Part shown: in pieces, positions 1 through 64,000 of the stretch | Numbering within the stretch: the stretch's first letter is position 1 | How the letters are laid out: every line of letters starts with the position of its first letter | Assembly: GCA_016700415.1 (NCBI GenBank) | Contig: CP065018.1 | Location: forward strand, 3,765,284-3,829,283 | Source: Flavobacteriales bacterium | GTDB taxonomy: Bacteria > Bacteroidota > Bacteroidia > Flavobacteriales_F > PHOS-HE28 | Length of the DNA stretch: 64,000 nucleotides | Direction of reading: 5' to 3' | Translations under genes and position numbers: made by a program | Notes under the pieces: model-generated | What the model saw: the letters and a program-made list of their open reading frames with translations, nothing else | Told to the model about the DNA's origin: nothing | Database searches by the model: none

Positions 1-1300
1 CGCAGTTCAGGCGGATGGTGTAAGGGTTGTCCGTGCCGGTGGGGATCATCGGCTTCAGGGCGCGGAGGGCGAGGTTGCCGTGGCCGATCTCGCGGCGTCC
101 GGGGCCACGGATGGGGCGCACTTCACCAACGGAGAAGCTGGGGAAGTTGTAGTGCAGCATGAAGGTATCGCTGCGCTTCACCAATGCTGTGTCCACGGTC
201 TGCTGGTCCATTTTGGAACCTAAGGTCACCATGTTGATGGCCTGGGTCTCACCACGGGTGAAGATTGCGCTGCCGTGCGTTCCGGGCAGTACGTCCACTT
301 CGCTCCAGATGGGGCGGATCTCATCCATTTTGCGACCATCCAAGCGGATGCCCTTCTCCAGCATCGCACGGCGCACACCGGATTTCTGGGCTTTTTTGAA
401 GTAGCGGGCCAGCATGGCCTTCTTCGCCTTTTGCTCATCGGTGAGCGTGGCAACGAAGTCTTCCTTCACCTTGGCGAAGGCTTCGCCGCGCACTTCCTTG
501 GCGCTGGCTTGCAGGGTGATGTCGTAGTATTTCTGGAACGTGCCATCCACGATGGCCTTCTCCAGCTCGGCATCATTCTCCTCGTGGTTGTAGGTGCGCT
601 TGGTCAGGCTCTTGGGCACTGCGGCGGCAAGTTCATTGATCACGCGGCACTGGTCTTGGATAGCCTTGTGGGCGGTCTTGATGCCTTCGATCATTTCAGC
701 TTCGCTCACTTCGAGCATCTCGCCCTCCACCATCATCACGTCGCTGGCGTTGCCGGCCACGATCAGGTCGATGTCAGCGCCCTCCATCTCTTGGAAGGTA
801 GGGTTCACCGTCCACTTGCCTTCGTTGCGGATCACGCGGACCTCGCTTACGGGGCCATTGAAAGGGATGTTGCTAACGGCGATGGCGGCGGAAGCGGCCA
901 AGCAGGCCAGCGCATCGCTGGGGTTCTGCTTGTCGGTGCTCATCAGGCTGATCTGCACTTGGGTGTCGCCGTGGAAGTCGTCGTTGAAGAGCGGGCGCAG
1001 GGCACGGTCCACAAGGCGGCTTACGAGGACCTCCCCGTCGCTGGGGCGGTTCTCACGTTTGAAGAAGCCGCCGGGAAAACGTCCGGCAGCGCTGTACTTT
1101 TCGCGGTATTCCACCTGCAGAGGCAGGAAATCGATGCCCTCGCGGGCTTCCTTGGTGGCCACTACGGTGGCGAGGATGATGGTGTCGCCGCAACGGACGG
1201 TCACGCTGCCGTCGGCCTGCTTGGCGAGGATGCCCGTCTCTAAGCTGATGGTCCTGCCACCGCCGAGGTCGATGGTCTTTTTTACTCCTGTTGGTTTCAT
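1..1300 (-). CDS. pnp: polynucleotide phosphorylase/polyadenylase, N-terminal portion (gene runs off window start)
   Basis: Minus-strand ATG at 1298-1300 translates MKPTGVKKTIDLGGGRTISLETGILAKQADGSVTV..., typical PNPase RNase-PH domain 1; no stop before window edge; plus-strand ORF 275..1243 is antisense artefact. Confidence 0.85.
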   Translation of the reverse strand, partial: MKPTGVKKTIDLGGGRTISLETGILAKQADGSVTVRCGDTIILATVVATKEAREGIDFLPLQVEYREKYSAAGRFPGGFFKRENRPSDGEVLVSRLVDRALRPLFNDDFHGDTQVQISLMSTDKQNPSDALACLAASAAIAVSNIPFNGPVSEVRVIRNEGKWTVNPTFQEMEGADIDLIVAGNASDVMMVEGEMLEVSEAEMIEGIKTAHKAIQDQCRVINELAAAVPKSLTKRTYNHEENDAELEKAIVDGTFQKYYDITLQASAKEVRGEAFAKVKEDFVATLTDEQKAKKAMLARYFKKAQKSGVRRAMLEKGIRLDGRKMDEIRPIWSEVDVLPGTHGSAIFTRGETQAINMVTLGSKMDQQTVDTALVKRSDTFMLHYNFPSFSVGEVRPIRGPGRREIGHGNLALRALKPMIPTGTDNPYTIRLNC

Positions 1301-1468
1301 CTGTTTTTCGTGGCGCGCCTTTCGCGCCTTTTGTTGGTTGATTGTTTTCAGTTGGGGGACCTTCGACAACCTAGCGAATGGCTGTAAAAGGGAAAAGGGC
1401 GACCGTTGCACACGGGTCGCCCTTTTGCCGGTAAGTAGTGCAAGGTGTGTGCTCCACCGGCGTGGAAC

Positions 1469-1738
1469 TCACTTGCGCAGGCCGAGCTTGCCGATGATCG
1501 CGCGGTAACGCTCGATCTCGTGGCTCTTCAAGTAGCCCAAAAGCTGCTTGCGCTTGCCCACCAAGCTCAGTAAAGCCGTCTCGGTGCGGTGGTCTTTTTT
1601 GTTGGACTTCAAGTGCTCGGTAAGGTGCTCGATGCGCTGCGTGAACAGGGCGATCTGCCCTTCCGCACTGCCCGTGTTGGTAGCGGTGCCACCGTGGGTC
1701 TTGAAGATCTCCTGCTTTACCTCTTTCGTTGCGATCAT
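1469..1738 (-). CDS. rpsO: 30S ribosomal protein S15
   Basis: MIATKEVKQEIFKTHGGTATNTGSAEGQIALFTQRIEHLTEHLKSNKKDHRTETALLSLVGKRKQLLGYLK...; 89 aa from internal ATG of track ORF 1469..1879; pnp-rpsO synteny. Confidence 0.9.
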   Translation of the reverse strand: MIATKEVKQEIFKTHGGTATNTGSAEGQIALFTQRIEHLTEHLKSNKKDHRTETALLSLVGKRKQLLGYLKSHEIERYRAIIGKLGLRK

Positions 1739-1901
1739 GGTCGTAGTGTCTGCCTCTTTGGGCCGCCCGTTTGGCGGTTTTAGGGCGCGAATGTACGGTT
1801 TTTTTGAATCTGTCTTGTGTCTGCACTTCAGGGCCCTATTTCTATGAAACCGTGCGCGGCCATGTCTGACACCGACCAACCGACAACTATTCAGTTCCGG
1901 C

Positions 1902-2747
1902 TCATGACCTGAACATCAAGATCAACTGCGCCAGCTTGGCCTTCAGGTCCTTGCGCTCCACGATCAGGTCCAAGAACCCATGCTCCAGCACGAATTCGCT
2001 GGTCTGGAAGCCGGGCGGCAGGTCGTGGCCGATGGTCTCGCGCACTATGCGCGGGCCGGCGAAAGCGACCAAGGCTTTTGGCTCTGCAATGTTGAGGTCG
2101 CCCAGCATGGCGAAGCTGGCGGTGACGCCTCCTGTGGTGGGGTCGGTAAGGATGCTGATGAAGGGCAGTCCCTTCTTGGCCATCATGCTGAGCTTGGCGC
2201 TGGTCTTGGCCATCTGCATCAGGCTGAAGCCGGCCTCCATCATGCGGGCACCGCCGCTTTTGCTGATGATGATCAACGGGCACTTGCGGCGCATCGCGGT
2301 GTCGGCGGCCATGGCGATCTTCTCGCCCACCACGCTGCCCATGCTGCCACCAATGAATTTGAAATCCATGCAGGCGATCACCACGGGCTGCTTTTCCAAT
2401 TTCCCCTCGGCGGCGCGAAGGGCGTCGTTCAAGCCGGTGGCTTTTCGCGTTTTGGCCAAGCGGTCCACATACTTCTTGGTATCAACGAAGCCCAATGGGT
2501 CCCCGGCGATCAGCTTGGCCCCGATCTCCTTGAACATGTTGTCGTCGAAGAGGATGCTGAAATACTCCGCGCTTCCGACCTTCTCATGGTGCTGGCACTT
2601 GGCGCAGACCCAGAGGTTCTTGGCGTGGTCGTCGGAGGTCATGATCTCCGAGCATTCCGGGCACTTGTACCAGAGTCCCTCGGGGGTCTCCTTCTTCTCC
2701 TCGGTGGCGGTGGTGATGCCTTCCTTGACGCGATTGAACCAACCCAT
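1902..2747 (-). CDS. accD: acetyl-CoA carboxylase carboxyltransferase subunit beta
   Basis: MGWFNRVKEGITT...CPECSEIMTSDD...CAKCQHH zinc ribbon then carboxyltransferase domain GGSMGSVVGEKI; start chosen at MGWFNR (2745-2747) inside track ORF 1902..2837. Confidence 0.85.
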   Translation of the reverse strand: MGWFNRVKEGITTATEEKKETPEGLWYKCPECSEIMTSDDHAKNLWVCAKCQHHEKVGSAEYFSILFDDNMFKEIGAKLIAGDPLGFVDTKKYVDRLAKTRKATGLNDALRAAEGKLEKQPVVIACMDFKFIGGSMGSVVGEKIAMAADTAMRRKCPLIIISKSGGARMMEAGFSLMQMAKTSAKLSMMAKKGLPFISILTDPTTGGVTASFAMLGDLNIAEPKALVAFAGPRIVRETIGHDLPPGFQTSEFVLEHGFLDLIVERKDLKAKLAQLILMFRS

Positions 2748-2904
2748 GCGTGATGTTTGATCAAGCGAAGTTAAGTGCTCCGAGTTCAGTGGATGACCGC
2801 CCTTGCTTCGCTTACCTTCCTTGCCTCCCTTCCCCACTTCGCCAAGTGATGGAAGCTATGGAGGTAAAGGAAGTACAGGAGGTGGTGGGGGAGTGGAACT
2901 CCAC

Positions 2905-3978
2905 TTACGCGATCGTCACCTTCTTGTCCAAGTACACGTCCTGGATGGCGTTCAGCAGTTGCACGCCTTCTTTCATGGGGCGCTGGAAGGCTTTGCGGCC
3001 ACTGATCAGACCCTGTCCACCGGCGCGCTTGTTGATCACTGCGGTGCGCACGGCTTCGGCCAGGTCGCTGGCACCGCTGCTGGCTCCGCCGCTGTTGATC
3101 AAGCCGATGCGGCCCATGTAGCAGTTGGCCACTTGGTAACGGCAGAGGTCGATCGGATGGTCGGTGGTGAGGTCGCTGTATACTTTCTTGTGCGTCTTTC
3201 CGTATCCGCTGCCCATGGCGGTGTAGCCACCGTTGGACTCGGGCAATTTCTGCTTGATGATGTCCGCTTGGATGGTGACGCCGAGGTGGTTGGCTTGTGC
3301 GGTGAGGTCTGCGGCGGTGTGGTAGTCTTTGCCGTCCTTTTTGAAGCCCGGGTTGCGCAGATAGCACCAGAGAATGGTGGCCATGCCCAGCTCGTGCGCG
3401 TACTGGAATGCCTCGGCCACTTCAGTGATCTGGCGGGTGCTCTCGTCGCTGCCGAAGTAGATGGTGGCGCCCACGGCCACGGCGCCCATGTCCCATGCGC
3501 TTTCCACCGTGCCGAACATCACCTGGTCGAACTTGTTCGGCAGGGTCATCAGCTCGTTGTGGTTGAGCTTCACGATGAAGGGGATCTTGTGAGCATACTT
3601 CCGCGCCACGCTGCCCAGCACGCCGTAGGTGGAGGCCACGGCATTGCAGCCGCCTTCCATGGCCAGTTCAACGATCTTGTCCCCGTCGAAATAGATGGGG
3701 TTCGGTGCGAAACTGGCGCCACCGCTGTGCTCGATGCCTTGGTCCACGGGCAGGATGCTCATGTAGCCGCTGTTGGCCAGTCGGCCATTGCCGTAGAGCG
3801 CCTGGATGCTGCGCATCACCTGCGGATTGCGGTTGCTCAGCGCGAAGGAGCGGTCCACGAAATCAGGGCCGGGCAGGTTCAATTGGGCTTTTTCAATGGT
3901 CTTGCAGGTGTGCCCCAGAAGGCTTTCCGCATCGGCGCCCAACAGTTCGTTCAAATTCCCGGTTTTCATAGTGCTCAT
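2905..3978 (-). CDS. fbaB: class I fructose-bisphosphate aldolase (FbaB/DhnA family)
   Basis: 357 aa; near-colinear similarity to E. coli FbaB ([73 protein letters not shown]). Confidence 0.85.
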
Positions 3979-4214
3979 GTGGCTACGCTAAAAATTTGGC
4001 CGCAAAGGTAGGGTTTGGTGGAGGCTATTGAGAACCGATCTCACCATAGAGGTACTGAGGGCCCGAGGAACAGGTGACAGTATGCAGTATGTAGTCTCCA
4101 GTGGCAGTCGGCCGTAGCAGTTCGTAGCAGCCCGATCACTATCCACGGATAACCAACTGCATTTCTTCGCGCCTCCGCGTCTCTGCGACCATACTCTCTG
4201 TGGATCACGGTAGA

Positions 4215-6758
4215 TCAGAACGGATATCCGATCCCCAGATTGAAATTCAACTTGTTGCCCAAGGTGGTGGTCAACTCCGGTGACTTGGGCTGGAAGAGCC
4301 AGCGCTGTCCCATGGGCAGGCCGGGATCCTTGGTCTGCAGCCCGAGGTCAAAGCGTACGAGGAAGAAATCGAAGTTGAGCCGCGCGCCCACACCGGTGCC
4401 GAAGGCCAGTTCACCGGCCGCCTTGCCGATCTGGAAACCACTGCCGGGCTTGGCGGGGTTTTCCTGGAGGTCCCAGATATTCCCGATGTCCACGAAGAAG
4501 GCACCTTCGAGGTAGCCGATCAGCTTGAACCGGTATTCCGCGTTGCCTTCGATGCGGATCTCGCCCACGCGGTCGAACGCGTCCAATGGGGCGCTGTAGG
4601 AGCCGGGGCCCAGGGAGCGCGCGCGCCAGGCCCGTATGCCGTTCGCCCCACCGCTGAAGAAACTGCTTTCGAAGGGCAGTACCCCCAAGTTTCCGAAGGG
4701 CACGCCCACGCCGGCATCCACGCGGAAGGCCAGACTGCTTTTGGAGTGGATGGTGTGGTAATAGCGCATGTCGTTCTCCACCTTCACGAACTGGGCGAAA
4801 CGCACCCCGGCCAGCGTATAGAAGCTGTTGCCCGCCGTGTCGGTCTGCTGGTCCGTCCGAAAGGCCTCGTTCGTCAACCGCAGCAGGTTTCCCGCGGTCT
4901 GGAGCGTGGGGCGCCATAAAAAGACGTTCCGCTTGTGGTCCCCTTCCTGTGTGTTCAAGGTGAGGGTGGCCCGGGCACCGGCGATCACGTGGTCGGTATA
5001 GCTGTCGCGCAGCACCGCATCGTTGGAGGTCCGGATGAAATCCTGGAAGCCTGTGCTGATCAACGGGATCCGGATGATGTTCACCTCCGCCGGGTACAGG
5101 GCCATGGACAGGGTGCGGCTCTTGTTCCATTCATAGCCGTAGCTCATCTTGGCCAAGGTGCGCGTATAGTCAGGCCGGCGCTGATAGTTGTACAGCAGAT
5201 TTACGGCGGTACGCCTGCCCCAGGTGTTCGGCCAGCGGTCATCGGTGTTCCAGAAGGGGATGATGAAGCGGGGAAAGCGGATGGTGACCTCCGGGCCGAT
5301 CTCCACGGTGTTGAAGAGCACGTCGTGGCCCACGTCGGAACTGGCATCACCGGCGGAGCCGCGGCCGTCCAGGCTCTGTTGCGCCTCTAAGCCGAGCGCC
5401 ATCCGGGCCTGTATGGAGCCCATGCTCCGGAAGAGGTTTTTATGGCGGTAGTTCAGGCTGACGGAGGTGCCCAAGAAGCCGCCGCGGTTGGTGCCGAAGC
5501 CTTCGAGCGAGAGGCTCTGCCGCTTGCTGGGGATGACGTCGATCAAGCAATCGGCCTGGTTGTGGGACCGGGTCTGTGTGGTGTCGAAGGTGATGTCAAC
5601 GCGGTTGAACACGTTCAGGTTGAGCAGGCGGCGGTACGTGCGGTCGTTGGTGGTCTCGCTGAACTTGGACCCTCCCTTCAGGAGGAGGCTGCTGCTCAAT
5701 GCCTTCGGGCGGTAGGCCGGTCTCTTCCCGGTGAAAAGGAAGGTGTAGTTCTTGTATTCCACGGTGTCCGACGGCAAGGGTTTCTTGCCGAAGCCGGGGC
5801 GTTGCGTCATGTCCACCGTGATGTCCTCCAGGAAGTACACGGTCCCTTCCGGGGTGCCCGCCAAGCCGCGCCTCCCGCGGGCCAAGGGACGCTCGAAGCG
5901 GAGCTGCAGGTCCACCTCCTGGTCCCCGGCGCTGGTGTCCGCCACATATTGCAGCAGGTCCCGCGTGAAATAGAGGTAGCCCTGCTTCCGGAGCATTTCG
6001 GTGATGCGGTTGCGTTCCTTATCGAGCACGTCGGCGTCGAAGCGGATGCCGGGGACCAGCAGGGTGGAAGCCCGGGAGGCGCGCACCAGGCTGTCGATGG
6101 CGGGATCGTCCACGGACCATTCCGCCGAACAGATCGTGTAAGGTCGGCCCGCCGTGATGCGGTATTCCACCTCCGCCTTGGGTTGGCGGAAGGCACTGCC
6201 CCGCTTGTTCGAAAAAAGCCTGGAGCGCTCGAAGAAGATGGTGTCGGAAACGGTGGCATTGAAGAAACCCTCTTTGCCGAGGTAGAGCTTCAGTTGGTCC
6301 ACGCTGCGGTCCACCAAGGAACTGTCCAGGATCACCGGAGCCTCGCCCACATCTTCGCGCAGCCACACACGGAGCGTCCGCCGGCACTCTTTGTCCTTCA
6401 CTTGCTTCGGTTCCTTGCCGCGCGCGATGCGCTTGGCGTTTTTCGCTACGGCCTTTTCCGCTCGCCGGACGTTCTTCACGGCACAGATCGAATCCACCTC
6501 TGCCTTGCGACTTGCCGTTTTTTCCGGGCTGCTCCAGTTGTAGAAGTGGAGGTAAAGGCGTTGGCCCAGCACTTTGTTGTTGGGCTTCTGCTTGAGGATG
6601 CCCTTCAGCTCATCCGTGGTAAGGTCCTTGGCATCTGACTTCACGATGTTCCGCACCAAGAGATGCTCGCCCTTGGGCACGCGTTTGGTCGGGTTGCACG
6701 CCGCCAGCAGGGCCGTGACGGCGACCAAGAGGGGGATATGGAACTTGCTGTAGCGCAC
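4215..6758 (-). CDS. Omp85/BamA-TamA family outer-membrane protein with POTRA region and C-terminal beta-barrel
   Basis: 847 aa, N-terminal lipoprotein-like signal (LLAACN), repeated POTRA-like segments, C-terminal aromatic-rich beta-strands ending ...LGIGYPF. Confidence 0.7.
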   Translation of the reverse strand: MRYSKFHIPLLVAVTALLAACNPTKRVPKGEHLLVRNIVKSDAKDLTTDELKGILKQKPNNKVLGQRLYLHFYNWSSPEKTASRKAEVDSICAVKNVRRAEKAVAKNAKRIARGKEPKQVKDKECRRTLRVWLREDVGEAPVILDSSLVDRSVDQLKLYLGKEGFFNATVSDTIFFERSRLFSNKRGSAFRQPKAEVEYRITAGRPYTICSAEWSVDDPAIDSLVRASRASTLLVPGIRFDADVLDKERNRITEMLRKQGYLYFTRDLLQYVADTSAGDQEVDLQLRFERPLARGRRGLAGTPEGTVYFLEDITVDMTQRPGFGKKPLPSDTVEYKNYTFLFTGKRPAYRPKALSSSLLLKGGSKFSETTNDRTYRRLLNLNVFNRVDITFDTTQTRSHNQADCLIDVIPSKRQSLSLEGFGTNRGGFLGTSVSLNYRHKNLFRSMGSIQARMALGLEAQQSLDGRGSAGDASSDVGHDVLFNTVEIGPEVTIRFPRFIIPFWNTDDRWPNTWGRRTAVNLLYNYQRRPDYTRTLAKMSYGYEWNKSRTLSMALYPAEVNIIRIPLISTGFQDFIRTSNDAVLRDSYTDHVIAGARATLTLNTQEGDHKRNVFLWRPTLQTAGNLLRLTNEAFRTDQQTDTAGNSFYTLAGVRFAQFVKVENDMRYYHTIHSKSSLAFRVDAGVGVPFGNLGVLPFESSFFSGGANGIRAWRARSLGPGSYSAPLDAFDRVGEIRIEGNAEYRFKLIGYLEGAFFVDIGNIWDLQENPAKPGSGFQIGKAAGELAFGTGVGARLNFDFFLVRFDLGLQTKDPGLPMGQRWLFQPKSPELTTTLGNKLNFNLGIGYPF

Positions 6759-6835
6759 GGATAGGCGGAAGGACGGCTAATTTGCGCGGCGATGTACGGA
6801 AAGACCATGCCACGGCGGGCGAAGATATTCGGCAA

Positions 6836-7573
6836 ATGAGCGGGGGCCATGTGAAGCGCATGCGTGCGCTGCATCAGCGCAAGTTCCGGGAGGCCGAAGG
6901 GCTGTTCCTGGTGCAGGGGCGGAAGATGCTGCGCGAACTGCTGGCCACCCGGTTCGAGGTGGTGGAGCTGCATGCCACGGAAGAAGCGGCCCGTGAAATG
7001 GGCCTTGCCGACGCGGTCATTTCCCCTGCGCATGATCTGGAGCGCATGGGCACTTTTACTCAGGGCAACGAGATGGTAGCGGTGGTGCGGAAACCGGCCC
7101 CGGCCTCGCTGATCTTGCCAGCGGCCGACCGTTTCGTGCTGGCCGTGGACGACGTTTCCGACCCCGGCAACCTCGGCACATTGCTGCGCATCGCGGACTG
7201 GTTCGGAGCGGAACAGTTGTGGTGCTCCACCGAAAGCGTGGAGGTCTGGAATCCGAAATGCGTGCAGGCGAGCATGGGTTCGATCTTCCGCGTACCGGTG
7301 GTGCCGACCGAACTGCCCGCTGCATTGCGGCAGGCTGCTGAAGGAGGCGTTCATATCTACAAGGCCGAAGCCTCGGGCGCGGATGTTTTCACCGTGAAGT
7401 TGGCCCGACCCGCCGTGCTGGTGCTGGGCAGTGAATCACACGGACTGTCGAAATGCGTGTTGGATGCGCCCGGAAGTTCCATCGCTATTCCGTCCTTCGG
7501 CGGGGCGGAATCGTTGAACGTTTCAGCGGCGGCGGCTGCGCTTTGTATGGAGCTGGTGCGGCATGGGCGGTGA
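6836..7573 (+). CDS. TrmH/SpoU-family RNA 2'-O-methyltransferase
   Basis: MSGGHVKRMRALHQRKFREAEGLFLVQG (substrate-binding N-domain) then SPOUT motifs DDVSDPGNLGTLLRIADWFG, LVLGSESHGLS, IPSFGGAESLNVSAAAA; start at 6836 preferred over track 6782. Confidence 0.8.
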   Translation: MSGGHVKRMRALHQRKFREAEGLFLVQGRKMLRELLATRFEVVELHATEEAAREMGLADAVISPAHDLERMGTFTQGNEMVAVVRKPAPASLILPAADRFVLAVDDVSDPGNLGTLLRIADWFGAEQLWCSTESVEVWNPKCVQASMGSIFRVPVVPTELPAALRQAAEGGVHIYKAEASGADVFTVKLARPAVLVLGSESHGLSKCVLDAPGSSIAIPSFGGAESLNVSAAAAALCMELVRHGR

Positions 7574-7627
7574 TCGTTCCTGTTCCCTCAGATTATGCAC
7601 AAAGGATTAAAAGTAGGCAAAACATAG

Positions 7628-9014
7628 GGGAGTATTCCGAAATGTGTGTCAATCTGCACTGAGGCACGGTGACATTCTCCTGGCCCCAAGCCAAAGGAGA
7701 ATGTCTCCGTGCCGGATCCTCAGACCAGCACATGGGCCAATCTTTCGGGGTACATGTTGCTCAACGACTGAAGGATCTGCGGCCAGCTGCGGACCTTTCT
7801 CTTCCAGCTTTTCTCGTTGTGCTTAAGTGTCAAATATAATTGCTTCTCCAAGGCACTTTCGCTGATGAACGCACCCTTGGTCTTGGTGGCCTTGCGAAGA
7901 ATGCGGTGCAGGGCCTCCACCGGGTTCGTGGTGTAGATCACCCTGCGTATGGCATCGGGATGATCAAAGAACGGGCTTAGCTCGCACCAGTCTTTCTCCC
8001 ACTTGGCCGCGATCTCCGGATATCTCCCTACCCATTCCCGCTTGAACTCCTGGAGCTTTTCCCAGGCCGCTTCGGGACTATCCTGCTGGTAGATCGAACG
8101 CAGTCCTTGGCAAACTGTCTTGTAGTCCTTCCAAGAGACGAACTTCAAGCTGGTGCGCACCATATGGACGATGCAGCGCTGTACGACCGCTCGCGTGAAT
8201 ACGCCTTGGATCGCCTCGCTGAAGCCGTTCAGGCCGTCCACGCTGAAGAACAGCACGTCCTTTACCCCGCGGTCCTTGATGTTCTCCAGAACGCGCGCCC
8301 AATGGCGTGCTCCTTCCGCATCGCCGATGAACAAGCCGAGAACATCACGTTCCCCGTCCATCCTCACCCCGTATACCGAGTAAACGGCTTTGGTCAACAC
8401 CTTTCTATTCTCCCGGACCTTGTAGTGGACCGCATCGAGATAAATGACCACGTACACCTCTTCCAGCGGGCGGTTGCGCCATGTCTCGATCTCCTCGAAC
8501 ACCCGGTCGGTGATCGAGCTGATGAACGATGGGGAGTAGCTCACCCCGTACATCTTCTTTAGATGGTCCCCAATGTCCTCGTAGCTGGTGCCCTTGCCGT
8601 ACAGATGCAGGATCTGGTTCTCCAGTTCGGGGGCCAGCGACCGGTCCCACTTCTTGATGATCGTCGGCTCAAAACTGCCGTTGCGGTCTCGCGGAGGCCT
8701 GACCGAAACGGGACCCAGTGCCGTTCTCACGGTCTTGTCGGTGTAGCCGTTGCGCCTATTGCTCCGCTTCTTCTCCTGGTCCAAATGCGCGTCCATCTCC
8801 CCTTCGAAGGCGGCGGAAAGCAGGCGGCCGATCATGCCCGTGAGCACACCGTGTTCTCCGATCAGGCCCTTGCCTTCTGTCAATCCTTGGATGGCTTCTT
8901 GCTCGAACTTGGCGTAGTCGAACGCCTTCTCTTTTTCAACTTTTCTCTTTTTCATGGGGCAAGTTTCTGAATGGTTTGTCAAACTATCCTTGACACACTT
9001 TTCAGAATACTCTC
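7628..9014. mobile_element. IS256-family insertion sequence (about 1387 bp) with 8-bp target-site duplication AAACATAG
   Basis: Imperfect terminal IRs GGGAGTATTCCGAAATGTGTGTCAA (7628-) and reverse complement of ...TTGACACACTTTTCAGAATACTCTC (-9014); identical direct repeats AAACATAG at 7620-7627 and 9015-9022; encodes mutator-type transposase. Confidence 0.85.
7720..8955 (-). CDS. IS256-family (mutator-type) transposase
   Basis: MKKRKVEKEKAFDYAKFEQEAIQGL...YLDAVHYKVRENRKV...FFSVDGLNGF...CIVHMVRTS; DDE transposase of IS256 family; track ORF extends to 8982 (MTNHSETCP...) which would run into the right IR. Confidence 0.85.
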   Translation of the reverse strand: MKKRKVEKEKAFDYAKFEQEAIQGLTEGKGLIGEHGVLTGMIGRLLSAAFEGEMDAHLDQEKKRSNRRNGYTDKTVRTALGPVSVRPPRDRNGSFEPTIIKKWDRSLAPELENQILHLYGKGTSYEDIGDHLKKMYGVSYSPSFISSITDRVFEEIETWRNRPLEEVYVVIYLDAVHYKVRENRKVLTKAVYSVYGVRMDGERDVLGLFIGDAEGARHWARVLENIKDRGVKDVLFFSVDGLNGFSEAIQGVFTRAVVQRCIVHMVRTSLKFVSWKDYKTVCQGLRSIYQQDSPEAAWEKLQEFKREWVGRYPEIAAKWEKDWCELSPFFDHPDAIRRVIYTTNPVEALHRILRKATKTKGAFISESALEKQLYLTLKHNEKSWKRKVRSWPQILQSLSNMYPERLAHVLV

Positions 9015-9171
9015 AAACATAGTGACTCCCGTAAACTACATTTTACTAAGCTTCACTCCCGAAATGGAACGATCCGCCACACATTCGCCCGCAGGGATGT
9101 CCGCTTCGGGGCCGATACGTATCGGACCGAACAGTTCATCAGCGTGGGTGCCGAGCGAAGTCGAGGTGCAT

Positions 9172-9404
9172 CAACCCGTCAACCCGTCAACCCGTCAACC
9201 CGTCAACCCGTCAACCCGTCAACCCGTCAACCCGTCAACCCGTCAACCCGTCAACCCGTCAACCCGTCAACCCGTCAACCCGTCAACCCGTCAACCCGTC
9301 AACCCGTCAACCCGTCAACCCGTCAACCCGTCAACCCGTCAACCCGTCAACCCGTCAACCCGTCAACCCGTCAACCCGTCAACCCGTCAACCCGTCAACC
9401 CGTC
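9172..9404. repeat. perfect tandem microsatellite, 8-bp unit CAACCCGT (CCGTCAAC) x about 29
   Basis: Uninterrupted cgtcaacc repeats from 9172 to 9404; unit length not a multiple of 3; plus strand open in all frames, minus strand has a stop in each unit. Confidence 0.95.
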
Positions 9405-9487
9405 TTCTAAAGTTACCTTCAGTACTTCCTCCTCCACGCTCCCGGCTTGGGTGTTTCCACACGCGGCATAGTGCAAAACCCCTTGCC

Positions 9488-9997
9488 ATGTTGCGCGGTG
9501 GCCTCTTAGCCTTGTTCCTGGCCTGCCCGCTTTGGGCTTACCTTCGGGTTCCCATGGAAACCGTGCAGTCCCGGTCCGCATGGGCCTGCGTGCGATCCGC
9601 TGCGGGCATGGGCATGGACAAGCACAGCCATAGTTGGAACGCTGATGCAAGAACCAACCTGCGTTGCGAACAGGGACCCGATACCACGAAAACATCCCGT
9701 GCGGAACAGGTGGGCAGCTACCAACACCCGGACCCGGAAGTGTATAGGGAAATACTGTGGCAGATGAAGATGGATCGCCAGCGCCAAGCGACAACGCTGG
9801 AAGGATGCGCAAGCCAACTGCATGAACTTCAACAGCGTGTGGATTTCCTGGAATTGTACGTGGACGAGCTGCGGAAGCACATTGCTTACGAACTTCCCAT
9901 CTCACATGAGGCTCCTACACTCACACCTGCACAAGCGCAATACCTGCGGGAATTGATCCAGAGACCAGTGCCGACCCCATCAACAGAAGAAAAATAA
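9488..9997 (+). CDS. hypothetical protein (weak call)
   Basis: 169-aa ORF downstream of microsatellite; N-terminus hydrophobic (LLALFLACPLWAYL); no recognisable domain; could be non-coding. Confidence 0.25.
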   Translation: MLRGGLLALFLACPLWAYLRVPMETVQSRSAWACVRSAAGMGMDKHSHSWNADARTNLRCEQGPDTTKTSRAEQVGSYQHPDPEVYREILWQMKMDRQRQATTLEGCASQLHELQQRVDFLELYVDELRKHIAYELPISHEAPTLTPAQAQYLRELIQRPVPTPSTEEK

Positions 9998-10239
9998 AAA
10001 AAGCCCCCGGTGCTATGAACACCGAGGGCCGTAACTCCAGTCCCACGAACACGCGAATGAACATGAAACAGAGATAGCAAAGATACGATCCTCCCTGGAG
10101 CAAGCCGCATGCCGGGTGGGACGGTGAGCACCCGGTATCCACGATCACGTGGCCGGAAGCGGAAAGCATCTTTGGGAAAACCTAGCGTGTCTTCCAAGTG
10201 CCGAAGAAGCGGTGAACAAGAAAGGAGAAAAACAAAAAC

Positions 10240-10258
10240 ATGCTCAAAGCACTCCTTC
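10240..10258 (+). other. orphaned start codon and first six codons (MLKALL) of the T9SS cargo gene, separated from the rest of the gene by the IS3 insertion
   Basis: ATG at 10240 preceded by AGGAGA; deleting 10259..11527 (IS plus one TSD copy) joins in-frame to 11528 giving MLKALLPSLTNLATRAIPLALVAALAVKATAQ, a canonical signal peptide. Confidence 0.7.
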
Positions 10259-10313
10259 TGTAGTACTCCCCAAAAACTGGACAGGTAGCTAAGGTGGCTA
10301 AACTTGTCCAAGG

Positions 10314-10751
10314 ATGACCCGCAAAAGCAGAAGGAAGTTCACTCCCGCATTCAAGGCGCAAGTTGCGCTTGAGGCCGTGAAGGAGAACCATACGATGGCA
10401 GAGCTGGCGATGCGCTTTGAGATCGCACCAGCACAGATCGGCCAATGGAAGAAGCAGTTGGCGGAGAACGCCGCTGGGGTCTTTGAAGGGACCCCGACGG
10501 CGTCCTCCGCCATGCCAGGTGGTCACGACCCCGAAAAATTGTTCGCCGAGATCGGCAGGTTGAAAATGGAGAACGACTTGCTAAAAAAACGGTCCGATGA
10601 GCGTGGCACAAAAGCGGCATGCCATTGCCACCGTTCAGGAAGGCAGCATCATGGAGCGCTGCCGGGCGCTGGACCTTGCACGCAGCAGCTTCTACTATCA
10701 GCCCAAAGGAGAAAGCGCGTTGAACTTGGAATTGATGCGTTTGATGGATGA
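10314..10751 (+). CDS. IS3-family transposase OrfA (HTH); the track ORF reads through the frameshift site into non-native C-terminus
   Basis: MTRKSRRKFTPAFKAQVALEAVKENHTMAELAMRFEIAPAQIGQWKKQLAENAAGVFEG...LFAEIGRLKMENDLLKK; canonical OrfA ends near the A7 run (about 10590). Confidence 0.8.
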   Translation: MTRKSRRKFTPAFKAQVALEAVKENHTMAELAMRFEIAPAQIGQWKKQLAENAAGVFEGTPTASSAMPGGHDPEKLFAEIGRLKMENDLLKKRSDERGTKAACHCHRSGRQHHGALPGAGPCTQQLLLSAQRRKRVELGIDAFDG

Positions 10752-11495
10752 AGAGGACACCAAGCATTGCTTCCATGGGTGATCGGCATGCGCGACTTTC
10801 TGAGGCTTGAAAAGGGCTATTGGGTGAACGAAAAGCGGGTGCGCAGGCTCCTTCGGCTAATGGGCTTGGAGGCCGTTGCGCCCAAGCCTGACCTGAGCAA
10901 ACCCGCCAACGGGCATAGGGTCTATCCCTACTTGTTGAGAGGTGTGCAGATTGAAGCTCCGGGGCATGTTTGGAGCACCGACATCACCTACATCGCCATG
11001 GGCAAAGGGTTCCTGTATCTCACCGCCGTGATGGACTGGCACAGCCGCTACGTGCTCTCTTGGCAGATCAGCAACACCTTGGACACCTCCTTCTGTCTGG
11101 AAGCTTTGCATGGTGCGCTGTTGCAATATCCTGCACCAATGATCTTCAATACCGACCAAGGCAGCCAATACACCAGCGACCTCTTTACCGGGGCGTTGAT
11201 CCAGGAAGGCATCAAGGTGAGCATGGATGGCAAGGGCCGGGCTACGGACAATGCGTTCATCGAACGACTTTGGAGAAGCGTGAAGCAGCAATGCGTCTAT
11301 CGCCATAGCCCCGCCGATGGGAATGAGCTGCGCAGCCTTCTGGCCGAGTACTTCGCCTATTACAACCACCAACGACCACACCAGCACCTGGATGGACTGA
11401 CCCCGGCACACCTTTACTTTGGTCTGCCCGATACCCGGAACCGTACCCTGACACCAAACCTTGTTGAACCCCAATTCACACTAACAACCGCCTGA
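10585..11495 (+). pseudogene. IS3-family transposase OrfB (DDE integrase core), frame-disrupted
   Basis: OrfB N-terminal segment (ERCRALDLARSSFYYQPKGESALNLELMRLMDEEDTKHCFHG) lies in the +1 frame relative to OrfA and terminates at 10782; the catalytic core (WVIGMRDFLRLEKGYWVNEKRVRRLLRLMGL...DQGSQYTS...RPHQHLDGLTP) resumes in the OrfA frame from 10767, implying an extra indel near ttccatgggtgatcgg. Confidence 0.55.
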
Positions 11496-11532
11496 AACCT
11501 GTCCAGTAAATCGGGAGTACCTCATTCCTTCC

Positions 11533-12522
11533 TTGACAAACCTCGCCACTCGTGCAATCCCCTTGGCGCTTGTGGCTGCTCTCGCTGTGAAAGCGACGGC
11601 ACAAAACCTCGTTCCGAACCCGAGCTTCGAGGATACGGCCCGATGTAATGCGGAATACGACCCGGTGCTTTTATCTGCACCACCATGGTTCAAACCGACC
11701 ACCGCCTCTTCGGATATTTACGATAATGATCTTGAACAACTCTGCGGTATCGCATGGGATCCCGCGAATCCGGACGTTCAGGCCAGTGGTTTCCAATTTG
11801 CGCGAACAGGAACTCGCTTTGCAGGTGCCTTCCATTGGTTTGGTGCAAATAGTTCTGACTCGAAAGACTATTTTACCGTTAAGCTAACTGAGGCTCTGAT
11901 TGAGCAAACGGCCTACGACGTTTCGCTATACTACAGCCGAGCTGACGGATATGCCTTTGCCACAGACCGCATCAGTGTCTTTTTCGGGCCGGACAGTTTC
12001 TATGTGCATGATTACCGCACTTTGCATGTGCAGCCGCAAGTTGACTTGATGGACCCGAATAACGAGTACCTAACTAACGCAGAGGATTGGGTCCTGCTAA
12101 CGGGTTCATTTGTCGCAACGGGAGGCGAACGGTACATGACCATCGGTTCTTTCTTGGACAGTTCCCAAGTGAACGGCACGACCGCACCCACAGGAAATCT
12201 GCCATACGCCTATTACTACTATGATGACATTGCGGTGTCGCCAGTACATCAATCAGGTATCGATGAATTGGAATTTTCCGGAGCAGTAACGGGTGACGGC
12301 AACCTGCGGTTGATAGGATTGTCGGATGGCACCTATGTAGCGCGATTGATCGATCGAATTGGTCGGGTCATTCAAGAATTCAAACAAGTCCGCTCCATGG
12401 CAGGGCATGCGGACATCGCAATAGGGGACCAAGGCATGGCTCACGGGCTATACTTGGTATCGGTTGAGTCAAGCGAAGGGAGGGGGGCCACCCGGTTCGT
12501 TTATACCGGTAGGCGGCAATGA
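11533..12522 (+). pseudogene. T9SS-secreted protein gene (signal peptide, beta-rich body, C-terminal T9SS sorting domain) interrupted in codon 7 by the IS3 element
   Basis: Track ORF begins at TTG 11533 with partial signal peptide TNLATRAIPLALVAALAVKATAQ; C-terminus LRLIGLSDGTYVARLIDRIGRVIQEF...GLYLVSVESSEGRGATRFVYTG resembles T9SS type-A CTD; authentic start is upstream of the IS at 10240. Confidence 0.65.
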
Positions 12523-12540
12523 GCGTAACACCTCACAACA

Positions 12541-14854
12541 ATGAAGATCGCAATACTTTTGGCTGCTTTGGCCATTCTGGCGAGCACCTCAACTAAGGCA
12601 CAAGGGCCTCCGGACTGGAACACGATCGGTAACAATACTTTGAATCCGGTGACAAGTTTTTTGGGAAACACGGATGGCATTCCCATCAACTTTCGCACGA
12701 ACAACGTACTGCGGATGCGTCTCAACGAAAGCCTGCCCGGCCAGCCGGTGAACAACTTCCCGAACGTGGACCTGAGCGGTCACCTTGGGATCGGGGCGCC
12801 GGTGCCACCGCAAGCGCTGAGCTTTCTGCACATCAACAACAATGGCAGCTTTTTCGCGGGCTTCCGGCCGTGGATGCGCAGGGGTGAGCATGTCCGAGAA
12901 CACGGACTGGATGTACGTGGGTGCGAAGAACCAGGGCGAGGACCTCGTTGATGCCGTGATCAACTGGGGTGACAATAAGGAAGCCGACCCTACCTATGGT
13001 CCGGATGCGTTGCGTTTCATTTTCACGCGAACGATGAGCAACATCAATATCGCCTCCCAGATGGACGGATTGGAGTTGGCCCGTATCATTCCGGACCCCT
13101 CTGGGAATCAGGGTTACTTCGGCATTGGGGATTACTTCACCGCTGCGACGAACCCTTCGGAGCGGTTGGATGTGCTGAATGGCCGTGTGGCGATCCGGCA
13201 ATTGCCCACGGACCCGGTAAGCGCCAGCATGGAGGCCGTTGTCCTGAACACCACCACCGGCGTGCTGGAACACCGTCCGTTCCCCACCACCACCGGTGGC
13301 CCGGATTGTGATTGGACCCCGATCGCTGGTGCGATCAATGAACTCCGCACAGCGAATGCACCGGCAGGGACCGTGGGTGCTTGCCCTGATCAACGCTGGA
13401 AGGTACAGATCGGGACGCCATCGACCGCAGGGCCATACAGGCTAACAGTCGGGGTGAACCAGGTCACCTGTGCGAATTGTGGGATAACCGGAGGGACCAA
13501 TGTGGATGTTAAAGGTGATGGGGGCGGCAGTGTGAATGGTTCAAACATACTTGTAGAGTCCGCAACTTCCGGGTCCGCCAATCAGATCAAGGGGCTTAAA
13601 ATCGTGACCCGCAATGCGGGGTCGATCAACTACGGCATAGAGGTGGATGCGACGAACAATGTTGCGAATATAAGCAGCTCTGTTTATGGGGCATGGATCA
13701 AAGCAGTGAACCAAGCGGGAGGGAAAACCGCACAATTGTATGGCCTGCGTGGCAGTGCTGAGGCAACGGATGTTAATTCGGCTACACTTGCGAAGGGGGT
13801 GTGGGGTAGGGCGGTCAATGGGATTACAAACGATGGCTTACGTGGGGAAGCCACTGGAGGGAGCAGCTCCACAAACTATGGAGTTTACTCGGATGCCTCA
13901 AGTGGTGTGATGAACTATGGGTTGCATGCTAAAGGGTCCGGTGCCACGGGTTCCACCAACTATGGGGTCTGGACCTTAGGGCAAAACGGGACCACGAACT
14001 ATGGGGTCCTCGCAAATGCGATCGGTGGTGGGGGAAGCACCAACTATGGGGTCTGGGCCACCGCGTCGGGTGGGGCCACCAACTGGGCCGGGTACTTCAA
14101 AGGTCGAGTGATGATCACGGACTCGGCTTGGGTGCTGGGCAACCAGATCGTGACTTCGGACGCGAACCTGAAAACGAACGTGGAGGACCTTACCGGGGCA
14201 TTGGACAAGGTGTTGCAGATGCAGCCGAAAACGTATGAGTTCATTCAGGATGCTCTGCCACAGGCGCACCTGACCGAAGGGCCGCAAGTCGGCCTTATCG
14301 CTCAAGAACTGGAGCCCATCTTGCCGGAGGCCGTGGGGCATACCACAGTGCCTGCGGAACTGGACAGTCTGGGAGCGGAGATTTTTCCGGCCGTAGCGAT
14401 CGCGGGGATCGACTATAACAAAGTGACCCCGGTGTTGATCGGTGCGATCAAAGAGCAGCAAGCGATGATCGATCAGCAACAAGCCACCATTGCCCAACTC
14501 CAAGACCAGATCAACCATTGTTGCGCAACACAAGGTGATGCGGCCCAAAGAGGAAGTGCGGAACAAGGGTCCATGCCCCAGGAGAACGAACTCCAAGAGC
14601 AGCGCCTGTTGATCATCCCCAACCCGGTGGCGGACCTCACCACGTTGGAATACTACGTGCCCAAAGCGGGCAAGGTGAGCTTGCAGGTGAGCACCAGCGA
14701 TGGGAAGCCTTTGGCCACCTTGCGTGAGGAACTGGCCGAAACCGGTGCATACAACTACAGTTGGAACACCACCAAGTTGGCGGCGGGCACCTACTTCTGC
14801 ACCTTCATGCTGGACGGTGCCGTGGTGGTGAAGCGTGCGGTGAAGGTGAAGTGA
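12541..14854 (+). CDS. tail-fiber-like T9SS cargo protein with NYGV repeats, peptidase-S74-type intramolecular chaperone domain and T9SS C-terminal domain; apparent frameshift near 12850
   Basis: 12541 ORF gives signal peptide MKIAILLAALAILASTSTKAQ plus N-terminal region; switches frame (+1) to the 12842..14854 ORF; repeated STNYGV motifs; TSDANLKTNVEDL...GLIAQELEPILPEAV...IDYNKVTPVLIGAIKEQQAMIDQQQATIAQLQDQI (endosialidase-chaperone-like); C-terminal LLIIPNPVADLTTLEYYVP...GTYFCTFMLDGAVVVKRAVKV = T9SS CTD. Confidence 0.6.
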
Positions 14855-14948
14855 GAAGAACAGGATGCAAGTGACCGCAGGGTCCGCTGATCATCGGAGA
14901 TGATGGTTGGCGAGACCCTGCGGCTGCATGGGTTGCTTTTGCCAGCGT

Positions 14949-16505
14949 CTATGTCGTTTCCGCGATCGCCCGCGCCACTCGCAAACCGTCCATCGCAGCG
15001 CTGACGATACCTCCGGCATAGCCTGCACCTTCAGCACACGGGTACAACCCACGCACTTGCGGATGCTCCAGTGTTTCCAGATCGCGGGGAATGCGGACCG
15101 GCGAGCTGGTGCGCGATTCCACGGCCACCAGCACGGCCTCGTTGGTGCGGTAGCCGTGCATTTTTTCGCCGAAGGCTTTCAACCCTTCACGCAGACGGGA
15201 TGCGATCGCTTGGGGCAGCACCTCGTCCATTGTTGCGGGGACGATCCCCGGCGGGTAGCTGCACGCGGGAAGGTCAATGCTGAGGCGACGTCCGATAAAA
15301 TCCTCCATGCGTTGCGCGGGCGCGGACTGCCGCTCGCCGCCGAATTTCCAGGCGTTGCGTTCCAGGCTCTGCTGCCAGCGCAGGCCCGCCAAGGCGGCGT
15401 CCGGCCCTTTGCTTTCCGGGAGGTCCGCCGGGTCCACGGCCACCACGATGCCGCTGTTGGCGAAGGGATTGTTGCGCTTGCTGGGGCTCCAGCCGTTGGT
15501 GACCACCTCGCCGGGCGCGGTGGCGCAGGGCGCGATGATGCCGCCGGGGCACATGCAGAAGCTGTACACGCCGCGCCCTTCCACCTGCTGCACCACGCTG
15601 TAGCTGGCGGGCGGCAGGAAGGGGTCGCGGACGGTGCTGTGGTAGCGGATCCGGTCGATCACCGATTGCGGATGCTCGATGCGCACGCCCATGGCGAATG
15701 ACTTCGCCTCGATCGCGATGCCTTTGGCGTGAAGCAGCTCGAAGATGTCGCGGGCGGAATGGCCCGTGGCCAGCACCACCGAAGTGGCGAGGACCTCATC
15801 GCCCTGTGCCGTACGCACGCCGTGTATGCGACCGTCGGTGATCAGGAAGTCGTTCACGCGTGTGCCGAATCGCACTTCGCCGCCCGCCGCTTCAATGGCC
15901 TCGCGCATAGCGGTGACGATCTCGGGGAGCTTGTTGGTGCCGATGTGCGGATGGGCGTCCACGAGGATGTCCGGCGAGGCACCGAACGCGGTGAAGGTCT
16001 TCAGCACCGCCGCCACATCGCCGCGCTTGTCGCTGCGGGTATAGAGCTTACCGTCGCTGTAGGTGCCCGCGCCGCCTTCACCGAAGCAGTAATTGCTGTC
16101 GGGGTCCACCACGTGATCGCGGTTGATGGCGGCGAGGTCGCGGCGCCGTGCGCGGACGTCCTTGCCGCGCTCCAGAATGATGGGCCGTAGCCCGTGTTCG
16201 ATGCAGCCCAACGCCGCGAATAGGCCGGCAGGTCCGCAGCCCACGATGATCACGGGTTCCGCCTTGCTGACATCGGGCAGTTCCGGCGGTGCTTCCGGCA
16301 GTTCCGGGAATTCTTCTTCCGTGGAAACTTCCACACGCAAGCGCACCAAGGGAAGTTTGCTGCGCGCATCGATGGAGCGTTTCACCACGCGTGCGCCCTT
16401 TACTTGTTCAAGCTTCACCGAACAGGCTTCAGCGGCTGCTTCGCGCACCAGTGCCGGGTCGGCGGCCTCTTGCGGAGGAAGGGCGATGTCCACGGTGCGG
16501 TTCAT
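14949..16505 (-). CDS. FAD-dependent oxidoreductase (uncharacterized FAD-dependent dehydrogenase family)
   Basis: 518 aa; Rossmann dinucleotide motif VIIVGCGPAGLFAAL, ...VLATGHSARD..., C-terminal GLYPCAEGAGYAGGIVSAAMDG. Confidence 0.75.
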   Translation of the reverse strand: MNRTVDIALPPQEAADPALVREAAAEACSVKLEQVKGARVVKRSIDARSKLPLVRLRVEVSTEEEFPELPEAPPELPDVSKAEPVIIVGCGPAGLFAALGCIEHGLRPIILERGKDVRARRRDLAAINRDHVVDPDSNYCFGEGGAGTYSDGKLYTRSDKRGDVAAVLKTFTAFGASPDILVDAHPHIGTNKLPEIVTAMREAIEAAGGEVRFGTRVNDFLITDGRIHGVRTAQGDEVLATSVVLATGHSARDIFELLHAKGIAIEAKSFAMGVRIEHPQSVIDRIRYHSTVRDPFLPPASYSVVQQVEGRGVYSFCMCPGGIIAPCATAPGEVVTNGWSPSKRNNPFANSGIVVAVDPADLPESKGPDAALAGLRWQQSLERNAWKFGGERQSAPAQRMEDFIGRRLSIDLPACSYPPGIVPATMDEVLPQAIASRLREGLKAFGEKMHGYRTNEAVLVAVESRTSSPVRIPRDLETLEHPQVRGLYPCAEGAGYAGGIVSAAMDGLRVARAIAETT

Positions 16506-16608
16506 GGGGAAGACATGAGTCGGGAGTCTGGAGTCGTAAGTCCGACCGTCCGATCACCACTCCGCATTATCAGCGATCATCCGCTCTTTCAGCGTCATCT
16601 GCGTTCCA

Positions 16609-17340
16609 CTACCCTTCGAACGTGAACGTCAGCACATAGGTCTTGGTGCGGAGGCTCTGTATCGGTCTGCTGAATCGCGTGTCATCGTCCACCACTAAGT
16701 TTGGGATGCCGATGCCGGTCTTCAGCTCGATGCCGAACTTGAAGTAGGGGAGGAACATGTCGATACCGGCACCGGCCTCCGCGCTGTAGTCGTATTTTTT
16801 CAGTTTCACCACGATGTCCTCGTCGATGTCGTTATTCACGTCCTTCTTGCTGGCCATGTCGATGCCGAACTTGCCGCCACCGATCACATAGACCGCGAAG
16901 TTGTTGATGCGGTCGCTGCGGAATTTCAGCAGGAGCGGGAATTCGAGATAAGTGCTCTCGATGGGTTTCTGGAAGCTGGAGGTCGTGCCGTCCGCCTTGC
17001 GGAAGGAGTACTTAAGGATGCGGTCCTGGAAGGAGAGTGTGGGCAGGAAGCGCAGGCTGAGGTTGTTGGTCATGTTCAGCGAGGCCACGATGCCGAGGTT
17101 GAAACCGGGCTGCTTCACGTGGTCGATCACCAGCACGGAATCCGCGAAGGGCGCGGTGGGCTTCAGCGTCATGAAGAAGTCACTGGTGTTGTAGCTGAGC
17201 AGGAAGCCGAAGTGGAAGCGGTGCAGGTCGAAGTTGGGCAGGTTCTGGACCTTCACACCGGTGCGTTGGGCGGAAGCCGGGGCCGCGATGCAGAGGAGCA
17301 GGAGCGGAGCGAGGAGGTAGGAGAGCTTGAGGAAACGCAT
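16609..17340 (-). CDS. PorT-family outer-membrane beta-barrel protein
   Basis: MRFLKLSYLLAPLLLLCIAAPASAQ signal peptide then alternating-hydrophobic beta-strand pattern, C-terminal ...TYVLTFTFEG; start at 17338-17340 rather than track 17385. Confidence 0.6.
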   Translation of the reverse strand: MRFLKLSYLLAPLLLLCIAAPASAQRTGVKVQNLPNFDLHRFHFGFLLSYNTSDFFMTLKPTAPFADSVLVIDHVKQPGFNLGIVASLNMTNNLSLRFLPTLSFQDRILKYSFRKADGTTSSFQKPIESTYLEFPLLLKFRSDRINNFAVYVIGGGKFGIDMASKKDVNNDIDEDIVVKLKKYDYSAEAGAGIDMFLPYFKFGIELKTGIGIPNLVVDDDTRFSRPIQSLRTKTYVLTFTFEG

Positions 17341-17391
17341 CGGGTAAAGCAACGAAAGTAGCGGGCAATTCGTGCGTGGGCTCATTTGCGG

Positions 17392-17618
17392 CAGGGCTAT
17401 CGGGTCTTGAGCGCCCTGCGGGCGCCTAAGACCGCGTGTTCTTTACCACGGATGGACACGGATCAACACGGATCCAAGCCCCAAGGTCGATGAGCCTATG
17501 CTTAGGGATCCATTGCTCTGTGCTGTCCCTCATCCGTGTACATCCGTGTCCATCCGTGGTTCCTTGCATGCTGTGCGAAGCGCCGATAGGCGCGAGAAAT
17601 TAAGACCCGATAGCCCTG
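17392..17618. mobile_element. MITE-like non-autonomous element (227 bp) with perfect 17-bp terminal inverted repeats and 10-bp target-site duplication
   Basis: TIRs CAGGGCTATCGGGTCTT (17392-17408) and AAGACCCGATAGCCCTG (17602-17618); direct repeats TCATTTGCGG at 17382-17391 and 17619-17628; interior has inverted triple heptads (cacggat x3 / atccgtg x3); no ORF. Confidence 0.7.
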
Positions 17619-18335
17619 TCATTTGCGGGCCATGTACAGCGTGGCCACGCCGAAGGTGAGCAGGCGCGAATTGATCTCTTTTAGTCCACAGGTGTTCAGC
17701 ACTTCTTCAAAGGCTTTTCCCTGCGGGAACGCGTCCACACTTTCGGGCAGGTAGGTGTAGGCGGCGTTGTCCTTGCTTACCAAGCGGCCGATCAGCGGCA
17801 TCACCCGGTGGAAGTAGAAGCGGAACAATTGCTTAAAGGGCGTGCGTTGCGGCCTGCTGAACTCCAGCACGAAGAGCCTTCCACCGGGGCGTAATACGCG
17901 CACCATCCCGGCAATGCCCCGGGCGAGGTCCTCGAAGTTCCTAACGCCGAAGGCCACGGTGATCGCATCGAAGGAAGCGTCCGGAAAGGGAAGCTCCGCC
18001 GCATCGGCCTGTATGAGTTCGATACGGTCCGACAGGCCGGCTTTCTCCACCTTGGTGCGGCCATGGGCCAGCATGCCCGCCGAGATGTCCGCGCCGGTGA
18101 CGTGCTTGGCCACCGTGCTGCCCATGATGGCGAGGTCAGCGGTGCCGGTGGCCACATCCAGCAGGCGGTCCACGGGTTCCTTGCCCACGCCACGGATCAC
18201 TTTCCGGCGCCAGCCTTGGTCGGTACCCAATGAGCAGAGCCGGTTCAACAGATCGTACTTCGGAGAGATGCGGTCGAACATCAGTTCCACCTGCTCCCGC
18301 TTGGACCCTTCGGCCGCGTACGGTTTTACGGTCAT
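17619..18335 (-). CDS. menG: demethylmenaquinone/ubiquinone C-methyltransferase
   Basis: MTVKPYAAEGSKREQVELMFDRISPKYDLLNRLCSLGTDQGWRRK...LLDVATGTADLA... UbiE/MenG class I SAM MTase; start at 18333-18335 inside track ORF 17619..18491. Confidence 0.85.
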   Translation of the reverse strand: MTVKPYAAEGSKREQVELMFDRISPKYDLLNRLCSLGTDQGWRRKVIRGVGKEPVDRLLDVATGTADLAIMGSTVAKHVTGADISAGMLAHGRTKVEKAGLSDRIELIQADAAELPFPDASFDAITVAFGVRNFEDLARGIAGMVRVLRPGGRLFVLEFSRPQRTPFKQLFRFYFHRVMPLIGRLVSKDNAAYTYLPESVDAFPQGKAFEEVLNTCGLKEINSRLLTFGVATLYMARK

Positions 18336-19339
18336 GGCTTGCGGGCGGGTGTGCCCGGTCCTATGCGTTCGGCCTCCGCCGTCAACCGGGCGAGGTCCAC
18401 GGGTACCACGCCCACATGCTCGCAGACCAGCCCGCCGGCGAGGTTCGCCCATGCGGCGATCTCCGCGAGCGGCATTCCCATGGCCAAGCACAGGCCGGCC
18501 ACCGCGATCACGGTATCGCCGGCGCCACTGACATCGATGATGTTCCGCTTGTGCGCGGGCAGCAAGATCTCTTCACCCGGACCATGCGCGAACACGCCGT
18601 GCTCACTGAGGGTGATCAAGGAGGCCTTGTTCGCCAAGCGCGCTTCCAGCATGCGGACGGCTGCGCCCACCGCGGCCTTGTCACCGGCCGGGATGTCCAC
18701 CTTCAGGCCATCGCGCAATTCCTTCAGGTTGGGTTTGAAGAGGTCCACCTCGCGGTAATCGAAGAAGTGCCTGCGTTTGGGGTCCACGGCCACGGGGATG
18801 CCGATGCGGTGCGCCTCGGTGATGAGGCCTGCGATCACGCCCGGGGAAAGCACGCCTTTGTCGTAATCCTCGAGGATCAGCACGCCCGGCTTCTCCTTCC
18901 GCATCAGTTCGAAGACGTGGTGCAGGAAGCGGCGTTCCTCTTCCGCGGAAAGGTCGCTCAGGGTCTCCTCATCCACACGTACCACATGCTGGTCGCCGCT
19001 GATGATGCGCGTCTTCACGGTGGTGCGTCGATCGGAAGAGCGCAGGATCCCATCGCTGGAAAGACCTTCCTCGGCAAAGATCCGGGCCAGATCTTCGGCA
19101 TGGGCATCCTCTCCGATAACGCTGGCCACGATGGCTTTGGCACCGAGAGCGCGGATGTTCAGGGCCACGTTGGCGGCGCCGCCGAGGCGGGCACTGCGGC
19201 GGCCCACCTGCACCACGGGCACGGGCGCTTCGGGGCTGATGCGGTCCACGCGCCCCCAGAGGTAGGCGTCCAGCATCACATCGCCCACCACCAGTGCGGT
19301 GATGCTTTTGAAGCCGTTTGTGATCTCTTTTGGGGTCAT
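18332..19339 (-). CDS. stand-alone D-glycero-beta-D-manno-heptose-7-phosphate kinase (HldE/RfaE domain I, PfkB family)
   Basis: ALVVGDVMLDAYLWGRVDRISPEAPVPVVQVGRRSARLGGAANVALNIRALGA... colinear with E. coli HldE kinase domain; DVSGAGDTVIAVAG PfkB motif. Confidence 0.8.
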   Translation of the reverse strand: MTPKEITNGFKSITALVVGDVMLDAYLWGRVDRISPEAPVPVVQVGRRSARLGGAANVALNIRALGAKAIVASVIGEDAHAEDLARIFAEEGLSSDGILRSSDRRTTVKTRIISGDQHVVRVDEETLSDLSAEEERRFLHHVFELMRKEKPGVLILEDYDKGVLSPGVIAGLITEAHRIGIPVAVDPKRRHFFDYREVDLFKPNLKELRDGLKVDIPAGDKAAVGAAVRMLEARLANKASLITLSEHGVFAHGPGEEILLPAHKRNIIDVSGAGDTVIAVAGLCLAMGMPLAEIAAWANLAGGLVCEHVGVVPVDLARLTAEAERIGPGTPARKP

Positions 19340-19350
19340 GGGCTAATGGT

Positions 19351-20526
19351 TCAACCCAGCGCGGCAACGGCCTTTGCGATGCGGTCCAGGGCCTCGGTGA
19401 GCATTTGGTCGCTGGTGGCATAGCTGATCCGAACGGTGCCGGGCGCACCGAAGGAATCCCCTTCCACCAAGCTGACACCGTGGTCCAGCAGGTACATGGA
19501 CAGCTCGGTGCTGTTGGTGATCTTTCCCTTGAAATTGCTGGAGACATCGGGCAGCACATAGAACGCGCCGTCCGGTGTGGTGCATTTCCAGCCGGGCACT
19601 TTTTCCAGGCCCTTCAGCACCAGATCGCGGCGGCGTTTGAAGACGCTTCGAAGGCCGCCGATCACAGCCGGGTCCGCTTCCACGCACGCCTTGGCCACGC
19701 GCTGTGCGATCCCGTTGGCGGCGCTGGTGAACTGCCCTTGCACTTTGTTGGCCGCTTCCACGATGGCCAGCGGCGCGCCGATATAACCGATGCGCCAGCC
19801 CGTGAGCGCGAAGGCTTTCGAAAGGCCGTTCACCGTGATGGTCCGTTCCAACATGCCGGGCACGGTGCCGATGGAACGGTGCGTGCCGCTGAAGTCGATG
19901 TGCTCGTAGATCTCATCGCTCAGTACGAAAAGTTCGGGCCATTTCAGCACCACGGCCGCGAGCTCCTCGAGTTCGGCCATGGAAAGCACCGAGCCGCTGG
20001 GGTTGCAGGGCGAGCTGAAGATGAGCAGACGGGTGCGCGGGGTGATCGCGGCAGCGATGCGCGCGATCGGCGGCTTGTAGTTTTCTTCCAACGTGCTGGG
20101 CACCAGTACGGGCGTGGCACCGGCAAAACGGACCTGTGCCTCATAGCTGACCCAGAACGGGGCGGGGATCACCACCTCGTCGCCGGGGCCGGCCAAGGCG
20201 AGGATCACGTTCATGATGCTCTGCTTGGCCCCGGTGCTCACCATCACCTGTTCCGGTGCATAGTCCAGCCCGTTGTCGCGCTTGAACTTGTGTGCGATGG
20301 CCGCGCGGACGTCCATGTAACCCATCACCGGCGGGTACTTGTTCCACTTGTTTTCCGTGATGGCCTGCTTGGCCGCTTCGATGGCGAATGCGGGCGGGTC
20401 CTGGTCCGGTTCGCCGAGGCTGAGGTCGATGATGTCCTTGCCTTGGGCACGCAACTCACGGGCGCGGCGGGCCATCAACAGGGTGGCGGACTCGGTCATA
20501 GAGCGGACAACGGGGGACAATTGCAT
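19351..20526 (-). CDS. aspC: aspartate/aromatic aminotransferase (class I PLP-dependent)
   Basis: MQLSPVVRSMTESATLLMARRARELRAQGKDIIDLSLGEPD..., SKAFALTGWRIGY (PLP lysine); start at 20524-20526 inside track ORF. Confidence 0.8.
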   Translation of the reverse strand: MQLSPVVRSMTESATLLMARRARELRAQGKDIIDLSLGEPDQDPPAFAIEAAKQAITENKWNKYPPVMGYMDVRAAIAHKFKRDNGLDYAPEQVMVSTGAKQSIMNVILALAGPGDEVVIPAPFWVSYEAQVRFAGATPVLVPSTLEENYKPPIARIAAAITPRTRLLIFSSPCNPSGSVLSMAELEELAAVVLKWPELFVLSDEIYEHIDFSGTHRSIGTVPGMLERTITVNGLSKAFALTGWRIGYIGAPLAIVEAANKVQGQFTSAANGIAQRVAKACVEADPAVIGGLRSVFKRRRDLVLKGLEKVPGWKCTTPDGAFYVLPDVSSNFKGKITNSTELSMYLLDHGVSLVEGDSFGAPGTVRISYATSDQMLTEALDRIAKAVAALG

Positions 20527-20619
20527 GCGCGGAAATGGATTCGGGGCCGGAACGGCTGGATCATACGAGGCCGCGAAATTAGCCGTTAGGCTGGAAGAAG
20601 GTCCGGGCCATGGTTGTAA

Positions 20620-20780
20620 TACCATTTAGACATAGAGAACGATCCAACCTGCTTGTTCTTTTCCCGCATTACTTCTCCGAATGGATCGTCCCGTAGCTAC
20701 GGCTATGCAACAATCCATTCGGATCGTACTGCGAAAAAATAACGGCGCATCTTCGGACTGTTCTCTATGTCCAAATGGTA
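20620..20780. mobile_element. MITE-like element (161 bp) with 21-bp TIRs (1 mismatch), nested internal palindromes and TAA flanking duplication
   Basis: TACCATTTAGACATAGAGAAC (20620-20640) vs GTTCTCTATGTCCAAATGGTA (20760-20780); flanking TAA at 20617-19 and 20781-83; inner 10-bp stem CCGAATGGAT/ATCCATTCGG (20677-20722) enclosing perfect palindrome CCGTAGCTACGG (20691-20702). Confidence 0.55.
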
Positions 20781-20844
20781 TAAGTACCGACCGTTATTCG
20801 TTGGATCAGGTCTTCCGCCCGAACTTCGCCGCAAACATTTCCGC

Positions 20845-21384
20845 ATGACCGGTGATCAATTGTACCAAGTGCTGCTGACCCTGCTGCCCTCCATCGTGGT
20901 CTTCCTCACGGCCTACTACCTGCTGCGGCAGCTGCTGGGGTCGCGCAACAGCGCGGAGAACAACCAGATCATGGCGGAGGCGAAACGCGAGGACCGCAAG
21001 CAAACCCTTCCTCTGCGCTTGCAAGCGTACGAGCGGCTGACCTTATTCCTCGAACGGATCGCACCGGGGGCCTTGGTCTTCCGAGTCCACAAGAACAACA
21101 TGACCGCACGGATGCTGCATGCGGAGCTTTTGGCCACGGTTCGCGAGGAATTTGAGCACAACGTGACGCAGCAGGTCTACGTGAGCGACCGGGCGTGGCA
21201 GCAGGTGAAGATGGCCAAGGAGGAGACCCTGCGCATCATCAACATCGCGGCGGAAGGCTTGGGCGATACGGCCAACGGAACAGCGCTCAGCCAGCGGGTG
21301 TTCGAAACGGCAGGCAAGCTCTCCCACCTGCCCACGCAACAGGCGATCGCGGCGCTGAAGGAAGAGGTGCGGAAGTTGTTTTAA
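20845..21384 (+). CDS. hypothetical membrane-anchored protein
   Basis: MTGDQLYQVLLTLLPSIVVFLTAYYLLRQLLG (single TM) then charged/coiled region; track start 20767 lies inside the right TIR of the MITE-like element, so 20845 preferred. Confidence 0.45.
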   Translation: MTGDQLYQVLLTLLPSIVVFLTAYYLLRQLLGSRNSAENNQIMAEAKREDRKQTLPLRLQAYERLTLFLERIAPGALVFRVHKNNMTARMLHAELLATVREEFEHNVTQQVYVSDRAWQQVKMAKEETLRIINIAAEGLGDTANGTALSQRVFETAGKLSHLPTQQAIAALKEEVRKLF

Positions 21385-21448
21385 GAAACCGGTGAATGGT
21401 GATCGGACGGCTGCCGACTGCTACTGCCGACTGCCAACTCATCAAGAC

Positions 21449-22444
21449 TCACGACTTCCCCCGGTATCTCTTCAGCAATTCCTCCGCGGCATCAAAAGGT
21501 CCGATCGCACCTGAGCGCACCCGGCCCTCCATGTCAGGCAGAAGTTGCGCTATCGTTGGGTCGTTGTAGAAACCATCGATAAGATCCTCCTCGATCGCGG
21601 CACGCATCCACCATTGGTCCTGTTCGCGGCGGCGCAGTTGTTGGTGCCCGCTTTGGAGGTCACGGACTGCGGCTACTTCCAGCGCCTGGGCCAGTTCGGG
21701 GATTCCTTTTTCGGTGGTTGCGGAACAGAGCAGCACGGGCGGGCGCACGCCATTGTCGCGCGGCGGAAGCAATGCGATGGCCTGCCGGAGATCCATGGCG
21801 GCGCGGTGGTTGCGTTGGTCGTTGTCGCCGTCGGTCTTGGTAATGGCGATGAGGTCCGCCGCCTCCATGATCCCGCGTTTGATGCCTTGTAGGCCATCCC
21901 CGGCCCCGCCGATCATCAGCAGCAGGTTGAGGTCGGTGAGGTGGTCCACGGCCGCCTCGCTCTGGCCCACGCCCACTGTTTCGATCAGGATGCGGTCATA
22001 GCCTGCGGCCTCGCACAGGATCACTGCCTCCCGCGTACGGCGCGCCACGCCGCCGAGGGTGCCGCTGGTGGGACTGGGGCGGATGAAGGCGTTCGGATCC
22101 GCAGCCAATCGTTCCATGCGCGTCTTGTCACCGAGGATGCTGCCACCACCGCGGGTGCTGCTGGGGTCGATGGCGAGCACGGCCACGTGATGTCCCTGCG
22201 TCACCAAGTGGCTTCCCAGCACATCGATCAGTGTGCTTTTTCCCACGCCGGGGATCCCGGTGATGCCGATCCGCACCGCAAGCGTCCCGACTTTCAGTGC
22301 TGCCGCGATCAGTTCCCGGGCCGCAGGGCGATCGGCGGGACGCGTGCTTTCCACAAGCGTGATCGCACGTCCCAAGGCAACACGGTCGCGGTCGCGCAAC
22401 CGGTTCAGCAGATCTTGCGGAGAGCCGTCGAACACGTCGCTCAT
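21449..22444 (-). CDS. meaB: methylmalonyl-CoA mutase-associated GTPase MeaB (ArgK-like)
   Basis: GITGIPGVGKSTLID (P-loop), ...ILIETVGVGQSE..., ITKTDGDN; SIMIBI-class G3E GTPase. Confidence 0.8.
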   Translation of the reverse strand: MSDVFDGSPQDLLNRLRDRDRVALGRAITLVESTRPADRPAARELIAAALKVGTLAVRIGITGIPGVGKSTLIDVLGSHLVTQGHHVAVLAIDPSSTRGGGSILGDKTRMERLAADPNAFIRPSPTSGTLGGVARRTREAVILCEAAGYDRILIETVGVGQSEAAVDHLTDLNLLLMIGGAGDGLQGIKRGIMEAADLIAITKTDGDNDQRNHRAAMDLRQAIALLPPRDNGVRPPVLLCSATTEKGIPELAQALEVAAVRDLQSGHQQLRRREQDQWWMRAAIEEDLIDGFYNDPTIAQLLPDMEGRVRSGAIGPFDAAEELLKRYRGKS

Positions 22445-22998
22445 CCTCCGTTCCGGTATTTGACCACCCATTCCCGGATACCCATGTCATGCAACAAGCG
22501 GAACATCTGGGGGCCGATCACCAGGTCGGTGGTGTAGCGCATGCCATATCCGTTCAGGATCTCCATTTGGCGTTCACTGGGGGAGAGCGGTTTTTCGCTC
22601 CATCCTTTTGCCATCTGCCGGCCATTGTCCACCTTCAGCGGAAATTCCCAGTAGCGCAGTTTCCACAGGTCGCTGAGCGTGCTGCAATCGGTGAGGAAAC
22701 CCATCGCGGCGCTGTCCGGCGGGAGCGTGCATTGCTTCACGTCGTATTTGCGGAAGAGGTCGTCCGCGTCGGGGTTGGCGGTGCAGAAGGCGCGGCCCTG
22801 TGCTTGGCGGATGAAGTTCTCCCGTGTCAGGGGGCGGCTCTCCACTACTTCCCCGTCCTTCACTTTCACGAGGAAAAGACAGAAAAGCTGCCCGTCGGTG
22901 GAAGGGGAGAGGCTCAGTGCGAATTGATGGTCCACAGTGGATTGCGCACCCGCGATGAAAGGGAAGCAGCAGGCGAGGGCGAGGAGAAGTGTGCGCAT
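22441..22998 (-). CDS. hypothetical secreted protein
   Basis: MRTLLLALACCFPFIAGAQS signal peptide; no recognised domain. Confidence 0.45.
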   Translation of the reverse strand: MRTLLLALACCFPFIAGAQSTVDHQFALSLSPSTDGQLFCLFLVKVKDGEVVESRPLTRENFIRQAQGRAFCTANPDADDLFRKYDVKQCTLPPDSAAMGFLTDCSTLSDLWKLRYWEFPLKVDNGRQMAKGWSEKPLSPSERQMEILNGYGMRYTTDLVIGPQMFRLLHDMGIREWVVKYRNGG

Positions 22999-23217
22999 CG
23001 TGTTGGCGAAAGTACCGATGCGCGGTGTTGCGTCCAGATCGCCTTTGTGCATCCGATCAATTCGCAGGCTTTCGTTCGGCCTCCTCCTTCACCGCACCTG
23101 TGCATTCTTCCGGATATCCGGCAGCACGGTCACTACCATGTGTTGCTGCCCCCTCTATAGGTGTGAGCCGGCCATGGGCGTGGTCCGGGGATCTGTTCCT
23201 AAGGGAGATAGCCGGGT

Positions 23218-23781
23218 TCAGAGCACATCCTTCAACGGGGTGAGCAGCGAATAGACCATGGAGTCGACGAAGACGCCATTGGAGTAATAATTCTGCTTGA
23301 AATGGGCTTCCTTGACGAAGCCGTTGCGCTCCAGCACCTGGATGGAAGCTGTATTGTCCGGTTTCACACCGGCCTCCACGCTGTGCAGCCCCATCTTGTG
23401 GAAGCCGTAGTCCAAGGTGGCCGTTACCGCTTCGGTCATCAGGCCCTGCCCCCAGAGGTCGGGGTGGAGGGCGTAACCGATCTCGGCCCGGTAGTGTTCT
23501 TTCAGGATCCGCCAAAAGCCGATGTAGCCCATGACTTTTTCGGATCCCTTCACGGTGATGCCCCACAGGATGGAGTCGCCCTGCAAGGCCGCGTAATGGA
23601 GATCACGGATCATCTTCAGGGCCTCATCCTTGTGTGTGGCCAGCGGTTTGGGGATGAAGCGCATCACGGCCGGGTTTGCCCGCAGCTGGAAGATGGCGGG
23701 GGCATCCGATCCCACGAGCGCGCGCAAAAGCAGCCTAGGCGTGGTCAGTTCAGGGATCTGCGTGAAGTCCGGGCGCAGCAT
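23218..23781 (-). CDS. GNAT-family N-acetyltransferase (RimJ/RimL-like)
   Basis: TTPRLLLRALVGSDAPAIFQLRANPAVMRF...AEIGYALHPDLWGQGLMTEAVTATLDYGF...LHSVEAGVKPDNTASIQVLERNGF. Confidence 0.8.
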   Translation of the reverse strand: MLRPDFTQIPELTTPRLLLRALVGSDAPAIFQLRANPAVMRFIPKPLATHKDEALKMIRDLHYAALQGDSILWGITVKGSEKVMGYIGFWRILKEHYRAEIGYALHPDLWGQGLMTEAVTATLDYGFHKMGLHSVEAGVKPDNTASIQVLERNGFVKEAHFKQNYYSNGVFVDSMVYSLLTPLKDVL

Positions 23782-23849
23782 GTGCACAAGGTAGATCATC
23801 GCTTGCTCCGCTGTTCGCCGGAAAACTCAGGCTACCGTAGTTTGGCACC

Positions 23850-24974
23850 ATGAACGGATGGAAAGCAAAGGTCTGCAAAGCCGCATTGGCGGTGTTGGCC
23901 ACCGGGGCGTTCGCAAGTTCCTTGACGGCGAAGGAATACGTTGTACCTAAAGGTGATGTGGGGAAATGGTTCGCAACGCTTCCGGATGATGCGACATCGG
24001 TGGTCTTTTCCGCGGAAGCGAAATACCATAGCAGCGGGGATATCGTGCTGCCGCTAAGACTGCTCTTGGTGATCGACGGCAAGGGATGTGAACTGACGTT
24101 GGGCGCGGCGTCCAATGGTTTCACGTACGACATTAAGAACATGAAGGAGGCGATGCGCCGCACGGGCTGCCGCTATGTGATCAAGGATTTCGGTCGGATC
24201 ACCGGCGGACGGAAGGCGATCGACCTCAAGGCCACCTTGGGGAGCGTTGTGGAGAACTGTGAGCTGGTCTCCCAGACGGAGGCCGCGATCGATCTGCGGT
24301 TTTGCCTGATGGCGACCCTGCGGAACATCCTGGTGACCCACCCCAAGTACACGGGGATCGTGCTCCGGCAGGGGGATTGGCCGGGTGCCACGGGCACCAA
24401 CAGCCAATGCAATAGCAGCGTGCTGGAGCAATGCCGCGTGTACTGCGCCAAGACCACTTCAGCGGCCTTCACCATCCTCAACAGCGGCGGTGTGCGCATG
24501 ACCGATTGCGTCTCCGAGGGCGGCCCTTCGGATTATGACATCTTCCTCAGCTCAACGCTGGGCGGGAATGAGGACAAGCCGGCGAACAATCCGGTGGTGA
24601 AATCCTTCATGCTGTCGAACTTCCATGTGGAGCATCACGTCCGTAAAGCGTCGATCTATGTGAACATGCCGGCGCAGAGCGTCGTGGACCTGAAGAACGT
24701 GTACTGGAACGGGGTCCAGAAAGTGCCGGTCATCCTGTACACGATGGGCCAGTTGAATATTTCAGACATCGGATGGTGGGCACAGGGGAATTGGATCGGG
24801 ACGCGGATAAGCACACCGAGGATGAACATCTCAGGGGCGCACAGCGGTTTGATCGTAGGTGACGGAAAGACCGTGAAGGAGAACCAGGCCGGGGTGCTTC
24901 GCTTGACCGATCCGCTACCCGGCAATACGGAACTCAACCTGAAGTACGTGCGGGTGAGAATGAAGTCGATGTGA
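23850..24974 (+). CDS. hypothetical secreted protein, cysteine-rich
   Basis: 374 aa; signal peptide MNGWKAKVCKAALAVLATGAFASSLTA; no recognisable domain. Confidence 0.5.
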   Translation: MNGWKAKVCKAALAVLATGAFASSLTAKEYVVPKGDVGKWFATLPDDATSVVFSAEAKYHSSGDIVLPLRLLLVIDGKGCELTLGAASNGFTYDIKNMKEAMRRTGCRYVIKDFGRITGGRKAIDLKATLGSVVENCELVSQTEAAIDLRFCLMATLRNILVTHPKYTGIVLRQGDWPGATGTNSQCNSSVLEQCRVYCAKTTSAAFTILNSGGVRMTDCVSEGGPSDYDIFLSSTLGGNEDKPANNPVVKSFMLSNFHVEHHVRKASIYVNMPAQSVVDLKNVYWNGVQKVPVILYTMGQLNISDIGWWAQGNWIGTRISTPRMNISGAHSGLIVGDGKTVKENQAGVLRLTDPLPGNTELNLKYVRVRMKSM

Positions 24975-24984
24975 GCGGCATTGA

Positions 24985-25930
24985 TCACCCATGGTACACC
25001 CGTGAGGCTATGATCAACCCGTCGCGCACCTCCAGTAATTCGCCCACGATCATATCATCCTCGCCCTCCACGTGCCGGATGTATTCCATGAACACGGCCT
25101 CCTCGTCGGCCAGCCAGTAGGTGCGTTCATAGCGCAGTGAGGGCAGGCGGTCGAAGGCATCCCGCCACCAATGGCGCAAGGCCTCCTTCCCGACGATGTA
25201 ACCCTTGGTCTCCGGTCGGCGCACTTTCAGCTTCGGGCTATAGTGGCGGGCATCATCGGCGTAAAGCGCGAGCAGCTTATCGAGGTCGTGCGCGTTGAAG
25301 GCGGCAAACCACTGATCAGCGATCAGCGAATTCTTCTTGCACTCCTCCTTCACGACCTCCGTCCGTCCCTGGTCCACCCGTGACGTGCTATCGGTCCGCC
25401 CGAACAGCAGTGTGTCCGTGAATGCTCCGTTCTGGTACGTGTCTTCCTTCAGATGTCCCTCCTGAATAAATCCGTTCCGCTCCAGTACCCGGATCGATCC
25501 CATGTTTTCCGGGCCTACGCCAGCTTCGATGCTATGGAACCCGAGGGTGTCGAACGCATGCCGTACCACAACGTCGACCGCTTCGCTCATGATGCCTTGA
25601 CCCCAATATGGACGGACGAGCGCATAACCCAGCTCGGTCCTGAAATGCTCCTTCTTCATCCGCAATAGGCAAATGATGCCAATGAGGTCCGTGGAAGGGC
25701 GCAAGGTGATCGCCCAGGCCAACATCTTCCCGTCACGCTGGTCGGCATGGATCTTCGCGATGTGCTCCTCCGCGTCCCCCAGCGAGGTAGCCAGCGGCGT
25801 CGGTATATGTGCCATGGTCCGCCTGTCAGATCGAATGGCCATGACGGCGGCCCGATCGGTGTCAAGAATGGGCCGTAAGCGGAGACGTTCCGTTTCCAGG
25901 GTGGGGATCGACTTAAAGTCAAGGTTCAGC
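24985..25930 (-). CDS. GNAT N-acetyltransferase fused to C-terminal SnoaL/NTF2-like domain
   Basis: ETERLRLRPILDTDRAAVMAIRSD...TELGYALVRPYWGQGIMSEAVDVVVRHAFDTLGFHSIEAGVGPENMGSIRVLERNGF then ...ADQWFAAFNAHDLDKLLALYADDARHYSP...VGELLEVRDGLIIASRVYHG; start at MLNLDFK (25928-25930). Confidence 0.7.
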
Positions 25931-26154
25931 ATGGCGCAGCGCGAAGTTACCGGCGTACCGATCATGGACCGGATCTTCGAGGCCGCTTCGCGGATCACTG
26001 GCGTTGGGAATAACCACGGTCGCCCTCTATCCCAATTGCCTACAGATCGAAATAAACCTTCCAAGAATCCCCGAAAAGGGGTATTCAATCCATTTTACCC
26101 ACTGAACACGGCCATCACTTATCTTCACCGAATAACCAATCAGAACCCACCAAC

Positions 26155-26526
26155 ATGGCAACCAAGACCGTAGTGAAAGCTGTTGCAGTGAACGCTCGCT
26201 GCCATTCCCCGCTTCACCAACCGAGAAATGGCGTGAGTTCCGGCGGTTCGTCGGAGATCTCGTGGACTTTCAAGGGCACATTTTTCAATGGAACAAGTTG
26301 CGTGGTCGTGATCGAAGCCGGGAAGGATCGAAGCGCCACGGCCTGCAAGGTGAACGAAGCCGGCTCCGGTGGCATCTTTCCCGCAAGGACCGACGGTGCA
26401 TTCTGCGAGCTCACCCTGGACCACAGTGATCTGGACAACTGGACCGTATCCGTGGCCACCGACAAGGATGTTGCAGCGACAAAGGAGGTGATATTCAAAG
26501 GCGGGACCGGAGGAGGAGGTCTTTAA
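26155..26526 (+). CDS. hypothetical small protein
   Basis: 123 aa, Gly-rich C-terminus (KGGTGGGGL); 6 bp upstream of cyclase gene, possibly co-transcribed. Confidence 0.35.
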   Translation: MATKTVVKAVAVNARCHSPLHQPRNGVSSGGSSEISWTFKGTFFNGTSCVVVIEAGKDRSATACKVNEAGSGGIFPARTDGAFCELTLDHSDLDNWTVSVATDKDVAATKEVIFKGGTGGGGL

Positions 26527-26532
26527 CACCTG

Positions 26533-28338
26533 ATGTGTTCGTTGCCACGCGGGAGCCTTGTTTCGGTCGCGGTATGCGGGTTGCTCGCGTGCCATGGGCA
26601 ATCCGTGAACGGACCTCACACAAAGATCTGGGCGGACAGTTCCTTGACCGCGCTCAAGAACGATAAGGACCGGGACCCGGAGGCCGCGATCGCCACGACC
26701 GGACAATTGATCAGTATCTACTCGGCAAGCAAGGATCCGTGCGCGTTGGCGGAAGTCAATGGGTTGCGTAGCACGAGCTTCGCGGATATTGGCAAGTTGG
26801 ATTCGGCCATGGCCTGTGCGCACCGGGCCTTGGAAGGCTTCCGGTCTGGATGCGACAGCTTAGTGCTGATGCGCGGTCTGGTGGCCCTGAGCTACCTCAA
26901 TTTGAAATTGGACGAATACCATCGTGTGGACTCCATTTGCGATATCGGGCTGGCGCTTTGGGACCCGACTTGGCGGCCGACGGTCCTGCGCCATGCATTT
27001 CTCACGAACAAAGCCATCGCTGCCGCACGAAAGGGAGACCTTCCGGTCGCGGAGACCGCCTTCCGGACCATTCTGCAATTGGCTACGGCAGAGGGAGAAC
27101 AACAGGACATGTATGACGCCATCGCGAACTTCGGGGCGGTCAAATCCTTGCAGGGCCAAATTGACAGCGCGGAATTCTACTACCGCATCGGATTGTCCCG
27201 TGCCCTGGCCCATGGGCAGAAAGGCCGGATCGCGCAGGGCTATAACAACCTCGCCATTTTGTCCAAGCGCAAGAAGGACCATCGGCGGGCGATCATGCTT
27301 CTGGACTCTGCCCTGATCTATGCGGATGCCGCAAAGGATCTTTCCTCGCGATCGATGATCCATTACCAGTTGGCGGAGAATTATGAGGCACTGGGGAATT
27401 ATCGGAACGCATACGAGCAAGCCAATCTACGCTATGATCTGAACGACAGCTTGCTGAGCGAGGAGAAGGTGAAGACCCTGGCGGAGATGCAGGCGAAGTA
27501 CCAGAACGCCAAGCAGGACAAGGAGATCAGCTCGTTGCGGGCGGAAGCACTTCAGGCGGAGCTGGACAAGGGCAAGGTGAAACGCACACGGAACATCTTC
27601 CTCTTCATCGGCTTAGGTGTCTTAGGCCTTGTGGTCGCGCTTTTGAGCCGGTTGCGCTACATCAACCGGACGAGCAAGGCCATGCAAAAGGAAAAGGTCA
27701 TCTCCGAGTCGCTCCTGCACAACATCCTGCCGGAAGAGGTGGCGGACGAGATCAAAGCCAAGGGCTACGCGGACGTACATGAGTTCGAGAAGGCCACCAT
27801 CCTCTTCACCGATTTCAAGGGCTTCACCGAGATGACCGAGCGCATGCGTGCCCCGGAATTGGTGGCGGAGATCGACCATTGCTTCAAGGCCTTCGACGGC
27901 ATCGTGGAGGCGCACAACATCGAGAAGATCAAGACCATCGGCGACGCGTACATGGCGGCAGGCGGCCTGCCGGACGCCCAAAAAGGCGGCCCGGTGCAGG
28001 CTGTGTATGCGGCACTGGAGATGACGGAGTTCATGCGGGCCTACCAAGCACAACGCATCGCCGAAGGCCGCCTCTACTTCGTGATGCGCACGGGGCTCCA
28101 CACCGGCCCGGTGATCGCCGGCATCGTGGGGGTGAAGAAATATGCCTACGACATCTGGGGCGACACGGTGAACGTGGCCAACCGCATGGAGACCACCGGC
28201 GAGATCGGCAAGGTGAACATCAGCCAGACCACCTATGACATGATCAAGGACGAGCAGGGTCTGCGCTTCACCCCGCGCGGGGCGTTGGATGCCAAGGGCA
28301 AGGGCAAGCTGAACATGTACTTCGTGGAACGGGCGTGA
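26533..28338 (+). CDS. class III adenylate/guanylate cyclase with N-terminal TPR repeats and a transmembrane helix
   Basis: TPR-like repeats (AQGYNNLAILSKRKKDHRRAIMLLDSALIYADAAKD...YQLAENYEALGNYRNAYEQ), coiled coil, TM IFLFIGLGVLGLVVALLS, cyclase core ATILFTDFKGFTEMTERM...IKTIGDAYMAAGGLP...GLHTGPVIAGIVGVKKYAYDIWGDTVNVANRMET. Confidence 0.8.
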   Translation: MCSLPRGSLVSVAVCGLLACHGQSVNGPHTKIWADSSLTALKNDKDRDPEAAIATTGQLISIYSASKDPCALAEVNGLRSTSFADIGKLDSAMACAHRALEGFRSGCDSLVLMRGLVALSYLNLKLDEYHRVDSICDIGLALWDPTWRPTVLRHAFLTNKAIAAARKGDLPVAETAFRTILQLATAEGEQQDMYDAIANFGAVKSLQGQIDSAEFYYRIGLSRALAHGQKGRIAQGYNNLAILSKRKKDHRRAIMLLDSALIYADAAKDLSSRSMIHYQLAENYEALGNYRNAYEQANLRYDLNDSLLSEEKVKTLAEMQAKYQNAKQDKEISSLRAEALQAELDKGKVKRTRNIFLFIGLGVLGLVVALLSRLRYINRTSKAMQKEKVISESLLHNILPEEVADEIKAKGYADVHEFEKATILFTDFKGFTEMTERMRAPELVAEIDHCFKAFDGIVEAHNIEKIKTIGDAYMAAGGLPDAQKGGPVQAVYAALEMTEFMRAYQAQRIAEGRLYFVMRTGLHTGPVIAGIVGVKKYAYDIWGDTVNVANRMETTGEIGKVNISQTTYDMIKDEQGLRFTPRGALDAKGKGKLNMYFVERA

Positions 28339-28404
28339 ACGTCGGAACTCCCTGTGTTTCCCCCCGTTTCTGGCGCGAGCATCCGCGTCCGTGCCCCCAA
28401 TACC

Positions 28405-29679
28405 TCAACGAAGTCCTTCGTGCAACTTCCGCAGCAAGGCATCCCTCCGGACCAGATAGGCGTCCATGGCGGCGTCCGTGGTGGTCACGGTCAATCGCAC
28501 GGGCCGCTTGAACCACCGTCCAAGGAATGACGCCCGTCGATAGGCGTAATCGGTGCGTTTACCGTTGTCGTATACAGTGTAAGCCTGGGCCGGCCGCATA
28601 TGGAAGGTGTGCAACAAGTTCTTGTTCCCGAGTTCGAACGATCGAACCACCGCGCTCCGCTGTGAGCGGCCCAGCCCCGCAAGCCGGACCAAGGTGTGGC
28701 CTACCGGCAGCGCCTGCCCGGGCTTGAGACGCGCATGCACCACCTGCCCGCTCGACGCTTGCTGTTCCGAATGCTCAGGCGGCAAGAGTTCCAAGGTACC
28801 GGATGTGTCGTTCATCAGTACATGGGCATCCGTACAGCGTCTGATCAACATGTCCCAAGTGGCTGTGAAGTAACCATGGCCTCCCCAGTGCGTGCCGTAG
28901 GAGTTGATGAAGGTGAAGAGACTGTCGCCGGAATAGCCGGTGCAGACCACGGCATGCCCATATAGAAGGTTCTCATCGCCCGTGTAGTGCCAATGCAGCA
29001 TGCTGTCGCCATTGGTGGCATAGCCGCCGTAGAAGAACGTGGAGTCGGTGACGATCTCCGCGATGATGGGCCGCCCCAGGTCGAGATGGTACTTCCACTG
29101 GTGCAGATCGGTCTTTTCGATGTCCATCAGTTCCGGCCGAAAGCTGATAGCGGCACTGCCCCGGGCCCTCAGCGTAACGGGTTCCTGGCAGGCGTTCAAC
29201 GCGGTGTCGTACGGCATTTGCTCCCATGTGCAGATCCCGTGGGCCGTGGCGAGGCGGACGATGTCCTTGAAATTCACACCGGTGGAGCAGGGGTCGCCGG
29301 CTTCTTGCTTCAGAAGGTTGAAGAGATAGGCCGGGCTGTACGTGGTGCTGGCGTCCGCAGTGTCCAAGGGCGAATAGGTGCGGCCATCGGCGCGGTTCCA
29401 CCAGTAGCTCATGGCGGCATAGCACAAGGACCATGTGGTGCAGGAAGCCTGCCGATGTTGGTTTCCCGGTGGGGGGAACCAACGTGAATTGTCGACACTG
29501 TCCTTCAATTCATAGTGGCTGGGCAATTGGAAATCCGTCTCCAGCGGGAATTCCGGTACGGATCCAGGTTCAGGGATGAGGTTGCCCGAGGTGAAGATCT
29601 GGGCCATGGTGGCCAGCGGTATCGATGCCAGGAGCAGGCATCCCCACCGGAGCGACCTTCCCGGTCGGGAACACGCCAT
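28405..29679 (-). CDS. papain-like cysteine peptidase (C1 family), secreted
   Basis: Signal peptide MACSRPGRSLRWGCLLLASIPLATMAQ; catalytic Cys context PPPGNQHRQASCTTWSLCYAAMSYWW (Q...C..W), downstream His/Asn region GHAVVCTGY...NSYGTHWGGHGY. Confidence 0.7.
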   Translation of the reverse strand: MACSRPGRSLRWGCLLLASIPLATMAQIFTSGNLIPEPGSVPEFPLETDFQLPSHYELKDSVDNSRWFPPPGNQHRQASCTTWSLCYAAMSYWWNRADGRTYSPLDTADASTTYSPAYLFNLLKQEAGDPCSTGVNFKDIVRLATAHGICTWEQMPYDTALNACQEPVTLRARGSAAISFRPELMDIEKTDLHQWKYHLDLGRPIIAEIVTDSTFFYGGYATNGDSMLHWHYTGDENLLYGHAVVCTGYSGDSLFTFINSYGTHWGGHGYFTATWDMLIRRCTDAHVLMNDTSGTLELLPPEHSEQQASSGQVVHARLKPGQALPVGHTLVRLAGLGRSQRSAVVRSFELGNKNLLHTFHMRPAQAYTVYDNGKRTDYAYRRASFLGRWFKRPVRLTVTTTDAAMDAYLVRRDALLRKLHEGLR

Positions 29680-29824
29680 CAGGCCATTAGGGATCTTGGG
29701 CGGCATGAATACGAAGCTATGCCATTCCCGGCATGTCCGATCTCCCCATCAGATGGTATCGAGCGGTGGCTCCGAAGGCGTGCTCGGCGCGATGGCCGTT
29801 CTTTGCGCCCCGAAAAGCAACCGC

Positions 29825-30196
29825 ATGGCCATCAGCTGGATCTATCTCCTTATTGCCTCGCTCAGTGAATCCGTCTGGCTTTACGCCGTGAAGGCCATGG
29901 ACGTCAAGGCGGTGAAGGAGATGGGCTGGGCCGGGTTCTTCAGCGACCCGCTGCATGCCAAGCCCTTGCTCCCGTTCCTGGGGTATGCCGTCTTCGGCGC
30001 GGGCAATGTGATCTTCCTGTCCATGAGCATGCGCACCATTCCCGCCAGCACGGCCTTCGCGGTTTGGATGGCGGTGGCCTTGATCAGCTCGAAGATGATC
30101 GACACCTTGTGGTTCAAGCAACCCACGAACGGACTGCAGCTGCTGTGGTTCGCGTTCATCATCATCGGGGTGGTCGGGCTGAAGCGCAGCATGTAG
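29825..30196 (+). CDS. SMR-family (DMT superfamily) small multidrug/quaternary-ammonium efflux protein
   Basis: 124 aa, four TM helices, MAISWIYLLIASLSESVWLYAVKAMD...; upstream part of track ORF 29576 is antisense to the peptidase gene. Confidence 0.6.
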   Translation: MAISWIYLLIASLSESVWLYAVKAMDVKAVKEMGWAGFFSDPLHAKPLLPFLGYAVFGAGNVIFLSMSMRTIPASTAFAVWMAVALISSKMIDTLWFKQPTNGLQLLWFAFIIIGVVGLKRSM

Positions 30197-30261
30197 GCCA
30201 CGGAAGCTGGTGCTCGCGAGACCTGCCTCCCGAAGGGATGGCCGCGAGTACCAGCTTCCGG

Positions 30262-30786
30262 CTACAGTCCCACCCGGAATACCATCGCCGGCACGCCGCG
30301 ATGCACGGTATCCTTCTCGTAGTGCATGCCGTTCCGCTTGGCCACCGCCTGGCTCTTCGTGTTGTCGTGGTCGATGAGCGAGATCACTGAAGGTGCCAGC
30401 GTATGTTCTTGTGCGAACACCTTGCAGGCCATCGACGCTTCCGTGGCATAGCCATGGCCCCAGGCCGAAGGCAGCACGTGATAGCCGATCTCCAGTTCCG
30501 CGATGCCGTCCACTTCCTGCGTCAAGAGGCCGATCATGCCTACGGGCGTATTGCTGGTGCGTTCGCTCACCACGTTCAGGCAGGAGCCGTCGCGGGCGAT
30601 CCGGTCCAACGAACGCTGGATGAACAACGTACAGTCGGCCTCACTTCCTATGGTGAACGGCATGAAGCGGATAGCCTCGGCGCTGTTCAAGTATTCCATC
30701 CACCAGCTATGATCGACTAGCGATGGGCGGCGGAAAATGAGGCGCTCGGTGATGAGGCCTTCGAGGGATGGGATGGGAAGAAGCAT
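30262..30786 (-). CDS. GNAT-family N-acetyltransferase
   Basis: LITERLIFRRPSLVDHSWWMEYLNS...ELEIGYHVLPSAWGHGYATEASMACKVFAQEH. Confidence 0.75.
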   Translation of the reverse strand: MLLPIPSLEGLITERLIFRRPSLVDHSWWMEYLNSAEAIRFMPFTIGSEADCTLFIQRSLDRIARDGSCLNVVSERTSNTPVGMIGLLTQEVDGIAELEIGYHVLPSAWGHGYATEASMACKVFAQEHTLAPSVISLIDHDNTKSQAVAKRNGMHYEKDTVHRGVPAMVFRVGL

Positions 30787-30883
30787 TGCACAAAGGTGTT
30801 GACGAGGATCGCTTCAGTGGTGACAGGCCGGAGGCCTTAAGATCTCACGCACTCGCGAAAAACGCGAGCGCAAGCATGGGTGG

Positions 30884-31435
30884 TCACTTCGGAGCCAACC
30901 GGCCGAACACCACCGAATCAGAGAATGCGCCTTCCCAGAAGATGTTCTCCTTGAAGTAGGCCTCGCGTGTAAAGCCGTTCTTCTCCAACACGCGCATCGA
31001 AGCAACGTTTCCCGCTTGGGTCCAAGCCTCCAAGCTGTGCAGGCCGAGAACGCCGAAGGCATGGTCCGCCACGGTAGCGATGGCCTCGCTCATCAGACCT
31101 TGGCCCCAGTGATCGCGGGCGAGCATATAGCCTATCTCGCCGCGATGGTGCTCCGGGTCAATGCGCCACGGACCGATCACGCCGATGCAGGCATCGTTCT
31201 CTTTCAACGTAATGGCCCACTGTGCGCAGGTGTTGGCGCGCTGGCCGTCCTGAACGCGTGTGACGAAAGCCTTCGCATCATCGATGGTAACGGCCCGTGG
31301 CCGATGGACGAAGCGCATCACCTCGGGGTCGCTGCGCATCGCGAAGAACTCGGGCGCATCGCTCATGCGGACCTCGCGAAGTACAAGTCGCGCGGTGGTG
31401 AGGGTGGGAAGGGGAGTGAGGTCGAGGGCGAGCAT
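30884..31435 (-). CDS. GNAT-family N-acetyltransferase (RimJ/RimL-like), paralog of 23218..23781
   Basis: TTARLVLREVRMSDAPEFFAMRSDPEVMRF...GEIGYMLARDHWGQGLMSEAIATVADHAF...LHSLEAWTQAGNVASMRVLEKNGF. Confidence 0.8.
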   Translation of the reverse strand: MLALDLTPLPTLTTARLVLREVRMSDAPEFFAMRSDPEVMRFVHRPRAVTIDDAKAFVTRVQDGQRANTCAQWAITLKENDACIGVIGPWRIDPEHHRGEIGYMLARDHWGQGLMSEAIATVADHAFGVLGLHSLEAWTQAGNVASMRVLEKNGFTREAYFKENIFWEGAFSDSVVFGRLAPK

Positions 31436-31495
31436 GAACAGACTTCGCAAAGGTGGGACTGCTTCGTAGTCAGATCACAGATCCGCGCCAGCCGC

Positions 31496-31867
31496 TCATC
31501 GCGCCGTGATCTTCTTCTTCCGAGGCTTAGCGGAAAGCCGACGCAATGCTTCCTGTTGCGCTGCATCGCGAATGAAACCACGAAGTGAAAGGTCTTCATC
31601 CACTGCTTCCCAATGGATGCCGATGCCGCCGCCGATCAAGCGCCATTTCTTCAACTGCGTATCGGTCGCCTTCTTCAATCGCTCAAAATCCGAGATGTGC
31701 GCTTGGAGCACATCACCGCTGTTGAGCACTAGCACGAGTAGATCAAGTTCCTTATAGGGATGCACGTCTTCAATGCGCAGTCCTTCCCGCAAGATCATCG
31801 CTTCGATCGGGTCGATCCCGATGCCTTGCTTAACCGAAGTGGCGTTCCCACGCTTGGAGGAGCTCAT
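31496..31867 (-). CDS. DUF2442-family protein
   Basis: ...LREGLRIEDVHPYKELDLLVLVLNSGDVLQAHISDFERLKKATDTQLKKWRLIGGGIGIHWEAVDEDLSLRGF; start uncertain (31867 or 31792). Confidence 0.55.
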   Translation of the reverse strand: MSSSKRGNATSVKQGIGIDPIEAMILREGLRIEDVHPYKELDLLVLVLNSGDVLQAHISDFERLKKATDTQLKKWRLIGGGIGIHWEAVDEDLSLRGFIRDAAQQEALRRLSAKPRKKKITAR

Positions 31868-32081
31868 GCTGATGCTTTTTGACAAGACGTTCGATCTTCC
31901 GTTCCTCACCGGCCTTGTAGCCGTTCGAATATACCATGCGTGGCTCAGGTGTCAGCCACCACTTTGCCGTTCCGTTGCCTTTCTCCACGTGGATGTGCGG
32001 CGGTTCCCCATTCTCCTTGCTGAAGAAGAAGAAACGAAAACCGTCAATGTTTCGGATGGCGCGAGGACTCATTGTGATCAC
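31830..32081 (-). CDS. DUF4160-family protein (commonly paired with DUF2442)
   Basis: MITMSPRAIRNIDGFRFFFFSKENGEPPHIHVEKGNGTAKWWLTPEP...; lower local GC; start overlaps stop of upstream dehydrogenase gene. Confidence 0.55.
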   Translation of the reverse strand: MITMSPRAIRNIDGFRFFFFSKENGEPPHIHVEKGNGTAKWWLTPEPRMVYSNGYKAGEERKIERLVKKHQHELLQAWERHFG

Positions 32082-34483
32082 GCCATCCTTCCCGGTTCCG
32101 CCTCCCGCACCATCTCCACAACCTTCTCCACCACATCCTCCAAGCTCGGCTTGCTGAAGTAATCCCCATCCGTTCCATAGGCGGGACGATGGGCCTTAGC
32201 AGTGAGCGTCGTAGGAGCGCAGTCCAACCAGCGGTAGCCGTTCTGCACTTGCAGCACTTGTTGCAGGATGTACGCACTGGCACCACCGGGCACGTCCTCG
32301 TCCACCACCAAGAGGCGGCTGGTCTTCTTCAGGCTTTCCACGACGCGGTGCTCGCGGTCGAAGGGGAGGAGGGTGCGCACGTCGATCATCTCCACGCTGA
32401 TGCCGAGTTCCGCCAAGCGGTCGGCGGCGTGCATGCAGATGTTGAAGGTGCTGCCGTAACTCACCAAGGTCACGTCGCTGCCTTCGCGCACCACTTCGGG
32501 GATGCCGATGGGCACGGTGAATTCACCCAGGTTCGCGGGCATCTTCTCCTTGCTGCGGTAGCCGTTGAGGCATTCGATCACCAGCGCGGGATCATCGCTT
32601 TGGATGAGCGTATTGTACATGCCGGCGGCCTGCTGCATGTTGCGCGGTACGCAGACCACGATGCCGCGGAGGCTGTTGACGATCATGCCCATGGGGCTGC
32701 CGCTGTGCCACACGCCTTCCAGCCGGTGTCCCCGGGTGCGTACGATCAACGGGGCTTTCTGGCCGCCTTTGGTGCGCCATTGCACGGTGGCGAGGTCGTC
32801 GCTCATCACTTGCAGGCAGTAGAGCAGGTAGTCCAGGTATTGGATCTCCGCCACGGGGCGCAGGCCGCGCAGCGCCATGCCGATGCCTTGCCCGAGGATG
32901 CTGTTCTCGCGGATGCCGACGTCGCTGACGCGCAGTTCGCCGAAGCGGGCCTGCATGCCTTCCATCCCTTGGTTCACGTCGCCGATCTTGCCGGTGTCCT
33001 CGCCGAAGGTGAGCAGCAGCGGCTCCTTCTCGAAGAGCGCCGCGAAGTTGTCGCGGATGATGATGCGGCCGTCCACCTCCTCTTCCTCGCCGTATTCCAC
33101 AGGTACTTCGGGGATGTTCAGGCAGCTCTTCGCGCTTTGGCTGTACAAGTAGCTGCTGTAGCGGTCGGCGTTGGCGGCGTTGGCGTTCCCGATCCACGCA
33201 CGCAGTTCTTCGGCATCGGTCCCTGCGGTTTCCGCGGCCACCAAGGCGCGGCGCGCGGTGCTCATGATGTCCTTGCGGCCGGGGTCCAGCGCGGTGCGCA
33301 GTTCCTCCGCGAGGGCTTCGGCACCGTCCATGCGCAATGCGCCCACCAGTGCGATCACCTCTTTTCCTTCAGCCTGGATCGGCGAGAGGTAGGCCGCCCA
33401 TGCGGATTTCTGCGCGGCTTTCACCTCGGCCTTGGCCCCGGTCTGGATGGCATCGAGCTCTTCCACCGTGGCGATGGGCATTCCACCGGGCTTGAAGGCA
33501 AGGATCCATTCGCGGAAGCGCACATTGCAATCGGCGCTCTTGTACCACTCCAGCAGTTCCTTGCTCTTGTAGCGTTCGTGGCTGCCGCTGGTGCTGTGGC
33601 CTTGGGGCTGTGTCACCTCTTCCACATGGATCAGGCAGGGCACATGCTCGTTGCGGCAAAGGGCGATGGCCTGCTCGTAGGTTTTGTTCAGTGCGGCGTA
33701 GTCCCAGCCTTTCACCTTGTGAATGCGGATGCCGTTGGTGTTCTCCTGCTTCTCAAAACCTTGGAACAGCTTGCTGATGCTGCCTTTGGTGGTCTGGTGG
33801 TCCTTGCTCACGCTGATGCCCCATCCATCGTCCCAAACGTTCATCGCCATGGGCACCTGGAGCACGCCGGCGGCGTTCATGCTTTCCCAGAAGGGGCCTT
33901 CGCTGGTGCTGGCGTCGCCGATGGTGCCGAAGGCCACTTCGTTCCCTTTGTCACTGAAGTGCGTGTAGCCGTGGAGGGCCTTGTTCTGGCGGAACATCTT
34001 ACTGGCCAGTGCAAGGCCGAGCAGGCGCGGCATCTGCCCGCCGGTGGGGGAGATGTCCGGGCTTGAGTTGTATTGCTCGGCGAGGTTCTTCCACTCGCCG
34101 TTGGCATCAAGGCTGCGCGTGGCGAAATGGCCGTTCATCTGGCGTCCGGCGCTGGCAGGTTCCGCGTTGACGTCGGCATGTGCGTAGAGCTGCGCGAACC
34201 ATTGTTGCACGGTCAGCTCGCCGATGGCGAACATGAAGGTCTGGTCGCGGTAATATCCGCTGCGCCAATCGCCGGGGCGGAATTGCTTGGCCATGCACAC
34301 CTGCGCCAGTTCCTTTCCGTCGCCGAAGATGCCGAACTTGGCTTTCCCTGTGAGCACTTCCTTGCGGCCGAGCAGGCTGACCTCTCGGCTGAGCGAGACA
34401 AGTTTGAAGTCGCGGAGGATCTCTTCCCTCAGTTCGTTCAAGGTGATCGATCCTTCCGCTGTGGATGTATCGGTAGTGGGCAT
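32078..34483 (-). CDS. fused alpha/beta E1 component of a 2-oxoacid (branched-chain alpha-keto acid) dehydrogenase
   Basis: About 801 aa from MPTTDTSTAEGSITLNELREEIL; N-terminal TPP-binding alpha-like region (GIFGDGKELAQVCMA...YYRDQTF), C-terminal transketolase-like beta region (...RVSDVGIRENSILGQGIGMALRGLRP..., VVCVPRNMQQAAGMYNTLI); track ORF 34705 start is upstream of the likely start. Confidence 0.75.
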   Translation of the reverse strand: MPTTDTSTAEGSITLNELREEILRDFKLVSLSREVSLLGRKEVLTGKAKFGIFGDGKELAQVCMAKQFRPGDWRSGYYRDQTFMFAIGELTVQQWFAQLYAHADVNAEPASAGRQMNGHFATRSLDANGEWKNLAEQYNSSPDISPTGGQMPRLLGLALASKMFRQNKALHGYTHFSDKGNEVAFGTIGDASTSEGPFWESMNAAGVLQVPMAMNVWDDGWGISVSKDHQTTKGSISKLFQGFEKQENTNGIRIHKVKGWDYAALNKTYEQAIALCRNEHVPCLIHVEEVTQPQGHSTSGSHERYKSKELLEWYKSADCNVRFREWILAFKPGGMPIATVEELDAIQTGAKAEVKAAQKSAWAAYLSPIQAEGKEVIALVGALRMDGAEALAEELRTALDPGRKDIMSTARRALVAAETAGTDAEELRAWIGNANAANADRYSSYLYSQSAKSCLNIPEVPVEYGEEEEVDGRIIIRDNFAALFEKEPLLLTFGEDTGKIGDVNQGMEGMQARFGELRVSDVGIRENSILGQGIGMALRGLRPVAEIQYLDYLLYCLQVMSDDLATVQWRTKGGQKAPLIVRTRGHRLEGVWHSGSPMGMIVNSLRGIVVCVPRNMQQAAGMYNTLIQSDDPALVIECLNGYRSKEKMPANLGEFTVPIGIPEVVREGSDVTLVSYGSTFNICMHAADRLAELGISVEMIDVRTLLPFDREHRVVESLKKTSRLLVVDEDVPGGASAYILQQVLQVQNGYRWLDCAPTTLTAKAHRPAYGTDGDYFSKPSLEDVVEKVVEMVREAEPGRMA

Positions 34484-34670
34484 GGTGATAAAAATACGTT
34501 CGTTGCGAAGGTAGCGCGTGGGCAGGATCATAGCCGGTACGCCCACGCATTTCCGTATGGTGCAGGCATGCCCAAGACGTATAAAGGGCCATGACCTGTG
34601 CGGTCCGAGCTCCTTGAATGAGAAAGGGGGGCCGTTGCTGGCCCCCTTTCCGGTGTCGTTGTCAAAATGC

Positions 34671-35030
34671 TCAGTCTGCCCGCACCAATGGCTTTTGTGC
34701 CACATGGTCCGCAGTGGTCACTCGAAGGATATACAGGCTGGCGGGCAGCTCGGCCCCCAGCTCAAGCCGGACCGTATTGCCGCCCTCAAGCATCAGGTCG
34801 CGCTGCACGAGGATGCGTCCGTCCACGGAGAGCACTTCCACGCGGGCCTTCCCGGAGATGCCTTTCAAGGCGACGTTCACCGCGTCGCGGAACGGATCGG
34901 GGTAGACCTCCAGCAGGTCGTTCGCAGCGGTCAGTTCATCGATGCCGACAGGGCTGGCCTCACCTTTCGTTGCGTTCACGCAGTAGCGGTCCGTATCGGA
35001 GTTGGCCTGTTCGAGCACGCCGTTCATCTG
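34671..35030 (-). pseudogene. orphan T9SS C-terminal sorting domain ORF (likely remnant of a larger cargo gene)
   Basis: MNGVLEQANSDTDRYCVNATKGEASPVGIDELTAANDLLEVYPDPFRDAVNVALKGISGKARVEVLSVDGRILVQRDLMLEGGNTVRLELGAELPASLYILRVTTADHVAQKPLVR: classic type-A T9SS CTD with no signal peptide and no mature domain. Confidence 0.45.
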
Positions 35031-35107
35031 TTTCTTTGCCGGGCGGGGAATTTCAGAGAACTTCGCCCCGTGGGAATAACCCCGGAACTTTAGATCCAAC
35101 ATCAGCC

Positions 35108-35593
35108 ATGCACACCTCGTTTTCACTCCGTCGATCCTTCCTGCCGTTGAGCATTGCCTTGCTGGTAGCCGCTTGCAGCAGCGATACGCCCAAAGCGGCG
35201 GCCCCGTCCGATACGCCCGGAGCAGCGGCACCAGTGGAGGAAAAAGCACCTGAAGCATCATCCTTTCCGGCAGGCTTCATTACTGCACAGGACATCACCT
35301 TGGACAAGGACATTGACCAAGGCATGGTCGCCGAGGCTAAGAAGATCTTCGATGCCAAGTGCCATGTGTGCCACGGCCTTACGGAGGAGAAGGTGGTGGG
35401 GCCCGGTTGGAAGGGCGTGATCAACGAGCGCAAGCCCGAGTGGATCATGAACATGATGCTTCACACGCAGTGGATGGTGGAGAATGATCCCGATGCACAG
35501 GCATTGGTGGAAGAGACCAAGACCGTGATGCCGGACCAAGAGCTCACGAAGGACCAAGCCCGCGCCATGCTGGAGCTGATCCGCTCCCTCTGA
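35108..35593 (+). CDS. c-type cytochrome lipoprotein (CxxCH), paralog of 37066..37560
   Basis: MHTSFSLRRSFLPLSIALLVAACSS lipobox; CHVCH heme site; ...VVGPGWKGVINERKPEWIMNMMLHTQWMVENDPDAQALVEE...; upstream 147 aa of track ORF 34667 rejected. Confidence 0.8.
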   Translation: MHTSFSLRRSFLPLSIALLVAACSSDTPKAAAPSDTPGAAAPVEEKAPEASSFPAGFITAQDITLDKDIDQGMVAEAKKIFDAKCHVCHGLTEEKVVGPGWKGVINERKPEWIMNMMLHTQWMVENDPDAQALVEETKTVMPDQELTKDQARAMLELIRSL

Positions 35594-35695
35594 GCACAGC
35601 GTTGCCAACATCTTGAAAGGCCGGCCTGAAGGGGTCGGCCTTTCTCGTGCTCTTTCAGGGCCTCCGCTACGGGACGCCGAGGGAGCGATCTGCCG

Positions 35696-36940
35696 CTAGG
35701 CCGCTGAAGGAGCAATTCGCTGCCCCACGCGGACGACCTCCTTCCGGCGTTCGTAGATCGCATGCACCAGCAGCGTGATGATCCCGGTGGGGAGGAACAT
35801 GGATACGCCGAAGAGGATCCAGTAGTAGCCGGGGATCATGCCCCAGCCCGCCCAGAAGAGAAGGCCTTGGAGAAAGAGAACGCCTTCCGTCAGGATCATG
35901 CCCGTGGTAAAGAGGGAGAGGCCGGAGCGAGCCACCCAAGAGGTGCTTACGAACCAGCCGCGCACCAAGGCCATGGCAAAGAGCATCATGCTGATGGCGC
36001 CCAGGGTGTTTAGGTGGATGAAACCCATTGTGAAATTGCGCACGGTGAAGGCCATGATGGCCACATGCGGGATGGCCACGGCCGCCTGCATCACCACCTT
36101 CAGGCCCATGCCTATGAGCGAGTAGGTGACGCAGCGCCATGCCCACAGCGGCGCCTTGTCATGGAGCATCCTTTGGACCTTGAGAATGGCCTTCATCGTG
36201 CGCCAACCGGCCCAGAGCTGCAGCACCACGCCAATGGAGTTGACCGCATATACAGTCCAGTGGTGTTCGCTCCATGCGATGGCCAATGCGAAGGTGAGCA
36301 CAACGGAGATCAGCCAGAGGCGGATCGTGAAGCGGTCCAGCACATGTCTTGCGCCGTGCGTCTCGGCCCAACGGCTCCACAGCGCCAAGGCACCGAACCA
36401 GAACCAGCCGTTGAGCTGGAAGTGCAGGTAGAACTGGATGGACCAGTAGTACAATTCCGTGCCGAACCCGCCGCCGGAGACGATCGGCCCCATGGCCCAG
36501 ATCCCAATGGTGGAGATGAACATCAAGATCACCGCCATGCGCGTGAGGAGGCGGCTGCCGTTCGCCCGCCAGGTGCGCGTGGCCTTCCATACCTGTACGC
36601 TGAGCCAATAACCGGCCAACATATGCAATACGGACACGGTGATGGTGAATGCGCCGTAGCTCTGCACCGGGAAGCCCAAGAGCATGCCCACCACGGCGAT
36701 CTGGGCCGCGGCAAGCAGGATGTTGCTGCGCCTCGACGGACCATGTTCCGTTTCATCCTGCAACAAGAACACGACCATGGCGATAAAGGCCCAGCCCAGC
36801 ATGGCCACGTGGGAGTGCGCGTTCAGCAGGGGCTTGAAGCGGATGAAGGGGATCTCCCAGATATAGATGGCCCGTAGCACGCAGCCGATGAGGGCGGCGA
36901 TGCCGAAGTTGAGCAGGGCGATGTTGAACCAGCGGCGCAT
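35696..36940 (-). CDS. polytopic membrane protein, putative NnrS family
   Basis: 414 aa, about 12 TM helices, conserved His residues; size, topology and location inside a nos cluster fit NnrS; assignment by inference. Confidence 0.5.
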   Translation of the reverse strand: MRRWFNIALLNFGIAALIGCVLRAIYIWEIPFIRFKPLLNAHSHVAMLGWAFIAMVVFLLQDETEHGPSRRSNILLAAAQIAVVGMLLGFPVQSYGAFTITVSVLHMLAGYWLSVQVWKATRTWRANGSRLLTRMAVILMFISTIGIWAMGPIVSGGGFGTELYYWSIQFYLHFQLNGWFWFGALALWSRWAETHGARHVLDRFTIRLWLISVVLTFALAIAWSEHHWTVYAVNSIGVVLQLWAGWRTMKAILKVQRMLHDKAPLWAWRCVTYSLIGMGLKVVMQAAVAIPHVAIMAFTVRNFTMGFIHLNTLGAISMMLFAMALVRGWFVSTSWVARSGLSLFTTGMILTEGVLFLQGLLFWAGWGMIPGYYWILFGVSMFLPTGIITLLVHAIYERRKEVVRVGQRIAPSAA

Positions 36941-37000
36941 GGGGCGCGAAGATCCGCATAAACAGGGAATAGTTGGGCATGATGAAACTCATTCAAGGGC

Positions 37001-37014
37001 TTGACAAGCATCAG
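37001..37014. promoter_or_regulatory. candidate FNR/CRP-family (Dnr/NnrR-type) binding site TTGAC-N4-ATCAG upstream of cyt c-nosZ
   Basis: ttgacaagcatcag about 55 bp upstream of cyt c start codon in the divergent nnrS/cytC-nosZ intergenic region. Confidence 0.35.
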
Positions 37015-37065
37015 CTCTATCTTCGCCGCGCTAACGACCTTTGAACCCGAAAACACCTCGACCTA

Positions 37066-37560
37066 ATGGTAACTGACAAGAAGCTCACACTGAACACCCT
37101 CAAAGCGCTGACCTTGGTCGGTTTGACCACATTCGCGATGGCCTGTGGCGGTGGGGAAAGTACCCCTGCCACCACGACCGTGTCTTCTGCAGCGGCAGAA
37201 AATTCTGAAGCCGCAGCAGCGGTTGCGGGTCTCATCACCGCCGATGATGTGAACCTCGGTCCCATTGACCAAGGCATGGTGGCGAAGGGTAAGGAGCTGT
37301 ATGACCTGAAATGTCAGGCCTGCCACAGCTTGGGCACCAACCGCGTGGTCGGTCCCGGGTGGCAGGGCGTGGCGGACCAGCGCAAGCCGGAGTGGATCAT
37401 GAACATGATCGTCCACACCGATGCCATGCTGGAGAACGATGCTGAAGCACAGGCCATGCTGGAGGAATGCCTGGTGCGCATGCCGAACCAGAACCTGAGC
37501 AAGGATGATGCCCGCAATGTGCTTGAGTTCATGCGTTCCTTGGAAAAAAAACCGGCCTAA
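37066..37560 (+). CDS. c-type cytochrome lipoprotein (CxxCH) immediately upstream of nosZ
   Basis: Lipobox LTTFAMACGG; CQACH; VVGPGWQGVADQRKPEWIMNMIVHTDAMLENDAEAQAML... about 60% identical in core to 35108..35593 product. Confidence 0.8.
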   Translation: MVTDKKLTLNTLKALTLVGLTTFAMACGGGESTPATTTVSSAAAENSEAAAAVAGLITADDVNLGPIDQGMVAKGKELYDLKCQACHSLGTNRVVGPGWQGVADQRKPEWIMNMIVHTDAMLENDAEAQAMLEECLVRMPNQNLSKDDARNVLEFMRSLEKKPA

Positions 37561-37592
37561 GTGCCATCTTTTGAACAACCAACCAACCTGAA

Positions 37593-39581
37593 ATGAGAAG
37601 GACCTCGTTGATCACCTCGATACCCTTGGTATTGGCCGCCGCGATCGCCCTGCCACTGGCCCAAGGCTGTAAACCGGCGAACACCAAGAGCGCCGTGACC
37701 GGCGATGCCGCATCGAAAGTTTTCGTACCACCGGGACAGTACGATGAATTCTACAACTTCGTCAGCGGGGGCTTCAGCGGGCAGATGTCCGTTTACGGCC
37801 TTCCCTCGGGCCGGTTGTTCCGTGTGATCCCCGTTTTCTCGGTCGATCCCCAGACGGGCTGGGGTTACAGCGAGGAGACCAAGCCCATGCTGATGACCAC
37901 GCACGGTTTCATCCCATGGGACGACAGCCACCACGTAGAGTCGTCCATGAGCGACGGCGTGCAGAACGGTAAGTTCATGTTCATCAACGGCAACAACACG
38001 CCGCGTATCGCGATGGTCGACCTGAGGACCTTCAGGACCTCCAGCATCATCGAGATCCCCAACAGCGCAGGCAACCACAGCTCGCCGTTCAGCACACCGA
38101 ACAGCGAATACATCGTGGCCGGAACCCGCTTCAGTATTCCCATGGGAACCGATGAGCAGCGCGACGTTCCCATCGAAACGTACAAGGAGAACTTCAAGAG
38201 CACGGTCTCTTTCATCAAGCCTGACACTTCCAACGGCAGCATGGAGATCGCCTTCCAGATCAAGACCCCCGCGATCGACTTCGACCTGAGCCACTCCGGT
38301 AAGGGCCCCAGCGACGGCTGGTTCTTCTTCAGCTGCTACAACACCGAGAAGGCCCACGAGCTTTTGGAGGTGAACGCCAGCCAGAACGACAAGGACTTCA
38401 TCATGGCCGTGAACTGGAAGAAAGCCGAGCAATACGTGAAGGAGGGCAAAGGCAAGAAGGTGCCCGGCAAGTATTACAACAACCACTACGACGAGAGCAC
38501 CCACATGGGGACCTCGAAGATCGGCACCGAAGTGCTGCAACTGGACCCGAAAGAGCTCACGGACCTGATCTACTTCATGCCCTGCCCCAAGAGCCCGCAC
38601 GGTTGCGATGTGGACCCCACCGGCGAATTCATCGTGGGCAGTGGCAAGCTCGCCGCAACGCTCCCGGTATTCTCCTTCGCGAAGATGCAGAAAGCCATCG
38701 CCGACAAGGACTACGAGGGTGAGTACGACGGCGTGCCCGTGCTGAAGTATGAAAGCGTGCTGCAGGGCGAAGTGAAGAAGCCCGGTCTGGGCCCCTTGCA
38801 CACGGAGTTCGACGACAAGGGCTTCGCCTACAGCTCCATGTTCGTGAGCAGCGAGATCGTAAAGTGGAACGTGAAGACCTTGGAAGTGGTGGACCGCGTG
38901 CCCACGTACTACTCCATCGGCCACCTTTGCGTCCCGGGCGGCGACAGCAAAAAGCCTTGGGGCAAATACGTGATCGCCTACAACAAGATCACCAAGGACC
39001 GCTACCTGCCCACCGGCCCCGAACTCGCGCAATCCGCCCAGTTATACAGCATCGACGGACCCAAGATGGAACTGCTGTTGGACTACCCCTCCATCGGTGA
39101 GCCGCACTACGCACAGGCCATCCCGGCCGACCTGGTGAGGCCCAACTCCCTGAAGTTCTTCAAGATCGAGGAGAACAAGCACCCGTACGTGACCAAGGGT
39201 GAAAAGGAAGCCCGCGTGGTGCGCGACGGCAACAAGGTGCACGTGTACATGACCTGCATCCGATCGCACTTCGCACCGGACAACATCGAAGGGGTGAAGA
39301 TGGGAGACGAGGTGTACTTCCACGTCACCAACCTGGAGCAGGACTGGGACGTACCGCACGGCTTCGCGGTGAAGGGCGCACAGACGGCCGAGTTGTTGAT
39401 CATGCCGGGTGAGACGCAGACCTTGAAGTGGACACCCACGAGCGTTGGCGTGCAACCCTTCTACTGCACGGACTTCTGCAGTGCGCTCCACCAGGAGATG
39501 CAAGGTTACATCCGGATCTCCCCAGCAGGAAGCACCGTACCGTTGAGCGCCAACACCAAGAGCGTGGACGCGGGCCTTTGA
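37593..39581 (+). CDS. nosZ: nitrous-oxide reductase, Sec-dependent clade II type
   Basis: 662 aa; lipoprotein-type signal (AAAIALPLAQGC); seven-bladed propeller His ligands; C-terminal CuA cupredoxin motif FYCTDFCSALHQEMQGYIRI. Confidence 0.9.
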   Translation: MRRTSLITSIPLVLAAAIALPLAQGCKPANTKSAVTGDAASKVFVPPGQYDEFYNFVSGGFSGQMSVYGLPSGRLFRVIPVFSVDPQTGWGYSEETKPMLMTTHGFIPWDDSHHVESSMSDGVQNGKFMFINGNNTPRIAMVDLRTFRTSSIIEIPNSAGNHSSPFSTPNSEYIVAGTRFSIPMGTDEQRDVPIETYKENFKSTVSFIKPDTSNGSMEIAFQIKTPAIDFDLSHSGKGPSDGWFFFSCYNTEKAHELLEVNASQNDKDFIMAVNWKKAEQYVKEGKGKKVPGKYYNNHYDESTHMGTSKIGTEVLQLDPKELTDLIYFMPCPKSPHGCDVDPTGEFIVGSGKLAATLPVFSFAKMQKAIADKDYEGEYDGVPVLKYESVLQGEVKKPGLGPLHTEFDDKGFAYSSMFVSSEIVKWNVKTLEVVDRVPTYYSIGHLCVPGGDSKKPWGKYVIAYNKITKDRYLPTGPELAQSAQLYSIDGPKMELLLDYPSIGEPHYAQAIPADLVRPNSLKFFKIEENKHPYVTKGEKEARVVRDGNKVHVYMTCIRSHFAPDNIEGVKMGDEVYFHVTNLEQDWDVPHGFAVKGAQTAELLIMPGETQTLKWTPTSVGVQPFYCTDFCSALHQEMQGYIRISPAGSTVPLSANTKSVDAGL

Positions 39582-39604
39582 GCCGGGACAAGAATGAACG
39601 CAAT

Positions 39605-39646
39605 GCGCCCGGCCCCGCGATCCAAAGGATGCGGAAGGCCGGGCGC
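39605..39646 (+). terminator. GC-rich hairpin (10-bp perfect stem GCGCCCGGCC/GGCCGGGCGC) downstream of nosZ; candidate intra-operon attenuator/terminator
   Basis: Perfect inverted repeat with 22-nt loop that itself contains a sub-stem; followed by TGTTTCG. Confidence 0.4.
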
Positions 39647-39840
39647 GCTGTTTCGATGCGGCCTGAACAGACGAAAATGTCTTTCCCGCAAAGACACCTT
39701 GGGCCGTAAACCGCTGTAGCGATATCACCAGTTCACGAACCGCCAGCCGGGGATCACCATCCCAAGCGCATTCAGGACAAGAGGGCAATAACCTGCCCGC
39801 CCACACATTTCAAGGATCTCATCCCCAACCACCACCCATC

Positions 39841-40449
39841 ATGTCCCACAGCCCCAGCCACCCGATCCAGAACATGCGCCCGTTTTCCCGCATCCTGATC
39901 GCCCTCGCCGCCATCGCCATGACCTTGTTGCTGACGCAGCCTATCTGGGTCATCTACTTGATGGCACCGCAGTACCCCGAAGGGCTGCAACTCCAGATCT
40001 TTCACGACAGCTTCGTCGGCAACGTGGACCAGATCAACGGCCTTAACCACTACATCGGCATGGCCACCATCCATAACGAGATGTTCCCCGAATTCGAGGT
40101 GATGCGCTACTTCATCGGCGGGCTGGTGATCTGGGGGCTGCTCGCGGCGCTGATCGGCAGGCGCTGGTCCTTGGGGAGCTGGCTCTTCGGCCTGTTGGCC
40201 TATGTGATCTGGGCCATGTGGGACATGTACTCCTGGGGCTGGAACTACGGCCACAACCTCGACCCGCATGCGGCCATCAAGATCGAAGGGATGGTGTACC
40301 AACCGCCACTTTTCGGCCATAAGACATTGCTGAACTTCGATGCCTGGTCCTATCCCGATGTGGGCGGCTGGGTGCTGTTCGGATCAATTACCTTGGCGGT
40401 ACTTGTCTTCCTCTATGAGTGGAGATCCCCACGTAAGCCGGCCGCCTGA
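39841..40449 (+). CDS. membrane protein, putative NosB (clade II nos cluster-specific)
   Basis: 202 aa, several TM helices, Trp/Tyr-rich periplasmic loops; position directly downstream of nosZ as in other clade II clusters. Confidence 0.5.
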   Translation: MSHSPSHPIQNMRPFSRILIALAAIAMTLLLTQPIWVIYLMAPQYPEGLQLQIFHDSFVGNVDQINGLNHYIGMATIHNEMFPEFEVMRYFIGGLVIWGLLAALIGRRWSLGSWLFGLLAYVIWAMWDMYSWGWNYGHNLDPHAAIKIEGMVYQPPLFGHKTLLNFDAWSYPDVGGWVLFGSITLAVLVFLYEWRSPRKPAA

Positions 40450-40462
40450 AACTCGTGAACCC

Positions 40463-40909
40463 ATGAAGAATTTTCTGATCAGTGCGTCTTTGGTGATCAT
40501 GGCGTCCGGCTGTAGCGTCGGCCAGCCCAAGATCAACTACGGGCACGATGAATGCGCCCATTGCCGGATGAACGTGATGGATGCCAAGTTCGGTGCCGCG
40601 CTCATGACCGTGAAAGGCCGCAGCTACGTATTCGACGCACCGGAATGCATGGTCCCCTTCGTGAGCCATACTGGTCATTTGGTGGAGCAGGAAGTGGAAG
40701 GGTGGTACGTCTCGGACTTTGCCCATCCGGGAATGTTGATCGATGCGACCAAAGCATTCTACCTGCATGCCCCGAAACTCAACAGCCCCATGCGGGGGAA
40801 CGTTGCCGCCTTCAGCAGTGATGCCGACCGAAAAGCTGCAGAGGCCTTTTTCCCGGGTGATGAAATGGATTGGCCAGGAGTGAAAGACCTGTTCAAGAAA
40901 GACGAATGA
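40463..40909 (+). CDS. nosL: NosL copper-chaperone lipoprotein
   Basis: MKNFLISASLVIMASGCS lipobox; HDECAHCRMNVMD...YVFDAPECM Cu-binding region. Confidence 0.8.
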   Translation: MKNFLISASLVIMASGCSVGQPKINYGHDECAHCRMNVMDAKFGAALMTVKGRSYVFDAPECMVPFVSHTGHLVEQEVEGWYVSDFAHPGMLIDATKAFYLHAPKLNSPMRGNVAAFSSDADRKAAEAFFPGDEMDWPGVKDLFKKDE

Positions 40910-42174
40910 CCTGCTGGATCCCGGGCCGCTTTTCGGCATTGCTTGCTGTGCTTGCGACATCAGCTTCGTTGATGGCCGCGGTCTGGACGGTAGGCTCAGG
41001 AAATACCCGTGCAAAGCTGGCCCCGGTCTTAGCCGCCGCCGCGCCGCACGATACCGTTCGGGTAATGCAAGGCACTTACGCGGAAGGCACGCTGACCATA
41101 GACAAGCCGCTCACGCTCATTGGCATCGGACGTCCCGTTATTGACGGCACTGGCGGCGATGGCAATGTGCTCACGATCACCGCACCGGATGTCACCGTGC
41201 AGGGTTTCTTGATCACGGGCACCAAGGTGAGCAACATGAACGATAACGCCGGCATCGAGGTGGAACGGGCCGACAACGTGAAACTGCTCGACAACGTGAT
41301 GGAGCACTGCTTTTTCGCTTTCCACTTTGCGAATGCACGCAACCCGACCGTCATAGGGAACACCATCAACGGTGACCCGGAACTATCCGAGACCAGCAGG
41401 GCCAATGGCATTCATCTGTGGCATTGCTCGGGCGCCATGGTGGAGGATAATGTGATACGGAACCACCGCGACGGCATCTACTTCGAGTTCGTCACCGACA
41501 GCCACGTGCGCCGCAACAAGAGCCTGCACAACTCGCGCTACGGGCTGCACTTCATGTTCAGCCACCGCGACACCTATTCGGACAACCTCTTTCAGGACAA
41601 CGGGGCCGGCGTGGCGGTGATGTTCAGCAAGAACGTTGATATGGTCCGGAACCGCTTCATCCGCAACCGCGGCGCCAGTTCCTATGGCATCTTGCTGAAG
41701 GAGATAAACGACGTGAAGATCGACAGCAACATCTTCATCGACAACACCACCGCACTGTTGGTGGACGGCTGCAACCGGGGCGACATCCGCGGGAACATTT
41801 TCCAAGGCAACGGTTGGGCGCTTCGGCTCTTTGCCAATGCCACCGATTGCCACTTCACCGCGAACACCTTCACAGGGAACACCTTCGACATGAGCACCAA
41901 CGGGAACCCGGTGTACAACAGCTTCAGCGGCAACTACTGGGACCGCTACCAAGGCTATGACCTGGACCACGACGGCACCGGTGACGTGCCCTTCCGGCCG
42001 TTGAGCCTCTTCGCCATGGTGAACGAGCGGATGCCTTATGCCGTGGTACTTTCACGCAGCTTGCTCACCCAATTGCTCGACCAGGCGGAGCGTTTGGTGC
42101 CCTCGATGACGCCGGAAGGCCTGGAAGACGATAAACCCTTGATGAAAACTCCGCATGGCCCGCGTAACCTTTGA
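40906..42174 (+). CDS. nosD: NosD periplasmic right-handed beta-helix copper-binding protein
   Basis: Signal peptide; repeated beta-helix rungs (NGIHLWHCSGAMVEDN, YGLHFMFSHRDTYSDN, YGILLKEINDVKIDSN ...); ATGA overlap with nosL stop. Confidence 0.85.
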   Translation: MTCWIPGRFSALLAVLATSASLMAAVWTVGSGNTRAKLAPVLAAAAPHDTVRVMQGTYAEGTLTIDKPLTLIGIGRPVIDGTGGDGNVLTITAPDVTVQGFLITGTKVSNMNDNAGIEVERADNVKLLDNVMEHCFFAFHFANARNPTVIGNTINGDPELSETSRANGIHLWHCSGAMVEDNVIRNHRDGIYFEFVTDSHVRRNKSLHNSRYGLHFMFSHRDTYSDNLFQDNGAGVAVMFSKNVDMVRNRFIRNRGASSYGILLKEINDVKIDSNIFIDNTTALLVDGCNRGDIRGNIFQGNGWALRLFANATDCHFTANTFTGNTFDMSTNGNPVYNSFSGNYWDRYQGYDLDHDGTGDVPFRPLSLFAMVNERMPYAVVLSRSLLTQLLDQAERLVPSMTPEGLEDDKPLMKTPHGPRNL

Positions 42175-42892
42175 GAACGTCGGCAAGAAGTACGGCAAGC
42201 TTTGGGCGTTGCGCGAATTCAATGCGCGCTTCGAGCCCGGCGAGACCGTATCGGTGATCGGCCCCAACGGATCGGGGAAGACCACCATGATAAAATGCTT
42301 GCTGGGCCTGGTGCAGGCCACGACCGGCACCATCATCGTGAACGGCGAGCGCGTCGGACCCGATCCGGAATATCGGCACAACGTGGGGCACATGCCGCAG
42401 ATCTCACGCTTCCCCAACGAGTTGAAGATCGGTCAGCTGATCGATCTGATGGACGACATCCGCGGCAGCAACAAAGGCCGCAGCGAGGGCCCGCTGGTGA
42501 AAGCGTTGGGCGTGGATGCCATGATGGACAAACGCCTCGGTACGCTCTCCGGCGGCCAACGGCAGAAGGTGAGCGCCGTGCTGGCCTTCCGCTATTCACC
42601 CAGCGTGCTGGTGCTGGACGAGCCTACTGCCGGCCTTGACCCCCTGAGCTCTGAGATCGTGCTGAAAGCGGTGCGTGATATCAAACGTGAAGGTTGCACG
42701 GTGCTCATCACCAGCCACCTCATGGAGGAAGTGGAAGCCCTTGCCGACCGGGTGGCCTACTTGCAGGACGGCACGTTGCGTTTCCTGCTCCCACCGGAGG
42801 ACCTGCTCGCAGTTACAGGGGAAAAGCGGCTGTCCAAGGCAATTCCCGCGATGCTCACCGCCAAGACCGAGGCCCATGTGGAAAGTCTATAA
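42155..42892 (+). CDS. nosF: NosF ABC transporter ATP-binding protein
   Basis: Walker A GPNGSGKTT, signature LSGGQRQK, Walker B VLVLDEPTAGLD. Confidence 0.85.
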   Translation: MARVTFENVGKKYGKLWALREFNARFEPGETVSVIGPNGSGKTTMIKCLLGLVQATTGTIIVNGERVGPDPEYRHNVGHMPQISRFPNELKIGQLIDLMDDIRGSNKGRSEGPLVKALGVDAMMDKRLGTLSGGQRQKVSAVLAFRYSPSVLVLDEPTAGLDPLSSEIVLKAVRDIKREGCTVLITSHLMEEVEALADRVAYLQDGTLRFLLPPEDLLAVTGEKRLSKAIPAMLTAKTEAHVESL

Positions 42893-43643
42893 GTACACCC
42901 TGATCGATCTGGCGCGCAACAAGTTCGTGCTGGGCTGGACGCTGCTGTTGTTGGCCATCAGCCTAGGCTTGTTCCAGTTGGAAGACCAACCGGTAAAGTC
43001 CATGCTCAGTCTCTCGCAAGTGCTGTTGGCATTGGTGCCCTTGGTGGCTTCGGTGTTCACCATCGTCTACCTCTATGATGCGATGGAGTTCACGGAGCTG
43101 TTGGCTGTGCAACCCTTGCGTCGATCTAAGATCTTGGGTGGCCAGATGGGGGCCTTGGGCACGGCCTTGGTGCTGGGTGCCTTGGTGGGCGCGGGCATCC
43201 CGTTGATGCTTTTTCTGCCGGGCGGTGCATCGCTCACGCTCCTGCTCGCGTGCGTGATGCTCACGTTGGTTTTCGTAGCGATCGGCTCGCTCATCGCGAT
43301 CAAGAACCGTGAGAAGGCGCGTGGTGTCGGTCTTGGCCTGGTGGTCTGGTTCCTCTTCGTGCTGGTGTACGACGCTGTGCTGTTGTGGGTGATGTTCGCC
43401 TTCAGTGATTACCCGATCGAACCGTGGATCGTGCCCTTGGCCGCACTGGATCCGATCGACCTCGGCCGCATCATGGTGCTGCTGAAGGTGGACCTGGCCG
43501 CCATGATGGGGTACAGTGGCGCGGTGTACGAGAAGTTCTTCGGGAACGTCCGCGGGATCCTGGTGGCGCTTGCTGCGCTCATAGCCTGGGTGGCGCTGCC
43601 GTCATCGTTCGCGTTCAGGGCCTTTCGGAGGAAGGACCTTTGA
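42876..43643 (+). CDS. nosY: NosY ABC-2 type permease
   Basis: MWKVYKYTLIDLARNKFVLGWTLLLLAISLGLF..., six TM helices; overlaps nosF stop. Confidence 0.8.
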   Translation: MWKVYKYTLIDLARNKFVLGWTLLLLAISLGLFQLEDQPVKSMLSLSQVLLALVPLVASVFTIVYLYDAMEFTELLAVQPLRRSKILGGQMGALGTALVLGALVGAGIPLMLFLPGGASLTLLLACVMLTLVFVAIGSLIAIKNREKARGVGLGLVVWFLFVLVYDAVLLWVMFAFSDYPIEPWIVPLAALDPIDLGRIMVLLKVDLAAMMGYSGAVYEKFFGNVRGILVALAALIAWVALPSSFAFRAFRRKDL

Positions 43644-43706
43644 GGTATTGGCCGCGGACCTGCCTGCCGGCAGGCAGGGGCGCAGAGGCGTGGAGAATAC
43701 AAAGTG

Positions 43707-43752
43707 AGCTTGAGGCTTGTGGCTGAGTGCTTCAAGCCACAAGCCTCAAGCT
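43707..43752 (+). terminator. rho-independent terminator after nos operon (perfect 18-bp stem, 10-nt loop, T-rich tail)
   Basis: AGCTTGAGGCTTGTGGCT gagtgcttca AGCCACAAGCCTCAAGCT ttaatctt; preceded by a second perfect 20-bp palindrome CCTGCCTGCCGGCAGGCAGG at 43664-43683. Confidence 0.7.
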
Positions 43753-43845
43753 TTAATCTTGACAAGGATCAGTTGAAGTCCTGTCATCGGTCAAGTTGAG
43801 GTACTTTGGTCGGCGAGACTTTTGAACCACATAAAAAGCCACCCG

Positions 43846-44421
43846 ATGAAACGCCTCACCATGAAACTGAAGTATTTTACACCGTTCGCCTTGGTCGCAC
43901 TTCTTTCCGCATGCGGAGGAAGCACGGATACCGCACCGGCAGACCAAGCCGGGAGTGACCCGGCCGTAATGACCGATGGAGGCCAATCCACCGTGGTGGA
44001 TGATGAATCCGAGAAGAACGTGGTGCAGGTGGCCATTGCTTCCCCGGACCATACCACATTGGTGGCCGCGGTCAAGGCAGCCGACCTGGTGAATGCGCTG
44101 AGCAACGCGGGCCCCTTCACCGTCTTCGCCCCGACCAATGAGGCCTTCGCGGCATTGCCCGCCGGCACGGTGGACGGCCTGTTGAAGCCTGACCAGAAGG
44201 ACGCGCTGGCTGACATCCTTCAGTACCACGTGGCCCTCGGCGTCTTCAAGCCGGAGAATATCCGCGACGGACAAAAGCAAGGCATGGTGAACGGTGGCGA
44301 CGTCGTTTTCCATGTAAAGGACGGGCAAGTGATGATCAATGACGCCAAGATCATCGGCACTGTGCCCGCCTCAAATGGATTGGTCTGCGTGATCGACAAA
44401 GTGCTGCTTCCCGGGAAGTGA
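43846..44421 (+). CDS. fasciclin (FAS1) domain lipoprotein
   Basis: Signal/lipobox LVALLSACGG; FAS1 motifs TLVAAVKAADLVNALSNAGPFTVFAPTNEAF, VCVIDKVLLP. Confidence 0.75.
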   Translation: MKRLTMKLKYFTPFALVALLSACGGSTDTAPADQAGSDPAVMTDGGQSTVVDDESEKNVVQVAIASPDHTTLVAAVKAADLVNALSNAGPFTVFAPTNEAFAALPAGTVDGLLKPDQKDALADILQYHVALGVFKPENIRDGQKQGMVNGGDVVFHVKDGQVMINDAKIIGTVPASNGLVCVIDKVLLPGK

Positions 44422-44455
44422 TCGGTCTGCCATCGCCCTTATCCTGGGGCATGGT

Positions 44456-44495
44456 GAAAGTCGGTAGAGGCGTCCGCGAGGGCGCCTTTGCTGTT
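44456..44495. repeat. 40-bp gene-distal repeat element, copy 1 (GAAAGTCGGTAGAGGCGTCCGCGAGGGCGCCTTTGCTGTT)
   Basis: 39/40 identical to 46250..46289; lies about 35 bp after the fasciclin gene stop; contains short GC-rich inverted repeat AGGCG...CGCCT. Confidence 0.7.
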
Positions 44496-44890
44496 TTAGA
44501 GTGACCGGTTGGTGGTGAATTGTTAGTGGTGACCGGTGAGTGGTGATCGGTGATCGGAAGTGCGTCGGCGCATTGCGGTGCTTCAAGATCCGATGCCGGC
44601 TTCGGAGCGCAGCTTCCGCTCCGTGAACTTCCGCCCAAAGGCGGGGATACGGAATTGAACGAAGCAAGAACCGAAGTCCGATCGGAGCTGTGGAATTGGC
44701 ATTGAAGAAAACCCGACTGTCAATTTTTCATCGGCACTGAAAATTCGGCATCGTCAATCCTTGTGGATCCGTGAAAAAAGTTCAACGCCAAATACAGATC
44801 GTCAGTGTCCACTCCTTTGGCAAGGGGCTTGAAGTCTCCTGTGCGAACCTCGGCCATGGTGGTCGGGGAAAACCGAAAACACAAACCAAA

Positions 44891-45337
44891 ATGACACTCG
44901 TGAAATATAAGCAGCAGCCGGTGACGACAGCTTCGCCGGTGGACAGGTTGGCCAGTGAGATCTTTGGCCAGAACATCAGCCGCCTTTTCGGTAGCGATGG
45001 CCTGATGGACCATTCACCCCGCGTGAACATCGTGGAAAGCAACGATGACTACCGCGTGGAAATGCAAGCACCCGGCTTCGACAAGAAGGACCTGAAGGTG
45101 GAGATGTTGAATGACACGCTCACCATCCGCGGGGAGCACACGGAAGAGGAACAGGGCGAGGACAAGCGCTGGACCCGCCGCGAGTTCGCGCGCTCCGCCT
45201 TCGAGCGCAGCTTCGTGCTGCCGCAAAGCGTGCAGGCCGACGCGATCAAAGCGGAATACGTGAACGGCGTTTTGCAGCTCACCATCCCCAAGAGCGAAGA
45301 GGCCAAACCCAAGATGCGGACCATCAGCATCAAATAG
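44891..45337 (+). CDS. Hsp20/alpha-crystallin family small heat-shock protein
   Basis: NIVESNDDYRVEMQAPGFDKKDLKVEMLNDTLTIRGEH...RSFVLPQSVQADAIKAEYVNGVLQLTIPK. Confidence 0.85.
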   Translation: MTLVKYKQQPVTTASPVDRLASEIFGQNISRLFGSDGLMDHSPRVNIVESNDDYRVEMQAPGFDKKDLKVEMLNDTLTIRGEHTEEEQGEDKRWTRREFARSAFERSFVLPQSVQADAIKAEYVNGVLQLTIPKSEEAKPKMRTISIK

Positions 45338-45443
45338 GCAAGTGGCGGGCCTTTCCGCACTGGAATACCGGGAGCCGGGGGCATTCGCACACGATGTGGA
45401 TGCCCCCGCTCTGCTACAGGAACAATTAGAACGGCATTGAGCA

Positions 45444-45929
45444 ATGAAAACCAACAGCACCGTCAAGAGCATGGTCGCGTGTGCGGCCATCTTGCTCCAA
45501 CTTTCCGCCTGCATGGGTCAAGAAGGAAAGAAAAAGCCTATGGCCACCAGCACTCCGCCGGTCCTTTCCGCGGACACCCCGCAGGTGGACGTGAAGGTGA
45601 ACAAGCAGTACGATGAGAACGGCAATTTGATCGCCTTCGATTCCACCTACACCACGATCTATCCGGGCAGGGCAGACAACCCCGCTTTCCTGGACAGCGT
45701 GTTCAAGGACTTCAAAGGCAGGTCCGGGAATTGGTACCCGTTCCTGAACGATCCGGGATTTAATGACCTGTTCATGAACGACAGCATCATGCAGCCCGAT
45801 TTCTTTCACGACGATTTTTTCCGCAAGCGGTTCGACCTGAACCGGCGCTACATGGAACAGATGATGGCCCGGATGGATTCCGTGAAGAATGCTTTCCTGC
45901 AACAGGAAGCGGAGCGGAAAACGCAATGA
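45444..45929 (+). CDS. hypothetical lipoprotein
   Basis: MKTNSTVKSMVACAAILLQLSACMGQ lipobox; no known domain. Confidence 0.45.
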   Translation: MKTNSTVKSMVACAAILLQLSACMGQEGKKKPMATSTPPVLSADTPQVDVKVNKQYDENGNLIAFDSTYTTIYPGRADNPAFLDSVFKDFKGRSGNWYPFLNDPGFNDLFMNDSIMQPDFFHDDFFRKRFDLNRRYMEQMMARMDSVKNAFLQQEAERKTQ

Positions 45930-46243
45930 CCCATTCCATGGAACGCATAGAGGAAGCCATCGTGAAGGTGTATCTCCTTCAACGGGACCGTTTGCGCGAA
46001 GAAGCAAGGACCATGGTGGAACAAGCGCCGGACCCGGATGTTCCGCCAACCCGGGTGGTGCCCATGGATGTGCCAGCGATCGACAAGCTTGTTGGAGGGC
46101 AGAAGCCATACTTGTATTTCGACCGTGGCAAAGGACGCTTCACCCATATCGTGCATGCCTTCGCCGTTGTGGTCGGCGCGACGGGCGCGGGCAGCGTTTT
46201 CCCCGTTCAACGGGTGATCACCATTCCGGAAACTGCCGGTTAG
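45926..46243 (+). CDS. hypothetical protein
   Basis: 105 aa, ATGA overlap with upstream ORF; no domain recognised. Confidence 0.35.
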   Translation: MTHSMERIEEAIVKVYLLQRDRLREEARTMVEQAPDPDVPPTRVVPMDVPAIDKLVGGQKPYLYFDRGKGRFTHIVHAFAVVVGATGAGSVFPVQRVITIPETAG

Positions 46244-46249
46244 CAGCAC

Positions 46250-46289
46250 GAAAGCCGGTAGAGGCGTCCGCGAGGGCGCCTTTGCTGTT
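46250..46289. repeat. 40-bp gene-distal repeat element, copy 2
   Basis: GAAAGCCGGTAGAGGCGTCCGCGAGGGCGCCTTTGCTGTT, 7 bp after stop of 45926..46243. Confidence 0.7.
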
Positions 46290-46531
46290 GGGGATGGAAC
46301 GCTGATACATGCCTACGGTAGCCAGCGTTGTTGCACGAGCGGATCGTCGCGGACGGATGAATGTCCATGCGTTCCGGAATTGATCCGCGCCGACCATGAA
46401 GATCAGCGTTATCAACAGTGCGATCGTTGATCACTTTGATCGTTCATAACGCTGTGGATGATCGAGATCGAAAATGACCTCTATCAGCGACTTGATCTTG
46501 CAGTTTTGAGACCCGCAAAAATCCGATCCCA

Positions 46532-49108
46532 ATGCCGCAAGCCATACTCTTCGAAGAAGCAACCTCCATGACCACCGCCGCACGACCCAAGCCCAGTACC
46601 AGTTATTCAAAGGAGGAGGTCCTGGCTGCCGCTCTCGAGTATTTCCACAACGATGAGCTTGCCGCCACTACTTGGATGAACAAGTATGCCCTGCGCAATA
46701 CCAAGGGTGAACTGATCGAACTCACGCCGGCCGATACGCATGCCCGGATGGCCCGCGAGTTCGCGCGCATCGAGCGTTCCTATAAACCACTGCCGGCCGA
46801 GAAGCAGGCCCTGCTTTCCACCTATGGCCAAAAGCGCAAGCCCTTGGATGAGAAGCGCATCTTCGATCTCTTCGACGGCTTCCGGGACATCGTTCCGCAG
46901 GGCAGCGTGATGGCCTCCCTCGGCGACAGTACGCGCCTGGCCTCGCTTTCCAACTGCGTGGTGATCCCCGCGCCCGTGGACAGCTACGGGGGCATCTTCC
47001 GTAACGACCAACAACTGGCACAGCTCTTCAAGCGCCGCTGCGGGGTGGGCTTCGACCTCAGCACGCTCCGCCCCGAGGGCGCGGAAGTGAGCAATGCCGC
47101 ACGCACCAGCACCGGCGCGGTATCGTTCATGGAACGCTTCAGCAACACCACGCGTGAGGTAGCGCAGAAGGGCAGGAGGGGAGCGTTGATGCTCACCATG
47201 GACATCGCGCATCCCGACGTGGAGCAGTTCATCACGATCAAGCAGGACCTGATGAAAGTGACCGGCGCGAACATCAGCGTCCGTGTGAGCGATGAGTTCC
47301 TGCAAGCCGTGGAGGATGATGCCGAATACACGCACCGCTGGCCCATCGACAGCAAGACGCCGACAGTTACGAAGAAGGTACAGGCCCGCGAACTGTGGGA
47401 CACGTTGATCACCTGTGCGCACAAGAGCGCCGAGCCCGGCATCATCTTCTGGGACCGCCAGCACAAGTACTCCACTTCATCCGTCTATCCCGGCTTCAAG
47501 AATGAAAGCACCAATCCCTGCGGCGAGATCGCAATGCAGGGCGGGGACAGCTGCCGCTTGATCGCGATCAACCTCTATTCCTTCGTCACCGATGCCTTCA
47601 CACCGAAGGCGCGCTTCGACCACAAACGCTTGGCGAAAGTGACCTACGAGGCACAGCGCCTGATGGACGATCTCGTGGACCTCGAATTGGAGGCCGTTGA
47701 ACGCATCCTGGTGAAGATCGACAAGGACCCCGAGCCGGACGCCGTGAAGCGCGTGGAGCGCGAGACCTGGCAGTTGCTGGGTGAGACCGGTCGCAAGGGC
47801 CGTCGCACCGGACTTGGCTTCACCGGCATGGGCGATGCGCTTGCCGCATTGAACTTGGCCTACGACAGCGAGGCCGCCGTGGAGGCCGCCGAGCATATGC
47901 TGCGTACCAAGTGCGAGGCCGAGTTCAACAGCAGCATAGACATGTCCATCGAGCGCGGCAGTTTTGTCGGCTTCGACCCCGCCGTGGAACGCACGTCCGA
48001 ATTCACCGATATGCTCGCCAAGGAACTGCCCGAGTTGCACGCCCGCATGATGAAGAACGGCCGTCGCAACATCAGCATCAGCACGGTGGCTCCCACGGGC
48101 ACACTGAGCCTGCTCACCCGCACCAGCAGTGGCATCGAGCCGGTCTACATGCTCGGCTACACGCGCCGCCGCAAGCTTGGTCCGAACGCGCCGAAGGAGA
48201 GTGTGGCCTTCACCGATGACATGGGCGACCAGTGGGAGGAATTCACCGTGCACCACCCGCGACTGGTGGATTGGATGAAGGCCACCGGCAAGACCGATGT
48301 GAAGGAAAGTCCCTACGCCAACAGCACCGCGAACGACATCAACTGGCACCATCGCGTGCGCTTGCAGGCCGCCGTGCAGAAATACACCACGCACAGCATC
48401 AGCAGCACGATCAACCTGCCTGCGGACGTTTCCGCGGAACTGGTGGGCAACATCTACCGCGAAGCCTGGCACATGGGCCTGAAGGGCGTCACCGTGTACC
48501 GCGACGGATCGCGCAGCGGCGTGCTGGTCTCCAACGAGAAGAAGGACGCCGCCGCAGTGGCGCACACGAAGCGTCCGGACGTTCTGGAAGCCGATGTGAT
48601 CCGATTCAACAACGAACTGGAGCAATGGATCGCCGTGGTCGGCCTGCTTGACGGCAAGCCCTACGAGATCTTCACCGGCAAGGCCACGGGCGTGTTCCAA
48701 TTGCCGAAGTGGGTGGAGAAAGGCTGGGTGATCAAGCGCAAGGACACCAAAGCGAAGAAGAATATTTACGACCTGCAGTACGCCGACAGCGACGACTACC
48801 GCGTGACCATCCAGGGCCTCAGCCGCAGTTTCGACAAGGAATACTGGAACTACGCCATCCTCATCAGCGGCATGCTGCGCCAAGGCGTCTCCGTGCCGCA
48901 CGTGGTGGACACCGTGGTGAACCTGAACCTCTACGACGCCACGCTGAACACCTGGAAGAACGGCATAGCCCGTGCGCTGTCCCGCTACATCGCCGACGGC
49001 ACCAGCGCCAGCGGCCGTAAGTGCAACGACTGCGGCGACAGCGAAGGCGTGTACTACGAGGAAGGCTGCCTGAAGTGCCGGAGCTGCGGAAGCTCCAAGT
49101 GCGGGTAG
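46532..49108 (+). CDS. nrdJ: adenosylcobalamin-dependent (class II) ribonucleotide reductase
   Basis: 858 aa; ...TSTGAVSFMERFSNTTREVAQKGRRGALMLTMDIAHPDVEQFI..., NPCGEIAMQGGDSCRLIAINL (radical Cys loop), C-terminal Cys-rich tail CLKCRSCGSSKCG. Confidence 0.8.
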   Translation: MPQAILFEEATSMTTAARPKPSTSYSKEEVLAAALEYFHNDELAATTWMNKYALRNTKGELIELTPADTHARMAREFARIERSYKPLPAEKQALLSTYGQKRKPLDEKRIFDLFDGFRDIVPQGSVMASLGDSTRLASLSNCVVIPAPVDSYGGIFRNDQQLAQLFKRRCGVGFDLSTLRPEGAEVSNAARTSTGAVSFMERFSNTTREVAQKGRRGALMLTMDIAHPDVEQFITIKQDLMKVTGANISVRVSDEFLQAVEDDAEYTHRWPIDSKTPTVTKKVQARELWDTLITCAHKSAEPGIIFWDRQHKYSTSSVYPGFKNESTNPCGEIAMQGGDSCRLIAINLYSFVTDAFTPKARFDHKRLAKVTYEAQRLMDDLVDLELEAVERILVKIDKDPEPDAVKRVERETWQLLGETGRKGRRTGLGFTGMGDALAALNLAYDSEAAVEAAEHMLRTKCEAEFNSSIDMSIERGSFVGFDPAVERTSEFTDMLAKELPELHARMMKNGRRNISISTVAPTGTLSLLTRTSSGIEPVYMLGYTRRRKLGPNAPKESVAFTDDMGDQWEEFTVHHPRLVDWMKATGKTDVKESPYANSTANDINWHHRVRLQAAVQKYTTHSISSTINLPADVSAELVGNIYREAWHMGLKGVTVYRDGSRSGVLVSNEKKDAAAVAHTKRPDVLEADVIRFNNELEQWIAVVGLLDGKPYEIFTGKATGVFQLPKWVEKGWVIKRKDTKAKKNIYDLQYADSDDYRVTIQGLSRSFDKEYWNYAILISGMLRQGVSVPHVVDTVVNLNLYDATLNTWKNGIARALSRYIADGTSASGRKCNDCGDSEGVYYEEGCLKCRSCGSSKCG

Positions 49109-49154
49109 ACGAGGTTCGGAGATCTGATTTCTGATACAGGGTATTGGGTACTTA

Positions 49155-49190
49155 GTACAGGGTACTGTACGTCGGCAGTACCCTGTACTC
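49155..49190 (+). terminator. terminator hairpin after nrdJ (14-bp stem AGTACAGGGTACTG / CAGTACCCTGTACT, 8-nt loop)
   Basis: Perfect inverted repeat 47 bp after nrdJ stop; no strong U-tract. Confidence 0.55.
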
Positions 49191-49271
49191 GGTACCGTTC
49201 CGAACATATCGGTCCTTTAATAGTTAGGAAACCTTACTATATTTGTCCCCGAACTTCAAAACCCCAACACA

Positions 49272-49508
49272 ATGACCAAAGCAATTTTCTACCATGCAGG
49301 ATGCCCCGTTTGCGTGAATGCCGAAGAGCGCATCACCGAGATCGTGGACCGCAACAAGTACGACGTGGAGATCGTCCACCTCGGTGAGCACAAAGGCCGC
49401 ATCGCGGAGGCGGAAGCCGCAGGCGTGAAGAGCGTGCCCGCACTGGTGCTGGGGCATGATGTGCTCCACATTAATCACGGCGCCAGCATGGCCGAGGTGA
49501 AGGGCTGA
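49272..49508 (+). CDS. small thioredoxin-fold redoxin (CPVC motif), NrdH/glutaredoxin-like
   Basis: MTKAIFYHAGCPVCVNAEERITEIV... 78 aa, CxxC near N-terminus; immediately downstream of class II RNR. Confidence 0.55.
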   Translation: MTKAIFYHAGCPVCVNAEERITEIVDRNKYDVEIVHLGEHKGRIAEAEAAGVKSVPALVLGHDVLHINHGASMAEVKG

Positions 49509-49617
49509 AGAGCCTAAGCGATACAGGACGAGAGGGTGTCAGGGTGCGGGAGCGCATTCTTTCACCCTCTCGCAATTTCCGTAGGGAACATTTTTCGCCC
49601 ACACCTAATTTCGCCCC

Positions 49618-50190
49618 ATGTCCTCCACCCCTGAACTCGACGCGCACTTGGCGCAGGTGCTGGAACGGATCGGTGAAGTGGCGCGTGCCCTTCGTTGGAA
49701 GCAGGCGGTGGAAGAAGGGCTGAGCCCCTTGCAGATCCGGATCATGGGTTTTCTGGCCGACCATGCGGACGAAAGCATTGGCGTGGCCCGTCTGGCGGAG
49801 GAGCTGCTGGTGAGCAAGCCCACCATCAGCGACAGCGTGAAGCTGCTGGCCGACCGGAAATTCCTGATCCGGAAACCGGACAAGAGCGATGCGCGCAGCC
49901 ACGCCCTGCAACTCACCGCTGCCGGCAGAAGGCATGTCTCCGCTGGAACTCCGATGGACACAGCCGTTGCGGAGTTGTCACTGGAGCACAAGGAAGCCCT
50001 TCTGACGGGGCTGATGGGCGTGCTGGAATCCTTGTTCCGCAAGGAGGCCGTGCATGTGCAACGCATGTGCTTCACCTGCAAATACTACCGAGGTGATCGG
50101 AGCGTCGAGCATCGGTGCCTGCTGCTGGAGAAGTCATTACCGGTAGCGGAACTGCGGACCGATTGCGCGGAGCACGAGGTGGTGGAGTAG
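49618..50190 (+). CDS. MarR-family transcriptional regulator with Cys-rich C-terminal extension
   Basis: LSPLQIRIMGFLADHADESIGVARLAEELLVSKPTISDSVKLLADRKFLIRKPDKSDARSHALQLTAAG winged HTH; extra C-terminus with CFTCKYYRGDRSVEHRC. Confidence 0.75.
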   Translation: MSSTPELDAHLAQVLERIGEVARALRWKQAVEEGLSPLQIRIMGFLADHADESIGVARLAEELLVSKPTISDSVKLLADRKFLIRKPDKSDARSHALQLTAAGRRHVSAGTPMDTAVAELSLEHKEALLTGLMGVLESLFRKEAVHVQRMCFTCKYYRGDRSVEHRCLLLEKSLPVAELRTDCAEHEVVE

Positions 50191-50195
50191 GGTGG

Positions 50196-50945
50196 CTATC
50201 GCTTTGCGACCTGTGTTTTCACCGAGAACAGTTCCTCTACAAGTCCTTCTCCGGGAAAGCTGAGCTCCTGAAAGATCACCTGCCCCTCGGCATCCACCAG
50301 CAACACCGTGCTGCACCGCGTGCCGTAGCCGGGTGTGCGGATGAAGATCGACGAGGCCGCACGCTCCATTTCCAGTGGAAGACCCGTGTCGGGGAGCTTT
50401 TCGTCCGGCGCGATGGCATCATCGGTGAGCAAGGTGAAGAGCGCTTCAGGAAGGTCCGCGTCCGGAAGCTCCAGCAACTCCTTCATCCCGTGTTCCGCCT
50501 TCACCACCTTGGGCCAGGGCGTGTTGAGGAAATGGTTGCTCAGCCCATGGATGCCGGGTGTCAGTGCTTCATCGGCGCCTTTGATGTTGTTGTGGTACCG
50601 CAGGCTGTTCACGCTTCCGTAGATCAGGTTGAAGCCGGCGTAAGCTTTCGTGCTTTTCGGATCGATGCCGTGCTCCAAGGCTTCGCGAACCAGTACGCCG
50701 CGTGATGGCCCGGCGGGAAAGTTCATCCGCATCTCCCGGTAATTGGTGATCGCGGCGAACCTGCCGTTGCGCGTGAAGCCCAGCCAAGTGCCGCCTGCGC
50801 GTTGGTCGCGTCCAGCGAGGATGTCCGGGGCGTCTTTCCACCAGTGTGCGGGCTCCGTGGGACGGTCCAGGAACTCATCGCGGTTGGCGGCCAGGATAAG
50901 CGGAAAGCGCGGGTGGACCTTGTAGGCCAAGGCGATCAGGCACAT
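50196..50945 (-). CDS. NRDE-family protein (DUF833, TANGO2-like)
   Basis: MCLIALAYKVHPRFPLILAANRDEFLDRPT... N-terminal Cys nucleophile pattern typical of NRDE family. Confidence 0.65.
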   Translation of the reverse strand: MCLIALAYKVHPRFPLILAANRDEFLDRPTEPAHWWKDAPDILAGRDQRAGGTWLGFTRNGRFAAITNYREMRMNFPAGPSRGVLVREALEHGIDPKSTKAYAGFNLIYGSVNSLRYHNNIKGADEALTPGIHGLSNHFLNTPWPKVVKAEHGMKELLELPDADLPEALFTLLTDDAIAPDEKLPDTGLPLEMERAASSIFIRTPGYGTRCSTVLLVDAEGQVIFQELSFPGEGLVEELFSVKTQVAKR

Positions 50946-51092
50946 GCCACAAAGTTACCGTTGGCCGTGCCGGAAGGTGAGTTTCGTCAGGTTGTGGCAC
51001 GGGAGGACCATGGAACTTTGACCTTTATGATCCCCGGAGCCTTTTCGTCGCAGTCGGCCACCAATGCCAGCGGCCAAGCAGCGGCACGCTCA

Positions 51093-52025
51093 ATGTCCGA
51101 CCATGAGATTGTGGAGGACATCCATCGCCTGAAGCGTGAGAAGAACGCCATCATCCTTGCGCACTACTACCAGCAGCCCGAGATACAGGAGTTGGCCGAT
51201 TTTGTCGGTGACAGCCTAGGCTTGGCGCAGGCGGCGGACAAGACCGGTGCGGAGGTGATCCTCTTCGCGGGGGTACATTTCATGGCGGAAACGGCGAAGA
51301 TCCTCAACCCCGGGCGTACCGTGCTTTTGCCGGACCTCAATGCGGGCTGCTCGCTCGCCGATAGTGCTCCGCCCGAGAAGTTCAGGGCTTTTCTCGATCA
51401 GCATCCAGACCATGTGGTGGTGAGCTACATCAATTGCAGCGCCGAGGTGAAAGCGATGAGCGACATCATCTGCACCAGCAGCAACGCAGTGCGCGTGGTG
51501 CAGAGCATCCCGGCGGACCGGAAGGTGATCTTCGCTCCGGACAAGCATTTGGGGGCTTATGTGCAACGCATCACCGGACGGGAACTCGTGCTCTGGGACG
51601 GCGTGTGCGAGGTACATGTGGACATCAGCTTGGACAAGATGAAATTCCTGTTGGGCAAACACCCCGATGCCAAGTTGGTGGCGCACCCGGAATGCCCGCC
51701 GCACATCCTCGCGGAGGCCGATCACATAGGCAGCACCACCTCGCTTCTGGACTTCGTGCAACGCGACCCCGGCAACACCTTCATCGTCGCCACGGAAGGC
51801 GGCATCCTGCACAAGATGCGCCAGGCGGTACCGGGCAAAACCTTGATCGCGGCCCCGGCGAACGTGGAGAATTCCTGTGCCTGCAGCGAATGCCCGTACA
51901 TGAAGATGAACACCTTGGCGAAGGTCCATTCCGCCTTGCTCACCGGTTCGCCGGAGATCATCCTGGAGGAGCGCATACGTGCCGGGGCGGAGGTCGCACT
52001 GCGGCGCATGATGGACTTGGGATGA
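51093..52025 (+). CDS. nadA: quinolinate synthase
   Basis: MSDHEIVEDIHRLKREKNAIILAHYYQQPEIQELADFVGDSLGLAQ..., ...VSYINCSAEVKA..., CSCSECPYMKM; start 51093 inside track ORF 50802. Confidence 0.85.
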   Translation: MSDHEIVEDIHRLKREKNAIILAHYYQQPEIQELADFVGDSLGLAQAADKTGAEVILFAGVHFMAETAKILNPGRTVLLPDLNAGCSLADSAPPEKFRAFLDQHPDHVVVSYINCSAEVKAMSDIICTSSNAVRVVQSIPADRKVIFAPDKHLGAYVQRITGRELVLWDGVCEVHVDISLDKMKFLLGKHPDAKLVAHPECPPHILAEADHIGSTTSLLDFVQRDPGNTFIVATEGGILHKMRQAVPGKTLIAAPANVENSCACSECPYMKMNTLAKVHSALLTGSPEIILEERIRAGAEVALRRMMDLG

Positions 52026-53629
52026 GCAGGCCGCTGAAGGTGATCGTGATCGGGAGCGGCGTCGCGGGGATGGCCTTCGCACATCGCTTGTCGGCCCTGA
52101 TGGTGATCGATGAGGTGGACATCCGCATGCTCTCCAAGGCGGCGCCTGAAACAAGCAATTCGCATGCGGCACAAGGCGGTGTAGCAGCGGTGACCGACCC
52201 CTCGGATTCCTGGGAGCGGCACCGCGACGACACCTTGGAGGTGGGTGCGGGCCGCTGCGATCCGGAAGTGGTGGAACGCGTGGTGAAGGAAGGGGCCGCC
52301 TGTATCCAAGAACTACTGGAAGGCGGGGCCCGGTTCGATACCGATGCGGATGGCCGGTTGGATGCGGCTCGTGAAGGTGGTCACAGCGCCGCACGGGTGG
52401 TACACCGCGGCGATCGCACCGGTGCTGAACTGGTCCGTGTGTTGCGCGCACAAGTGAAGGGTGACCCGAAGATCACCGTGACGGAGACCTTGATGGCCTT
52501 GGACCTGTTGGTGACCGGAGGTTCTGGTGGCCGGCGGTGCCACGGGGTACGCACGATCGATATCCACACCGGTGAGGTCCGTGAACAGTTCGCCGATGTG
52601 GTGGTGCTGGCCACGGGCGGTGCCGGCCAAGTGTACCGCCATACCACCAATCCTGCGGGCGCCATCGGCAGCGGCGTGGCCATGGCGGTCCGGGCCGAAG
52701 TCCCGCTGCGCGACATGGCCTTTGTGCAGTTCCACCCTACGGCGCTGTATGCGCCTGAGCAGAAAGGGACGTTCCTGATCAGCGAAGCGGTGCGCGGTGC
52801 GGGCGCCGTCCTGCTGAAGCCGGACGGGGCGCGATTGATGGAAGGGCTGCACCCGATGGCCGACCTGGCACCGCGCAACGTGGTGGCCCGGGCGATCCAT
52901 GCCGTGATGCGCGATCAGGGCGCGACCCATGTCCGGTTGGATGCCACACGGATCGGGGAGGCACGGTTCGCCAAGGAGTTCCCCATGATCCTGGACCATT
53001 GCCGTTCGATCGGACTGGACCCGTGCAAAGAGCCGATCCCCGTGTTGCCGGCCGCGCACTACCTCTGCGGTGGTATTCGCACCGATGGCCAAGGGCGTAC
53101 GGAACTTGAAGGTCTCTATGCCCTTGGTGAATGCGCCGGCAGTGGCTTGCATGGCGCCGACCGGCTTGCCAGCAACTCGCTCTTGGAAGCCTTGGTGATC
53201 CCTCGGCATGCCGCGGCTTCGATCATGATCTCCGAATGGCAGGCACCCCTTCCGGAGGATAAAGGGACCGGCCGGTATGTTTTCACCGCGCCAACCCCGT
53301 TGACGCTTGCCACGCTCGATGAATTACGCGACCGCATGACGGACAGTGTCGGTATTGTCCGCGATGATGCCGGGCTCCGGGCTGCTTTGGATATCTTGGC
53401 GGGGTTGAGGTCGCATGCTGATGTCGCATGGTCGCAGGGCGAACGGTCCATGGAACTGTTCGAGCTGCGCGACCTGGTACTGGTGGGCATCGCCATCTGT
53501 GAGCAGGCCATGGCGGAGCCGTTCAACGCCGGTACGCATTGGAACCGGGATCGGCAGGGCCGGGCTAACACGGAAAGCGCGGTAGCGGACAAAACCGGTC
53601 CGACCGGACACCCCCAAACGTTGAAATAA
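52022..53629 (+). CDS. nadB: L-aspartate oxidase
   Basis: VIVIGSGVAGMAFA FAD motif, ...AAQGGVAAV..., HYLCGGIRTDGQGRTELEGLYALGECAGSGLHGADRLASNSLLEALV; ATGA overlap with nadA; track ORF 51434 start is inside nadA. Confidence 0.85.
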   Translation: MSRPLKVIVIGSGVAGMAFAHRLSALMVIDEVDIRMLSKAAPETSNSHAAQGGVAAVTDPSDSWERHRDDTLEVGAGRCDPEVVERVVKEGAACIQELLEGGARFDTDADGRLDAAREGGHSAARVVHRGDRTGAELVRVLRAQVKGDPKITVTETLMALDLLVTGGSGGRRCHGVRTIDIHTGEVREQFADVVVLATGGAGQVYRHTTNPAGAIGSGVAMAVRAEVPLRDMAFVQFHPTALYAPEQKGTFLISEAVRGAGAVLLKPDGARLMEGLHPMADLAPRNVVARAIHAVMRDQGATHVRLDATRIGEARFAKEFPMILDHCRSIGLDPCKEPIPVLPAAHYLCGGIRTDGQGRTELEGLYALGECAGSGLHGADRLASNSLLEALVIPRHAAASIMISEWQAPLPEDKGTGRYVFTAPTPLTLATLDELRDRMTDSVGIVRDDAGLRAALDILAGLRSHADVAWSQGERSMELFELRDLVLVGIAICEQAMAEPFNAGTHWNRDRQGRANTESAVADKTGPTGHPQTLK

Positions 53630-53973
53630 CGGTCGCGACCACTACGAACTAGGGTACGCATTTGGGCAAAGGCCCGAGGAAGCCCTGTTTTCCATCCGGA
53701 CGCCGGGCATGGTCAGACCTGTCCCCGGCCTATTTTCGCCATGGTGATGGCGACCAGCATCGTCCCTCTCGCCCAAGAGATCCTGAACAGGCTCTAAGGG
53801 AATGCGTGACGCATGGTGCACACATCACGGACCACACACCCGGCACTGGCTGAAAGGGCCGTATGGTGTAAGAGCACCAACGGTTGGCCCTCCAAGGTTC
53901 TCTGATGAAGGTCAGCGGCGTATTCGCCGTAAATCACGACCTTTGATAGCTTGAAGCATCAAGGCCGGAGCCC

Positions 53974-55827
53974 TTGGTGCTGTGCTGGCAACCCAACAAG
54001 ACCTCTTCCTGTATGCCCCATACCTCCCCCCACACCTTCCACATCCCAGTGATGGGCCTTGGCTACACCATCGATACCCCGGTGAAGGTGGCCCACTTCG
54101 GCATCTCATCGGTGATCTCCATCATCGAGGATGAATTAGTGGAACGCATGCGTGAATTCCACTGCAAACAGGCCGGGGAAACCTACACCGAGATCCCGTT
54201 GAAGGAGATCGACCACCGTGCACAGCGTATCACCGCCTACTTGGACCTGGTGCAGCGGATCGTGAAGCGGAACACGGAAACCTTGCGTGCGGAGGCCTTC
54301 ACCGAAGGCTCGGACATTGAGAAGTACTTCCTGCTGCTGCCGGACGAGCACCCCCTGCGCATGAAGTTCGAAGTGATGAGGGTCTGGCCGGAAGGCGAAA
54401 CACGCCTGCTGATGCAGGAGGAGTTGCGCGCCGCGATCGTTCCGGGCGCCATCGATGTGAACATCATGGCCAAGATCGACCGCGAGGTGCAGGCCAAGGA
54501 CGGCACCAAGCTGCCGGTGGAATATGCCGAGGGCATGGCCGCCTTCCGCGGATTCGCATTGAGCGCGCTGGATTCCTCCATCGTGATCAGCGCAGGCTAC
54601 AACCCCAGGATCTACAGCTATATCGCCACTTTCCCGGATTTCTTCCCCGATGCCGAAGGTGTGATCCGCAAGAAGGTCATCCTGAAAGTGAGCGATCTGC
54701 GTTCCGCCTTGATCCAAGGGAAGATCCTCGCCAAGAAGGGGGTCTGGGTCTCCGAATTCCGCATCGAGTCCGGTTTGAATTGCGGCGGCCATGCCTTCGC
54801 CACGGACGGTATGTTGATGGGTCCGATCTTACGGGATTTCAAAGAGCGGCGTGAGGCGTTGACGACGGAACTGTACGAGCTGTGCAGCGCTGCACTTGCG
54901 GAAGGCGGCCACCATCCGCTGCCTGCCTCACCGGAAATACGCGTCACGGTGCAAGGCGGCATCGGCACCGTGAAGGAGGACGAGTTCCTGCGCAGCCACT
55001 ACGGTGTCGACGGCACCGGTTGGGGAAGCCCCTTCCTGCTTGTCCCCGAGGCCACCAACGTGGATGACAAGACGCTGCAGCAGATCACCGTGGCGAAGAA
55101 GGAGGACTACTACATGAGCTGGGCCTCGCCGTTGGGGATCCCTTTCAACAACTTCCGGCCCAGCACCTCCGAGGCACAGCGCAAGGCGCGTATCGTCAAG
55201 GAGCGGCCCGGCAGCCCGTGCTACAAGAAGTTCCTCAGCACCGACACCGAGTTCACCGAGATCCCCATCTGCACCTCCTCACGCCAGTACCAGGACCTCA
55301 AGCTGAAGCAGTTGAAGGAGCAGGGCCTCGACCCCGTGAGCTATGCGATGGCGGCGGCGCGCATCACCGAGAAGGACTGCCTGTGCGAGGGCCTCGGGGC
55401 CAGCGTCCTGCTGAAGGACAACATGACGCCCGCTCACAAGCTGGAGGCGGTGGCCATCTGCCCCGGCCCCAACCTCGCCTACTTCTCGAAGGTCGTACCG
55501 CTGCGGACCATGGTGGACCACATCTACGGACGGATCTCGCTGCTCAATGAGAACGATCGTGCCCACATGTTCATCAACGAGATGAAGCTGTACGTGGACT
55601 ATCTCAAGCGGGAATTCGAGCAAGTGAAGCACGCGGCCACGGTCAAGCAGCGCCGCTACATCGAGGCTTTCAAGGCCAACATGCTCAGCGGTATCCACTA
55701 CTACGAGGAGCTTGCTCCGGTGCTGCACCGGCAGGCATCCTCAGCCTTGCATCGCTTCCAGGACGACCTGAGGGGCCATGCCGCCGAGGTGCGCGCCATG
55801 CTCCTGCCCGCCCCGGTGCTGGCTTGA
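53974..55827 (+). CDS. conserved hypothetical protein (617 aa; possible TIM-barrel-like segment), start uncertain
   Basis: No family recognised by eye; segment VTVQGGIGTVKEDEFLRSHYGVDGTGWGSPFLL resembles phosphate-binding end of FMN/TIM-barrel oxidoreductases; likely start MPHTSPH (54013) or MGLGYTID. Confidence 0.4.
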   Translation: MVLCWQPNKTSSCMPHTSPHTFHIPVMGLGYTIDTPVKVAHFGISSVISIIEDELVERMREFHCKQAGETYTEIPLKEIDHRAQRITAYLDLVQRIVKRNTETLRAEAFTEGSDIEKYFLLLPDEHPLRMKFEVMRVWPEGETRLLMQEELRAAIVPGAIDVNIMAKIDREVQAKDGTKLPVEYAEGMAAFRGFALSALDSSIVISAGYNPRIYSYIATFPDFFPDAEGVIRKKVILKVSDLRSALIQGKILAKKGVWVSEFRIESGLNCGGHAFATDGMLMGPILRDFKERREALTTELYELCSAALAEGGHHPLPASPEIRVTVQGGIGTVKEDEFLRSHYGVDGTGWGSPFLLVPEATNVDDKTLQQITVAKKEDYYMSWASPLGIPFNNFRPSTSEAQRKARIVKERPGSPCYKKFLSTDTEFTEIPICTSSRQYQDLKLKQLKEQGLDPVSYAMAAARITEKDCLCEGLGASVLLKDNMTPAHKLEAVAICPGPNLAYFSKVVPLRTMVDHIYGRISLLNENDRAHMFINEMKLYVDYLKREFEQVKHAATVKQRRYIEAFKANMLSGIHYYEELAPVLHRQASSALHRFQDDLRGHAAEVRAMLLPAPVLA

Positions 55828-55851
55828 GCACGTGGTGATCCGTCCCATTAG

Positions 55852-57267
<1,416 letters not shown>

Positions 57268-57336
57268 AAAAGAGCGTCTCAGAGTTTTACCACAAAAGGG
57301 ACACGTTGATGTCGTAGGCCGGGCGCCTCAACGGCA

Positions 57337-57370
57337 TTATCCGCGTCCATCCGTGTCCATCCGTGGTTCG
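57337..57370. repeat. partial copy of the inner arm of the 17392..17618 MITE-like element
   Basis: ATCCGCGTCCATCCGTGTCCATCCGTGGTTCG vs 17531..17563 CATCCGTGTACATCCGTGTCCATCCGTGGTTCC; no TIRs present here. Confidence 0.6.
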
Positions 57371-57386
57371 TTCTAAAATCGACAAC

Positions 57387-58763
57387 ATGCAACACAAGAC
57401 CATCATCGAGCCCTTCCGCATCAAGAGCGTGGAGCCCATCAGCGTGGGCACCGAAGCGGAGCGCACGCAATACCTGAAGGACGCCCACTACAATCCGTTC
57501 CTGCTGCGATCGGACAATGTGGTGATCGACTTCATGACCGATAGCGGCACCAGCGCCATGAGCGCCCGGCAATGGGCGGGCATGATGGAGGGCGATGAGG
57601 CCTATGCCGGTTCGCGGAGCTGGGAGCGCATGGAGCGGGAAGTGCGGGACCTCACCGGCATGGCGTACATCCTCCCCACGCACCAAGGCCGCGCCGCGGA
57701 ACGCATCATCTATGGCCACTTGGGCGGCCCGGGCAAGGTCTTCATCAGCAACACGCACTTCGATACCACACGCGCCAACATCGAGTTCAGCGGCGCCACC
57801 GCCATCGACATCCCCATCGCCGAAGGGAAGGACACGGCCTTGGAGCATCCGTTCAAGGGCAACATGGACGTGGGCGAGCTGGACCGCTTGCTGAAGGAGC
57901 ACAAGGGCCATGTGGGCGCGGTGATCCTCACGGTGACCAACAACAGCGGAGGCGGCCAGCCGGTGAGCATGGCCAATGCGGAGAGCATCGCCGCGATCTG
58001 CAAGCGGCACGGTGTGCTCTACTTGCTGGATTGCTGCCGCATCGCGGAGAACAGCTGGTTCATCAAGCACCGGGAGGAAGGCATGGAAGGCTTGACCTAT
58101 CGCCAGATCGCGCAACGCATGTTCGCCCTGACCGATGGCGCCGTGATGAGCGCCAAGAAGGACGCGCTGGTGAACATGGGCGGCTTTCTGGCCTTGAAGG
58201 ACGAGGTCTTGGCCGAGGCCTGCATCAACCTCTTGATCATCACGGAGGGCTTTGCGACCTATGGCGGATTGTCCGGCCGCGACATGGAGGCGATCGCGAT
58301 CGGCCTGCAGGAGATCTTCGATCCGCACTATCTGGACTACCGGATCAAGAGCACCCTTTTCCTCGGGAAGAAGATGCACGAGCTGGGCGTTCCGCTGATG
58401 ATGCCCATCGGTGGGCACGCGGTGTACGTGGACGCGAAGAAGCTGTATCCCCACATCCCGCCGCATGAATATCCCGGGCAGGCCCTGGTGGGCGAACTGT
58501 ACAAGCTGGGCGGCATCCGCACGGTGGAGATCGGCTCCGTGATGTTCGGCACCTACAACGCCGACGGCACGCTGAATCCCGCGCCCATGGAGCTGGTGCG
58601 CTTAGCCATTCCGCGCCGGGTGTACACGCAGAGCCACATCGAATACGTGGTGGAGACCTTCGAGGAGATCATGAAGCAGCGCGACCGGGTACGCGGGTTG
58701 AAGATCACCAAGGAGCCGCGTTTCCTGCGCCACTTCACCGCGCACTTCGAGCCATTGACATGA
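57387..58763 (+). CDS. tnaA: tryptophanase (beta-eliminating lyase, TnaA-like paralog)
   Basis: MQHKTIIEPFRIKSVEPI..., NTHFDTTRANIE (TnaA-type vs [11 protein letters not shown]), [13 protein letters not shown]-terminal PRFLRHFTAHFEPL like E. coli TnaA PKVLRHFTAKLKEV. Confidence 0.8.
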   Translation: MQHKTIIEPFRIKSVEPISVGTEAERTQYLKDAHYNPFLLRSDNVVIDFMTDSGTSAMSARQWAGMMEGDEAYAGSRSWERMEREVRDLTGMAYILPTHQGRAAERIIYGHLGGPGKVFISNTHFDTTRANIEFSGATAIDIPIAEGKDTALEHPFKGNMDVGELDRLLKEHKGHVGAVILTVTNNSGGGQPVSMANAESIAAICKRHGVLYLLDCCRIAENSWFIKHREEGMEGLTYRQIAQRMFALTDGAVMSAKKDALVNMGGFLALKDEVLAEACINLLIITEGFATYGGLSGRDMEAIAIGLQEIFDPHYLDYRIKSTLFLGKKMHELGVPLMMPIGGHAVYVDAKKLYPHIPPHEYPGQALVGELYKLGGIRTVEIGSVMFGTYNADGTLNPAPMELVRLAIPRRVYTQSHIEYVVETFEEIMKQRDRVRGLKITKEPRFLRHFTAHFEPLT

Positions 58764-59215
58764 GCAACGGACCGATGGACCGGCCGGTGCGTGTCACCAA
58801 GCGCTTCACCTTCGAGATGGCCCATGCGCTGCGGTGCCACGATGGCCTCTGCGCCCAGATCCATGGGCACTCGTACGTGTTGGACGTTACGTTGATCGGG
58901 AAGCCGCGCAATGAGCCGGAACACCCGAAGGACGGCATGGTGATCGACTTCGCCGAGCTGAAGAAGCTGGTGAATAAGGCCGTGGTGGAGCATTACGACC
59001 ATGCACTGGTGCTGCACGAGAAGGACCGCGACCAGGCCTCCTCCGGCCACGAACTCTTCGGCCGGACGCGCTTCACGCCATGGCAGCCCAGTTGCGAGAA
59101 TGTGCTGCTGGACATCGTGGAGCGCTTGCAGAAGGCACTGCCGGAGAAGGACGCGCTGTACGCCGTCCGCCTTCAGGAAACGGCCACGAGCTGGGCGGAG
59201 TGGGGGCGGGGTTGA
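58760..59215 (+). CDS. queD: 6-carboxy-5,6,7,8-tetrahydropterin synthase / 6-pyruvoyl-tetrahydropterin synthase family
   Basis: VTKRFTFEMAHALRCHDGLCAQIHGHSYVLDVTLIG...GMVIDFAELKKLV...HYDHALVL (Zn-binding CxxxHGH motif). Confidence 0.75.
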   Translation: MSNGPMDRPVRVTKRFTFEMAHALRCHDGLCAQIHGHSYVLDVTLIGKPRNEPEHPKDGMVIDFAELKKLVNKAVVEHYDHALVLHEKDRDQASSGHELFGRTRFTPWQPSCENVLLDIVERLQKALPEKDALYAVRLQETATSWAEWGRG

Positions 59216-59220
59216 TCAGA

Positions 59221-59607
59221 TCAAGCCTTCACGAGCGGCACATCGTATTGCGCGAAGTGCGGGTCGGCCGTGAGCAGTTGCATGCCTTCGGCCTTGGCTT
59301 GGGCGATCAACATTCGGTCGAACGGGTCGCGGTGGTGTAAGGGAAGCTTGGATAGTTCGAGTATATGTGGCATTGTAACGGGCCGGGGAACGAACCCTCC
59401 GTTGGTGAATGACTTGAAGAAATCCTCGATCGGGCTATGGAGTTCCAGCTTCCCGAGCGCATGCTTGATCCCGATCTCCCACAATGATGCAATGCTCACG
59501 AGACATTCATGCTTTGGGTTCTCGATGATCGCTCTAGTGGCAGGGGTGCATTCCCGTTGACCCAGAACGAACCAGAGGAAGACATGGGTGTCCAGCAACA
59601 CCTTCAT
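59221..59607 (-). CDS. vapC: PIN-domain toxin VapC
   Basis: MKVLLDTHVFLWFVLGQREC...IASLWEIGIKHALGKL...DPFDRMLIAQAKAEGMQLLTADPHFAQYDVPLVKA. Confidence 0.8.
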   Translation of the reverse strand: MKVLLDTHVFLWFVLGQRECTPATRAIIENPKHECLVSIASLWEIGIKHALGKLELHSPIEDFFKSFTNGGFVPRPVTMPHILELSKLPLHHRDPFDRMLIAQAKAEGMQLLTADPHFAQYDVPLVKA

Positions 59608-59837
59608 TCCATGTATTCTTTGAAGTCATCAAGCGGGTCATCGAAGTCCTTGGAAATGGTGGCCATGCCTTTGGCGATGCCGAATACACGCGGCTTCTTT
59701 GCGTCGTTATCCTGTGGAACCCCTGCCTGCTTCTTTTGCTCCCATTGTTCCATGAGTGAAGCAATGAAGTCAAGCACCTTCTTCCTCACCTCCTCCGGAA
59801 GTGAGTCGAGCTGGATGTATGGGTCGTGCGTGGCCAT
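59604..59837 (-). CDS. type II antitoxin partnered with VapC (VapB-like)
   Basis: 77 aa, ATGA overlap with vapC; 70% identical to second copy at 62013..62237. Confidence 0.65.
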   Translation of the reverse strand: MATHDPYIQLDSLPEEVRKKVLDFIASLMEQWEQKKQAGVPQDNDAKKPRVFGIAKGMATISKDFDDPLDDFKEYME

Positions 59838-59854
59838 ATTTCAAAGATAGGCGA

Positions 59855-59905
59855 TCAGGACTTCACGAGCGGCACGTTGTAATGAGCGACATTTGGGTCG
59901 ACGGC
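59855..59905 (-). pseudogene. 3' remnant of a second vapC copy
   Basis: Minus-strand ...DPNVAHYNVPLVKS* matches C-terminus of intact VapC (DPHFAQYDVPLVKA*) and is spaced from the upstream antitoxin stop as in the intact pair; upstream sequence unrelated to VapC. Confidence 0.55.
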
Positions 59906-60149
59906 CTTACCGGCGCTCGGCGTAGTGCATGCCGCTCCGAAGTAACGCTGTGCTGCAGTCTGAAGACTGCCTATGGCTCCTGTGCATCTGTCCACTCCGG
60001 GGAGCAGGCCCACCAGTGACCCCTGCCGTTCATTCAGGAACCCATATTCCGGTTGGCAGGGAACACTGGCGGGAGCGGGGGGAAAATGATTGGTAAATGA
60101 TTTACCACTAAATGCCAATGTGCTCCGTTCATATTATTTTTTTAAAAAA

Positions 60150-60851
60150 TTAAACATTTACTCCAAAAAGGTAACCAACTAACGCAGAAAGTACCATTGC
60201 AATTGTTCCCCAAATTGTAATGCGTAAGATAGCTTTTTTTATACTTGACCCACCTGTTTTTGCAGCTGTTGTTCCAAGTATTATTAAGAATATAGTAGTA
60301 AAGCCATACAACCAATATTCCATTCCTTTTACTGGTGCAAATAGAATTACTAAAAGTGGTAAAACACCACCAACAGTAAATGCAGCACCTGATGCTATTG
60401 CAGCTTGAATTGGATTAGCTTGACTTATTTCATTGATGCCTAATTCATCTCTAATGTGAGTTCCTAATGCATCTTCTTCTGTCAATTCAATTGCTACTTG
60501 CATTGCGGTTACTTTTTTAAGTCCACGCTTCTCATAGATTTGAGCCAAAATATTTAGTTCTTCTTTTGGCATTTCTTTGAGTTCTTTTATTTCTCTTTCG
60601 ATGTCTGCTTTTTCTGTATCTGTTTGCGAACTTACAGAAACATACTCGCCTGCTGCCATTGATAAAGCACCTGCTACAAGTCCAGCGACTGTTGCTAACA
60701 ATATTGGTTCTCTTGTCGAACTTGCTGCTGCAACACCAATAGCAAGACTTGAAATAGAAATAATTCCGTCATTTGCCCCCAAAACGGCTGCTCTTAACCA
60801 GTTACTTCGGTGTATGTAATGATTGTCTAAATAGTTGTCGATTGTTATCAT
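60150..60851 (-). CDS. VIT1/CCC1-family (vacuolar iron transporter-like) membrane protein
   Basis: 233 aa; WLRAAVLGANDGIISISSLAIGVAAAS...ATVAGLVAGALSMAAGEYVSVSSQ...; AT-rich codon usage unlike host. Confidence 0.7.
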   Translation of the reverse strand: MITIDNYLDNHYIHRSNWLRAAVLGANDGIISISSLAIGVAAASSTREPILLATVAGLVAGALSMAAGEYVSVSSQTDTEKADIEREIKELKEMPKEELNILAQIYEKRGLKKVTAMQVAIELTEEDALGTHIRDELGINEISQANPIQAAIASGAAFTVGGVLPLLVILFAPVKGMEYWLYGFTTIFLIILGTTAAKTGGSSIKKAILRITIWGTIAMVLSALVGYLFGVNV

Positions 60852-60884
60852 TGTCTTGTTGTTGTCGGGTTGCTTTAAAATTAC

Positions 60885-61016
60885 GCCTAACGGTTTGCAG
60901 CTACCCGAAGGGCGGGATTTTTACCAATAAACCTCATTCGGAGCACTGAACTTTCGGCTACCACAAATGTGTCTGTGGAGCACGAAACCCCGCCTTTTGG
61001 GTAGGTGCTGTTAGCA
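60885..61016 (-). other. integron attC recombination site of the OXA cassette (R''-L''...L'-R')
   Basis: Minus strand: R'' TGCTAAC (61016-61010) - AGCAC - L'' CTACCCAAAAGGCGGGGT ... L' ATCCCGCCCTTCGGGTAG - 9 nt - R' GTTAGGC (60891-60885); R'' is exact complement of cassette-start core G|TTAGCA at 61857-61851. Confidence 0.75.
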
Positions 61017-61026
61017 GCAGCAATTC

Positions 61027-61842
61027 TCATTTGTCAGTCAGTTTAAGGTCGTCAAGTATTAAATAAACAATGTCAATTCGTGCATTTGCAAAGTCCTTGT
61101 TGTTTAAGTCAGCCGATTGAATGCAATTAGCAAAATAATAAACTTTGTTTTCAGTCTCCAAATAGCCAACATACCAACCAACATCTTTGTTGTCTTGTCC
61201 GCCCCAACCAGTTTTTGCTCTTACTACATAGTCCAACGTGTCCTTTGCAATCATTATGTTTTTTACAATGTCAACTGAACGCTGTGAAAAAGGAAGTTGG
61301 TTGTCGTGAAGTCGCTTTAAAAAGTCAATTTGTTGTTTGGGTGAAATACGAAGTCCGCCAGTCAGCCAAAACTTGTCAATGCCGCCTGATGTGTCTGCGT
61401 TGCCATAGTTTGCTTTGTCAAGCCAGTATTTCATTTGCTGTCCGCCTACTCGTCTGGCAAGTTCTTGATAATACCAAACAGTCGAATTTTTGAAAGCTGT
61501 TTTTAAGTCGTGGTCGGTGTTCCAGTTTGGATTTTGTCTGGTTACGCTGTCCCACGGAATTACAAAATTCTCGTCTTTAATTACTCCCGTCTCAAGTCCG
61601 ATAAGAGAGTTACAAATTTTAAAAGTCGAAGCAGGTGAAAAAGTTTGCTCGAACTGGTTTTGGTTGTAAAAAATATAATTGTCGGTTTGAGGGTCATAAA
61701 GCACGAAAGAACCGTTAACATTAAACTGGTCGTAATACTTTTTAAAATCGTTACGAATTTCAGTCGTCTGTTTTTGCTTACAGGCTGTCAGTCCAATAAC
61801 AGCTAAAGTCAATATTAATATGGTCTGTTTCATTGTCGTCAT
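61027..61842 (-). CDS. class D (OXA-type) beta-lactamase, lipoprotein signal
   Basis: 271 aa; signal LTLAVIGLTAC; class D motifs PASTFKI (S-T-F-K), ANYGNAD (Y-G-N), RAKTGWG (K-T-G); low-GC cassette-borne. Confidence 0.85.
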   Translation of the reverse strand: MTTMKQTILILTLAVIGLTACKQKQTTEIRNDFKKYYDQFNVNGSFVLYDPQTDNYIFYNQNQFEQTFSPASTFKICNSLIGLETGVIKDENFVIPWDSVTRQNPNWNTDHDLKTAFKNSTVWYYQELARRVGGQQMKYWLDKANYGNADTSGGIDKFWLTGGLRISPKQQIDFLKRLHDNQLPFSQRSVDIVKNIMIAKDTLDYVVRAKTGWGGQDNKDVGWYVGYLETENKVYYFANCIQSADLNNKDFANARIDIVYLILDDLKLTDK

Positions 61843-62012
61843 ATTGTTGCTGCTAACTAGTCGGTTGACGCTATATGTGGTTTATTTCCGGACTTGGTTT
61901 GTGCTTGGAGTTGGGTTTATCGCACTATTTGGGCATGTAAAGCCCAATAGGCTTTCGGTCTCCGAAGGTCGTCCAATGTAGCGCAGCTTTGCTGTTACCC
62001 GATGTGAGCGTT

Positions 62013-62237
62013 TCATTCCATGTACTCCTTGAAGTCATCCAGGGGCTCGTCGAAATCATCTGGAATAGTTGCCATTCCTTTGGCCAACCCGGCGATCAGC
62101 TTTTTCTTTGGCGACACTTCTTGTGCTGGGTTATTCCGCTCCCATTCCACCATCAGTTCCGTGATGAACGCAAGCACCTTCTTCCTCACCTCCTCCGGGA
62201 GTGAGTCGAGCTGGATGTATGGGTCGTGGGCGGCCAT
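62013..62237 (-). CDS. type II antitoxin (VapB-like), orphan second copy
   Basis: MAAHDPYIQLDSLPEEVRKKVLAFITELMVEWERNN...GMATIPDDFDEPLDDFKEYME; cognate vapC start replaced by unrelated sequence. Confidence 0.6.
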   Translation of the reverse strand: MAAHDPYIQLDSLPEEVRKKVLAFITELMVEWERNNPAQEVSPKKKLIAGLAKGMATIPDDFDEPLDDFKEYME

Positions 62238-62292
62238 ATTTCAAAGATAGGCCGATCAGCTCCAAGGCTGCTTGGAGCGTGGACTTACAACC

Positions 62293-62682
62293 TCACACCC
62301 TTTCCACCACGCGCTTCAAGGCATCGCGCACTTGTGTCGCGAGGGGCTCTATGGCCGGATTGTCCACGGCGCTCATGGCGGCCGCGGGGTCGATGGCCGC
62401 CACTTGATGCTTTCCGTCGGGCAGTTGCCGGAGGATGACATTGCACGGTAGCATGGTGCTGATGAGCGGCTCCAAGGTGACCACCTGGTCCGCGAACACC
62501 GGATTGCAGGCGCCCAGGATCAGGTGCGGCAAATGGTCCTTGTTCAGCTTTTTCTTCAATGTGGCCTGCAGGTCGATCTCCGTGAGCACACCGAAGCCTT
62601 CGGTCTTCAGCGCTTCCACGGTGCGTTCCTTCAAGGTGGCCATGTCGGTGTTGGCGATGGTACGGGTGATGGCGTAGTTCAT
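62293..62682 (-). CDS. DUF302 domain protein
   Basis: MNYAITRTIANTDMATLKERTVEALKTEGFGVLTEIDLQATLKKKLNKDHLPHLILGACNP. Confidence 0.65.
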   Translation of the reverse strand: MNYAITRTIANTDMATLKERTVEALKTEGFGVLTEIDLQATLKKKLNKDHLPHLILGACNPVFADQVVTLEPLISTMLPCNVILRQLPDGKHQVAAIDPAAAMSAVDNPAIEPLATQVRDALKRVVERV

Positions 62683-62786
62683 GGTGATGTGGGTTGATCC
62701 CATACGGGGATGTGCAGGTGGTACAAAGGTCCGCCGGATACAGCGGACGGTATGTGATGAAGGTCACGGTTGCGAGGGATCCCGCT

Positions 62787-63794
62787 TCAGCCGCCGATGG
62801 CCTGCATGGCCCGGTTCCCGGTATGGTTCCCCGGATCGCTGAACTCCTCCAAGGATTCCATACCGCCGCGTGCCTTCTTCTTATGAAGGACGTTGCTGCG
62901 GATCAGCTCGGTGATGTCCTCTCCCTTGCGGTAGGCGCTCAACAGGTCGCTTTCCGTGCCGGAGAAGAGGCAGTTTTTCATGCGGCCGTCGGCGGTAAGG
63001 CGCAGCCGGTTGCACGAATCGCAGAACGGGTTGGTCACCGTGCTGATGACCGCGAACGATCCCTGGTGCCCTTTGATCCGGTAGTGTTTGGCCGTGTCGT
63101 GGGGGCCGTCGATCATCCGTTCGATGTTGTCCGCTCCGAACCGGGTCCCCACCGTGTCAAGGACCTCCTGCAAGGAGACGCCCTTGCTCCAGTCCCACTT
63201 GTTCCCGTCAAAGGGCATGAACTCGATGAAACGGACCCGGACGCCCTCGTCGGCGGTCCATTGCACAAAGTCGCCGATCTCGTCGTCGTTCGTGCCGCGG
63301 ATCAATACCGTGTTCACCTTCACGTCGAAGCCCCTGTCCATCAGCAGGCGGATGTTGCCAATCACCTCCTTGTAATGGTCGCGCCGCGTGATCCGCTGCA
63401 TGCGTTCCGGCCTCAAGGTGTCCAAGCTCACGTTGACATTGCGGACCCCGTATCGTTCGAACACGTCGATGAAGCGGTCCACCAGTACGCCGTTGGTGGT
63501 GATGGCGAGCTCTATGGGCAGCTTGGACAGGCCCTCGATGATCTCCGCCGCATCGTTCCGCACCAGCGGCTCGCCACCGGTCAGGCGGATCTTGCGCACG
63601 CCCATGGAAACGAAGGTGCCTGCGATGGCAAGCAGTTCCTCCTGCCGCATGAACTCCTCCCGGGGCCGAAGTGCGATACCCTCCTCGGGCATGCAATAGA
63701 AGCACCGCATGTTGCAGCGCTCCGTAAGGGAGATGCGCAGGTAGTCGTGCCTTCTTCCGAAAGTATCTGTCAACAGGGTGCTGCGGTCGGTCAT
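62787..63794 (-). CDS. moaA: GTP 3',8-cyclase (molybdenum cofactor biosynthesis protein A)
   Basis: LRISLTERCNMRCFYCMP (radical SAM CxxxCxxC), ...IRLTGGEPL..., C-terminal FCDSCNRLRLTADG second cluster. Confidence 0.85.
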   Translation of the reverse strand: MTDRSTLLTDTFGRRHDYLRISLTERCNMRCFYCMPEEGIALRPREEFMRQEELLAIAGTFVSMGVRKIRLTGGEPLVRNDAAEIIEGLSKLPIELAITTNGVLVDRFIDVFERYGVRNVNVSLDTLRPERMQRITRRDHYKEVIGNIRLLMDRGFDVKVNTVLIRGTNDDEIGDFVQWTADEGVRVRFIEFMPFDGNKWDWSKGVSLQEVLDTVGTRFGADNIERMIDGPHDTAKHYRIKGHQGSFAVISTVTNPFCDSCNRLRLTADGRMKNCLFSGTESDLLSAYRKGEDITELIRSNVLHKKKARGGMESLEEFSDPGNHTGNRAMQAIGG

Positions 63795-63801
63795 CGCCCG
63801 G

Positions 63802-64000
63802 TCAGTTCGCGATGCGGTCGAACTCCTCCGTGGTGATCAGCTTATGCGCCAAGGGGAAGAGGATGTTGTCCTCGCGATGGATGTGCAGGCGGAGCAGCTC
63901 GGTGAGCTCCCTGCCCGTGTTGAAGGAGGTGTCCAGCACGAACATGGCCGAGCGGGCATCGGGCAATCGGGCGGCCAGGCCGAGCATGTTGAAGCAGAGC
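63802..64000 (-). CDS. hemerythrin-like (HHE cation-binding) domain protein, partial; continues beyond window end
   Basis: ...LHIHREDNILFPLAHKLITTEEFDRIAN* C-terminal hemerythrin-like signature; ORF open to window edge. Confidence 0.4.
   Translation of the reverse strand, partial: LCFNMLGLAARLPDARSAMFVLDTSFNTGRELTELLRLHIHREDNILFPLAHKLITTEEFDRIAN

Follow-up and report, generated by a model that had tools for sequence, protein, structure and literature searches.

What is a perfect tandem octamer array of more than 200 nt doing in front of a small bacterial gene, and could its length matter to the genes behind it? We addressed these questions for an array in a 64-kb window of a Flavobacteriales chromosome (the window being the whole stretch of DNA analyzed here), using orthologous loci in related contigs, most of which are referred to below by L numbers.

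The array and its genomic setting

At positions 9171..9404 (+ strand), direct reading gives 29.25 perfect repeats of an octamer that in register is TCAACCCG, the same unit as CCGTCAAC; its - strand form is GGGTTGAC. The same interval was reported by Tandem Repeats Finder, with period 8, 29.2 copies, 100% matches, and 0 indels. A 16-mer probe spanning two units matched 29 times, against 0.08 matches expected from dinucleotide-preserving shuffles, and neither this probe nor Tandem Repeats Finder located a second copy of the array elsewhere in the window. On the sense strand, C makes up 50% and G 12.5% of the array, and all three frames are free of stop codons; the - strand, (GTTGACGG), has TGA in every frame. 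A sequence-only reading of this DNA had described a perfect 8-bp array of about 29 copies, open in all three + frames and closed on the - strand, and these analyses agree with it on both counts.

The array belongs to a module that lies downstream of an Omp85/BamA-type gene (4215-6758, - strand) and a gene for a SpoU-type RNA methyltransferase (6782-7573, + strand). The module opens 23 nt past the SpoU-type stop codon with a conserved 30-nt block, GCACAAAGGATTAAAAGTAGGCAAAACATA (7597..7626, + strand), which is unique in the window and heads the module in L060, L061/62, L063, L071, and L072. An alignment of five haplotypes defined a type 1 leader (9023..9144, + strand), in which a promoter-motif scan placed a Bacteroidetes -7-like box, TACATTTT (9037-9044). 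The same leader holds a perfect 14-bp palindrome, CCGATACGTATCGG (9112-9125), and a single fossil unit of a sister repeat, TCATCAGC (9136-9143), just upstream of a conserved motif of 26 to 27 nt, (T)TGGGTGCCGAGCGAAGTCGAGGTGCA (9145..9170, + strand), that directly precedes the array in all haplotypes. Downstream of the array, a conserved proximal leader of 78 to 83 nt (9405..9487, + strand) is near-invariant across all haplotypes and is predicted to supply the 5' arm of a hairpin, CCACACGCG...CGCGGTGG, in which the start codon of the first gene is enclosed; the same fold is predicted for the window and for L060.

That gene, ORF169 (169 aa; 9488..9997, + strand), starts 83 nt past the array, so the earlier placement of the array ahead of an ORF at 9488 holds. 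Directly past its stop codon is a GC-rich hairpin (10002..10030) with a T-run on the - strand side only, which is kept in L060, L061, L063, L073, and L084. The remainder of the putative operon consists of a gene for a secreted protein of the "AQNLVPNPSFE" family (10240..12522, + strand; QNLV family below) and a gene for a T9SS protein (12842-14854) with a tail-fiber-like domain (Peptidase_S74) and a Por_Secre_tail sorting domain. In a metagenome scan, the 27-nt motif was found outside the module only as chance matches inside unrelated genes, and thus it is not a dispersed element. Scans of viral contigs with the array and with the proximal leader gave 0 matches and no phage link for the module.

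Among contigs of the same species, identity is 99.9% as far as position 7575 and again from 14960 on. The 7.4 kb between these flanks is replaced in L050 and L051 by a 1.5-kb segment that carries a different QNLV-family allele (334 aa), which makes the region a strain-variable islet. Metagenomes of wastewater and activated sludge yielded the related contigs, and NCBI lists the neighboring proteins under "Flavobacteriales bacterium" MAGs; the MBK and QQS accessions resemble those of the Danish activated-sludge long-read MAG set.

Two insertion sequences interrupt the module in the window. An IS256-family element (7628..9014, - strand) is bounded by the inverted repeats GGGAGTATTCCGAAATGTGTGTCAA (left) and GAGAGTATTCTGAAAAGTGTGTCAA (right end, reverse complement), encodes a transposase (7720-8982, - strand; Pfam Transposase_mut, E=1e-100), and has a clean target duplication of 8 bp on either side (AAACATAG; 7620-7627 and 9015-9022). 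Orthologous leaders without IS256 read straight through AAACATA(G/T/C). The second element is an IS3-family insertion (10259..11524, + strand; orfA/orfB, Pfam HTH_Tnp_1 and rve) with inverted repeats and a 3-bp target duplication, TTC, at 10256-10258 and 11525-11527. It breaks the QNLV-family gene after codon 6 into 10240-10258 and 11528-12522; the start of this gene is intact and free of IS3 in L062, L083, and L084. The IS-free ancestral order thus runs from the SpoU stop codon through the 30-nt block, a leader of about 120 nt, the 27-nt motif, the array, the 83-nt leader, and ORF169 to the hairpin, about 200 nt of spacer, the QNLV-family gene, and the T9SS gene.

The sequence-only reading had placed the array immediately downstream of IS256. 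This needs correction, as the element ends at 9014 and 156 nt of unique conserved leader intervene; the association of the two is incidental, given that IS256 has its own 8-bp target duplication and that IS-free orthologous loci carry the array. An origin as a by-product of IS256, for example from its target duplication, would be consistent with the shared length of 8 bp and with the short distance between element and array, and an assembly artifact is the other trivial explanation. We give these origins next to no credence and regard them as refuted: the target duplication is ordinary, intact, and unrelated to the octamer unit; arrays occur in IS-free orthologs; and the tract recurs in independent assemblies, in one of which an internal SNP lets an assembly at k=127 resolve it. 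Because the 234-nt tract recurs in other assemblies, once with an internal substitution, the array is a real tract and not an assembly artifact. Judged from the orthologous loci, it predates the IS256 insertion and is independent of it.

Reading frames around the array

ORF169 is open in four lineages, with 72 to 100% amino acid identity, a 6-nt in-frame indel, and dN/dS values of 0.4 to 0.7, and it is therefore a maintained gene. Its N terminus, MLRGGLLALFLACPLWA..., is hydrophobic and signal-peptide-like and begins exactly at the annotated ATG, and its C-terminal half is coiled-coil-like. Searches of Pfam, NCBIfam, PHROGs, and PDB sequences with ORF169 gave no match. The genes downstream encode secreted or T9SS proteins, one of them with the tail-fiber-like domain. 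Between haplotypes, dS in ORF169 is about 0.3, and in the first 30 codons it is 0.09 to 0.19.

The open + strand raises the possibility of translational phase variation, in which an upstream start codon would be read through the array into ORF169 and the number of units would switch the gene ON or OFF. A gene caller did join an upstream ATG in L060 to the ORF through 13 units, yielding a protein of 269 aa (P0004), and a GTG inside the 27-nt motif of L072 is in frame. We nevertheless consider a coding repeat very improbable. Single-nucleotide indels put the motif and flanks in different frames in different lineages: the 27-nt motif reads WVPSEVEVH in the window and LGAKRSRGT in L060, owing to a 1-nt indel further upstream, and the proximal leaders of the window and L072 differ by +1 and -1 indels that compensate each other. 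Upstream of ORF169 in the window, its frame is open for 438 nt, a stretch from which ATG, GTG, and TTG are all absent. The type 2 leader is unrelated at the protein level, and the signal-peptide-like segment begins at the annotated ATG and not before it.

Since the conserved flanks read in different frames across lineages and the window has no in-frame upstream start codon, the array is non-coding, as the sequence-only reading had proposed; the repeat does not lie inside a conserved translated frame. For the same reasons (upstream flanks that change frame, a window frame without a start codon), both the 269-aa L060 protein and the 166-aa "PVNPSTRQ" ORF of the window are gene-caller artifacts of a stop-free repeat. 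When the array-spanning pseudo-ORF served as a protein query, the matches were numerous spurious ORFs on octamer arrays of a similar kind elsewhere, and no further alleles of the locus emerged. The sequence-only reading had favored a phase-variable regulatory role or another non-coding function; with no reading frame involved, a graded effect on expression, and not an ON/OFF switch, is the most that can be inferred for this array.

Copy number and unit turnover

To follow the array over short evolutionary distances, we compared assemblies that share the IS256 and IS3 insertions with the window and have flanks at least 99.9% identical to it. The tract is exactly 234 nt (29.25 copies) in the window, L046 (GCA_963852915.1), L080 (GCA_016702475.1), and L048 (JGI 3300027694), the last with one T-to-G substitution in unit 16. 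It measures 243 nt in L079 (GCA_016716825.1), where 30 units are accompanied by one extra C, and 250 nt (31.25 units) in L081 (GCA_016707385.1); these 30- and 31-copy counts come from long-contig MAG assemblies with residual single-base indel errors. Flanking sequences differ from the window by 4 to 8 substitutions in about 6.2 kb, along with a few single-base indels that resemble assembly errors. Unit number has thus changed at a divergence that predicts 0.2 substitutions per 234 nt. Given that four assemblies have exactly 234 nt, the tract is fairly stable and not wildly unstable.

Short-read contigs gave a different picture, with 26 nt (3.25 copies) in L047 and 18 nt (2.25 copies) in L082, both congruent with 234 modulo 8. 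Tract lengths in short-read assemblies (18, 26, 30, and 34 nt) are mostly the minimum above a typical small k, and the 26 nt of L047 is the length expected from the shortest path of a de Bruijn assembler through the repeat cycle. These short arrays are probably collapsed repeats rather than contractions, and we left out as alleles L047 and L082, together with L049 and L083, whose contigs end inside the array. There is a practical warning here: the same locus shows 2 to 4 copies in short-read metagenome assemblies and 29 to 31 in long-contig assemblies.

Four further haplotypes of the leader-plus-gene module carry about 2.6 to 13 copies, and in all module haplotypes the octamer array is bordered by the 27-nt motif on one side and the proximal leader on the other. 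The window unit TCAACCCG recurs in L063 and L072 (4.25 copies). A sister unit, TCAGCTCA, is found in L060 (13 copies, on a 243-kb contig), L061 and L071 (6.75 copies), L062 and L084 (3.75 copies), and L073 (2.6 copies), the last of which lacks ORF169, its leader running straight to the hairpin and the QNLV-family gene. Written in register as CGTCAACC and CATCAGCT, the two unit types are three transitions apart. The array of each haplotype is internally perfect despite diverged flanks.

Traces of earlier arrays lie upstream of the 27-nt motif. In addition to the single fossil unit of the window, L060 has two CAACCCGT fossil units in this position, and these fossils show that both unit types are old. 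The 27-nt motif occurs in two copies in L061, L071, and L073, with octamer units after each copy, so the ancestral state looks like a higher-order repeat of the motif plus octamers. Because the arrays are internally perfect at an ORF169 dS of about 0.3, repeated contraction and expansion (concerted evolution) must outpace point mutation at this site in all lineages.

The sequence-only reading had called the tract prone to slippage and had suggested a comparison of copy number among strains, for which identical counts everywhere together with absence from relatives would have spoken against it. The comparison bears it out: counts of 29.25, about 30, and 31.25 occur between flanks at least 99.9% identical, more distant haplotypes show a wider range and turnover of the unit itself, and the relatives do have the array.

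Distances from the 27-nt motif to the ATG are 317, 182, 132, 117, and 108 nt and share no common helical phase, which disfavors a strict face-of-the-helix model.

A putative leader element and its relation to known systems

A scan of 8800-10400 for sigma-70-type promoters found none. A Bacteroidetes -7-like box (TAnnTTTG, with one mismatch) is present about 25 nt past the opening block at an equivalent position in several haplotypes. The box at 9037-9044, upstream of the array, is the only one conserved in position, and the promoter-motif scan found no such box between the array and the ATG. On these grounds, a long 5' UTR that contains the array is weakly favored, and the array is probably transcribed. 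For its RNA, folding predictions give much less structure than for shuffled sequence (z = +3.7), and the array is among the three strongest C>G windows of 80 nt on the + strand of the 64-kb window. Of the traits of a Rho utilization site upstream of a termination point, it shows the C>G composition and the lack of predicted structure over more than 80 nt. Like the window unit, the sister unit has more C than G (three and one, respectively). Both unit types are C-rich and G-poor but differ in sequence and in predicted RNA folding, which makes a model of sequence-specific binding weak. Rfam covariance models run against the window, L060, and L072 returned noise-level matches only, caused by the repeat itself.

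We postulate, at slightly better than even confidence, that the array is a slippage-driven octamer SSR at a fixed, persistent site in the leader of a small operon and that it acts as a graded length modulator. With a promoter upstream of the array, the repeat would be transcribed as part of the 5' UTR, where it would be rich in C, poor in G, and unstructured, and its length would set downstream expression in a graded rather than ON/OFF manner. As a mechanism, we would prefer a length-tunable platform, either for Rho loading (rut-like, with premature termination) or for a single-strand RNA-binding protein. Alternatively, array length might change the distance from the upstream conserved elements to the start region, and a further candidate is an effect of leader length on the conserved hairpin around the AUG.

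The serious rival to a graded modulator is neutrality, to which we assign an appreciable but clearly minor share of probability. The array would then be a microsatellite hotspot regenerated by slippage, and the 29-copy tract would reflect recent runaway growth at a locus that is riddled with IS elements and decaying, with no regulatory consequence. In every strain of the window haplotype, IS256 interrupts the leader and IS3 the gene after ORF169, the largest arrays are limited to this disrupted haplotype, and similar arrays stand at housekeeping genes of other Bacteroidota with no obvious logic. Against neutrality, the position of the array is kept between conserved flanks in five haplotypes across an ORF dS of about 0.3, and conservation is higher in the flanking leader than at synonymous positions of the gene (compare the dS of 0.09 to 0.19 in the first 30 codons). 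Non-functional repeats are, moreover, normally purged from bacterial genomes. In the window haplotype, IS256 ends 22 nt before the candidate -7 box, and the QNLV-family gene is split by IS3: the operon may be crippled there and may have escaped selection, and with two IS elements disrupting the locus, the 29- to 31-copy state may be an expansion under relaxed constraint.

A DNA-level effect is another alternative, in which the - strand (GGGTTGAC)n would form a G-quadruplex, with an i-motif-capable C strand, and would block or pause polymerases. The - strand, which is the template for ORF169, does show the canonical pattern of G3 tracts with 5-nt loops, and sister units elsewhere keep GGGTT while varying the last three bases (GGGTTGAT, GGGTTAAC, GGGTTTGC, and GGGTTTTC). 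The orthologous arrays of L060, L061, L071, L073, and L084, however, use CATCAGCT and have no G-run on either strand, so G-quadruplex potential is not what is conserved at this site, and runs of at least four G3 tracts with loops of 1 to 7 nt are not shared by the orthologs. Related arrays of CCTGTCAA units likewise break the G3 tract. We consider this alternative improbable.

Does the unit occur elsewhere? Among 185,579 species-representative genomes, we found 45 stretches of at least four tandem CCGTCAAC units, spread over many phyla and none longer than 14 copies. Sense-oriented CCGTCAAC arrays precede genes by 25 to 76 nt at four other Bacteroidota loci (L019, L034, L035, and L037, of which three are from Saprospiraceae MAGs), comparable to the 83 nt of the window; Pfam matches of these genes are to histidyl-tRNA synthetase, TPP enzymes, MauE/DoxX, and CutC. 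The four arrays are often mixed with the one-step variants CCATCAAC, CCGTTAAC, CCGCAAAC, and CCTGTCAA. As for one unit at many loci, the window has a single array, and one unrelated Gemmatimonadaceae MAG has at least 12 CCGTCAAC arrays, mostly between convergent genes and often beside degenerate inverted copies. A literature search with the octamer unit in any rotation returned no relevant paper.

It is conceivable, though we hold it doubtful, that the tract is the largest known member of an unrecognized class of sense-oriented, C-rich and G-poor octamer arrays in Bacteroidota 5' leaders that would serve as length-tunable platforms for Rho or another binder of single-stranded RNA. Such a class may comprise CCGTCAAC and its one-step variants. 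If it exists, it would mean that environmental bacteria have heritable and rapidly adjustable control of gene dosage encoded in repeat number, comparable to the TAACTGA and STRR heptamers yet distinct from them.

The closest functional analog of the array, by comparison of features, would be the repeats upstream of hmw genes. Copy number there has a graded effect, more repeats giving less expression, and is not a frame-dependent ON/OFF switch. In non-typeable Haemophilus influenzae, 7-bp ATCTTTC repeats lie upstream of the adhesin genes hmw1A and hmw2A, and in H. influenzae biogroup aegyptius the octamer GCATCATC is present in 12 to 15 copies in the putative hmw promoter region (PMC3309571). 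Both systems have a tandem unit of 7 to 8 bp in double-digit copies, non-coding and just upstream of a gene for a secreted or surface protein, with copy number that varies among strains and a unit that varies among lineages at the same site. The array differs in its host, an environmental Flavobacteriales member instead of a host-adapted pathogen; in its length, about twice that of the hmw tract; in its conserved 27-nt motif, which can be duplicated together with its units; and in the downstream proteins, which are unrelated (a small protein of no known family and T9SS cargo).

TAACTGA heptamers are dispersed intergenic repeats of Beggiatoaceae, Cyanobacteria, and some Bacteroidetes, for which post-transcriptional binding has been proposed and which reach tens of copies in Bacteroidetes (PMC4679880). 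The array shares with them and with the cyanobacterial STRR heptamers an intergenic, sense-oriented position that precedes start codons by anything from a few nucleotides to some tens. Unlike these, it is built of octamers, occurs once in 64 kb, and has a unit that is not conserved at the orthologous site, which argues against a sequence-specific reader. Rut sites in 5' leaders are a further point of comparison. With 50% C, 12.5% G, no predicted structure, more than 80 nt of length, and regularly spaced YC dinucleotides, the array resembles them, but in composition only, and natural sites of this kind do not consist of perfect tandem repeats.

Long SSRs (LSSR) with units of 5 to 11 bp are recognized in prokaryotes, as Mrazek et al. 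(2007) are cited in PMC11868660. Phase variation in Bacteroidota has been described mostly for invertible promoters and not for SSRs (PMC11868660). The tract shares with LSSR and contingency loci a perfect repeat far above random length, a unit length not divisible by 3, a location outside coding sequence, and hypervariability among close strains. Its placement in a probable promoter or 5' UTR region, ending 83 nt before the ORF169 start codon, fits as well, and structurally we would class it as an SSR contingency-type locus. Expression tuning by SSRs is textbook knowledge for host-adapted pathogens and, to our knowledge, is hardly documented in free-living Bacteroidota. At this locus, the repeat site is orthologous across haplotypes while its unit turns over, a conserved motif accompanies it, and copy number differs measurably among near-identical wastewater strains. 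It could therefore serve as a tractable natural system in which to ask whether repeat length is used as an expression rheostat, here by environmental bacteria and for secreted and T9SS proteins.

A strain-variable islet and its borders

The whole 7.4-kb segment that extends from the SpoU methylase gene to the FAD-dependent oxidoreductase gene (window 7576-14959) is a strain-variable islet. In its place, co-occurring strains of the same species carry a 1.5-kb cassette (L050 8449-9998) that encodes a different allele of the QNLVPNPSFE-family secreted-protein gene. A REP-like hairpin element (AAGCACGCGCTCGCGTTTTTCGCGAGTGCGTG...GAAGnCCTCCGGCC) is found at the borders of variable cassettes in related strains (L050 8470-8540 and 9900-9960, L060 9780-9830, and L063 100-160). 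It is absent beside the octamer array in the window, where the sole match, a weak one, lies at 30858.

ORF169, the small signal-peptide-like protein gene downstream of the octamer array (window 9488-9997), is a mosaic when compared with the haplotypes L061, L063, and L072. Its 3′ 85 codons and the region downstream are identical or nearly so across haplotypes that have differing 5′ halves and leaders, with a dS between haplotypes of 0 in the 3′ part versus 0.3 in the 5′ part. This pattern indicates a recombination breakpoint within ORF169. The gene is followed by a GC-rich hairpin (10002-10030) with a T-run on the minus strand only; on the plus strand, an A-run precedes the stem. To judge from these features, the hairpin looks like a terminator of leftward transcription, and plus-strand transcription may read through it into the next gene. 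There is no minus-strand gene to the right of the hairpin.

Apparent frameshifts and the reliability of repeat counts

Relative to L046, a contig of the same species, the window has single-base deletions at 7776, 10582, and 10778, all within IS256 or IS3 transposase genes, and one of the three falls in an A-homopolymer. These are either pseudogenized insertion sequence copies or long-read consensus errors, and they bear on how far the exact octamer unit counts can be trusted. Near the right end of the islet, an ORF of 136 amino acids with a signal peptide (12541-12951) overlaps, in a different frame, an ORF of 670 amino acids with Peptidase_S74 and T9SS sorting domains (12842-14854). The two look like a single frameshift-split gene, which may be genuinely decaying or may owe its frameshift to an indel left in the assembly.

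Short-read metagenome assemblies (L047, L062, L082, and L084) give lengths of 18 to 34 nt for octamer arrays that are resolved as 234 to 250 nt in long-contig assemblies. Modulo 8, the short-read lengths agree with that of the long form, and the short arrays are likely a systematic collapse artifact for repeats of this kind.

Repeat arrays in the window and in other genomes

A restriction-type palindromic core is present in both octamer unit types (window 9171-9404 and L060 10125-10228). The window unit core, GTCAAC/GTTGAC, fits GTYRAC (HincII type), and the sister unit contains AGCT. These cores may be a coincidence, or they may turn the arrays into dense targets for methylation or restriction. 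The related genome L060 has a further intergenic region with repeats, the heptamer arrays CTCAAGA ×6 and TTTCAAC ×6 (5028-5176), with DUF58 and MoxR-type genes on either side.

At least 12 separate CCGTCAAC arrays were found in one Gemmatimonadaceae MAG, DASTVV01 (L009, L022, L024, L044, and others), mostly within the few bases that separate convergent genes and adjoining degenerate inverted copies. In two other Bacteroidota loci (L019 600-760 and L035 3678-3885), an array is followed by its own inverted copy, forming long imperfect hairpins. Short decamer arrays also occur in the window: an intergenic array, (CACGGATNNA)×3, and its inverted partner, (CATCCGTGTN)×3, lie around a center of ~55 nt (17440-17560), and (TCCATCCGTG)×2.7 (57339-57365) lies ~20 nt upstream of the ATG at 57387. 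Both layouts, an array paired with its inverted copy and a sense-oriented array just ahead of a start codon, are also those of the octamers in other genomes.

Follow-up and report, generated by a model that had tools for sequence, protein, structure and literature searches.

Insertion of an IS3-family element into the 5′ end of a putative T9SS cargo gene in an activated-sludge Flavobacteriales bacterium

The window studied here is the whole stretch of 64,000 nucleotides that was analysed, and its host is PHOS-HE28 sp002396605 (Flavobacteriales) from Danish activated sludge. Between a SpoU methylase gene and a gene for a FAD-dependent protein, it carries transposase reading frames followed by a longer open reading frame, which raises the question of whether a mobile element has split a gene at this locus and what has become of the product of that gene. 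The explanation preferred here, with a probability of about 93%, is that a 1266-bp IS3-family element transposed into the 5′ end of a gene for a Sec/T9SS-secreted, CBM-like protein and duplicated the trinucleotide TTC. The features of the locus are collected in Table 1. An Rfam scan and a tRNA scan of the window gave no matches.

Table 1. Features of the interrupted gene and of the inserted element, in window coordinates.
Feature	Position	Strand	Basis
Native upstream region of the target gene (presumed promoter and 5′ UTR)	9993..10239	+	match to empty-site relatives
Orphaned gene 5′ end: ATG, codons 1-6, first base of codon 7	10240..10258	+	sequence, translation
Target-site duplication TTC, left copy	10256..10258	.	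lone TTC in L001, L007, L100
IS3-family insertion sequence, 1266 bp, oriented as the target gene	10259..11524	+	missing as a block from empty sites
Left terminal inverted repeat TGTAGTACTCCCCAAAAACTGGACAGGT	10259..10286	+	
orfA, HTH_Tnp_1 DNA-binding protein, 145 aa here	10314..10751	+	Pfam PF01527, 5.3e-10
Slippery run, A7 in the window	10583..10589	+	alignments of copies
orfB N-terminal part (HTH_21 region), severed from the catalytic part, +1 frame relative to orfA	10597..10782	+	three-frame translation
Second 1-nt deletion, CCATGGGTGATC in the window	10773..10784	+	CCATGGAGTGATC in L088, L089, L090, L092
Catalytic part of orfB (rve, DDE)	10788..11495	+	Pfam rve 1.7e-21, rve_3 8.8e-18; NF033516
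Right terminal inverted repeat, reverse complement TGAGGTACTCCCGATTTACTGGACAGGT	11497..11524	-	22/28 vs left
Target-site duplication TTC, right copy	11525..11527	.	empty sites
Rest of the target gene, last two bases of codon 7 to stop	11528..12522	+	longest ORF as written: TTG 11533, 329 aa
Retained signal-peptide part: MTNLATR, AIPLALVAALAV, KATA	11533..11601	+	hydropathy, charge
Predicted jelly-roll beta-sandwich, CBM4/16/22-like	11605..12243	+	AlphaFold2, mean pLDDT 91.5; Foldseek
Putative divergent T9SS type A C-terminal sorting domain, 7-strand sandwich	12277..12504	+	profile and model

The original prediction placed the TG...CA termini of the element at 10259 and 11524, and these coordinates are right. 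It also reported TTC duplicated on both flanks, which is shown by the empty sites: L001 and L100 read ...CACTCCTTC|CTTCCTTGAC..., with TTC present once. The bases adjoining TTC do not agree at either junction, which fixes the length of the duplication at exactly 3 bp. The terminal inverted repeats are 28 bp long and imperfect, with 22 of 28 positions matching. From the TG/CA tips inwards, TG is followed by two mismatches, a block of 8/8 matches (GTACTCCC), a stretch in which 1 of 5 positions matches, and a block of 11/11 matches (ACTGGACAGGT). Two blocks of 11/11 and 7/7 had been described at the tips; the 11/11 block exists and is the inner one, and the supposed 7/7 block is in fact 8/8. The core pattern of the repeats occurs in the 64 kb at these two places only, where shuffled sequences lead one to expect 0. 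The repeat ends are conserved in the copies L008 and L088.

Removal of the element in silico gives ATG CTC AAA GCA CTC CTT CCT TCC TTG in frame. The insertion lies in codon 7, after its first base, as proposed, and excision restores exactly the N-terminus of P0002 and P0270. P0002 is an uninterrupted ortholog whose N-terminal 32 residues are identical. P0270 is a public metagenome protein that is identical to the reconstruction over all 337 aa, which means that the restored reading frame occurs naturally. The metagenome contig L100 equals the window minus 10259-11527, with 1 mismatch in 1303 bp, and encodes the reconstructed 337-aa protein exactly. Orthologs that start at the equivalent of 11533 were looked for, and this is not the case, as their N-termini read MLKALLPSLTNL. 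A natural start at TTG 11533 is ruled out by these ortholog N-termini and by the 337 aa encoded in the natural empty allele. The native upstream region is 97.7% identical to that of the empty-site relative L001, and its last 100-123 nt are 100% identical in L007 and L100. The element cuts this region off from most of the target gene.

Thirteen other assemblies carry the occupied allele, and Illumina contigs among them span each junction; the insertion is therefore genuine and segregates as an allele in the population. Identical junctions were found at 13 right-junction loci and 2 left-junction loci, short-read contigs included. In the sampled assemblies, at least 15 occupied contigs stand against 1 identical empty contig, and the 329-aa product is identical across 15 contigs. 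An assembler could in principle have put a multi-copy IS into the gene wrongly, as the IS is multi-copy and short-read contigs break within it. This explanation has a negligible probability, because each junction recurs in independent short-read assemblies of separate projects, the complete insertion is present at the same site in three further MAGs (L090, L091, and L092), and a perfect 3-bp target duplication lies on both sides of the element. A mis-assembled junction is ruled out by the junctions in independent assemblies together with the empty-site comparison.

The interrupted gene is predicted to encode a secreted protein. A Sec signal peptide had been proposed for the reconstructed N-terminus, and its elements are all present: the charges K3 and R15, a 12-residue hydrophobic core with a 9-residue KD mean of 3.0, and the site ATA|Q. 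T30, A31, and Q32 do not vary among the 17 relatives. Together with the Q-rule described for signal-peptide cleavage in Bacteroidetes (PMC5837995), this invariance makes ATA|Q the most likely end of the signal peptide, so that the mature protein would begin with Q32. The predicted mature N-terminal peptide is pyroGlu-NLVPNPSFEDTAR. Foldseek matched the jelly roll to CBM4-2, CBM16, and CBM22 structures in the PDB, with a TM-score of ~0.6 on the target and an identity of 10-16%. No Pfam family was found for this passenger domain when the protein and its relatives were scanned. From the structural model, the passenger is predicted to be a carbohydrate-binding-module-like jelly roll (CBM4/16/22).

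The T9SS C-terminal domain (CTD) of the original prediction is supported indirectly, by relatives, family profile, and a 7-strand model, but not by a direct match, as PF18962 and TIGR04183 gave no match in the target protein even at E<=10. Among the relatives, TIGR04183 matches 8 of 17 (best 2.9e-5) and PF18962 matches 5 of 17. The CTD profile of the family matched the solved CTDs 8glk_D (6e-6), mirolase CTD 8qb1 (3.5e-5), and gingipain R2 CTD (0.03), and the AlphaFold2 model has seven strands in residues 249-324. These results suggest, only indirectly and from profile and structure, that the target is a T9SS type A cargo with a divergent CTD. A neighbouring gene matches TIGR04183 with 24.0 bits against a threshold of 23.

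The orphaned 5′ end of the gene reads MLKALLL and then reaches TAG (10261-10263) within the IS tip. The presumed native promoter would now drive this 7-codon mini-ORF, MLKALLL*, and transcription would read on into the IS. The remaining gene would be expressible only distally, on a read-through transcript from the native promoter or from a putative IS promoter, and translation of this remainder would begin at the weak TTG 11533, which is 38 nt past the orfB stop. As judged from its sequence, the product of this start would retain one positive charge, the entire hydrophobic core, and the ATA|Q site, which makes a signal peptide plausible. Because these features would be kept, the insertion is likely to down-regulate the gene strongly rather than to mis-target its protein.

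Terminator-like sites are absent from the + strand, both within the IS and beyond it, and the three such sites on the - strand equal the shuffle expectation. A sigma-70-type promoter scan returned a single weak site within the IS, below the number obtained from shuffles, and recognised no promoter upstream or outward. The Bacteroidota -7 box (TAnnTTTG) has no exact match in 9950-11560; this motif is uninformative here, because it occurs only 4 times on the + strand of the whole 64 kb. The SD-like AGGAGA, to which the original prediction gave a role, is probably irrelevant in Bacteroidota, since Bacteroidia ribosomes do not use SD sequences (PMC6847099, PMC7797042).

It is also conceivable, and rather unlikely, that the gene is not silenced at all. 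Read-through or outward transcription combined with the TTG 11533 start would then lead to normal export, and the allele would be near-neutral or re-regulated. The IS and the gene are co-oriented without a + strand terminator-like site, and R, the cleavage site, and the full hydrophobic core all remain in the shortened N-terminus. In the tally given above, the occupied allele is the commoner one, and the 329-codon ORF is intact in all occupied contigs. However, the occupied and empty alleles differ at 1 in 1303 nt, and the insertion is therefore too recent for the integrity of the ORF to bear on selection. In addition, TTG is a weak start without an A-rich Kozak-like context before it (PMC6847099), and no outward promoter was recognised in the scans. 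Strong down-regulation remains the likely effect.

The membership of the element in the IS3 family is confirmed by the NCBIfam IS3 model NF033516, which gives the orfB fragment of the window 214.9 bits and a fused sister-copy OrfAB 285.8 bits (cut-off 160), and by the presence of rve, rve_3, and HTH_21. In the element in general, the OrfAB DDE transposase would be read by a -1 frameshift at the A-run. This slippery run is A8 (an A AAA AAA A type -1 frameshift site) in L008, L088, L089, L090, L091, and L092; in L008, L088, L089, and L092, A8 is accompanied by an orfA of 95 aa and by orfB in the -1 frame. Folding of the 90 nt that follow the slippery run gave no evidence of a frameshift-stimulating structure (z = -0.51). 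The orfA of all other copies encodes 95 aa and ends in LLKKTVR*, whereas that of the window reaches 145 aa because its A-run is one base short. The 95-aa form is found on 35 contigs, and the 145-aa form, annotated as QQS72594.1, is found on one 3.85-Mb contig.

In sister copies, orfB is intact with 299 aa (proteins P0121 and P0256), and its N-terminal region is continuous. In the window, the catalytic part of orfB is again in the orfA frame, behind a stop codon. Its DDE residues are D (10980-82), D (11154-56), and E (11262-64), with spacings of 58 and 36. A T->G substitution at 10756 is private to the window. From the sequence as written, with A7 for A8 and a base missing at ~10778, OrfAB cannot be produced from the window copy. 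These two breaks in the transposase reading frames are absent from the original prediction.

The two 1-nt deletions are more likely to be consensus errors in a multi-copy repeat than signs of decay. This is because both transposase frames are open in L092 (95 + 299 aa), where the element occupies the same site, and other long-read MAGs have different private indels. If the deletions are real, the copy would be a decayed, non-autonomous relic that moves or excises only with transposase supplied in trans. This is the less probable reading. The long orfA, the +1 frame of the N-terminal orfB segment, and the catalytic part behind a stop would agree with decay, and the three window-private differences are clustered within 200 bp. 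Outside the IS, the window and L092 show no other indels over ~6.7 kb of flanking sequence; the assembly is thus otherwise clean, so the deletions could be real. The exact 145-aa product is moreover annotated on the 3.85-Mb contig. Against decay, A8 is present in the same insertion of L090, L091, and L092. A different 1-nt deletion occurs at the same spot in L091, and yet another lies elsewhere in L090, as would be expected of consensus errors. The run occurs as A6, A7, and A8 among the long-read MAG copies, while the contigs with A8 number 35, many of them short-read. Furthermore, the MAG series is Nanopore-based, and Illumina reads were used to polish the Nanopore assemblies behind the L090 and L091 MAGs. 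Consensus errors therefore remain the preferred account of the two deletions.

The element is present in several copies. The window element is 99.7% identical to the copy L088 and 83% identical to L008, and these copies have 3-bp duplications of their own (CCG in L088 and AAA in L008). The flanks differ in L088, L089, and L090. The 3.85-Mb contig has at least 4 annotated copies, and GCA_016702475.1 likewise has at least 4. A transposase scan of the genome-contig collection found no identical copy, and its best match was L008, with 91% aa identity. The closest annotated OrfB relatives are 64% identical (Hymenobacter plasmids) and 52-53% identical (ISGlo6 and ISPpy1). At identities of no more than 64%, the element is probably an unnamed member of the IS3 family.

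Comparison with relatives also revealed variation within the target gene. L007 is identical at 198 of 200 positions up to codon 34, and then falls to ~20-60% base matches per 25-nt segment (ungapped). In P0026, 28 of 32 positions match in the signal peptide, and 38% match in the mature part. A far-reaching and improbable interpretation is that this strain-variable island is a recombining cassette system for surface or secreted T9SS cargo, in which a near-invariant promoter, 5′ UTR, and signal-peptide leader are combined with differing mature domains, and in which the widespread IS3 insertion in the leader would act as a population-level off-switch or re-wire expression.

The event itself is ordinary and has little importance beyond annotation. 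The 329-aa "hypothetical protein" of several public MAGs (e.g., MBK6892788.1) is an IS-truncated gene, the true product of which has 337 aa. The PHOS-HE28 lineage of activated-sludge Flavobacteriales harbours an active IS3-family element, apparently unnamed so far, and the documented pair of occupied and empty alleles is a possible strain marker for wastewater metagenomes. When multi-copy IS in long-read MAGs show frameshifts, read-level support is needed before these are taken for decay.

The features described here can be compared with three known systems. Like E. coli IS3, IS911, and IS150 of the IS3 family, the element has a length of 1.27 kb, TG...CA ends, imperfect inverted repeats, and a 3-bp duplication. 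It carries orfA (HTH) and orfB (HTH_21 + rve, DD(35)E); in the sister copies, orfB lies in the -1 frame and an A-run slippery site is present. The NF033516 match is full-length, whereas the window copy differs by two extra frameshifts. The orfA stop and an orfB ATG overlap as ATGA, as they do in IS3.

The predicted cargo shares with T9SS type A cargo of Bacteroidota the A-x-A|Q cleavage context and, in the model, the 7-strand C-terminal sandwich. Its family profile matches the CTDs of an F. johnsoniae cargo (8glk_D), mirolase 8qb1, and RgpB, and relatives are annotated under the name "T9SS type A sorting domain protein". In contrast, its own CTD is too divergent for either curated model by itself. 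Finally, as in classical IS insertional mutagenesis, the insertion lies between the promoter with the start codon and the body of the gene, and occupied and empty alleles co-occur in near-identical strains. The sole slight twist is that the leftover ORF is predicted to retain a usable signal peptide.

The IS3-family insertion in codon 7 of the target gene is a genuine allele. An assembly artefact was rejected because both junctions recur in other assemblies, including short-read contigs. Two short JGI contigs (L005 and L006) also carry the left junction, and the right junction recurs, identical base for base, on 13 further loci, which include Illumina wastewater assemblies (PRJEB8087), JGI contigs, and three MAGs with the whole element. 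The short-read contigs stop within the IS3 copy, as expected for a multi-copy repeat. Two of the three MAGs, JADJDX and JADJHT, are PHOS-HE28 sp002396605 (Flavobacteriales) and were obtained from Danish activated sludge by Nanopore assembly with Illumina polishing (Singleton et al. 2021). The exact 145-aa orfA and 235-aa orfB products of the window are annotated as QQS72594.1 and QQS72595.1 in a Flavobacteriales MAG.

The target gene begins with ATG at 10240, followed by CTC AAA GCA CTC CTT C. The left end of the IS3 copy lies at 10259 (TGTAGTACTCCCC...) and the right end at 11524 (...GGGAGTACCTCA), and comparison with the empty site proved this span to be exact. TTC flanks both ends (10256-58 and 11525-27), as originally described, and because the bases adjoining it differ at both junctions, the target duplication comprises exactly 3 bp. 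The 28-bp terminal inverted repeats match at 22/28 positions, in the order TG, two mismatches, 8/8, five positions with one match only, and 11/11. The original prediction of 11/11 and 7/7 blocks at the tips was slightly off, as the 11/11 block is the inner one and the other block is 8/8. The core pattern of the repeats occurs in the 64 kb at these two sites only, versus 0 expected in shuffles.

The insertion is proved by natural empty sites. An ortholog with 88% identity (P0002) is encoded by a Flavobacteriales MAG, GCA_016717735.1, on locus L001, where the DNA reads ...AAACATGCTCAAAGCACTCCTTCCTTCCTTGACAAACC..., which is the left flank of the window to 10258 fused directly to 11528 onward. The metagenome contig L100 (ENA ERZ22157918) equals the window minus 10259-11527, with 1 mismatch in 1303 nt, and its protein P0270 is identical to the reconstructed 337-aa protein, so the product of in-silico excision exists in nature. 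Since the occupied and empty alleles differ by this single position, ORF integrity is uninformative on selection. Orthologs starting at the equivalent of 11533 would have spoken against an interrupted signal peptide; 16 relatives with identities between 88% and about 41% start with the equivalent of MLKALLPSLTNLATRAIPL..., which upholds that reading.

Searches of Pfam and NCBIfam with the target protein itself gave no match. A structure model based on 65 relatives has high confidence (mean pLDDT 91.5). It consists of an N-terminal helix corresponding to the signal peptide, a jelly roll that spans approximately residues 25-237 and resembles CBM4-2, CBM16, and CBM22 at 10-16% identity with a TM-score of about 0.6 on the target, and a seven-strand sandwich at residues 249-324. 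The profile of the C-terminal region matches solved T9SS C-terminal domains (8glk_D, 6e-6; mirolase CTD 8qb1, 3.5e-5) and, more weakly, the gingipain R2 CTD. TIGR04183 is matched by 8/17 relatives, and in more remote ones this position is occupied by PF18962, the type B domain PF13585, or OmpA. The proposed role as a T9SS cargo is therefore supported at the family level and not by a match of the protein itself. In the signal peptide, K3 and R15 are followed by the core AIPLALVAALAV and then KATA; T30, A31, and Q32 are invariant in relatives. According to the Bacteroidetes Q-rule, signal peptidase I cleavage exposes an N-terminal glutamine (PMC5837995). The KATA-then-Q arrangement fits this rule, so Q32 is probably the first mature residue, outside the signal peptide.

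Sequence comparison places the target gene in a strain-variable island (7576-14960), because the stretch between two flanks 99% identical to L001 (2335-7576 and 14960-20456) is remodelled and the gene shares only 90% identity with the L001 version. The island contents in which the window differs from L001 are the IS256-type element, the tandem repeat, a 169-aa ORF, the IS3 copy, and an extra Peptidase_S74/T9SS gene.

Features of the island and of the IS3 copy in window coordinates
Feature	Position	Strand	Remarks
SpoU methylase gene	6782-7573		Left border of island
IS256-type element	7720-8982	-	420-aa transposase; extra relative to L001
Perfect tandem repeat	9171-9404		8-nt unit TCAACCCG; 29.2 copies, 100% matches
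orfA of IS3 copy	from 10314		HTH_Tnp_1 domain
ORF downstream of orfA			HTH_21, rve, and rve_3 domains
DDE residues	10980, 11154, 11262		Spacings 58 and 36
FAD-dependent protein gene	14949-16505		Right border of island

The tandem repeat sits between the IS256-type element and the 169-aa ORF. Its copy number varies among assemblies of the locus, with the MAG loci L090 and L091 unlike the window and a third, L092. The unit is not a multiple of three, and long ORFs (8971-9471 and 9144-9410) traverse it as PVNPSTRQ repeats. A 13-bp G+C-rich hairpin (10002-10030) lies after the 169-aa ORF and before the upstream region of the target gene; it is terminator-like on the - strand only, where the T-run lies, and the region is conserved in L001 and L007.

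The gene directly downstream of the target is split into two overlapping frames (12541-12951 and 12842-14854). The first encodes 136 aa and includes a signal peptide; the second, of 670 aa, contains a Peptidase_S74 intramolecular-chaperone domain as well as a T9SS type A CTD that scores at threshold. The split looks real, as a pseudogene or recoding, because it is shared by L002, L092, L093, and L096-L098, including short-read contigs. L095 has a 713-aa ORF in its place, and the gene is wholly absent from L001.

A mosaic allele is present on L007 (contig Ga0138256_10189323), as compared with window 10136-11612. It is identical to the reconstructed gene at 198/200 positions from -100 to +100 (5' UTR and signal peptide) and diverges abruptly right after AQNLV, where an ungapped comparison in 25-nt windows finds about 20-60% of bases matching. 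Farther along the contig come part of the downstream gene (95% identity to 12694-12879) and another copy of the upstream region (95.6% identity to 9993-10129), an arrangement suggestive of tandem cassettes with one common leader. Across the family, conservation is much stronger in the signal peptide than in the mature part (28/32 versus 38% in the relative P0026).

After insertion, the native upstream region would drive a mini-ORF, MLKALLL*, ended by a TAG in the IS tip, and transcription from it would run into the IS. The IS3 copy and the target gene have the same orientation, and read-through transcripts across the IS into the gene are plausible because the + strand shows no terminator-like site within or beyond the IS. 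No in-frame ATG, GTG, or TTG occurs between the stop at 11482 and TTG 11533. The 329-aa product from this TTG would retain the R together with the complete hydrophobic core and the cleavage site and, if made, should still be exported. Products from starts called further downstream by some gene callers (11563, 11572, and 11587) would have no working signal peptide. The AGGAGA before the ATG, proposed as Shine-Dalgarno-like, is unlikely to be functional because Bacteroidia ribosomes make no use of such sequences (PMC6847099, PMC7797042). Of greater relevance is the A-rich stretch ahead of the ATG, which TTG 11533 lacks. Strong down-regulation is expected, rather than a null allele or mis-targeting.

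The window's IS copy differs from every other copy at three positions: A7 at 10583-89 (A8 elsewhere), T->G at 10756, and a missing A of CATGGAGTG at about 10778. As written, orfA is extended to 145 aa, the N-terminal segment of orfB (10597-10782) is in the +1 frame, and its catalytic part has returned to the frame of orfA, downstream of a stop codon, so that OrfAB as read from this copy is unattainable by any single -1 frameshift. True decay, with real deletions, would agree with the window being otherwise indel-free relative to L092; on the other hand, L092 carries this insertion with two open transposase frames (95 + 299 aa). Moreover, a different 1-nt deletion affects L091 in exactly the same place, a further one affects L090 in another place, and A6, A7, and A8 are all found among long-read MAG copies, versus A8 on 35 contigs. 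These findings favor consensus errors in an unpolishable repeat over decay, at about 65:35. Public long-read MAGs of PHOS-HE28 sp002396605 (L090, L091, and those encoding P0272, P0273, and P0267) carry many private 1-nt indels. Examples are frameshifts near a G-run that alter the C-terminus of the target protein, giving 336-aa versions, split IS256 and IS3 transposases, and the A6 version of the slippery run, which fuses OrfAB into a single 393-aa ORF. Frameshifted genes in such MAGs should be treated with caution.

The NCBIfam IS3 model (cut-off 160 bits) scores 214.9 bits on the window's downstream ORF and 285.8 bits on a fused sister OrfAB. Near-identical copies occur in L088 (99.7%, duplication CCG) and L089 (97.9%, intact 299-aa orfB). 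A diverged relative in L008 (83% nucleotide identity, 1268 bp, target duplication AAA) has the canonical layout, with a 95-aa orfA, orfB in the -1 frame, and an A8 run at the overlap, where the orfA stop overlaps an orfB ATG as ATGA. The insertion near the 5' end of the gene is an ordinary IS3-family event, correctly observed and fully documented. Among annotated plasmid-borne elements, the nearest relatives reach only 64% (Hymenobacter) or 52-53% (ISGlo6 and ISPpy1) identity; judged against these, the element is therefore probably unnamed.

Follow-up and report, generated by a model that had tools for sequence, protein, structure and literature searches.

Among the bacterial MITEs are the Correia/NEMIS elements of Neisseria, RUP of Streptococcus pneumoniae, ERIC/IRU and the cyanobacterial MaeMITEa-h. 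The REPs are another class of small repeat: ~35-bp units, linked to RAYT (IS200/IS605-like) proteins, in which terminal inverted repeats (TIRs) and a target-site duplication (TSD) are both lacking. The insertion sequences (IS) of the ISAs1 family have inverted repeats of 14–22 bp that start with CAGGG, together with a 10-bp direct repeat (PMC11946415); in the 1306-bp ISArsp11, a member of this family, the inverted repeat reads CAGGGCTGATGCAAAGTCG and the direct repeat measures 10 bp (PMC6305408, Table 3).

The subject of this report is a 227-bp element in the DNA of an uncultured Flavobacteriales bacterium, located within a 64-kb stretch that was analysed as a whole (the window). It resembles the bacterial MITEs listed above in its size (~200–300 bp), its TIRs and TSD, its non-coding, multi-copy and mostly intergenic character, the stable stem-loop predicted for its transcript and the possession of ends in common with an autonomous IS, the presumed mobiliser. 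There is no sequence similarity to Correia/NEMIS, RUP, ERIC/IRU or MaeMITEa-h, and what distinguishes the window element from the other bacterial MITEs is its ISAs1 parent, its two GC hairpins and its palindrome of 3+3 phased heptads (this comparison draws in part on PMC2779907 and PMC11602168). With the REP/BIME repeats the family shares small GC-rich palindromic modules that are intergenic, recombined and sometimes in tandem (as at L085 4080–4340; L numbers denote sampled loci), but the DDE-type TIRs and the 10-bp TSD of the window element set it apart from the REP/BIME class.

With respect to the ISAs1-family IS (ISAs1 of Aeromonas salmonicida, ISArsp11 of Arthrobacter and the H-repeat/YbfD-YdcC type of E. 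coli), the window element has the same CAGGG(CT) start of the TIR, a TIR length within the 14–22-bp range and the same 10-bp direct repeat, and its same-end relatives encode a transposase with the NF033564 / DDE_Tnp_1_assoc + DDE_Tnp_1 signature. It differs from these IS in being only 227 bp long, in lacking a transposase gene and in having an unrelated interior; it is a non-autonomous passenger of the family and not itself an IS. The element is, then, an ordinary, if well-documented, mobile element: a MITE of standard type that belongs to a known IS family and comes from an uncultured lineage, with a conserved but not extraordinary interior. In the searchable literature we found no paper that links ISAs1 with MITEs; that a MITE family from uncultured Flavobacteriales of activated sludge belongs with ISAs1 may thus be a new assignment, though it will hardly surprise a specialist.

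A reading of positions 17100–17900, together with a repeat finder, places the element at window positions 17392–17618 (Table 1), exactly where an earlier note made from the sequence alone had described a 227-bp MITE-like element with perfect 17-bp TIRs and a 10-bp duplication. The direct repeat that brackets it is perfect and exactly 10 bp long. No other occurrence of the TIR exists in the 64-kb window, even when up to 3 mismatches are allowed, and when the window was shuffled 200 times under a first-order Markov model, perfect 17-mer inverted repeats with halves ≤400 bp apart arose with a mean of only 0.005 per shuffle; the abutting 10-bp direct repeat contributes a further calculated factor of ~1e-6 (4^-10). 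Taken together, these three observations exclude a chance origin of the TIR pair.

Table 1. Features of the window and of the related full-length IS discussed in the text
Feature	Position	Strand	Remarks
Outer-membrane beta-barrel gene (OMP_b-brl_2)	16609–17340	-	243 aa; downstream of menG, co-directional
Left TSD copy	17382–17391		TCATTTGCGG, i.e. CCGCAAATGA on the - strand
Left TIR	17392–17408 (17 bp, perfect); 17392–17410 (as 19 nt)		CAGGGCTATCGGGTCTT
Subterminal GC-rich hairpin 1	17410–17426		GCGCCC-TGC-GGGCGC; kept across family copies
Central palindrome, left arm	17445–17473		AACCACGGAT-type array; 3 CACGGAT, 10-bp period; columns invariant in 11 copies
Central loop	17474–17531		Length and sequence vary between copies
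Central palindrome, right arm	17532–17560		3 ATCCGTG heptads, then GGTT
Subterminal GC-rich hairpin 2	17580–17593		GCGCC-GATA-GGCGC; kept across family copies
Right TIR	17602–17618 (17 bp, perfect); 17600–17618 (as 19 nt)		Exact reverse complement of left TIR
Right TSD copy	17619–17628		TCATTTGCGG
menG/ubiE	17619–18335	-	238 aa; Pfam Ubie_methyltran, E 2e-63
TIR-less heptad relic	57283–57379		Right arm ATCCGCG/ATCCGTG x2 + GGTTCG intact; left arm decayed
Full-length IS, 1221 bp	L109 3985–5205 (related MAG)		Same TIR pair; 10-bp TSD AGGTGGATGC; one ORF

The interior is organised around a palindrome in which, as the earlier note had it, three CACGGAT heptads (starting at 17447, 17457 and 17467) face three ATCCGTG heptads (17532, 17542 and 17552), all with a 10-bp period; the two arms are 29 nt each and 93% complementary. 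The claim that the element has no coding capacity is a fair one, as the only ORFs inside it are of 47–55 codons and are unsupported. The same note had proposed that the whole element can fold into one long hairpin, which is only roughly correct. The predicted fold of the - strand RNA is indeed very stable (-122.5 kcal/mol, z = -9), but it is multi-branched: the 17-bp TIRs form the outer stem and the heptads a long inner one, and three small hairpins branch off at the side. We also observed that the loop of hairpin 1 (17417–17419), which is TGC in the window, reads GCA, its reverse complement, in a 96%-identical copy found elsewhere (L144, see below), a difference that points to template switching as the cause of a flipped hairpin loop.

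The gene next to the element is menG/ubiE, which public sources name demethylmenaquinone/ubiquinone methyltransferase and which is called as the same gene in public assemblies. Its stop codon lies at 17619–17621 (TCA, hence TGA on the - strand) and is directly abutted by the element, so that the right copy of the 10-mer does include the menG stop, as had been noted earlier; in fact it provides the last two codons of the gene (R, K) along with the TGA. The left copy follows immediately after the element on the - strand; through a spurious ATG in this copy, the mechanical ORF of the OMP gene further downstream is lengthened.

Proteins exactly identical to this MenG and OMP are encoded by numerous public contigs assigned to an uncultured activated-sludge “Flavobacteriales bacterium” (among others, in assemblies GCA_016716825.1, GCA_016702475.1, GCA_016704785.1 and GCA_035433465.1). 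The element was present in all 15 of the loci sampled from this species, which come from at least six assemblies and, having been retrieved via two neighbouring genes, amount to ~10 distinct contigs. In 13 of the 15 loci it is identical; the other two, both from contig ERZ795391, differ at 4 positions. An alignment of menG loci gave a quite different picture for four sister taxa whose MenG proteins are 96, 90, 87 and 84% identical: each has a single CCGCAAATGA and no element. The OMP gene comes straight after menG in each of the four, with the same 40-bp leader that in the window is found downstream of the element, and the distance from the OMP start to the menG stop is thus 40 bp at the empty site and 277 bp with the element. 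The difference between the window and the sister taxa consists of exactly the 227-bp element plus a second copy of the 10-mer. The single 10-mer at these empty sites implies a genuine transposition with a 10-bp TSD, and since the target covered the last two menG codons and the stop, the duplication restores the ...ARK* end and leaves menG intact. That menG is intact and the 40-bp region upstream of the OMP gene untouched is probably why the insertion was tolerated and is now fixed in the species.

Promoter and terminator scans gave nothing, with a tool that lacks Bacteroidetes-type promoters, and there is no terminator-like site (a GC-rich stem-loop followed by a T/U run) on either strand between 17200 and 17800. 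By eye, a conserved TACTTTCG can be seen 12 nt ahead of the OMP start codon, the first base of the motif and the ATG being 17 nt apart. This could be a -7 box, and as such a candidate it would lie downstream of the insertion.

The parentage of the element is indicated by a full-length IS in a related MAG (L109; Table 1). Its single ORF encodes a 370-aa protein that matches the NCBIfam model NF033564, “ISAs1 family transposase”, with an E-value of 8e-110 and 367 bits (cutoff 70), over profile positions 2–313 of 314; the protein also matches the Pfam families DDE_Tnp_1_assoc and DDE_Tnp_1. At each end, 19 of 19 nt are identical between the window element and this IS, and the polarity is kept: the left end of the element, CAGGGCTATCGGGTCTTGA (...CTTGA), is the transposase-proximal end of the IS, and the reverse complement of its right end, CAGGGCTATCGGGTCTTAA (...CTTAA), is the transposase-distal one. 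Beyond these 19 nt per end we detected no homology between the two; the 189-bp interior is unlike the IS, which has no heptads. The MAG DAOKZW contains, in addition to the full IS (L109), another IS end (L068) and two MITEs of the CACGGAT type (L023 and L048). In the 64-kb window itself, tblastn revealed neither an ISAs1 transposase gene nor a pseudogene of one, and a search with transposase homologues for the species' own IS gave matches on 1.2–2-kb orphan contigs or in other MAGs. Also encountered (L145–L154, mostly on orphan contigs of 1.2–2.4 kb) was a related ISAs1 element; it measures 1218 bp, its transposase is 62% identical to the L109 protein, and its TIR is CAGGGCTATCGCGTCTT, the single difference being mirrored at both ends.

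The traits of the ISAs1 family are distributed between the IS and the small elements. The 17-bp TIR of the window element begins with CAGGG and lies within the 14–22-bp range; direct target repeats of 10 bp (8–10 bp in the family) flank the window copy, the L109 IS, seven other small elements and the L144 copy; and the single transposase ORF is found in the L109 IS, a trait that does not apply to the MITE itself. The earlier note had considered a 10-bp duplication long for known IS families and took it as a hint of an uncharacterised parent transposon. Against the first point stand the 10-bp direct repeats of the ISAs1 family (PMC11946415, PMC6305408). As for the second, the transposase of the autonomous relative is a textbook member of the ISAs1 family, and as an ISAs1 parent predicts just such a 10-bp TSD, the idea of an uncharacterised parent is left unsupported.

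To place the element in a wider context, we scanned a collection of one genome per species (596 Gb, both strands) with the 17-mer, which gave at least 120 loci. About half of the matches listed are due to chance and were set aside; they fall within coding sequences from unrelated phyla (QGYRV(L/F) codons). By calculation, a 17-mer should turn up ~70 times by chance across the 596 Gb, both strands counted. The remaining matches listed come from Flavobacteriales/Bacteroidetes MAGs, often ~98 nt from a contig end, as is to be expected for multi-copy repeats. Such repeats break short-read assemblies, and the many TIR matches listed at ~98 nt from contig ends thus have a bearing on MAG quality. A scan of viral contigs with the TIR gave one match, inside a coding sequence and attributable to chance.

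Pairing the TIRs with ≤3 mismatches delimited small elements of 209–311 bp. Perfect 10-bp TSDs flank seven of these (L013, L023, L051, L081, L085, L092 and L119), and two others have near-perfect ones (L062 and L064). A scan of metagenomes with the TIR plus 8 nt added the L144 copy, which is 96% identical to the window element, sits at an unrelated locus and has its own perfect TSD, as well as L143, which represents a sister subfamily. At least 11 related copies from Flavobacteriales/Bacteroidetes MAGs could be aligned. The 11 copies have the same layout: on the left, the TIR, a hairpin CGCCC-TGC-GGGCG, a spacer and a AACCACGGAT-type array of 2–4 heptads; on the right, after a variable loop, the mirror array ending in GGTT, a spacer, a hairpin GCGCC-NNNN-GGCGC and the TIR. 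While the heptads and hairpins are nearly invariant among these copies, the spacers and loops vary. Only 3 of 46 pairs covary in the alignment, the stems being kept in sequence rather than through compensatory change, so that covariation neither proves nor disproves selection on the structure. Other subfamilies with the same TIR have CGCAGAT or CACAGAT heptads at 9–10-bp periods in the same 3+3 layout, which gives the consensus CRCRGAT. When a profile HMM of the family was run against the window with nhmmer, it recovered one full copy (E 8.5e-51) and one partial match at 57305–57375 (E ~1e-6); there is no second full copy in the 64 kb. At L085 5380–5602 there is a MITE copy with incomplete TIRs, one short of its outer 17 nt and the other of 9 nt, that is nonetheless flanked by a 13-bp direct repeat, ATGGAGCAACATC.

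The search for further copies and for an autonomous relative with the same TIRs, both of which the earlier note had suggested looking for, was thus productive on each count. That note would have given up its reading for an element that was single-copy, without TIR-sharing relatives and syntenic across taxa, a description clearly at variance with what is found here.

Considering all of these results, the element is very probably a MITE, a non-autonomous derivative of an ISAs1-family IS that would have been mobilised in trans, inserted via 10-bp staggered cuts and fixed as a near-neutral insertion; in addition to the sequence comparisons with the autonomous relative, the empty sites in the sister taxa and the other copies support this identity. 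The element is short (<~600 bp) and has TIRs, a TSD with a corresponding empty site and no transposase gene. It belongs to a family present at multiple loci: 11 or more copies from related MAGs can be aligned, L144 adds another, and the 64 kb of source DNA hold one full copy together with one relic. It has its ends, 19 of 19 nt each, in common with an autonomous element. We infer the following mechanism. A full-length IS with the same ends would supply, in trans, a DDE transposase of the ISAs1 family, and this enzyme would recognise both of the 17–19-bp terminal repeats. The 227-bp element would then integrate into the target CCGCAAATGA by means of 10-bp staggered cuts, whose repair would duplicate the 10-mer. 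This duplication would rebuild the end of menG/ubiE, presumably with near-neutral effect. An insertion at the very end of a gene can, in other words, be harmless because a 10-bp TSD is able to rebuild the stop codon. As to the heptad palindrome, our best guess is that it serves in cis, as an architectural site, a site for a host factor or a cruciform, and so helps the ends of so short an element to synapse. Transcribed MITEs are known in other cases to affect read-through or mRNA stability, and it is possible that this one, if transcribed, secondarily affects menG–OMP read-through or the stability of the mRNA.

Two other origins of the element would not involve the transposition of a short form, and both seem to us very improbable. 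One is that of a structured RNA specific to this locus, such as a menG 3'UTR element, a small RNA, an attenuator or a terminator. The great stability predicted for the - strand RNA would fit such a role, as would the position between two co-directional and formerly tightly linked genes. Nevertheless, the element is missing from the same site in the four sister taxa, it has a TSD and its related copies are at unrelated loci; nor is there a terminator-like stem with a T-run, and covariation is confined to the few pairs mentioned above. Rfam has no family for it: the sole match at a permissive E-value is to MIR408, a plant miRNA family, and with an E-value of 0.09 and only 19 bits, where the gathering score is 64, this is noise. 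The empty sites, the TSD, the copies elsewhere and the lack of an Rfam match or a terminator together exclude a locus-specific RNA as the origin, and we would give it next to no credence. The other, which we regard as if anything still more remote, is that a full-length ISAs1 element lost its interior by deletion in situ and that the remnant was never mobilised as a short form. Such a remnant would retain the two different IS ends in the right polarity, and this is indeed the case over 19 nt; but the 189-bp interior is dissimilar to the IS, the same interior layout is seen again in 11 or more copies at separate loci, every one with a TSD of its own, and the 96%-identical L144 copy lies elsewhere. 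Short copies that are dispersed and have a common interior imply that the short form itself must have transposed.

A third reading retains the ISAs1 ends and concerns the palindrome between them. The element could be a composite in which the heptad palindrome (17445–17560) is an independent repeat module that was captured between ISAs1 ends, and which might function as a protein-binding array, a cruciform or a BIME-like building block; although more plausible than the two previous readings, this one appears distinctly unlikely to us. It is suggested by heptad arrays that have no TIRs, at 57283–57379 in the window and elsewhere at L085 (3600, 4194 and 5487) and L062 (4604). The relic at 57.3 kb, which lies outside the MITE copy and is of the same repeat family, consists of the heptads ATCCGCG, ATCCGTG and ATCCGTG, separated by TCC and followed by GTTCG, and of a decayed left arm (TTTTACCACAAAAGGGACACG...). 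It sits in a 119-bp spacer between two beta-eliminating-lyase genes, just upstream of a tryptophanase gene that starts at 57387. In relatives with 93% and 91% identical tryptophanases the corresponding spacers are only 24 bp and 6 bp long, which implies that ~95 bp, roughly the central palindrome alone, were inserted at this place. Within the MITEs, moreover, the heptads are the most conserved columns of the interior, the loops and spacers having diverged; the sister subfamilies with the same TIR keep the 3+3 layout with variant heptads (CGCAGAT, CACAGAT), and the autonomous IS does without heptads altogether. On the other hand, 27 of the 33 array clusters in the sampled DNA are associated with TIRs, though these loci had been chosen by TIR. 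The relic at 57.3 kb has no recognisable TIR, TSD or defined ends, and the variation of the period between 9 and 10 bp fits slippage-prone minisatellite DNA just as well as it does phased binding sites. The TIR-less arrays may either be decayed copies of ordinary MITEs (at L085 5380–5600 part of one TIR is retained) or mean that the palindrome is a module of its own. That the CRCRGAT palindrome should be an independent functional module (an array bound by a protein of the host or one associated with the transposase, or a cruciform drawing the ends of so short an element together), able to exist and to insert without ISAs1 ends, is a possibility that the arrays and their alignments raise but that we consider rather doubtful. 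If it were true, these Flavobacteriales would carry a mosaic, BIME-like repeat system, spread beside genes by ISAs1-type MITEs, with possible regulatory consequences for the neighbouring genes.

A tandem mosaic of three units is present at L085 4080–4340 (MAG MFD09964.bin.1.3). Each unit contains an ATCCGTG array ending in GGTTCAAAC and a small hairpin, CCTTCGCGAAGCGAAGG. There are no ISAs1 TIRs, and the arrangement is reminiscent of BIME-like modular repeats.

Finally, the window contains several other repeats. The segment 10263–11520 (1258 bp) is bounded by 24-nt inverted repeats that are 83% complementary, and the ORF at 10767–11495 within it encodes an IS3-type integrase-like sequence (...DQGSQYTS...); this is probably an insertion sequence of the IS3 family. 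At 20612–20788, just upstream of an aminotransferase gene, there is a 177-bp and relatively AT-rich element with imperfect (82%) terminal inverted repeats of 34 nt and an internal 22-nt palindrome (20676–20723), which may be a second, unrelated MITE-like element. There are also two hairpins, which may be terminators or other repeats: a perfect one of 18 bp with a 10-nt loop at 43707–43752, AGCTTGAGGCTTGTGGCT, and another of 21 nt at 49147–49196, 90% complementary and with a loop of 8 nt.

Follow-up and report, generated by a model that had tools for sequence, protein, structure and literature searches.

A 161-bp element between divergent aspC-like and DUF7935 genes of an uncultured Flavobacteriales lineage is very probably a MITE inserted at a TAA site

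Introduction

In the 64-kb stretch of DNA analysed here (hereafter 'the window'), the spacer between two divergently oriented genes holds a 161-bp element (20620–20780) whose two ends are inverted copies of each other. Such symmetry may belong to mobile DNA, to a structured RNA or to a binding site serving both promoters, and the question is which of these the element represents. The homologues of one flanking protein, DUF7935, place the window among uncultured bacteria labelled 'Flavobacteriales bacterium' by NCBI. The two genes, both lying outside the element, are as follows:

19351..20526, minus strand: aspC-like aminotransferase class I/II gene (PF00155, E 9.5e-71)
20845..21384, plus strand: DUF7935 gene, 179 aa (PF25589, E 1.2e-56)

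As argued below, the element is very probably a MITE – a small non-coding transposon – that became inserted at a TAA site in this uncultured Flavobacteriales lineage.

Architecture of the element

An earlier note, made from the sequence of the window, had described a 161-bp element with 21-bp terminal inverted repeats (TIRs) differing at one position, TAA flanks, a stem and a central 12-bp palindrome. All of these proved to be in place:

20617..20619, unstranded: left copy of the target-site duplication (TSD), TAA; the relative L040, with an empty site, has a single CAA at that point
20620..20780, unstranded: MITE body, 161 bp, 45% G+C, non-coding; its halves are diverged inverted copies forming one long hairpin
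20620..20640, plus strand: left TIR TACCATTTAGACATAGAGAAC, kept in the related copies L036, L025, L021B and L013
20676..20723, unstranded: apical stem-loop, with an 11-bp perfect stem and the 12-bp palindrome CCGTAGCTACGG
20760..20780, minus strand: right TIR GTTCTCTATGTCCAAATGGTA, with one mismatch to the left TIR
20781..20783, unstranded: right TSD copy, TAA

The TIRs match at 20 of their 21 positions, and their motif has no further occurrence in the 64-kb window at three or fewer mismatches (0 of 100 shuffles). The perfect palindrome occupies 20691–20702, while the inner stem (TCCGAATGGAT / ATCCATTCGGA) consists of 11 perfect pairs within a pair of 22-nt arms of 82% complementarity. What the earlier note under-described is that complementarity runs through the whole element: its arms are 73% identical as inverted copies over 164 nt, allowing pairing along the entire length. 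The symmetry of the hairpin is a product of the element's origin, its two halves being diverged inverted copies of one sequence.

In base composition, too, the element stands apart, with 45% G+C against about 60–65% in its flanks, and the longest direct repeat at its borders is exactly 3 bp. No reading frame is open across the whole 161 bp, and a Pfam search of its internal ORFs gave no match. In short, the element combines several features by which a MITE is recognised: short length, TIRs, a TSD seen against an empty site, and no coding capacity.

An empty site in a close relative

Orthologous loci were gathered via the DUF7935 protein. The most informative is L040, a 766-kb contig whose DUF7935 protein is identical at 175 of 179 positions (98%) and whose DNA is about 94–95% identical to the window. 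Here the spacer reads ...ggttgCAAgtacc..., compared with ...ggttgTAA(161 bp)TAAgtacc... in the window; in alignment, ...gggccatggttgCAAgtaccgaccg... of L040 stands opposite ...gggccatggttgTAA(161 bp)TAAgtaccgaccg..., and a longer reading of the junction sets ...ggtccgggccatggttgCAAgtaccgaccgttattcg... against ...ggtccgggccatggttgTAA(161 bp)TAAgtaccgaccgttattcg.... The two spacers differ in length by exactly 164 bp, that is, by the 161-bp element plus one extra trinucleotide. The trinucleotide at the empty site is a single CAA, not TAA, so that one substitution (C versus T) must be assumed. This clean empty site proves a 3-bp target-site duplication and bears out the reading preferred in the earlier note, a MITE with a 3-bp TSD; related copies with TTA/TTA flanks in other contexts (see below) bear it out as well.

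On the side of presence, 11 other assemblies match the whole 318-bp spacer, with the element in it, at 100% identity. They are several NCBI MAGs as well as JGI, ENA and Logan contigs; in 10 of them the DUF7935 protein is identical to that of the window, and in one (L001) it differs by a single residue. The insertion is now fixed in every recovered assembly with an identical or near-identical DUF7935 protein. On the side of absence, the comparison of orthologous intergenic regions that the earlier note had called for yielded, besides the empty site of L040, further relatives without the element at the orthologous spacer: L037 (96% DUF7935 identity), L002 (93%), L038 and L039 (both 92%) and L003 (84%). 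We also looked in distant Flavobacteriales for the 161-bp sequence standing at the orthologous position but lacking a flanking duplication, and found no such case.

The spacer between aspC and the DUF7935 gene is hypervariable among relatives, and this variability suggests that it may be under weak constraint. Two side observations concern the same spacer. In L002 it contains a different insert, about 430 bp long (186–610), in which a 35-nt unit occurs twice at a distance of 158 bp, both times with the perfect 22-bp palindrome AAGTTGCATGGCCATGCAACTT inside it; in L037 it takes yet another form. The spacer seems to be a hotspot where small insertions accumulate.

Related copies at other loci

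JGI metagenome contigs were scanned with the TIR core, the matches were followed up by blastn, and the loci were then read. The scan returned 17 loci, four of which hold true relatives, at three distinct insertion sites. One more copy, L036, emerged from a search with the element's six-frame translation for mis-called ORFs, where it was the only match. Together these give five further independent insertions, 167–210 bp long, on other metagenome contigs and with different gene neighbours:

L036: 184 bp, flanks TTA / TTA, read as TTA–TACC...GGTA–TTA
L025: 208 bp, flanks TTA / TTA, with a transketolase-C-like gene on one side and a DUF6624 gene on the other
L021A: 210 bp, flanks TTA / TTA, more distantly related, sharing the ends TACCATTT...AATTGGTA
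L021B: 167 bp, flanks TTA / TTA, directly to the right of L021A, the middle TTA being common to both
L013 / L018: 168 bp, flanks TTC / TCA, a single locus in two samples, its left end and flanks decayed

Four of these five are flanked by TTA/TTA. Counting the one copy in the 64-kb window, we thus have six independent insertions, two of which share the contig L021; the flanks are TAA or TTA in five of the six and decayed in the remaining one. The DUF6624 gene beside the L025 copy has its nearest relatives in Flavobacteriales MAGs; a second empty site was sought in L055, the closest relative of that gene, where gene order differs, and none was obtained.

When the window copy is aligned with four other copies, the termini are conserved and the internal indels are modular. 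L036 and L025 have about 23 extra nucleotides at the point of the window copy's central palindrome, this palindrome being the remnant of an apical deletion. In L021B and L013 the whole inner right arm has been lost, between two GGATCG repeats, with the termini kept; it is therefore the ends that are conserved, not the fold.

On contig L021 (836–1914), the two copies stand back to back (928–1137 and 1141–1307) with one TTA in common, inside a truncated and frameshifted IS5-family transposase gene (NF033578 positions 325–417; PF13586). The frame of this pseudogene is restored once both elements and one TTA are removed.

The other loci returned by the scan were set aside. Two of them, L012 and L024, are satellite-like arrays with 51-bp and 18-bp periods (L012 3–238 and 960–1134; L024 553–839), and the 51-bp unit holds a 20-mer identical to the TIR core of the MITE with no other similarity, probably a coincidence. 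In L009 and L019, both low in G+C, the motif forms direct repeats, and the rest are isolated matches that lack the TA terminus.

Spurious start codons

The element carries outward-facing ATGs at both ends, and these bear on the annotation of both neighbours. The earlier note had held that the ATG within the right TIR, at 20767, from which a 205-aa DUF7935 ORF (20767–21384) can be read, is spurious, and this was borne out: nearly all of the 2310 homologues detected are 179 aa long, which corresponds to the ATG at 20845, and L040 has no counterpart of the upstream ATG. The start at 20845 follows the right TSD copy at a distance of 61 nt, over which the sequence is conserved. Much the same applies on the left, where an over-long aspC ORF of 424 aa (19351–20625) begins at the outward-facing ATG in the left TIR (20625–20623, minus strand). 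The true start of aspC is the ATG at 20526 (MQLSPVVRSMTES...), gene calls in sister assemblies being 391 or 382 aa.

Possible effects on the neighbouring promoters

Granted that the element is a MITE, it may have been co-opted since its arrival, supplying or insulating a promoter or forming a hairpin in the 5' leader of aspC or of the DUF7935 gene. Of the rival readings this one fares best, although we regard it as improbable. One feature bearing on it is the following:

20574..20581, minus strand: TAATTTCG, a -7-like box with one mismatch to the Bacteroidota TAnnTTTG, within the anchor gccgcgaaattagcc; putative promoter function

This box is intact; it precedes the aspC ATG by about 48 nt and is separated from the element by 36 nt. 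The anchor around it shows no difference in L001, L002, L003, L038 or L040; in L037 two of its bases are substituted (gaccgcgaacttagcc). The element thus sits about 36 nt upstream of a conserved -7-like box of aspC, and it brings a weak box of its own that faces the same gene (TATTTTTT, one mismatch, 20741–20734, minus strand); its fixation and complete identity in 11 other assemblies may likewise be taken to favour a function. Identity across assemblies is, however, what one would expect in a single young population without selection, and the hypervariability of the spacer argues for weak constraint. Moreover, the -7-like boxes are weak matches, for which no -33 TTTG partner turned up, and a scan for sigma-70-type promoters and terminators found nothing. 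Co-option of the window MITE has no positive support, any effect on the neighbouring promoters being conjectural.

Which bases are duplicated?

That the element was inserted does not by itself settle how its borders are to be parsed. The earlier note had mentioned TA targeting as a variant, and the flanks could indeed be those of a TA-duplicating MITE (of the IS630 / Tc1-mariner or Correia-like kind), with TAA as an extended target: T-A-A-(TACC...GGTA)-T-A-A can also be read as TA-(A + element)-TA-A, a parse that fits the empty site as well. Yet the repeat at the borders measures exactly 3 bp, and under this parse the extra base would fall on the left in the window copy and on the right in L036, L025 and L021B, despite the same internal orientation of all four. 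A 3-bp TAA – or TTA, when the element is inserted in reverse orientation – needs no extra-base assumption. We consider the TA-targeting variant highly improbable, a 3-bp TAA/TTA duplication being the more parsimonious account. An IS200/IS605-type palindrome-associated element, with subterminal hairpins and neither TIRs nor TSD, does not fit the mutually inverted ends and the 3-bp duplication.

RNA or operator instead of a transposon?

The remaining alternatives, both raised in the earlier note, would do away with mobility altogether. The first sees in the element a structured non-coding RNA gene or a cis-regulatory RNA hairpin of aspC or the DUF7935 gene. It draws on a very stable predicted fold: for a 179-nt region the folding energy is -81.2 kcal/mol (z -10.6) on the plus strand and -95.1 kcal/mol (z -13.8) on the minus strand, and in the three long-hairpin copies the minus-strand RNA is 11–15 kcal/mol stabler than the plus-strand RNA. 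The covariance search proposed in the earlier note nevertheless speaks against an RNA, since no Rfam family is matched: Rfam 15, run over the whole window at gathering thresholds, gave no match, and around the element, with E values up to 10, only a chance match of a miRNA model to the apical hairpin appeared (19 bits, versus a gathering score of 83). Nor is an RNA easily squared with the absence of the element from the spacer in relatives at 84–98% protein identity, including one with an exact empty site, with copies that stand beside unrelated genes and have target duplications of their own, or with L021B and L013, which have dispensed with the inner right arm and kept their termini. There is, in all, no indication of an RNA function of the hairpin, and the RNA reading, already largely refuted, is barely tenable.

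Next to no credence can be given to a palindromic operator or regulator site common to the two divergent promoters, for all that the location in a divergent spacer and the long dyad symmetry would suit one: the same points apply – above all the absence of the element from close relatives at the locus – and, in addition, the dyad is not conserved at the locus in the relatives checked, and the conserved promoter-side anchors gccgcgaaattagcc and cttcgccgcaaa, which relatives without the element also have, are situated beyond its borders.

Search for a parent element

A MITE needs a transposase from elsewhere, and an autonomous IS with matching TIRs was sought in the window, in the fetched loci and in genome, metagenome, viral and plasmid collections. 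None was found, the collection searches requiring an exact 17–19-mer, which a diverged parent could escape. The exact 19-mer CCATTTRGACATAGAGAAC occurs among GTDB species representatives as five singletons in unrelated taxa, without an inverted partner and at about chance level, the host species not being among the matches; the IMG/VR scan with a 17-mer gave 14 chance matches, none of them extending, and a distant blastn search of PLSDB plasmids gave no match. Nor did the 64-kb window, the fetched loci or 20 kb of the sister genome contain a second copy or a full-length element, and the literature search with the TIR strings brought up no paper in which the family is described.

Two candidates were considered and rejected. 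The IS5-family remnant beside the L021 copies has its reading frame interrupted by the elements, and no matching end lies past its 3' end. A full-length ISAs1-family IS in L040 has ends that match a different MITE (see below), not the 161-bp element.

Proposed mechanism

Returning to the MITE, the sequence comparisons are compatible with the following course of events. A DDE transposase encoded elsewhere in the genome would bind both 21-bp TIRs, and the element would be inserted into the TAA trinucleotide of the spacer between the aspC-like and DUF7935 genes; a cut staggered by three bases, at TNA, would then be repaired so as to duplicate the TAA. The insertion would post-date the split from the sister lineage, whose DNA is about 94–95% identical. 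From the duplications we infer movement in trans by a DDE transposase making 3-base staggered cuts at TNA, and our best guess is that this enzyme is IS5-family (IS1031-like) or Harbinger-like, because such enzymes make 3-bp TNA/TWA duplications.

A bolder and rather unlikely idea is that the family – with its ends TACCATTT...AAATGGTA and its 3-bp TAA/TTA duplications – may be mobilised by an as yet uncatalogued lineage of transposases from uncultured, high-G+C Flavobacteriales. It would then parallel Harbinger/Tourist behaviour in bacteria, with ends that would differ from those of described IS5-family groups; the window copy may also have been co-opted, reshaping the divergent aspC/DUF7935 promoter region.

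Other mobile DNA and repeats in the window

The 161-bp element is not the only small mobile element in its neighbourhood. A second, unrelated MITE of 226 bp lies 3 kb away at 17393–17618, with the TIRs CAGGGCTATCGGGTCTT / AAGACCCGATAGCCCTG and a 10-bp TSD (TCATTTGCGG at 17383–17392 and 17619–17628); its interior contains a 29-nt inverted repeat of ATCCGTG-type units (17445–17560), and a related half-copy is found at 57339–57372. For this MITE, too, L040 provides a clean empty site, with a single TCATTTGCGG at 6940–6949. Both MITEs are thus intergenic, occur in the same genome and are absent from L040 at clean empty sites, whereas the second has a 10-bp TSD, other TIRs and an identifiable parent IS in L040. 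The latter, at about 16803–18032 of that contig, is the full-length ISAs1-family IS mentioned above, which encodes a 368-aa transposase (PF13808+PF01609), has the same ends as the second MITE (CAGGGCTATCGGGTCTTAA) and is flanked by GGTATTCA; judging by these ends, it is likely to be the parent type of the MITE at 17393–17618. It is absent from the window, the junction being at 26079–26087.

Further repeats were noted. The stretch 9171–9412 is a tandem array in which the 8-bp unit CAACCCGT is repeated perfectly about 30 times, and degenerate copies adjoin it on either side (9107–9452). A 40-nt direct repeat, its two copies 98% identical and 1794 bp apart (44456–44495 and 46250–46289), contains a G+C-rich hairpin (GGCGTCCGCGAGGGCGCC), and perfect or near-perfect hairpins are found at 43707–43752 and 49147–49196; these may be terminators.

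Implications

The most immediate consequence is for annotation: through the outward ATGs at its ends, the element turns a 179-aa DUF7935 protein into one of 205 aa and a 391-aa aspC product into one of 424 aa, and the first of these errors is propagating, the 205-aa version (P0122) having been called on 37 public contigs. As a presence/absence marker, the element separates closely related populations of activated-sludge Flavobacteriales. Taken with the second MITE 3 kb away and the ISAs1-family IS of the sister genome only, it shows that small mobile elements are actively reshaping the spacers between genes in this uncultured lineage. In itself it is an ordinary sort of mobile DNA, and would raise a new biological question only if the mobilising transposase were unusual.

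Comparison with known systems

Correia, ERIC and Nezha are among the bacterial MITEs, and Correia elements duplicate TA rather than a trinucleotide. Another example is MITECca01 of Cardinium, in the Bacteroidota (PMC9769881). With bacterial MITEs in general the 161-bp element shares a length below 300 bp, TIRs, a TSD, the lack of a transposase gene, an intergenic position and the capacity to form a hairpin from end to end. Its sequence is unrelated to theirs, and MITECca01 has an IS982-family parent in the same genome (PMC9769881), while for the 161-bp element no parent was found.

As to the kind of duplication, the IS1031 group of the IS5 family prefers 5'-TNA-3' and generates exclusively a 3-bp direct repeat (PMC12016507), and the six insertions described here, at TAA/TTA and with one pair of flanks decayed, are alike in this respect. 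The termini differ: compared with the inverted repeat of the group member ISLrh (GAACCTG...; PMC12016507), the element begins with TACCATTT, and since its TA-ended termini are unlike the ISLrh end, membership of the IS1031 group is not claimed. No IS1031-type transposase with ends matching the element was found in our searches. The IS5-family remnant near the L021 copies does match the 419-position IS5 profile NF033578, but it is interrupted, not bounded, by the elements.

Among eukaryotic transposons, the TSDs of Harbinger/Tourist-like elements are TAA/TTA. TSDs of 3 bp are also the rule for canonical Harbinger transposons, which are relatives of IS5 (PMC12730594). The Tourist-like MITEs of the PIF/Harbinger superfamily resemble the 161-bp element in having 3-bp TSDs and in being short, hairpin-forming and non-coding; they are eukaryotic, however, and have other termini, so that the likeness is one of mechanism, not of membership.
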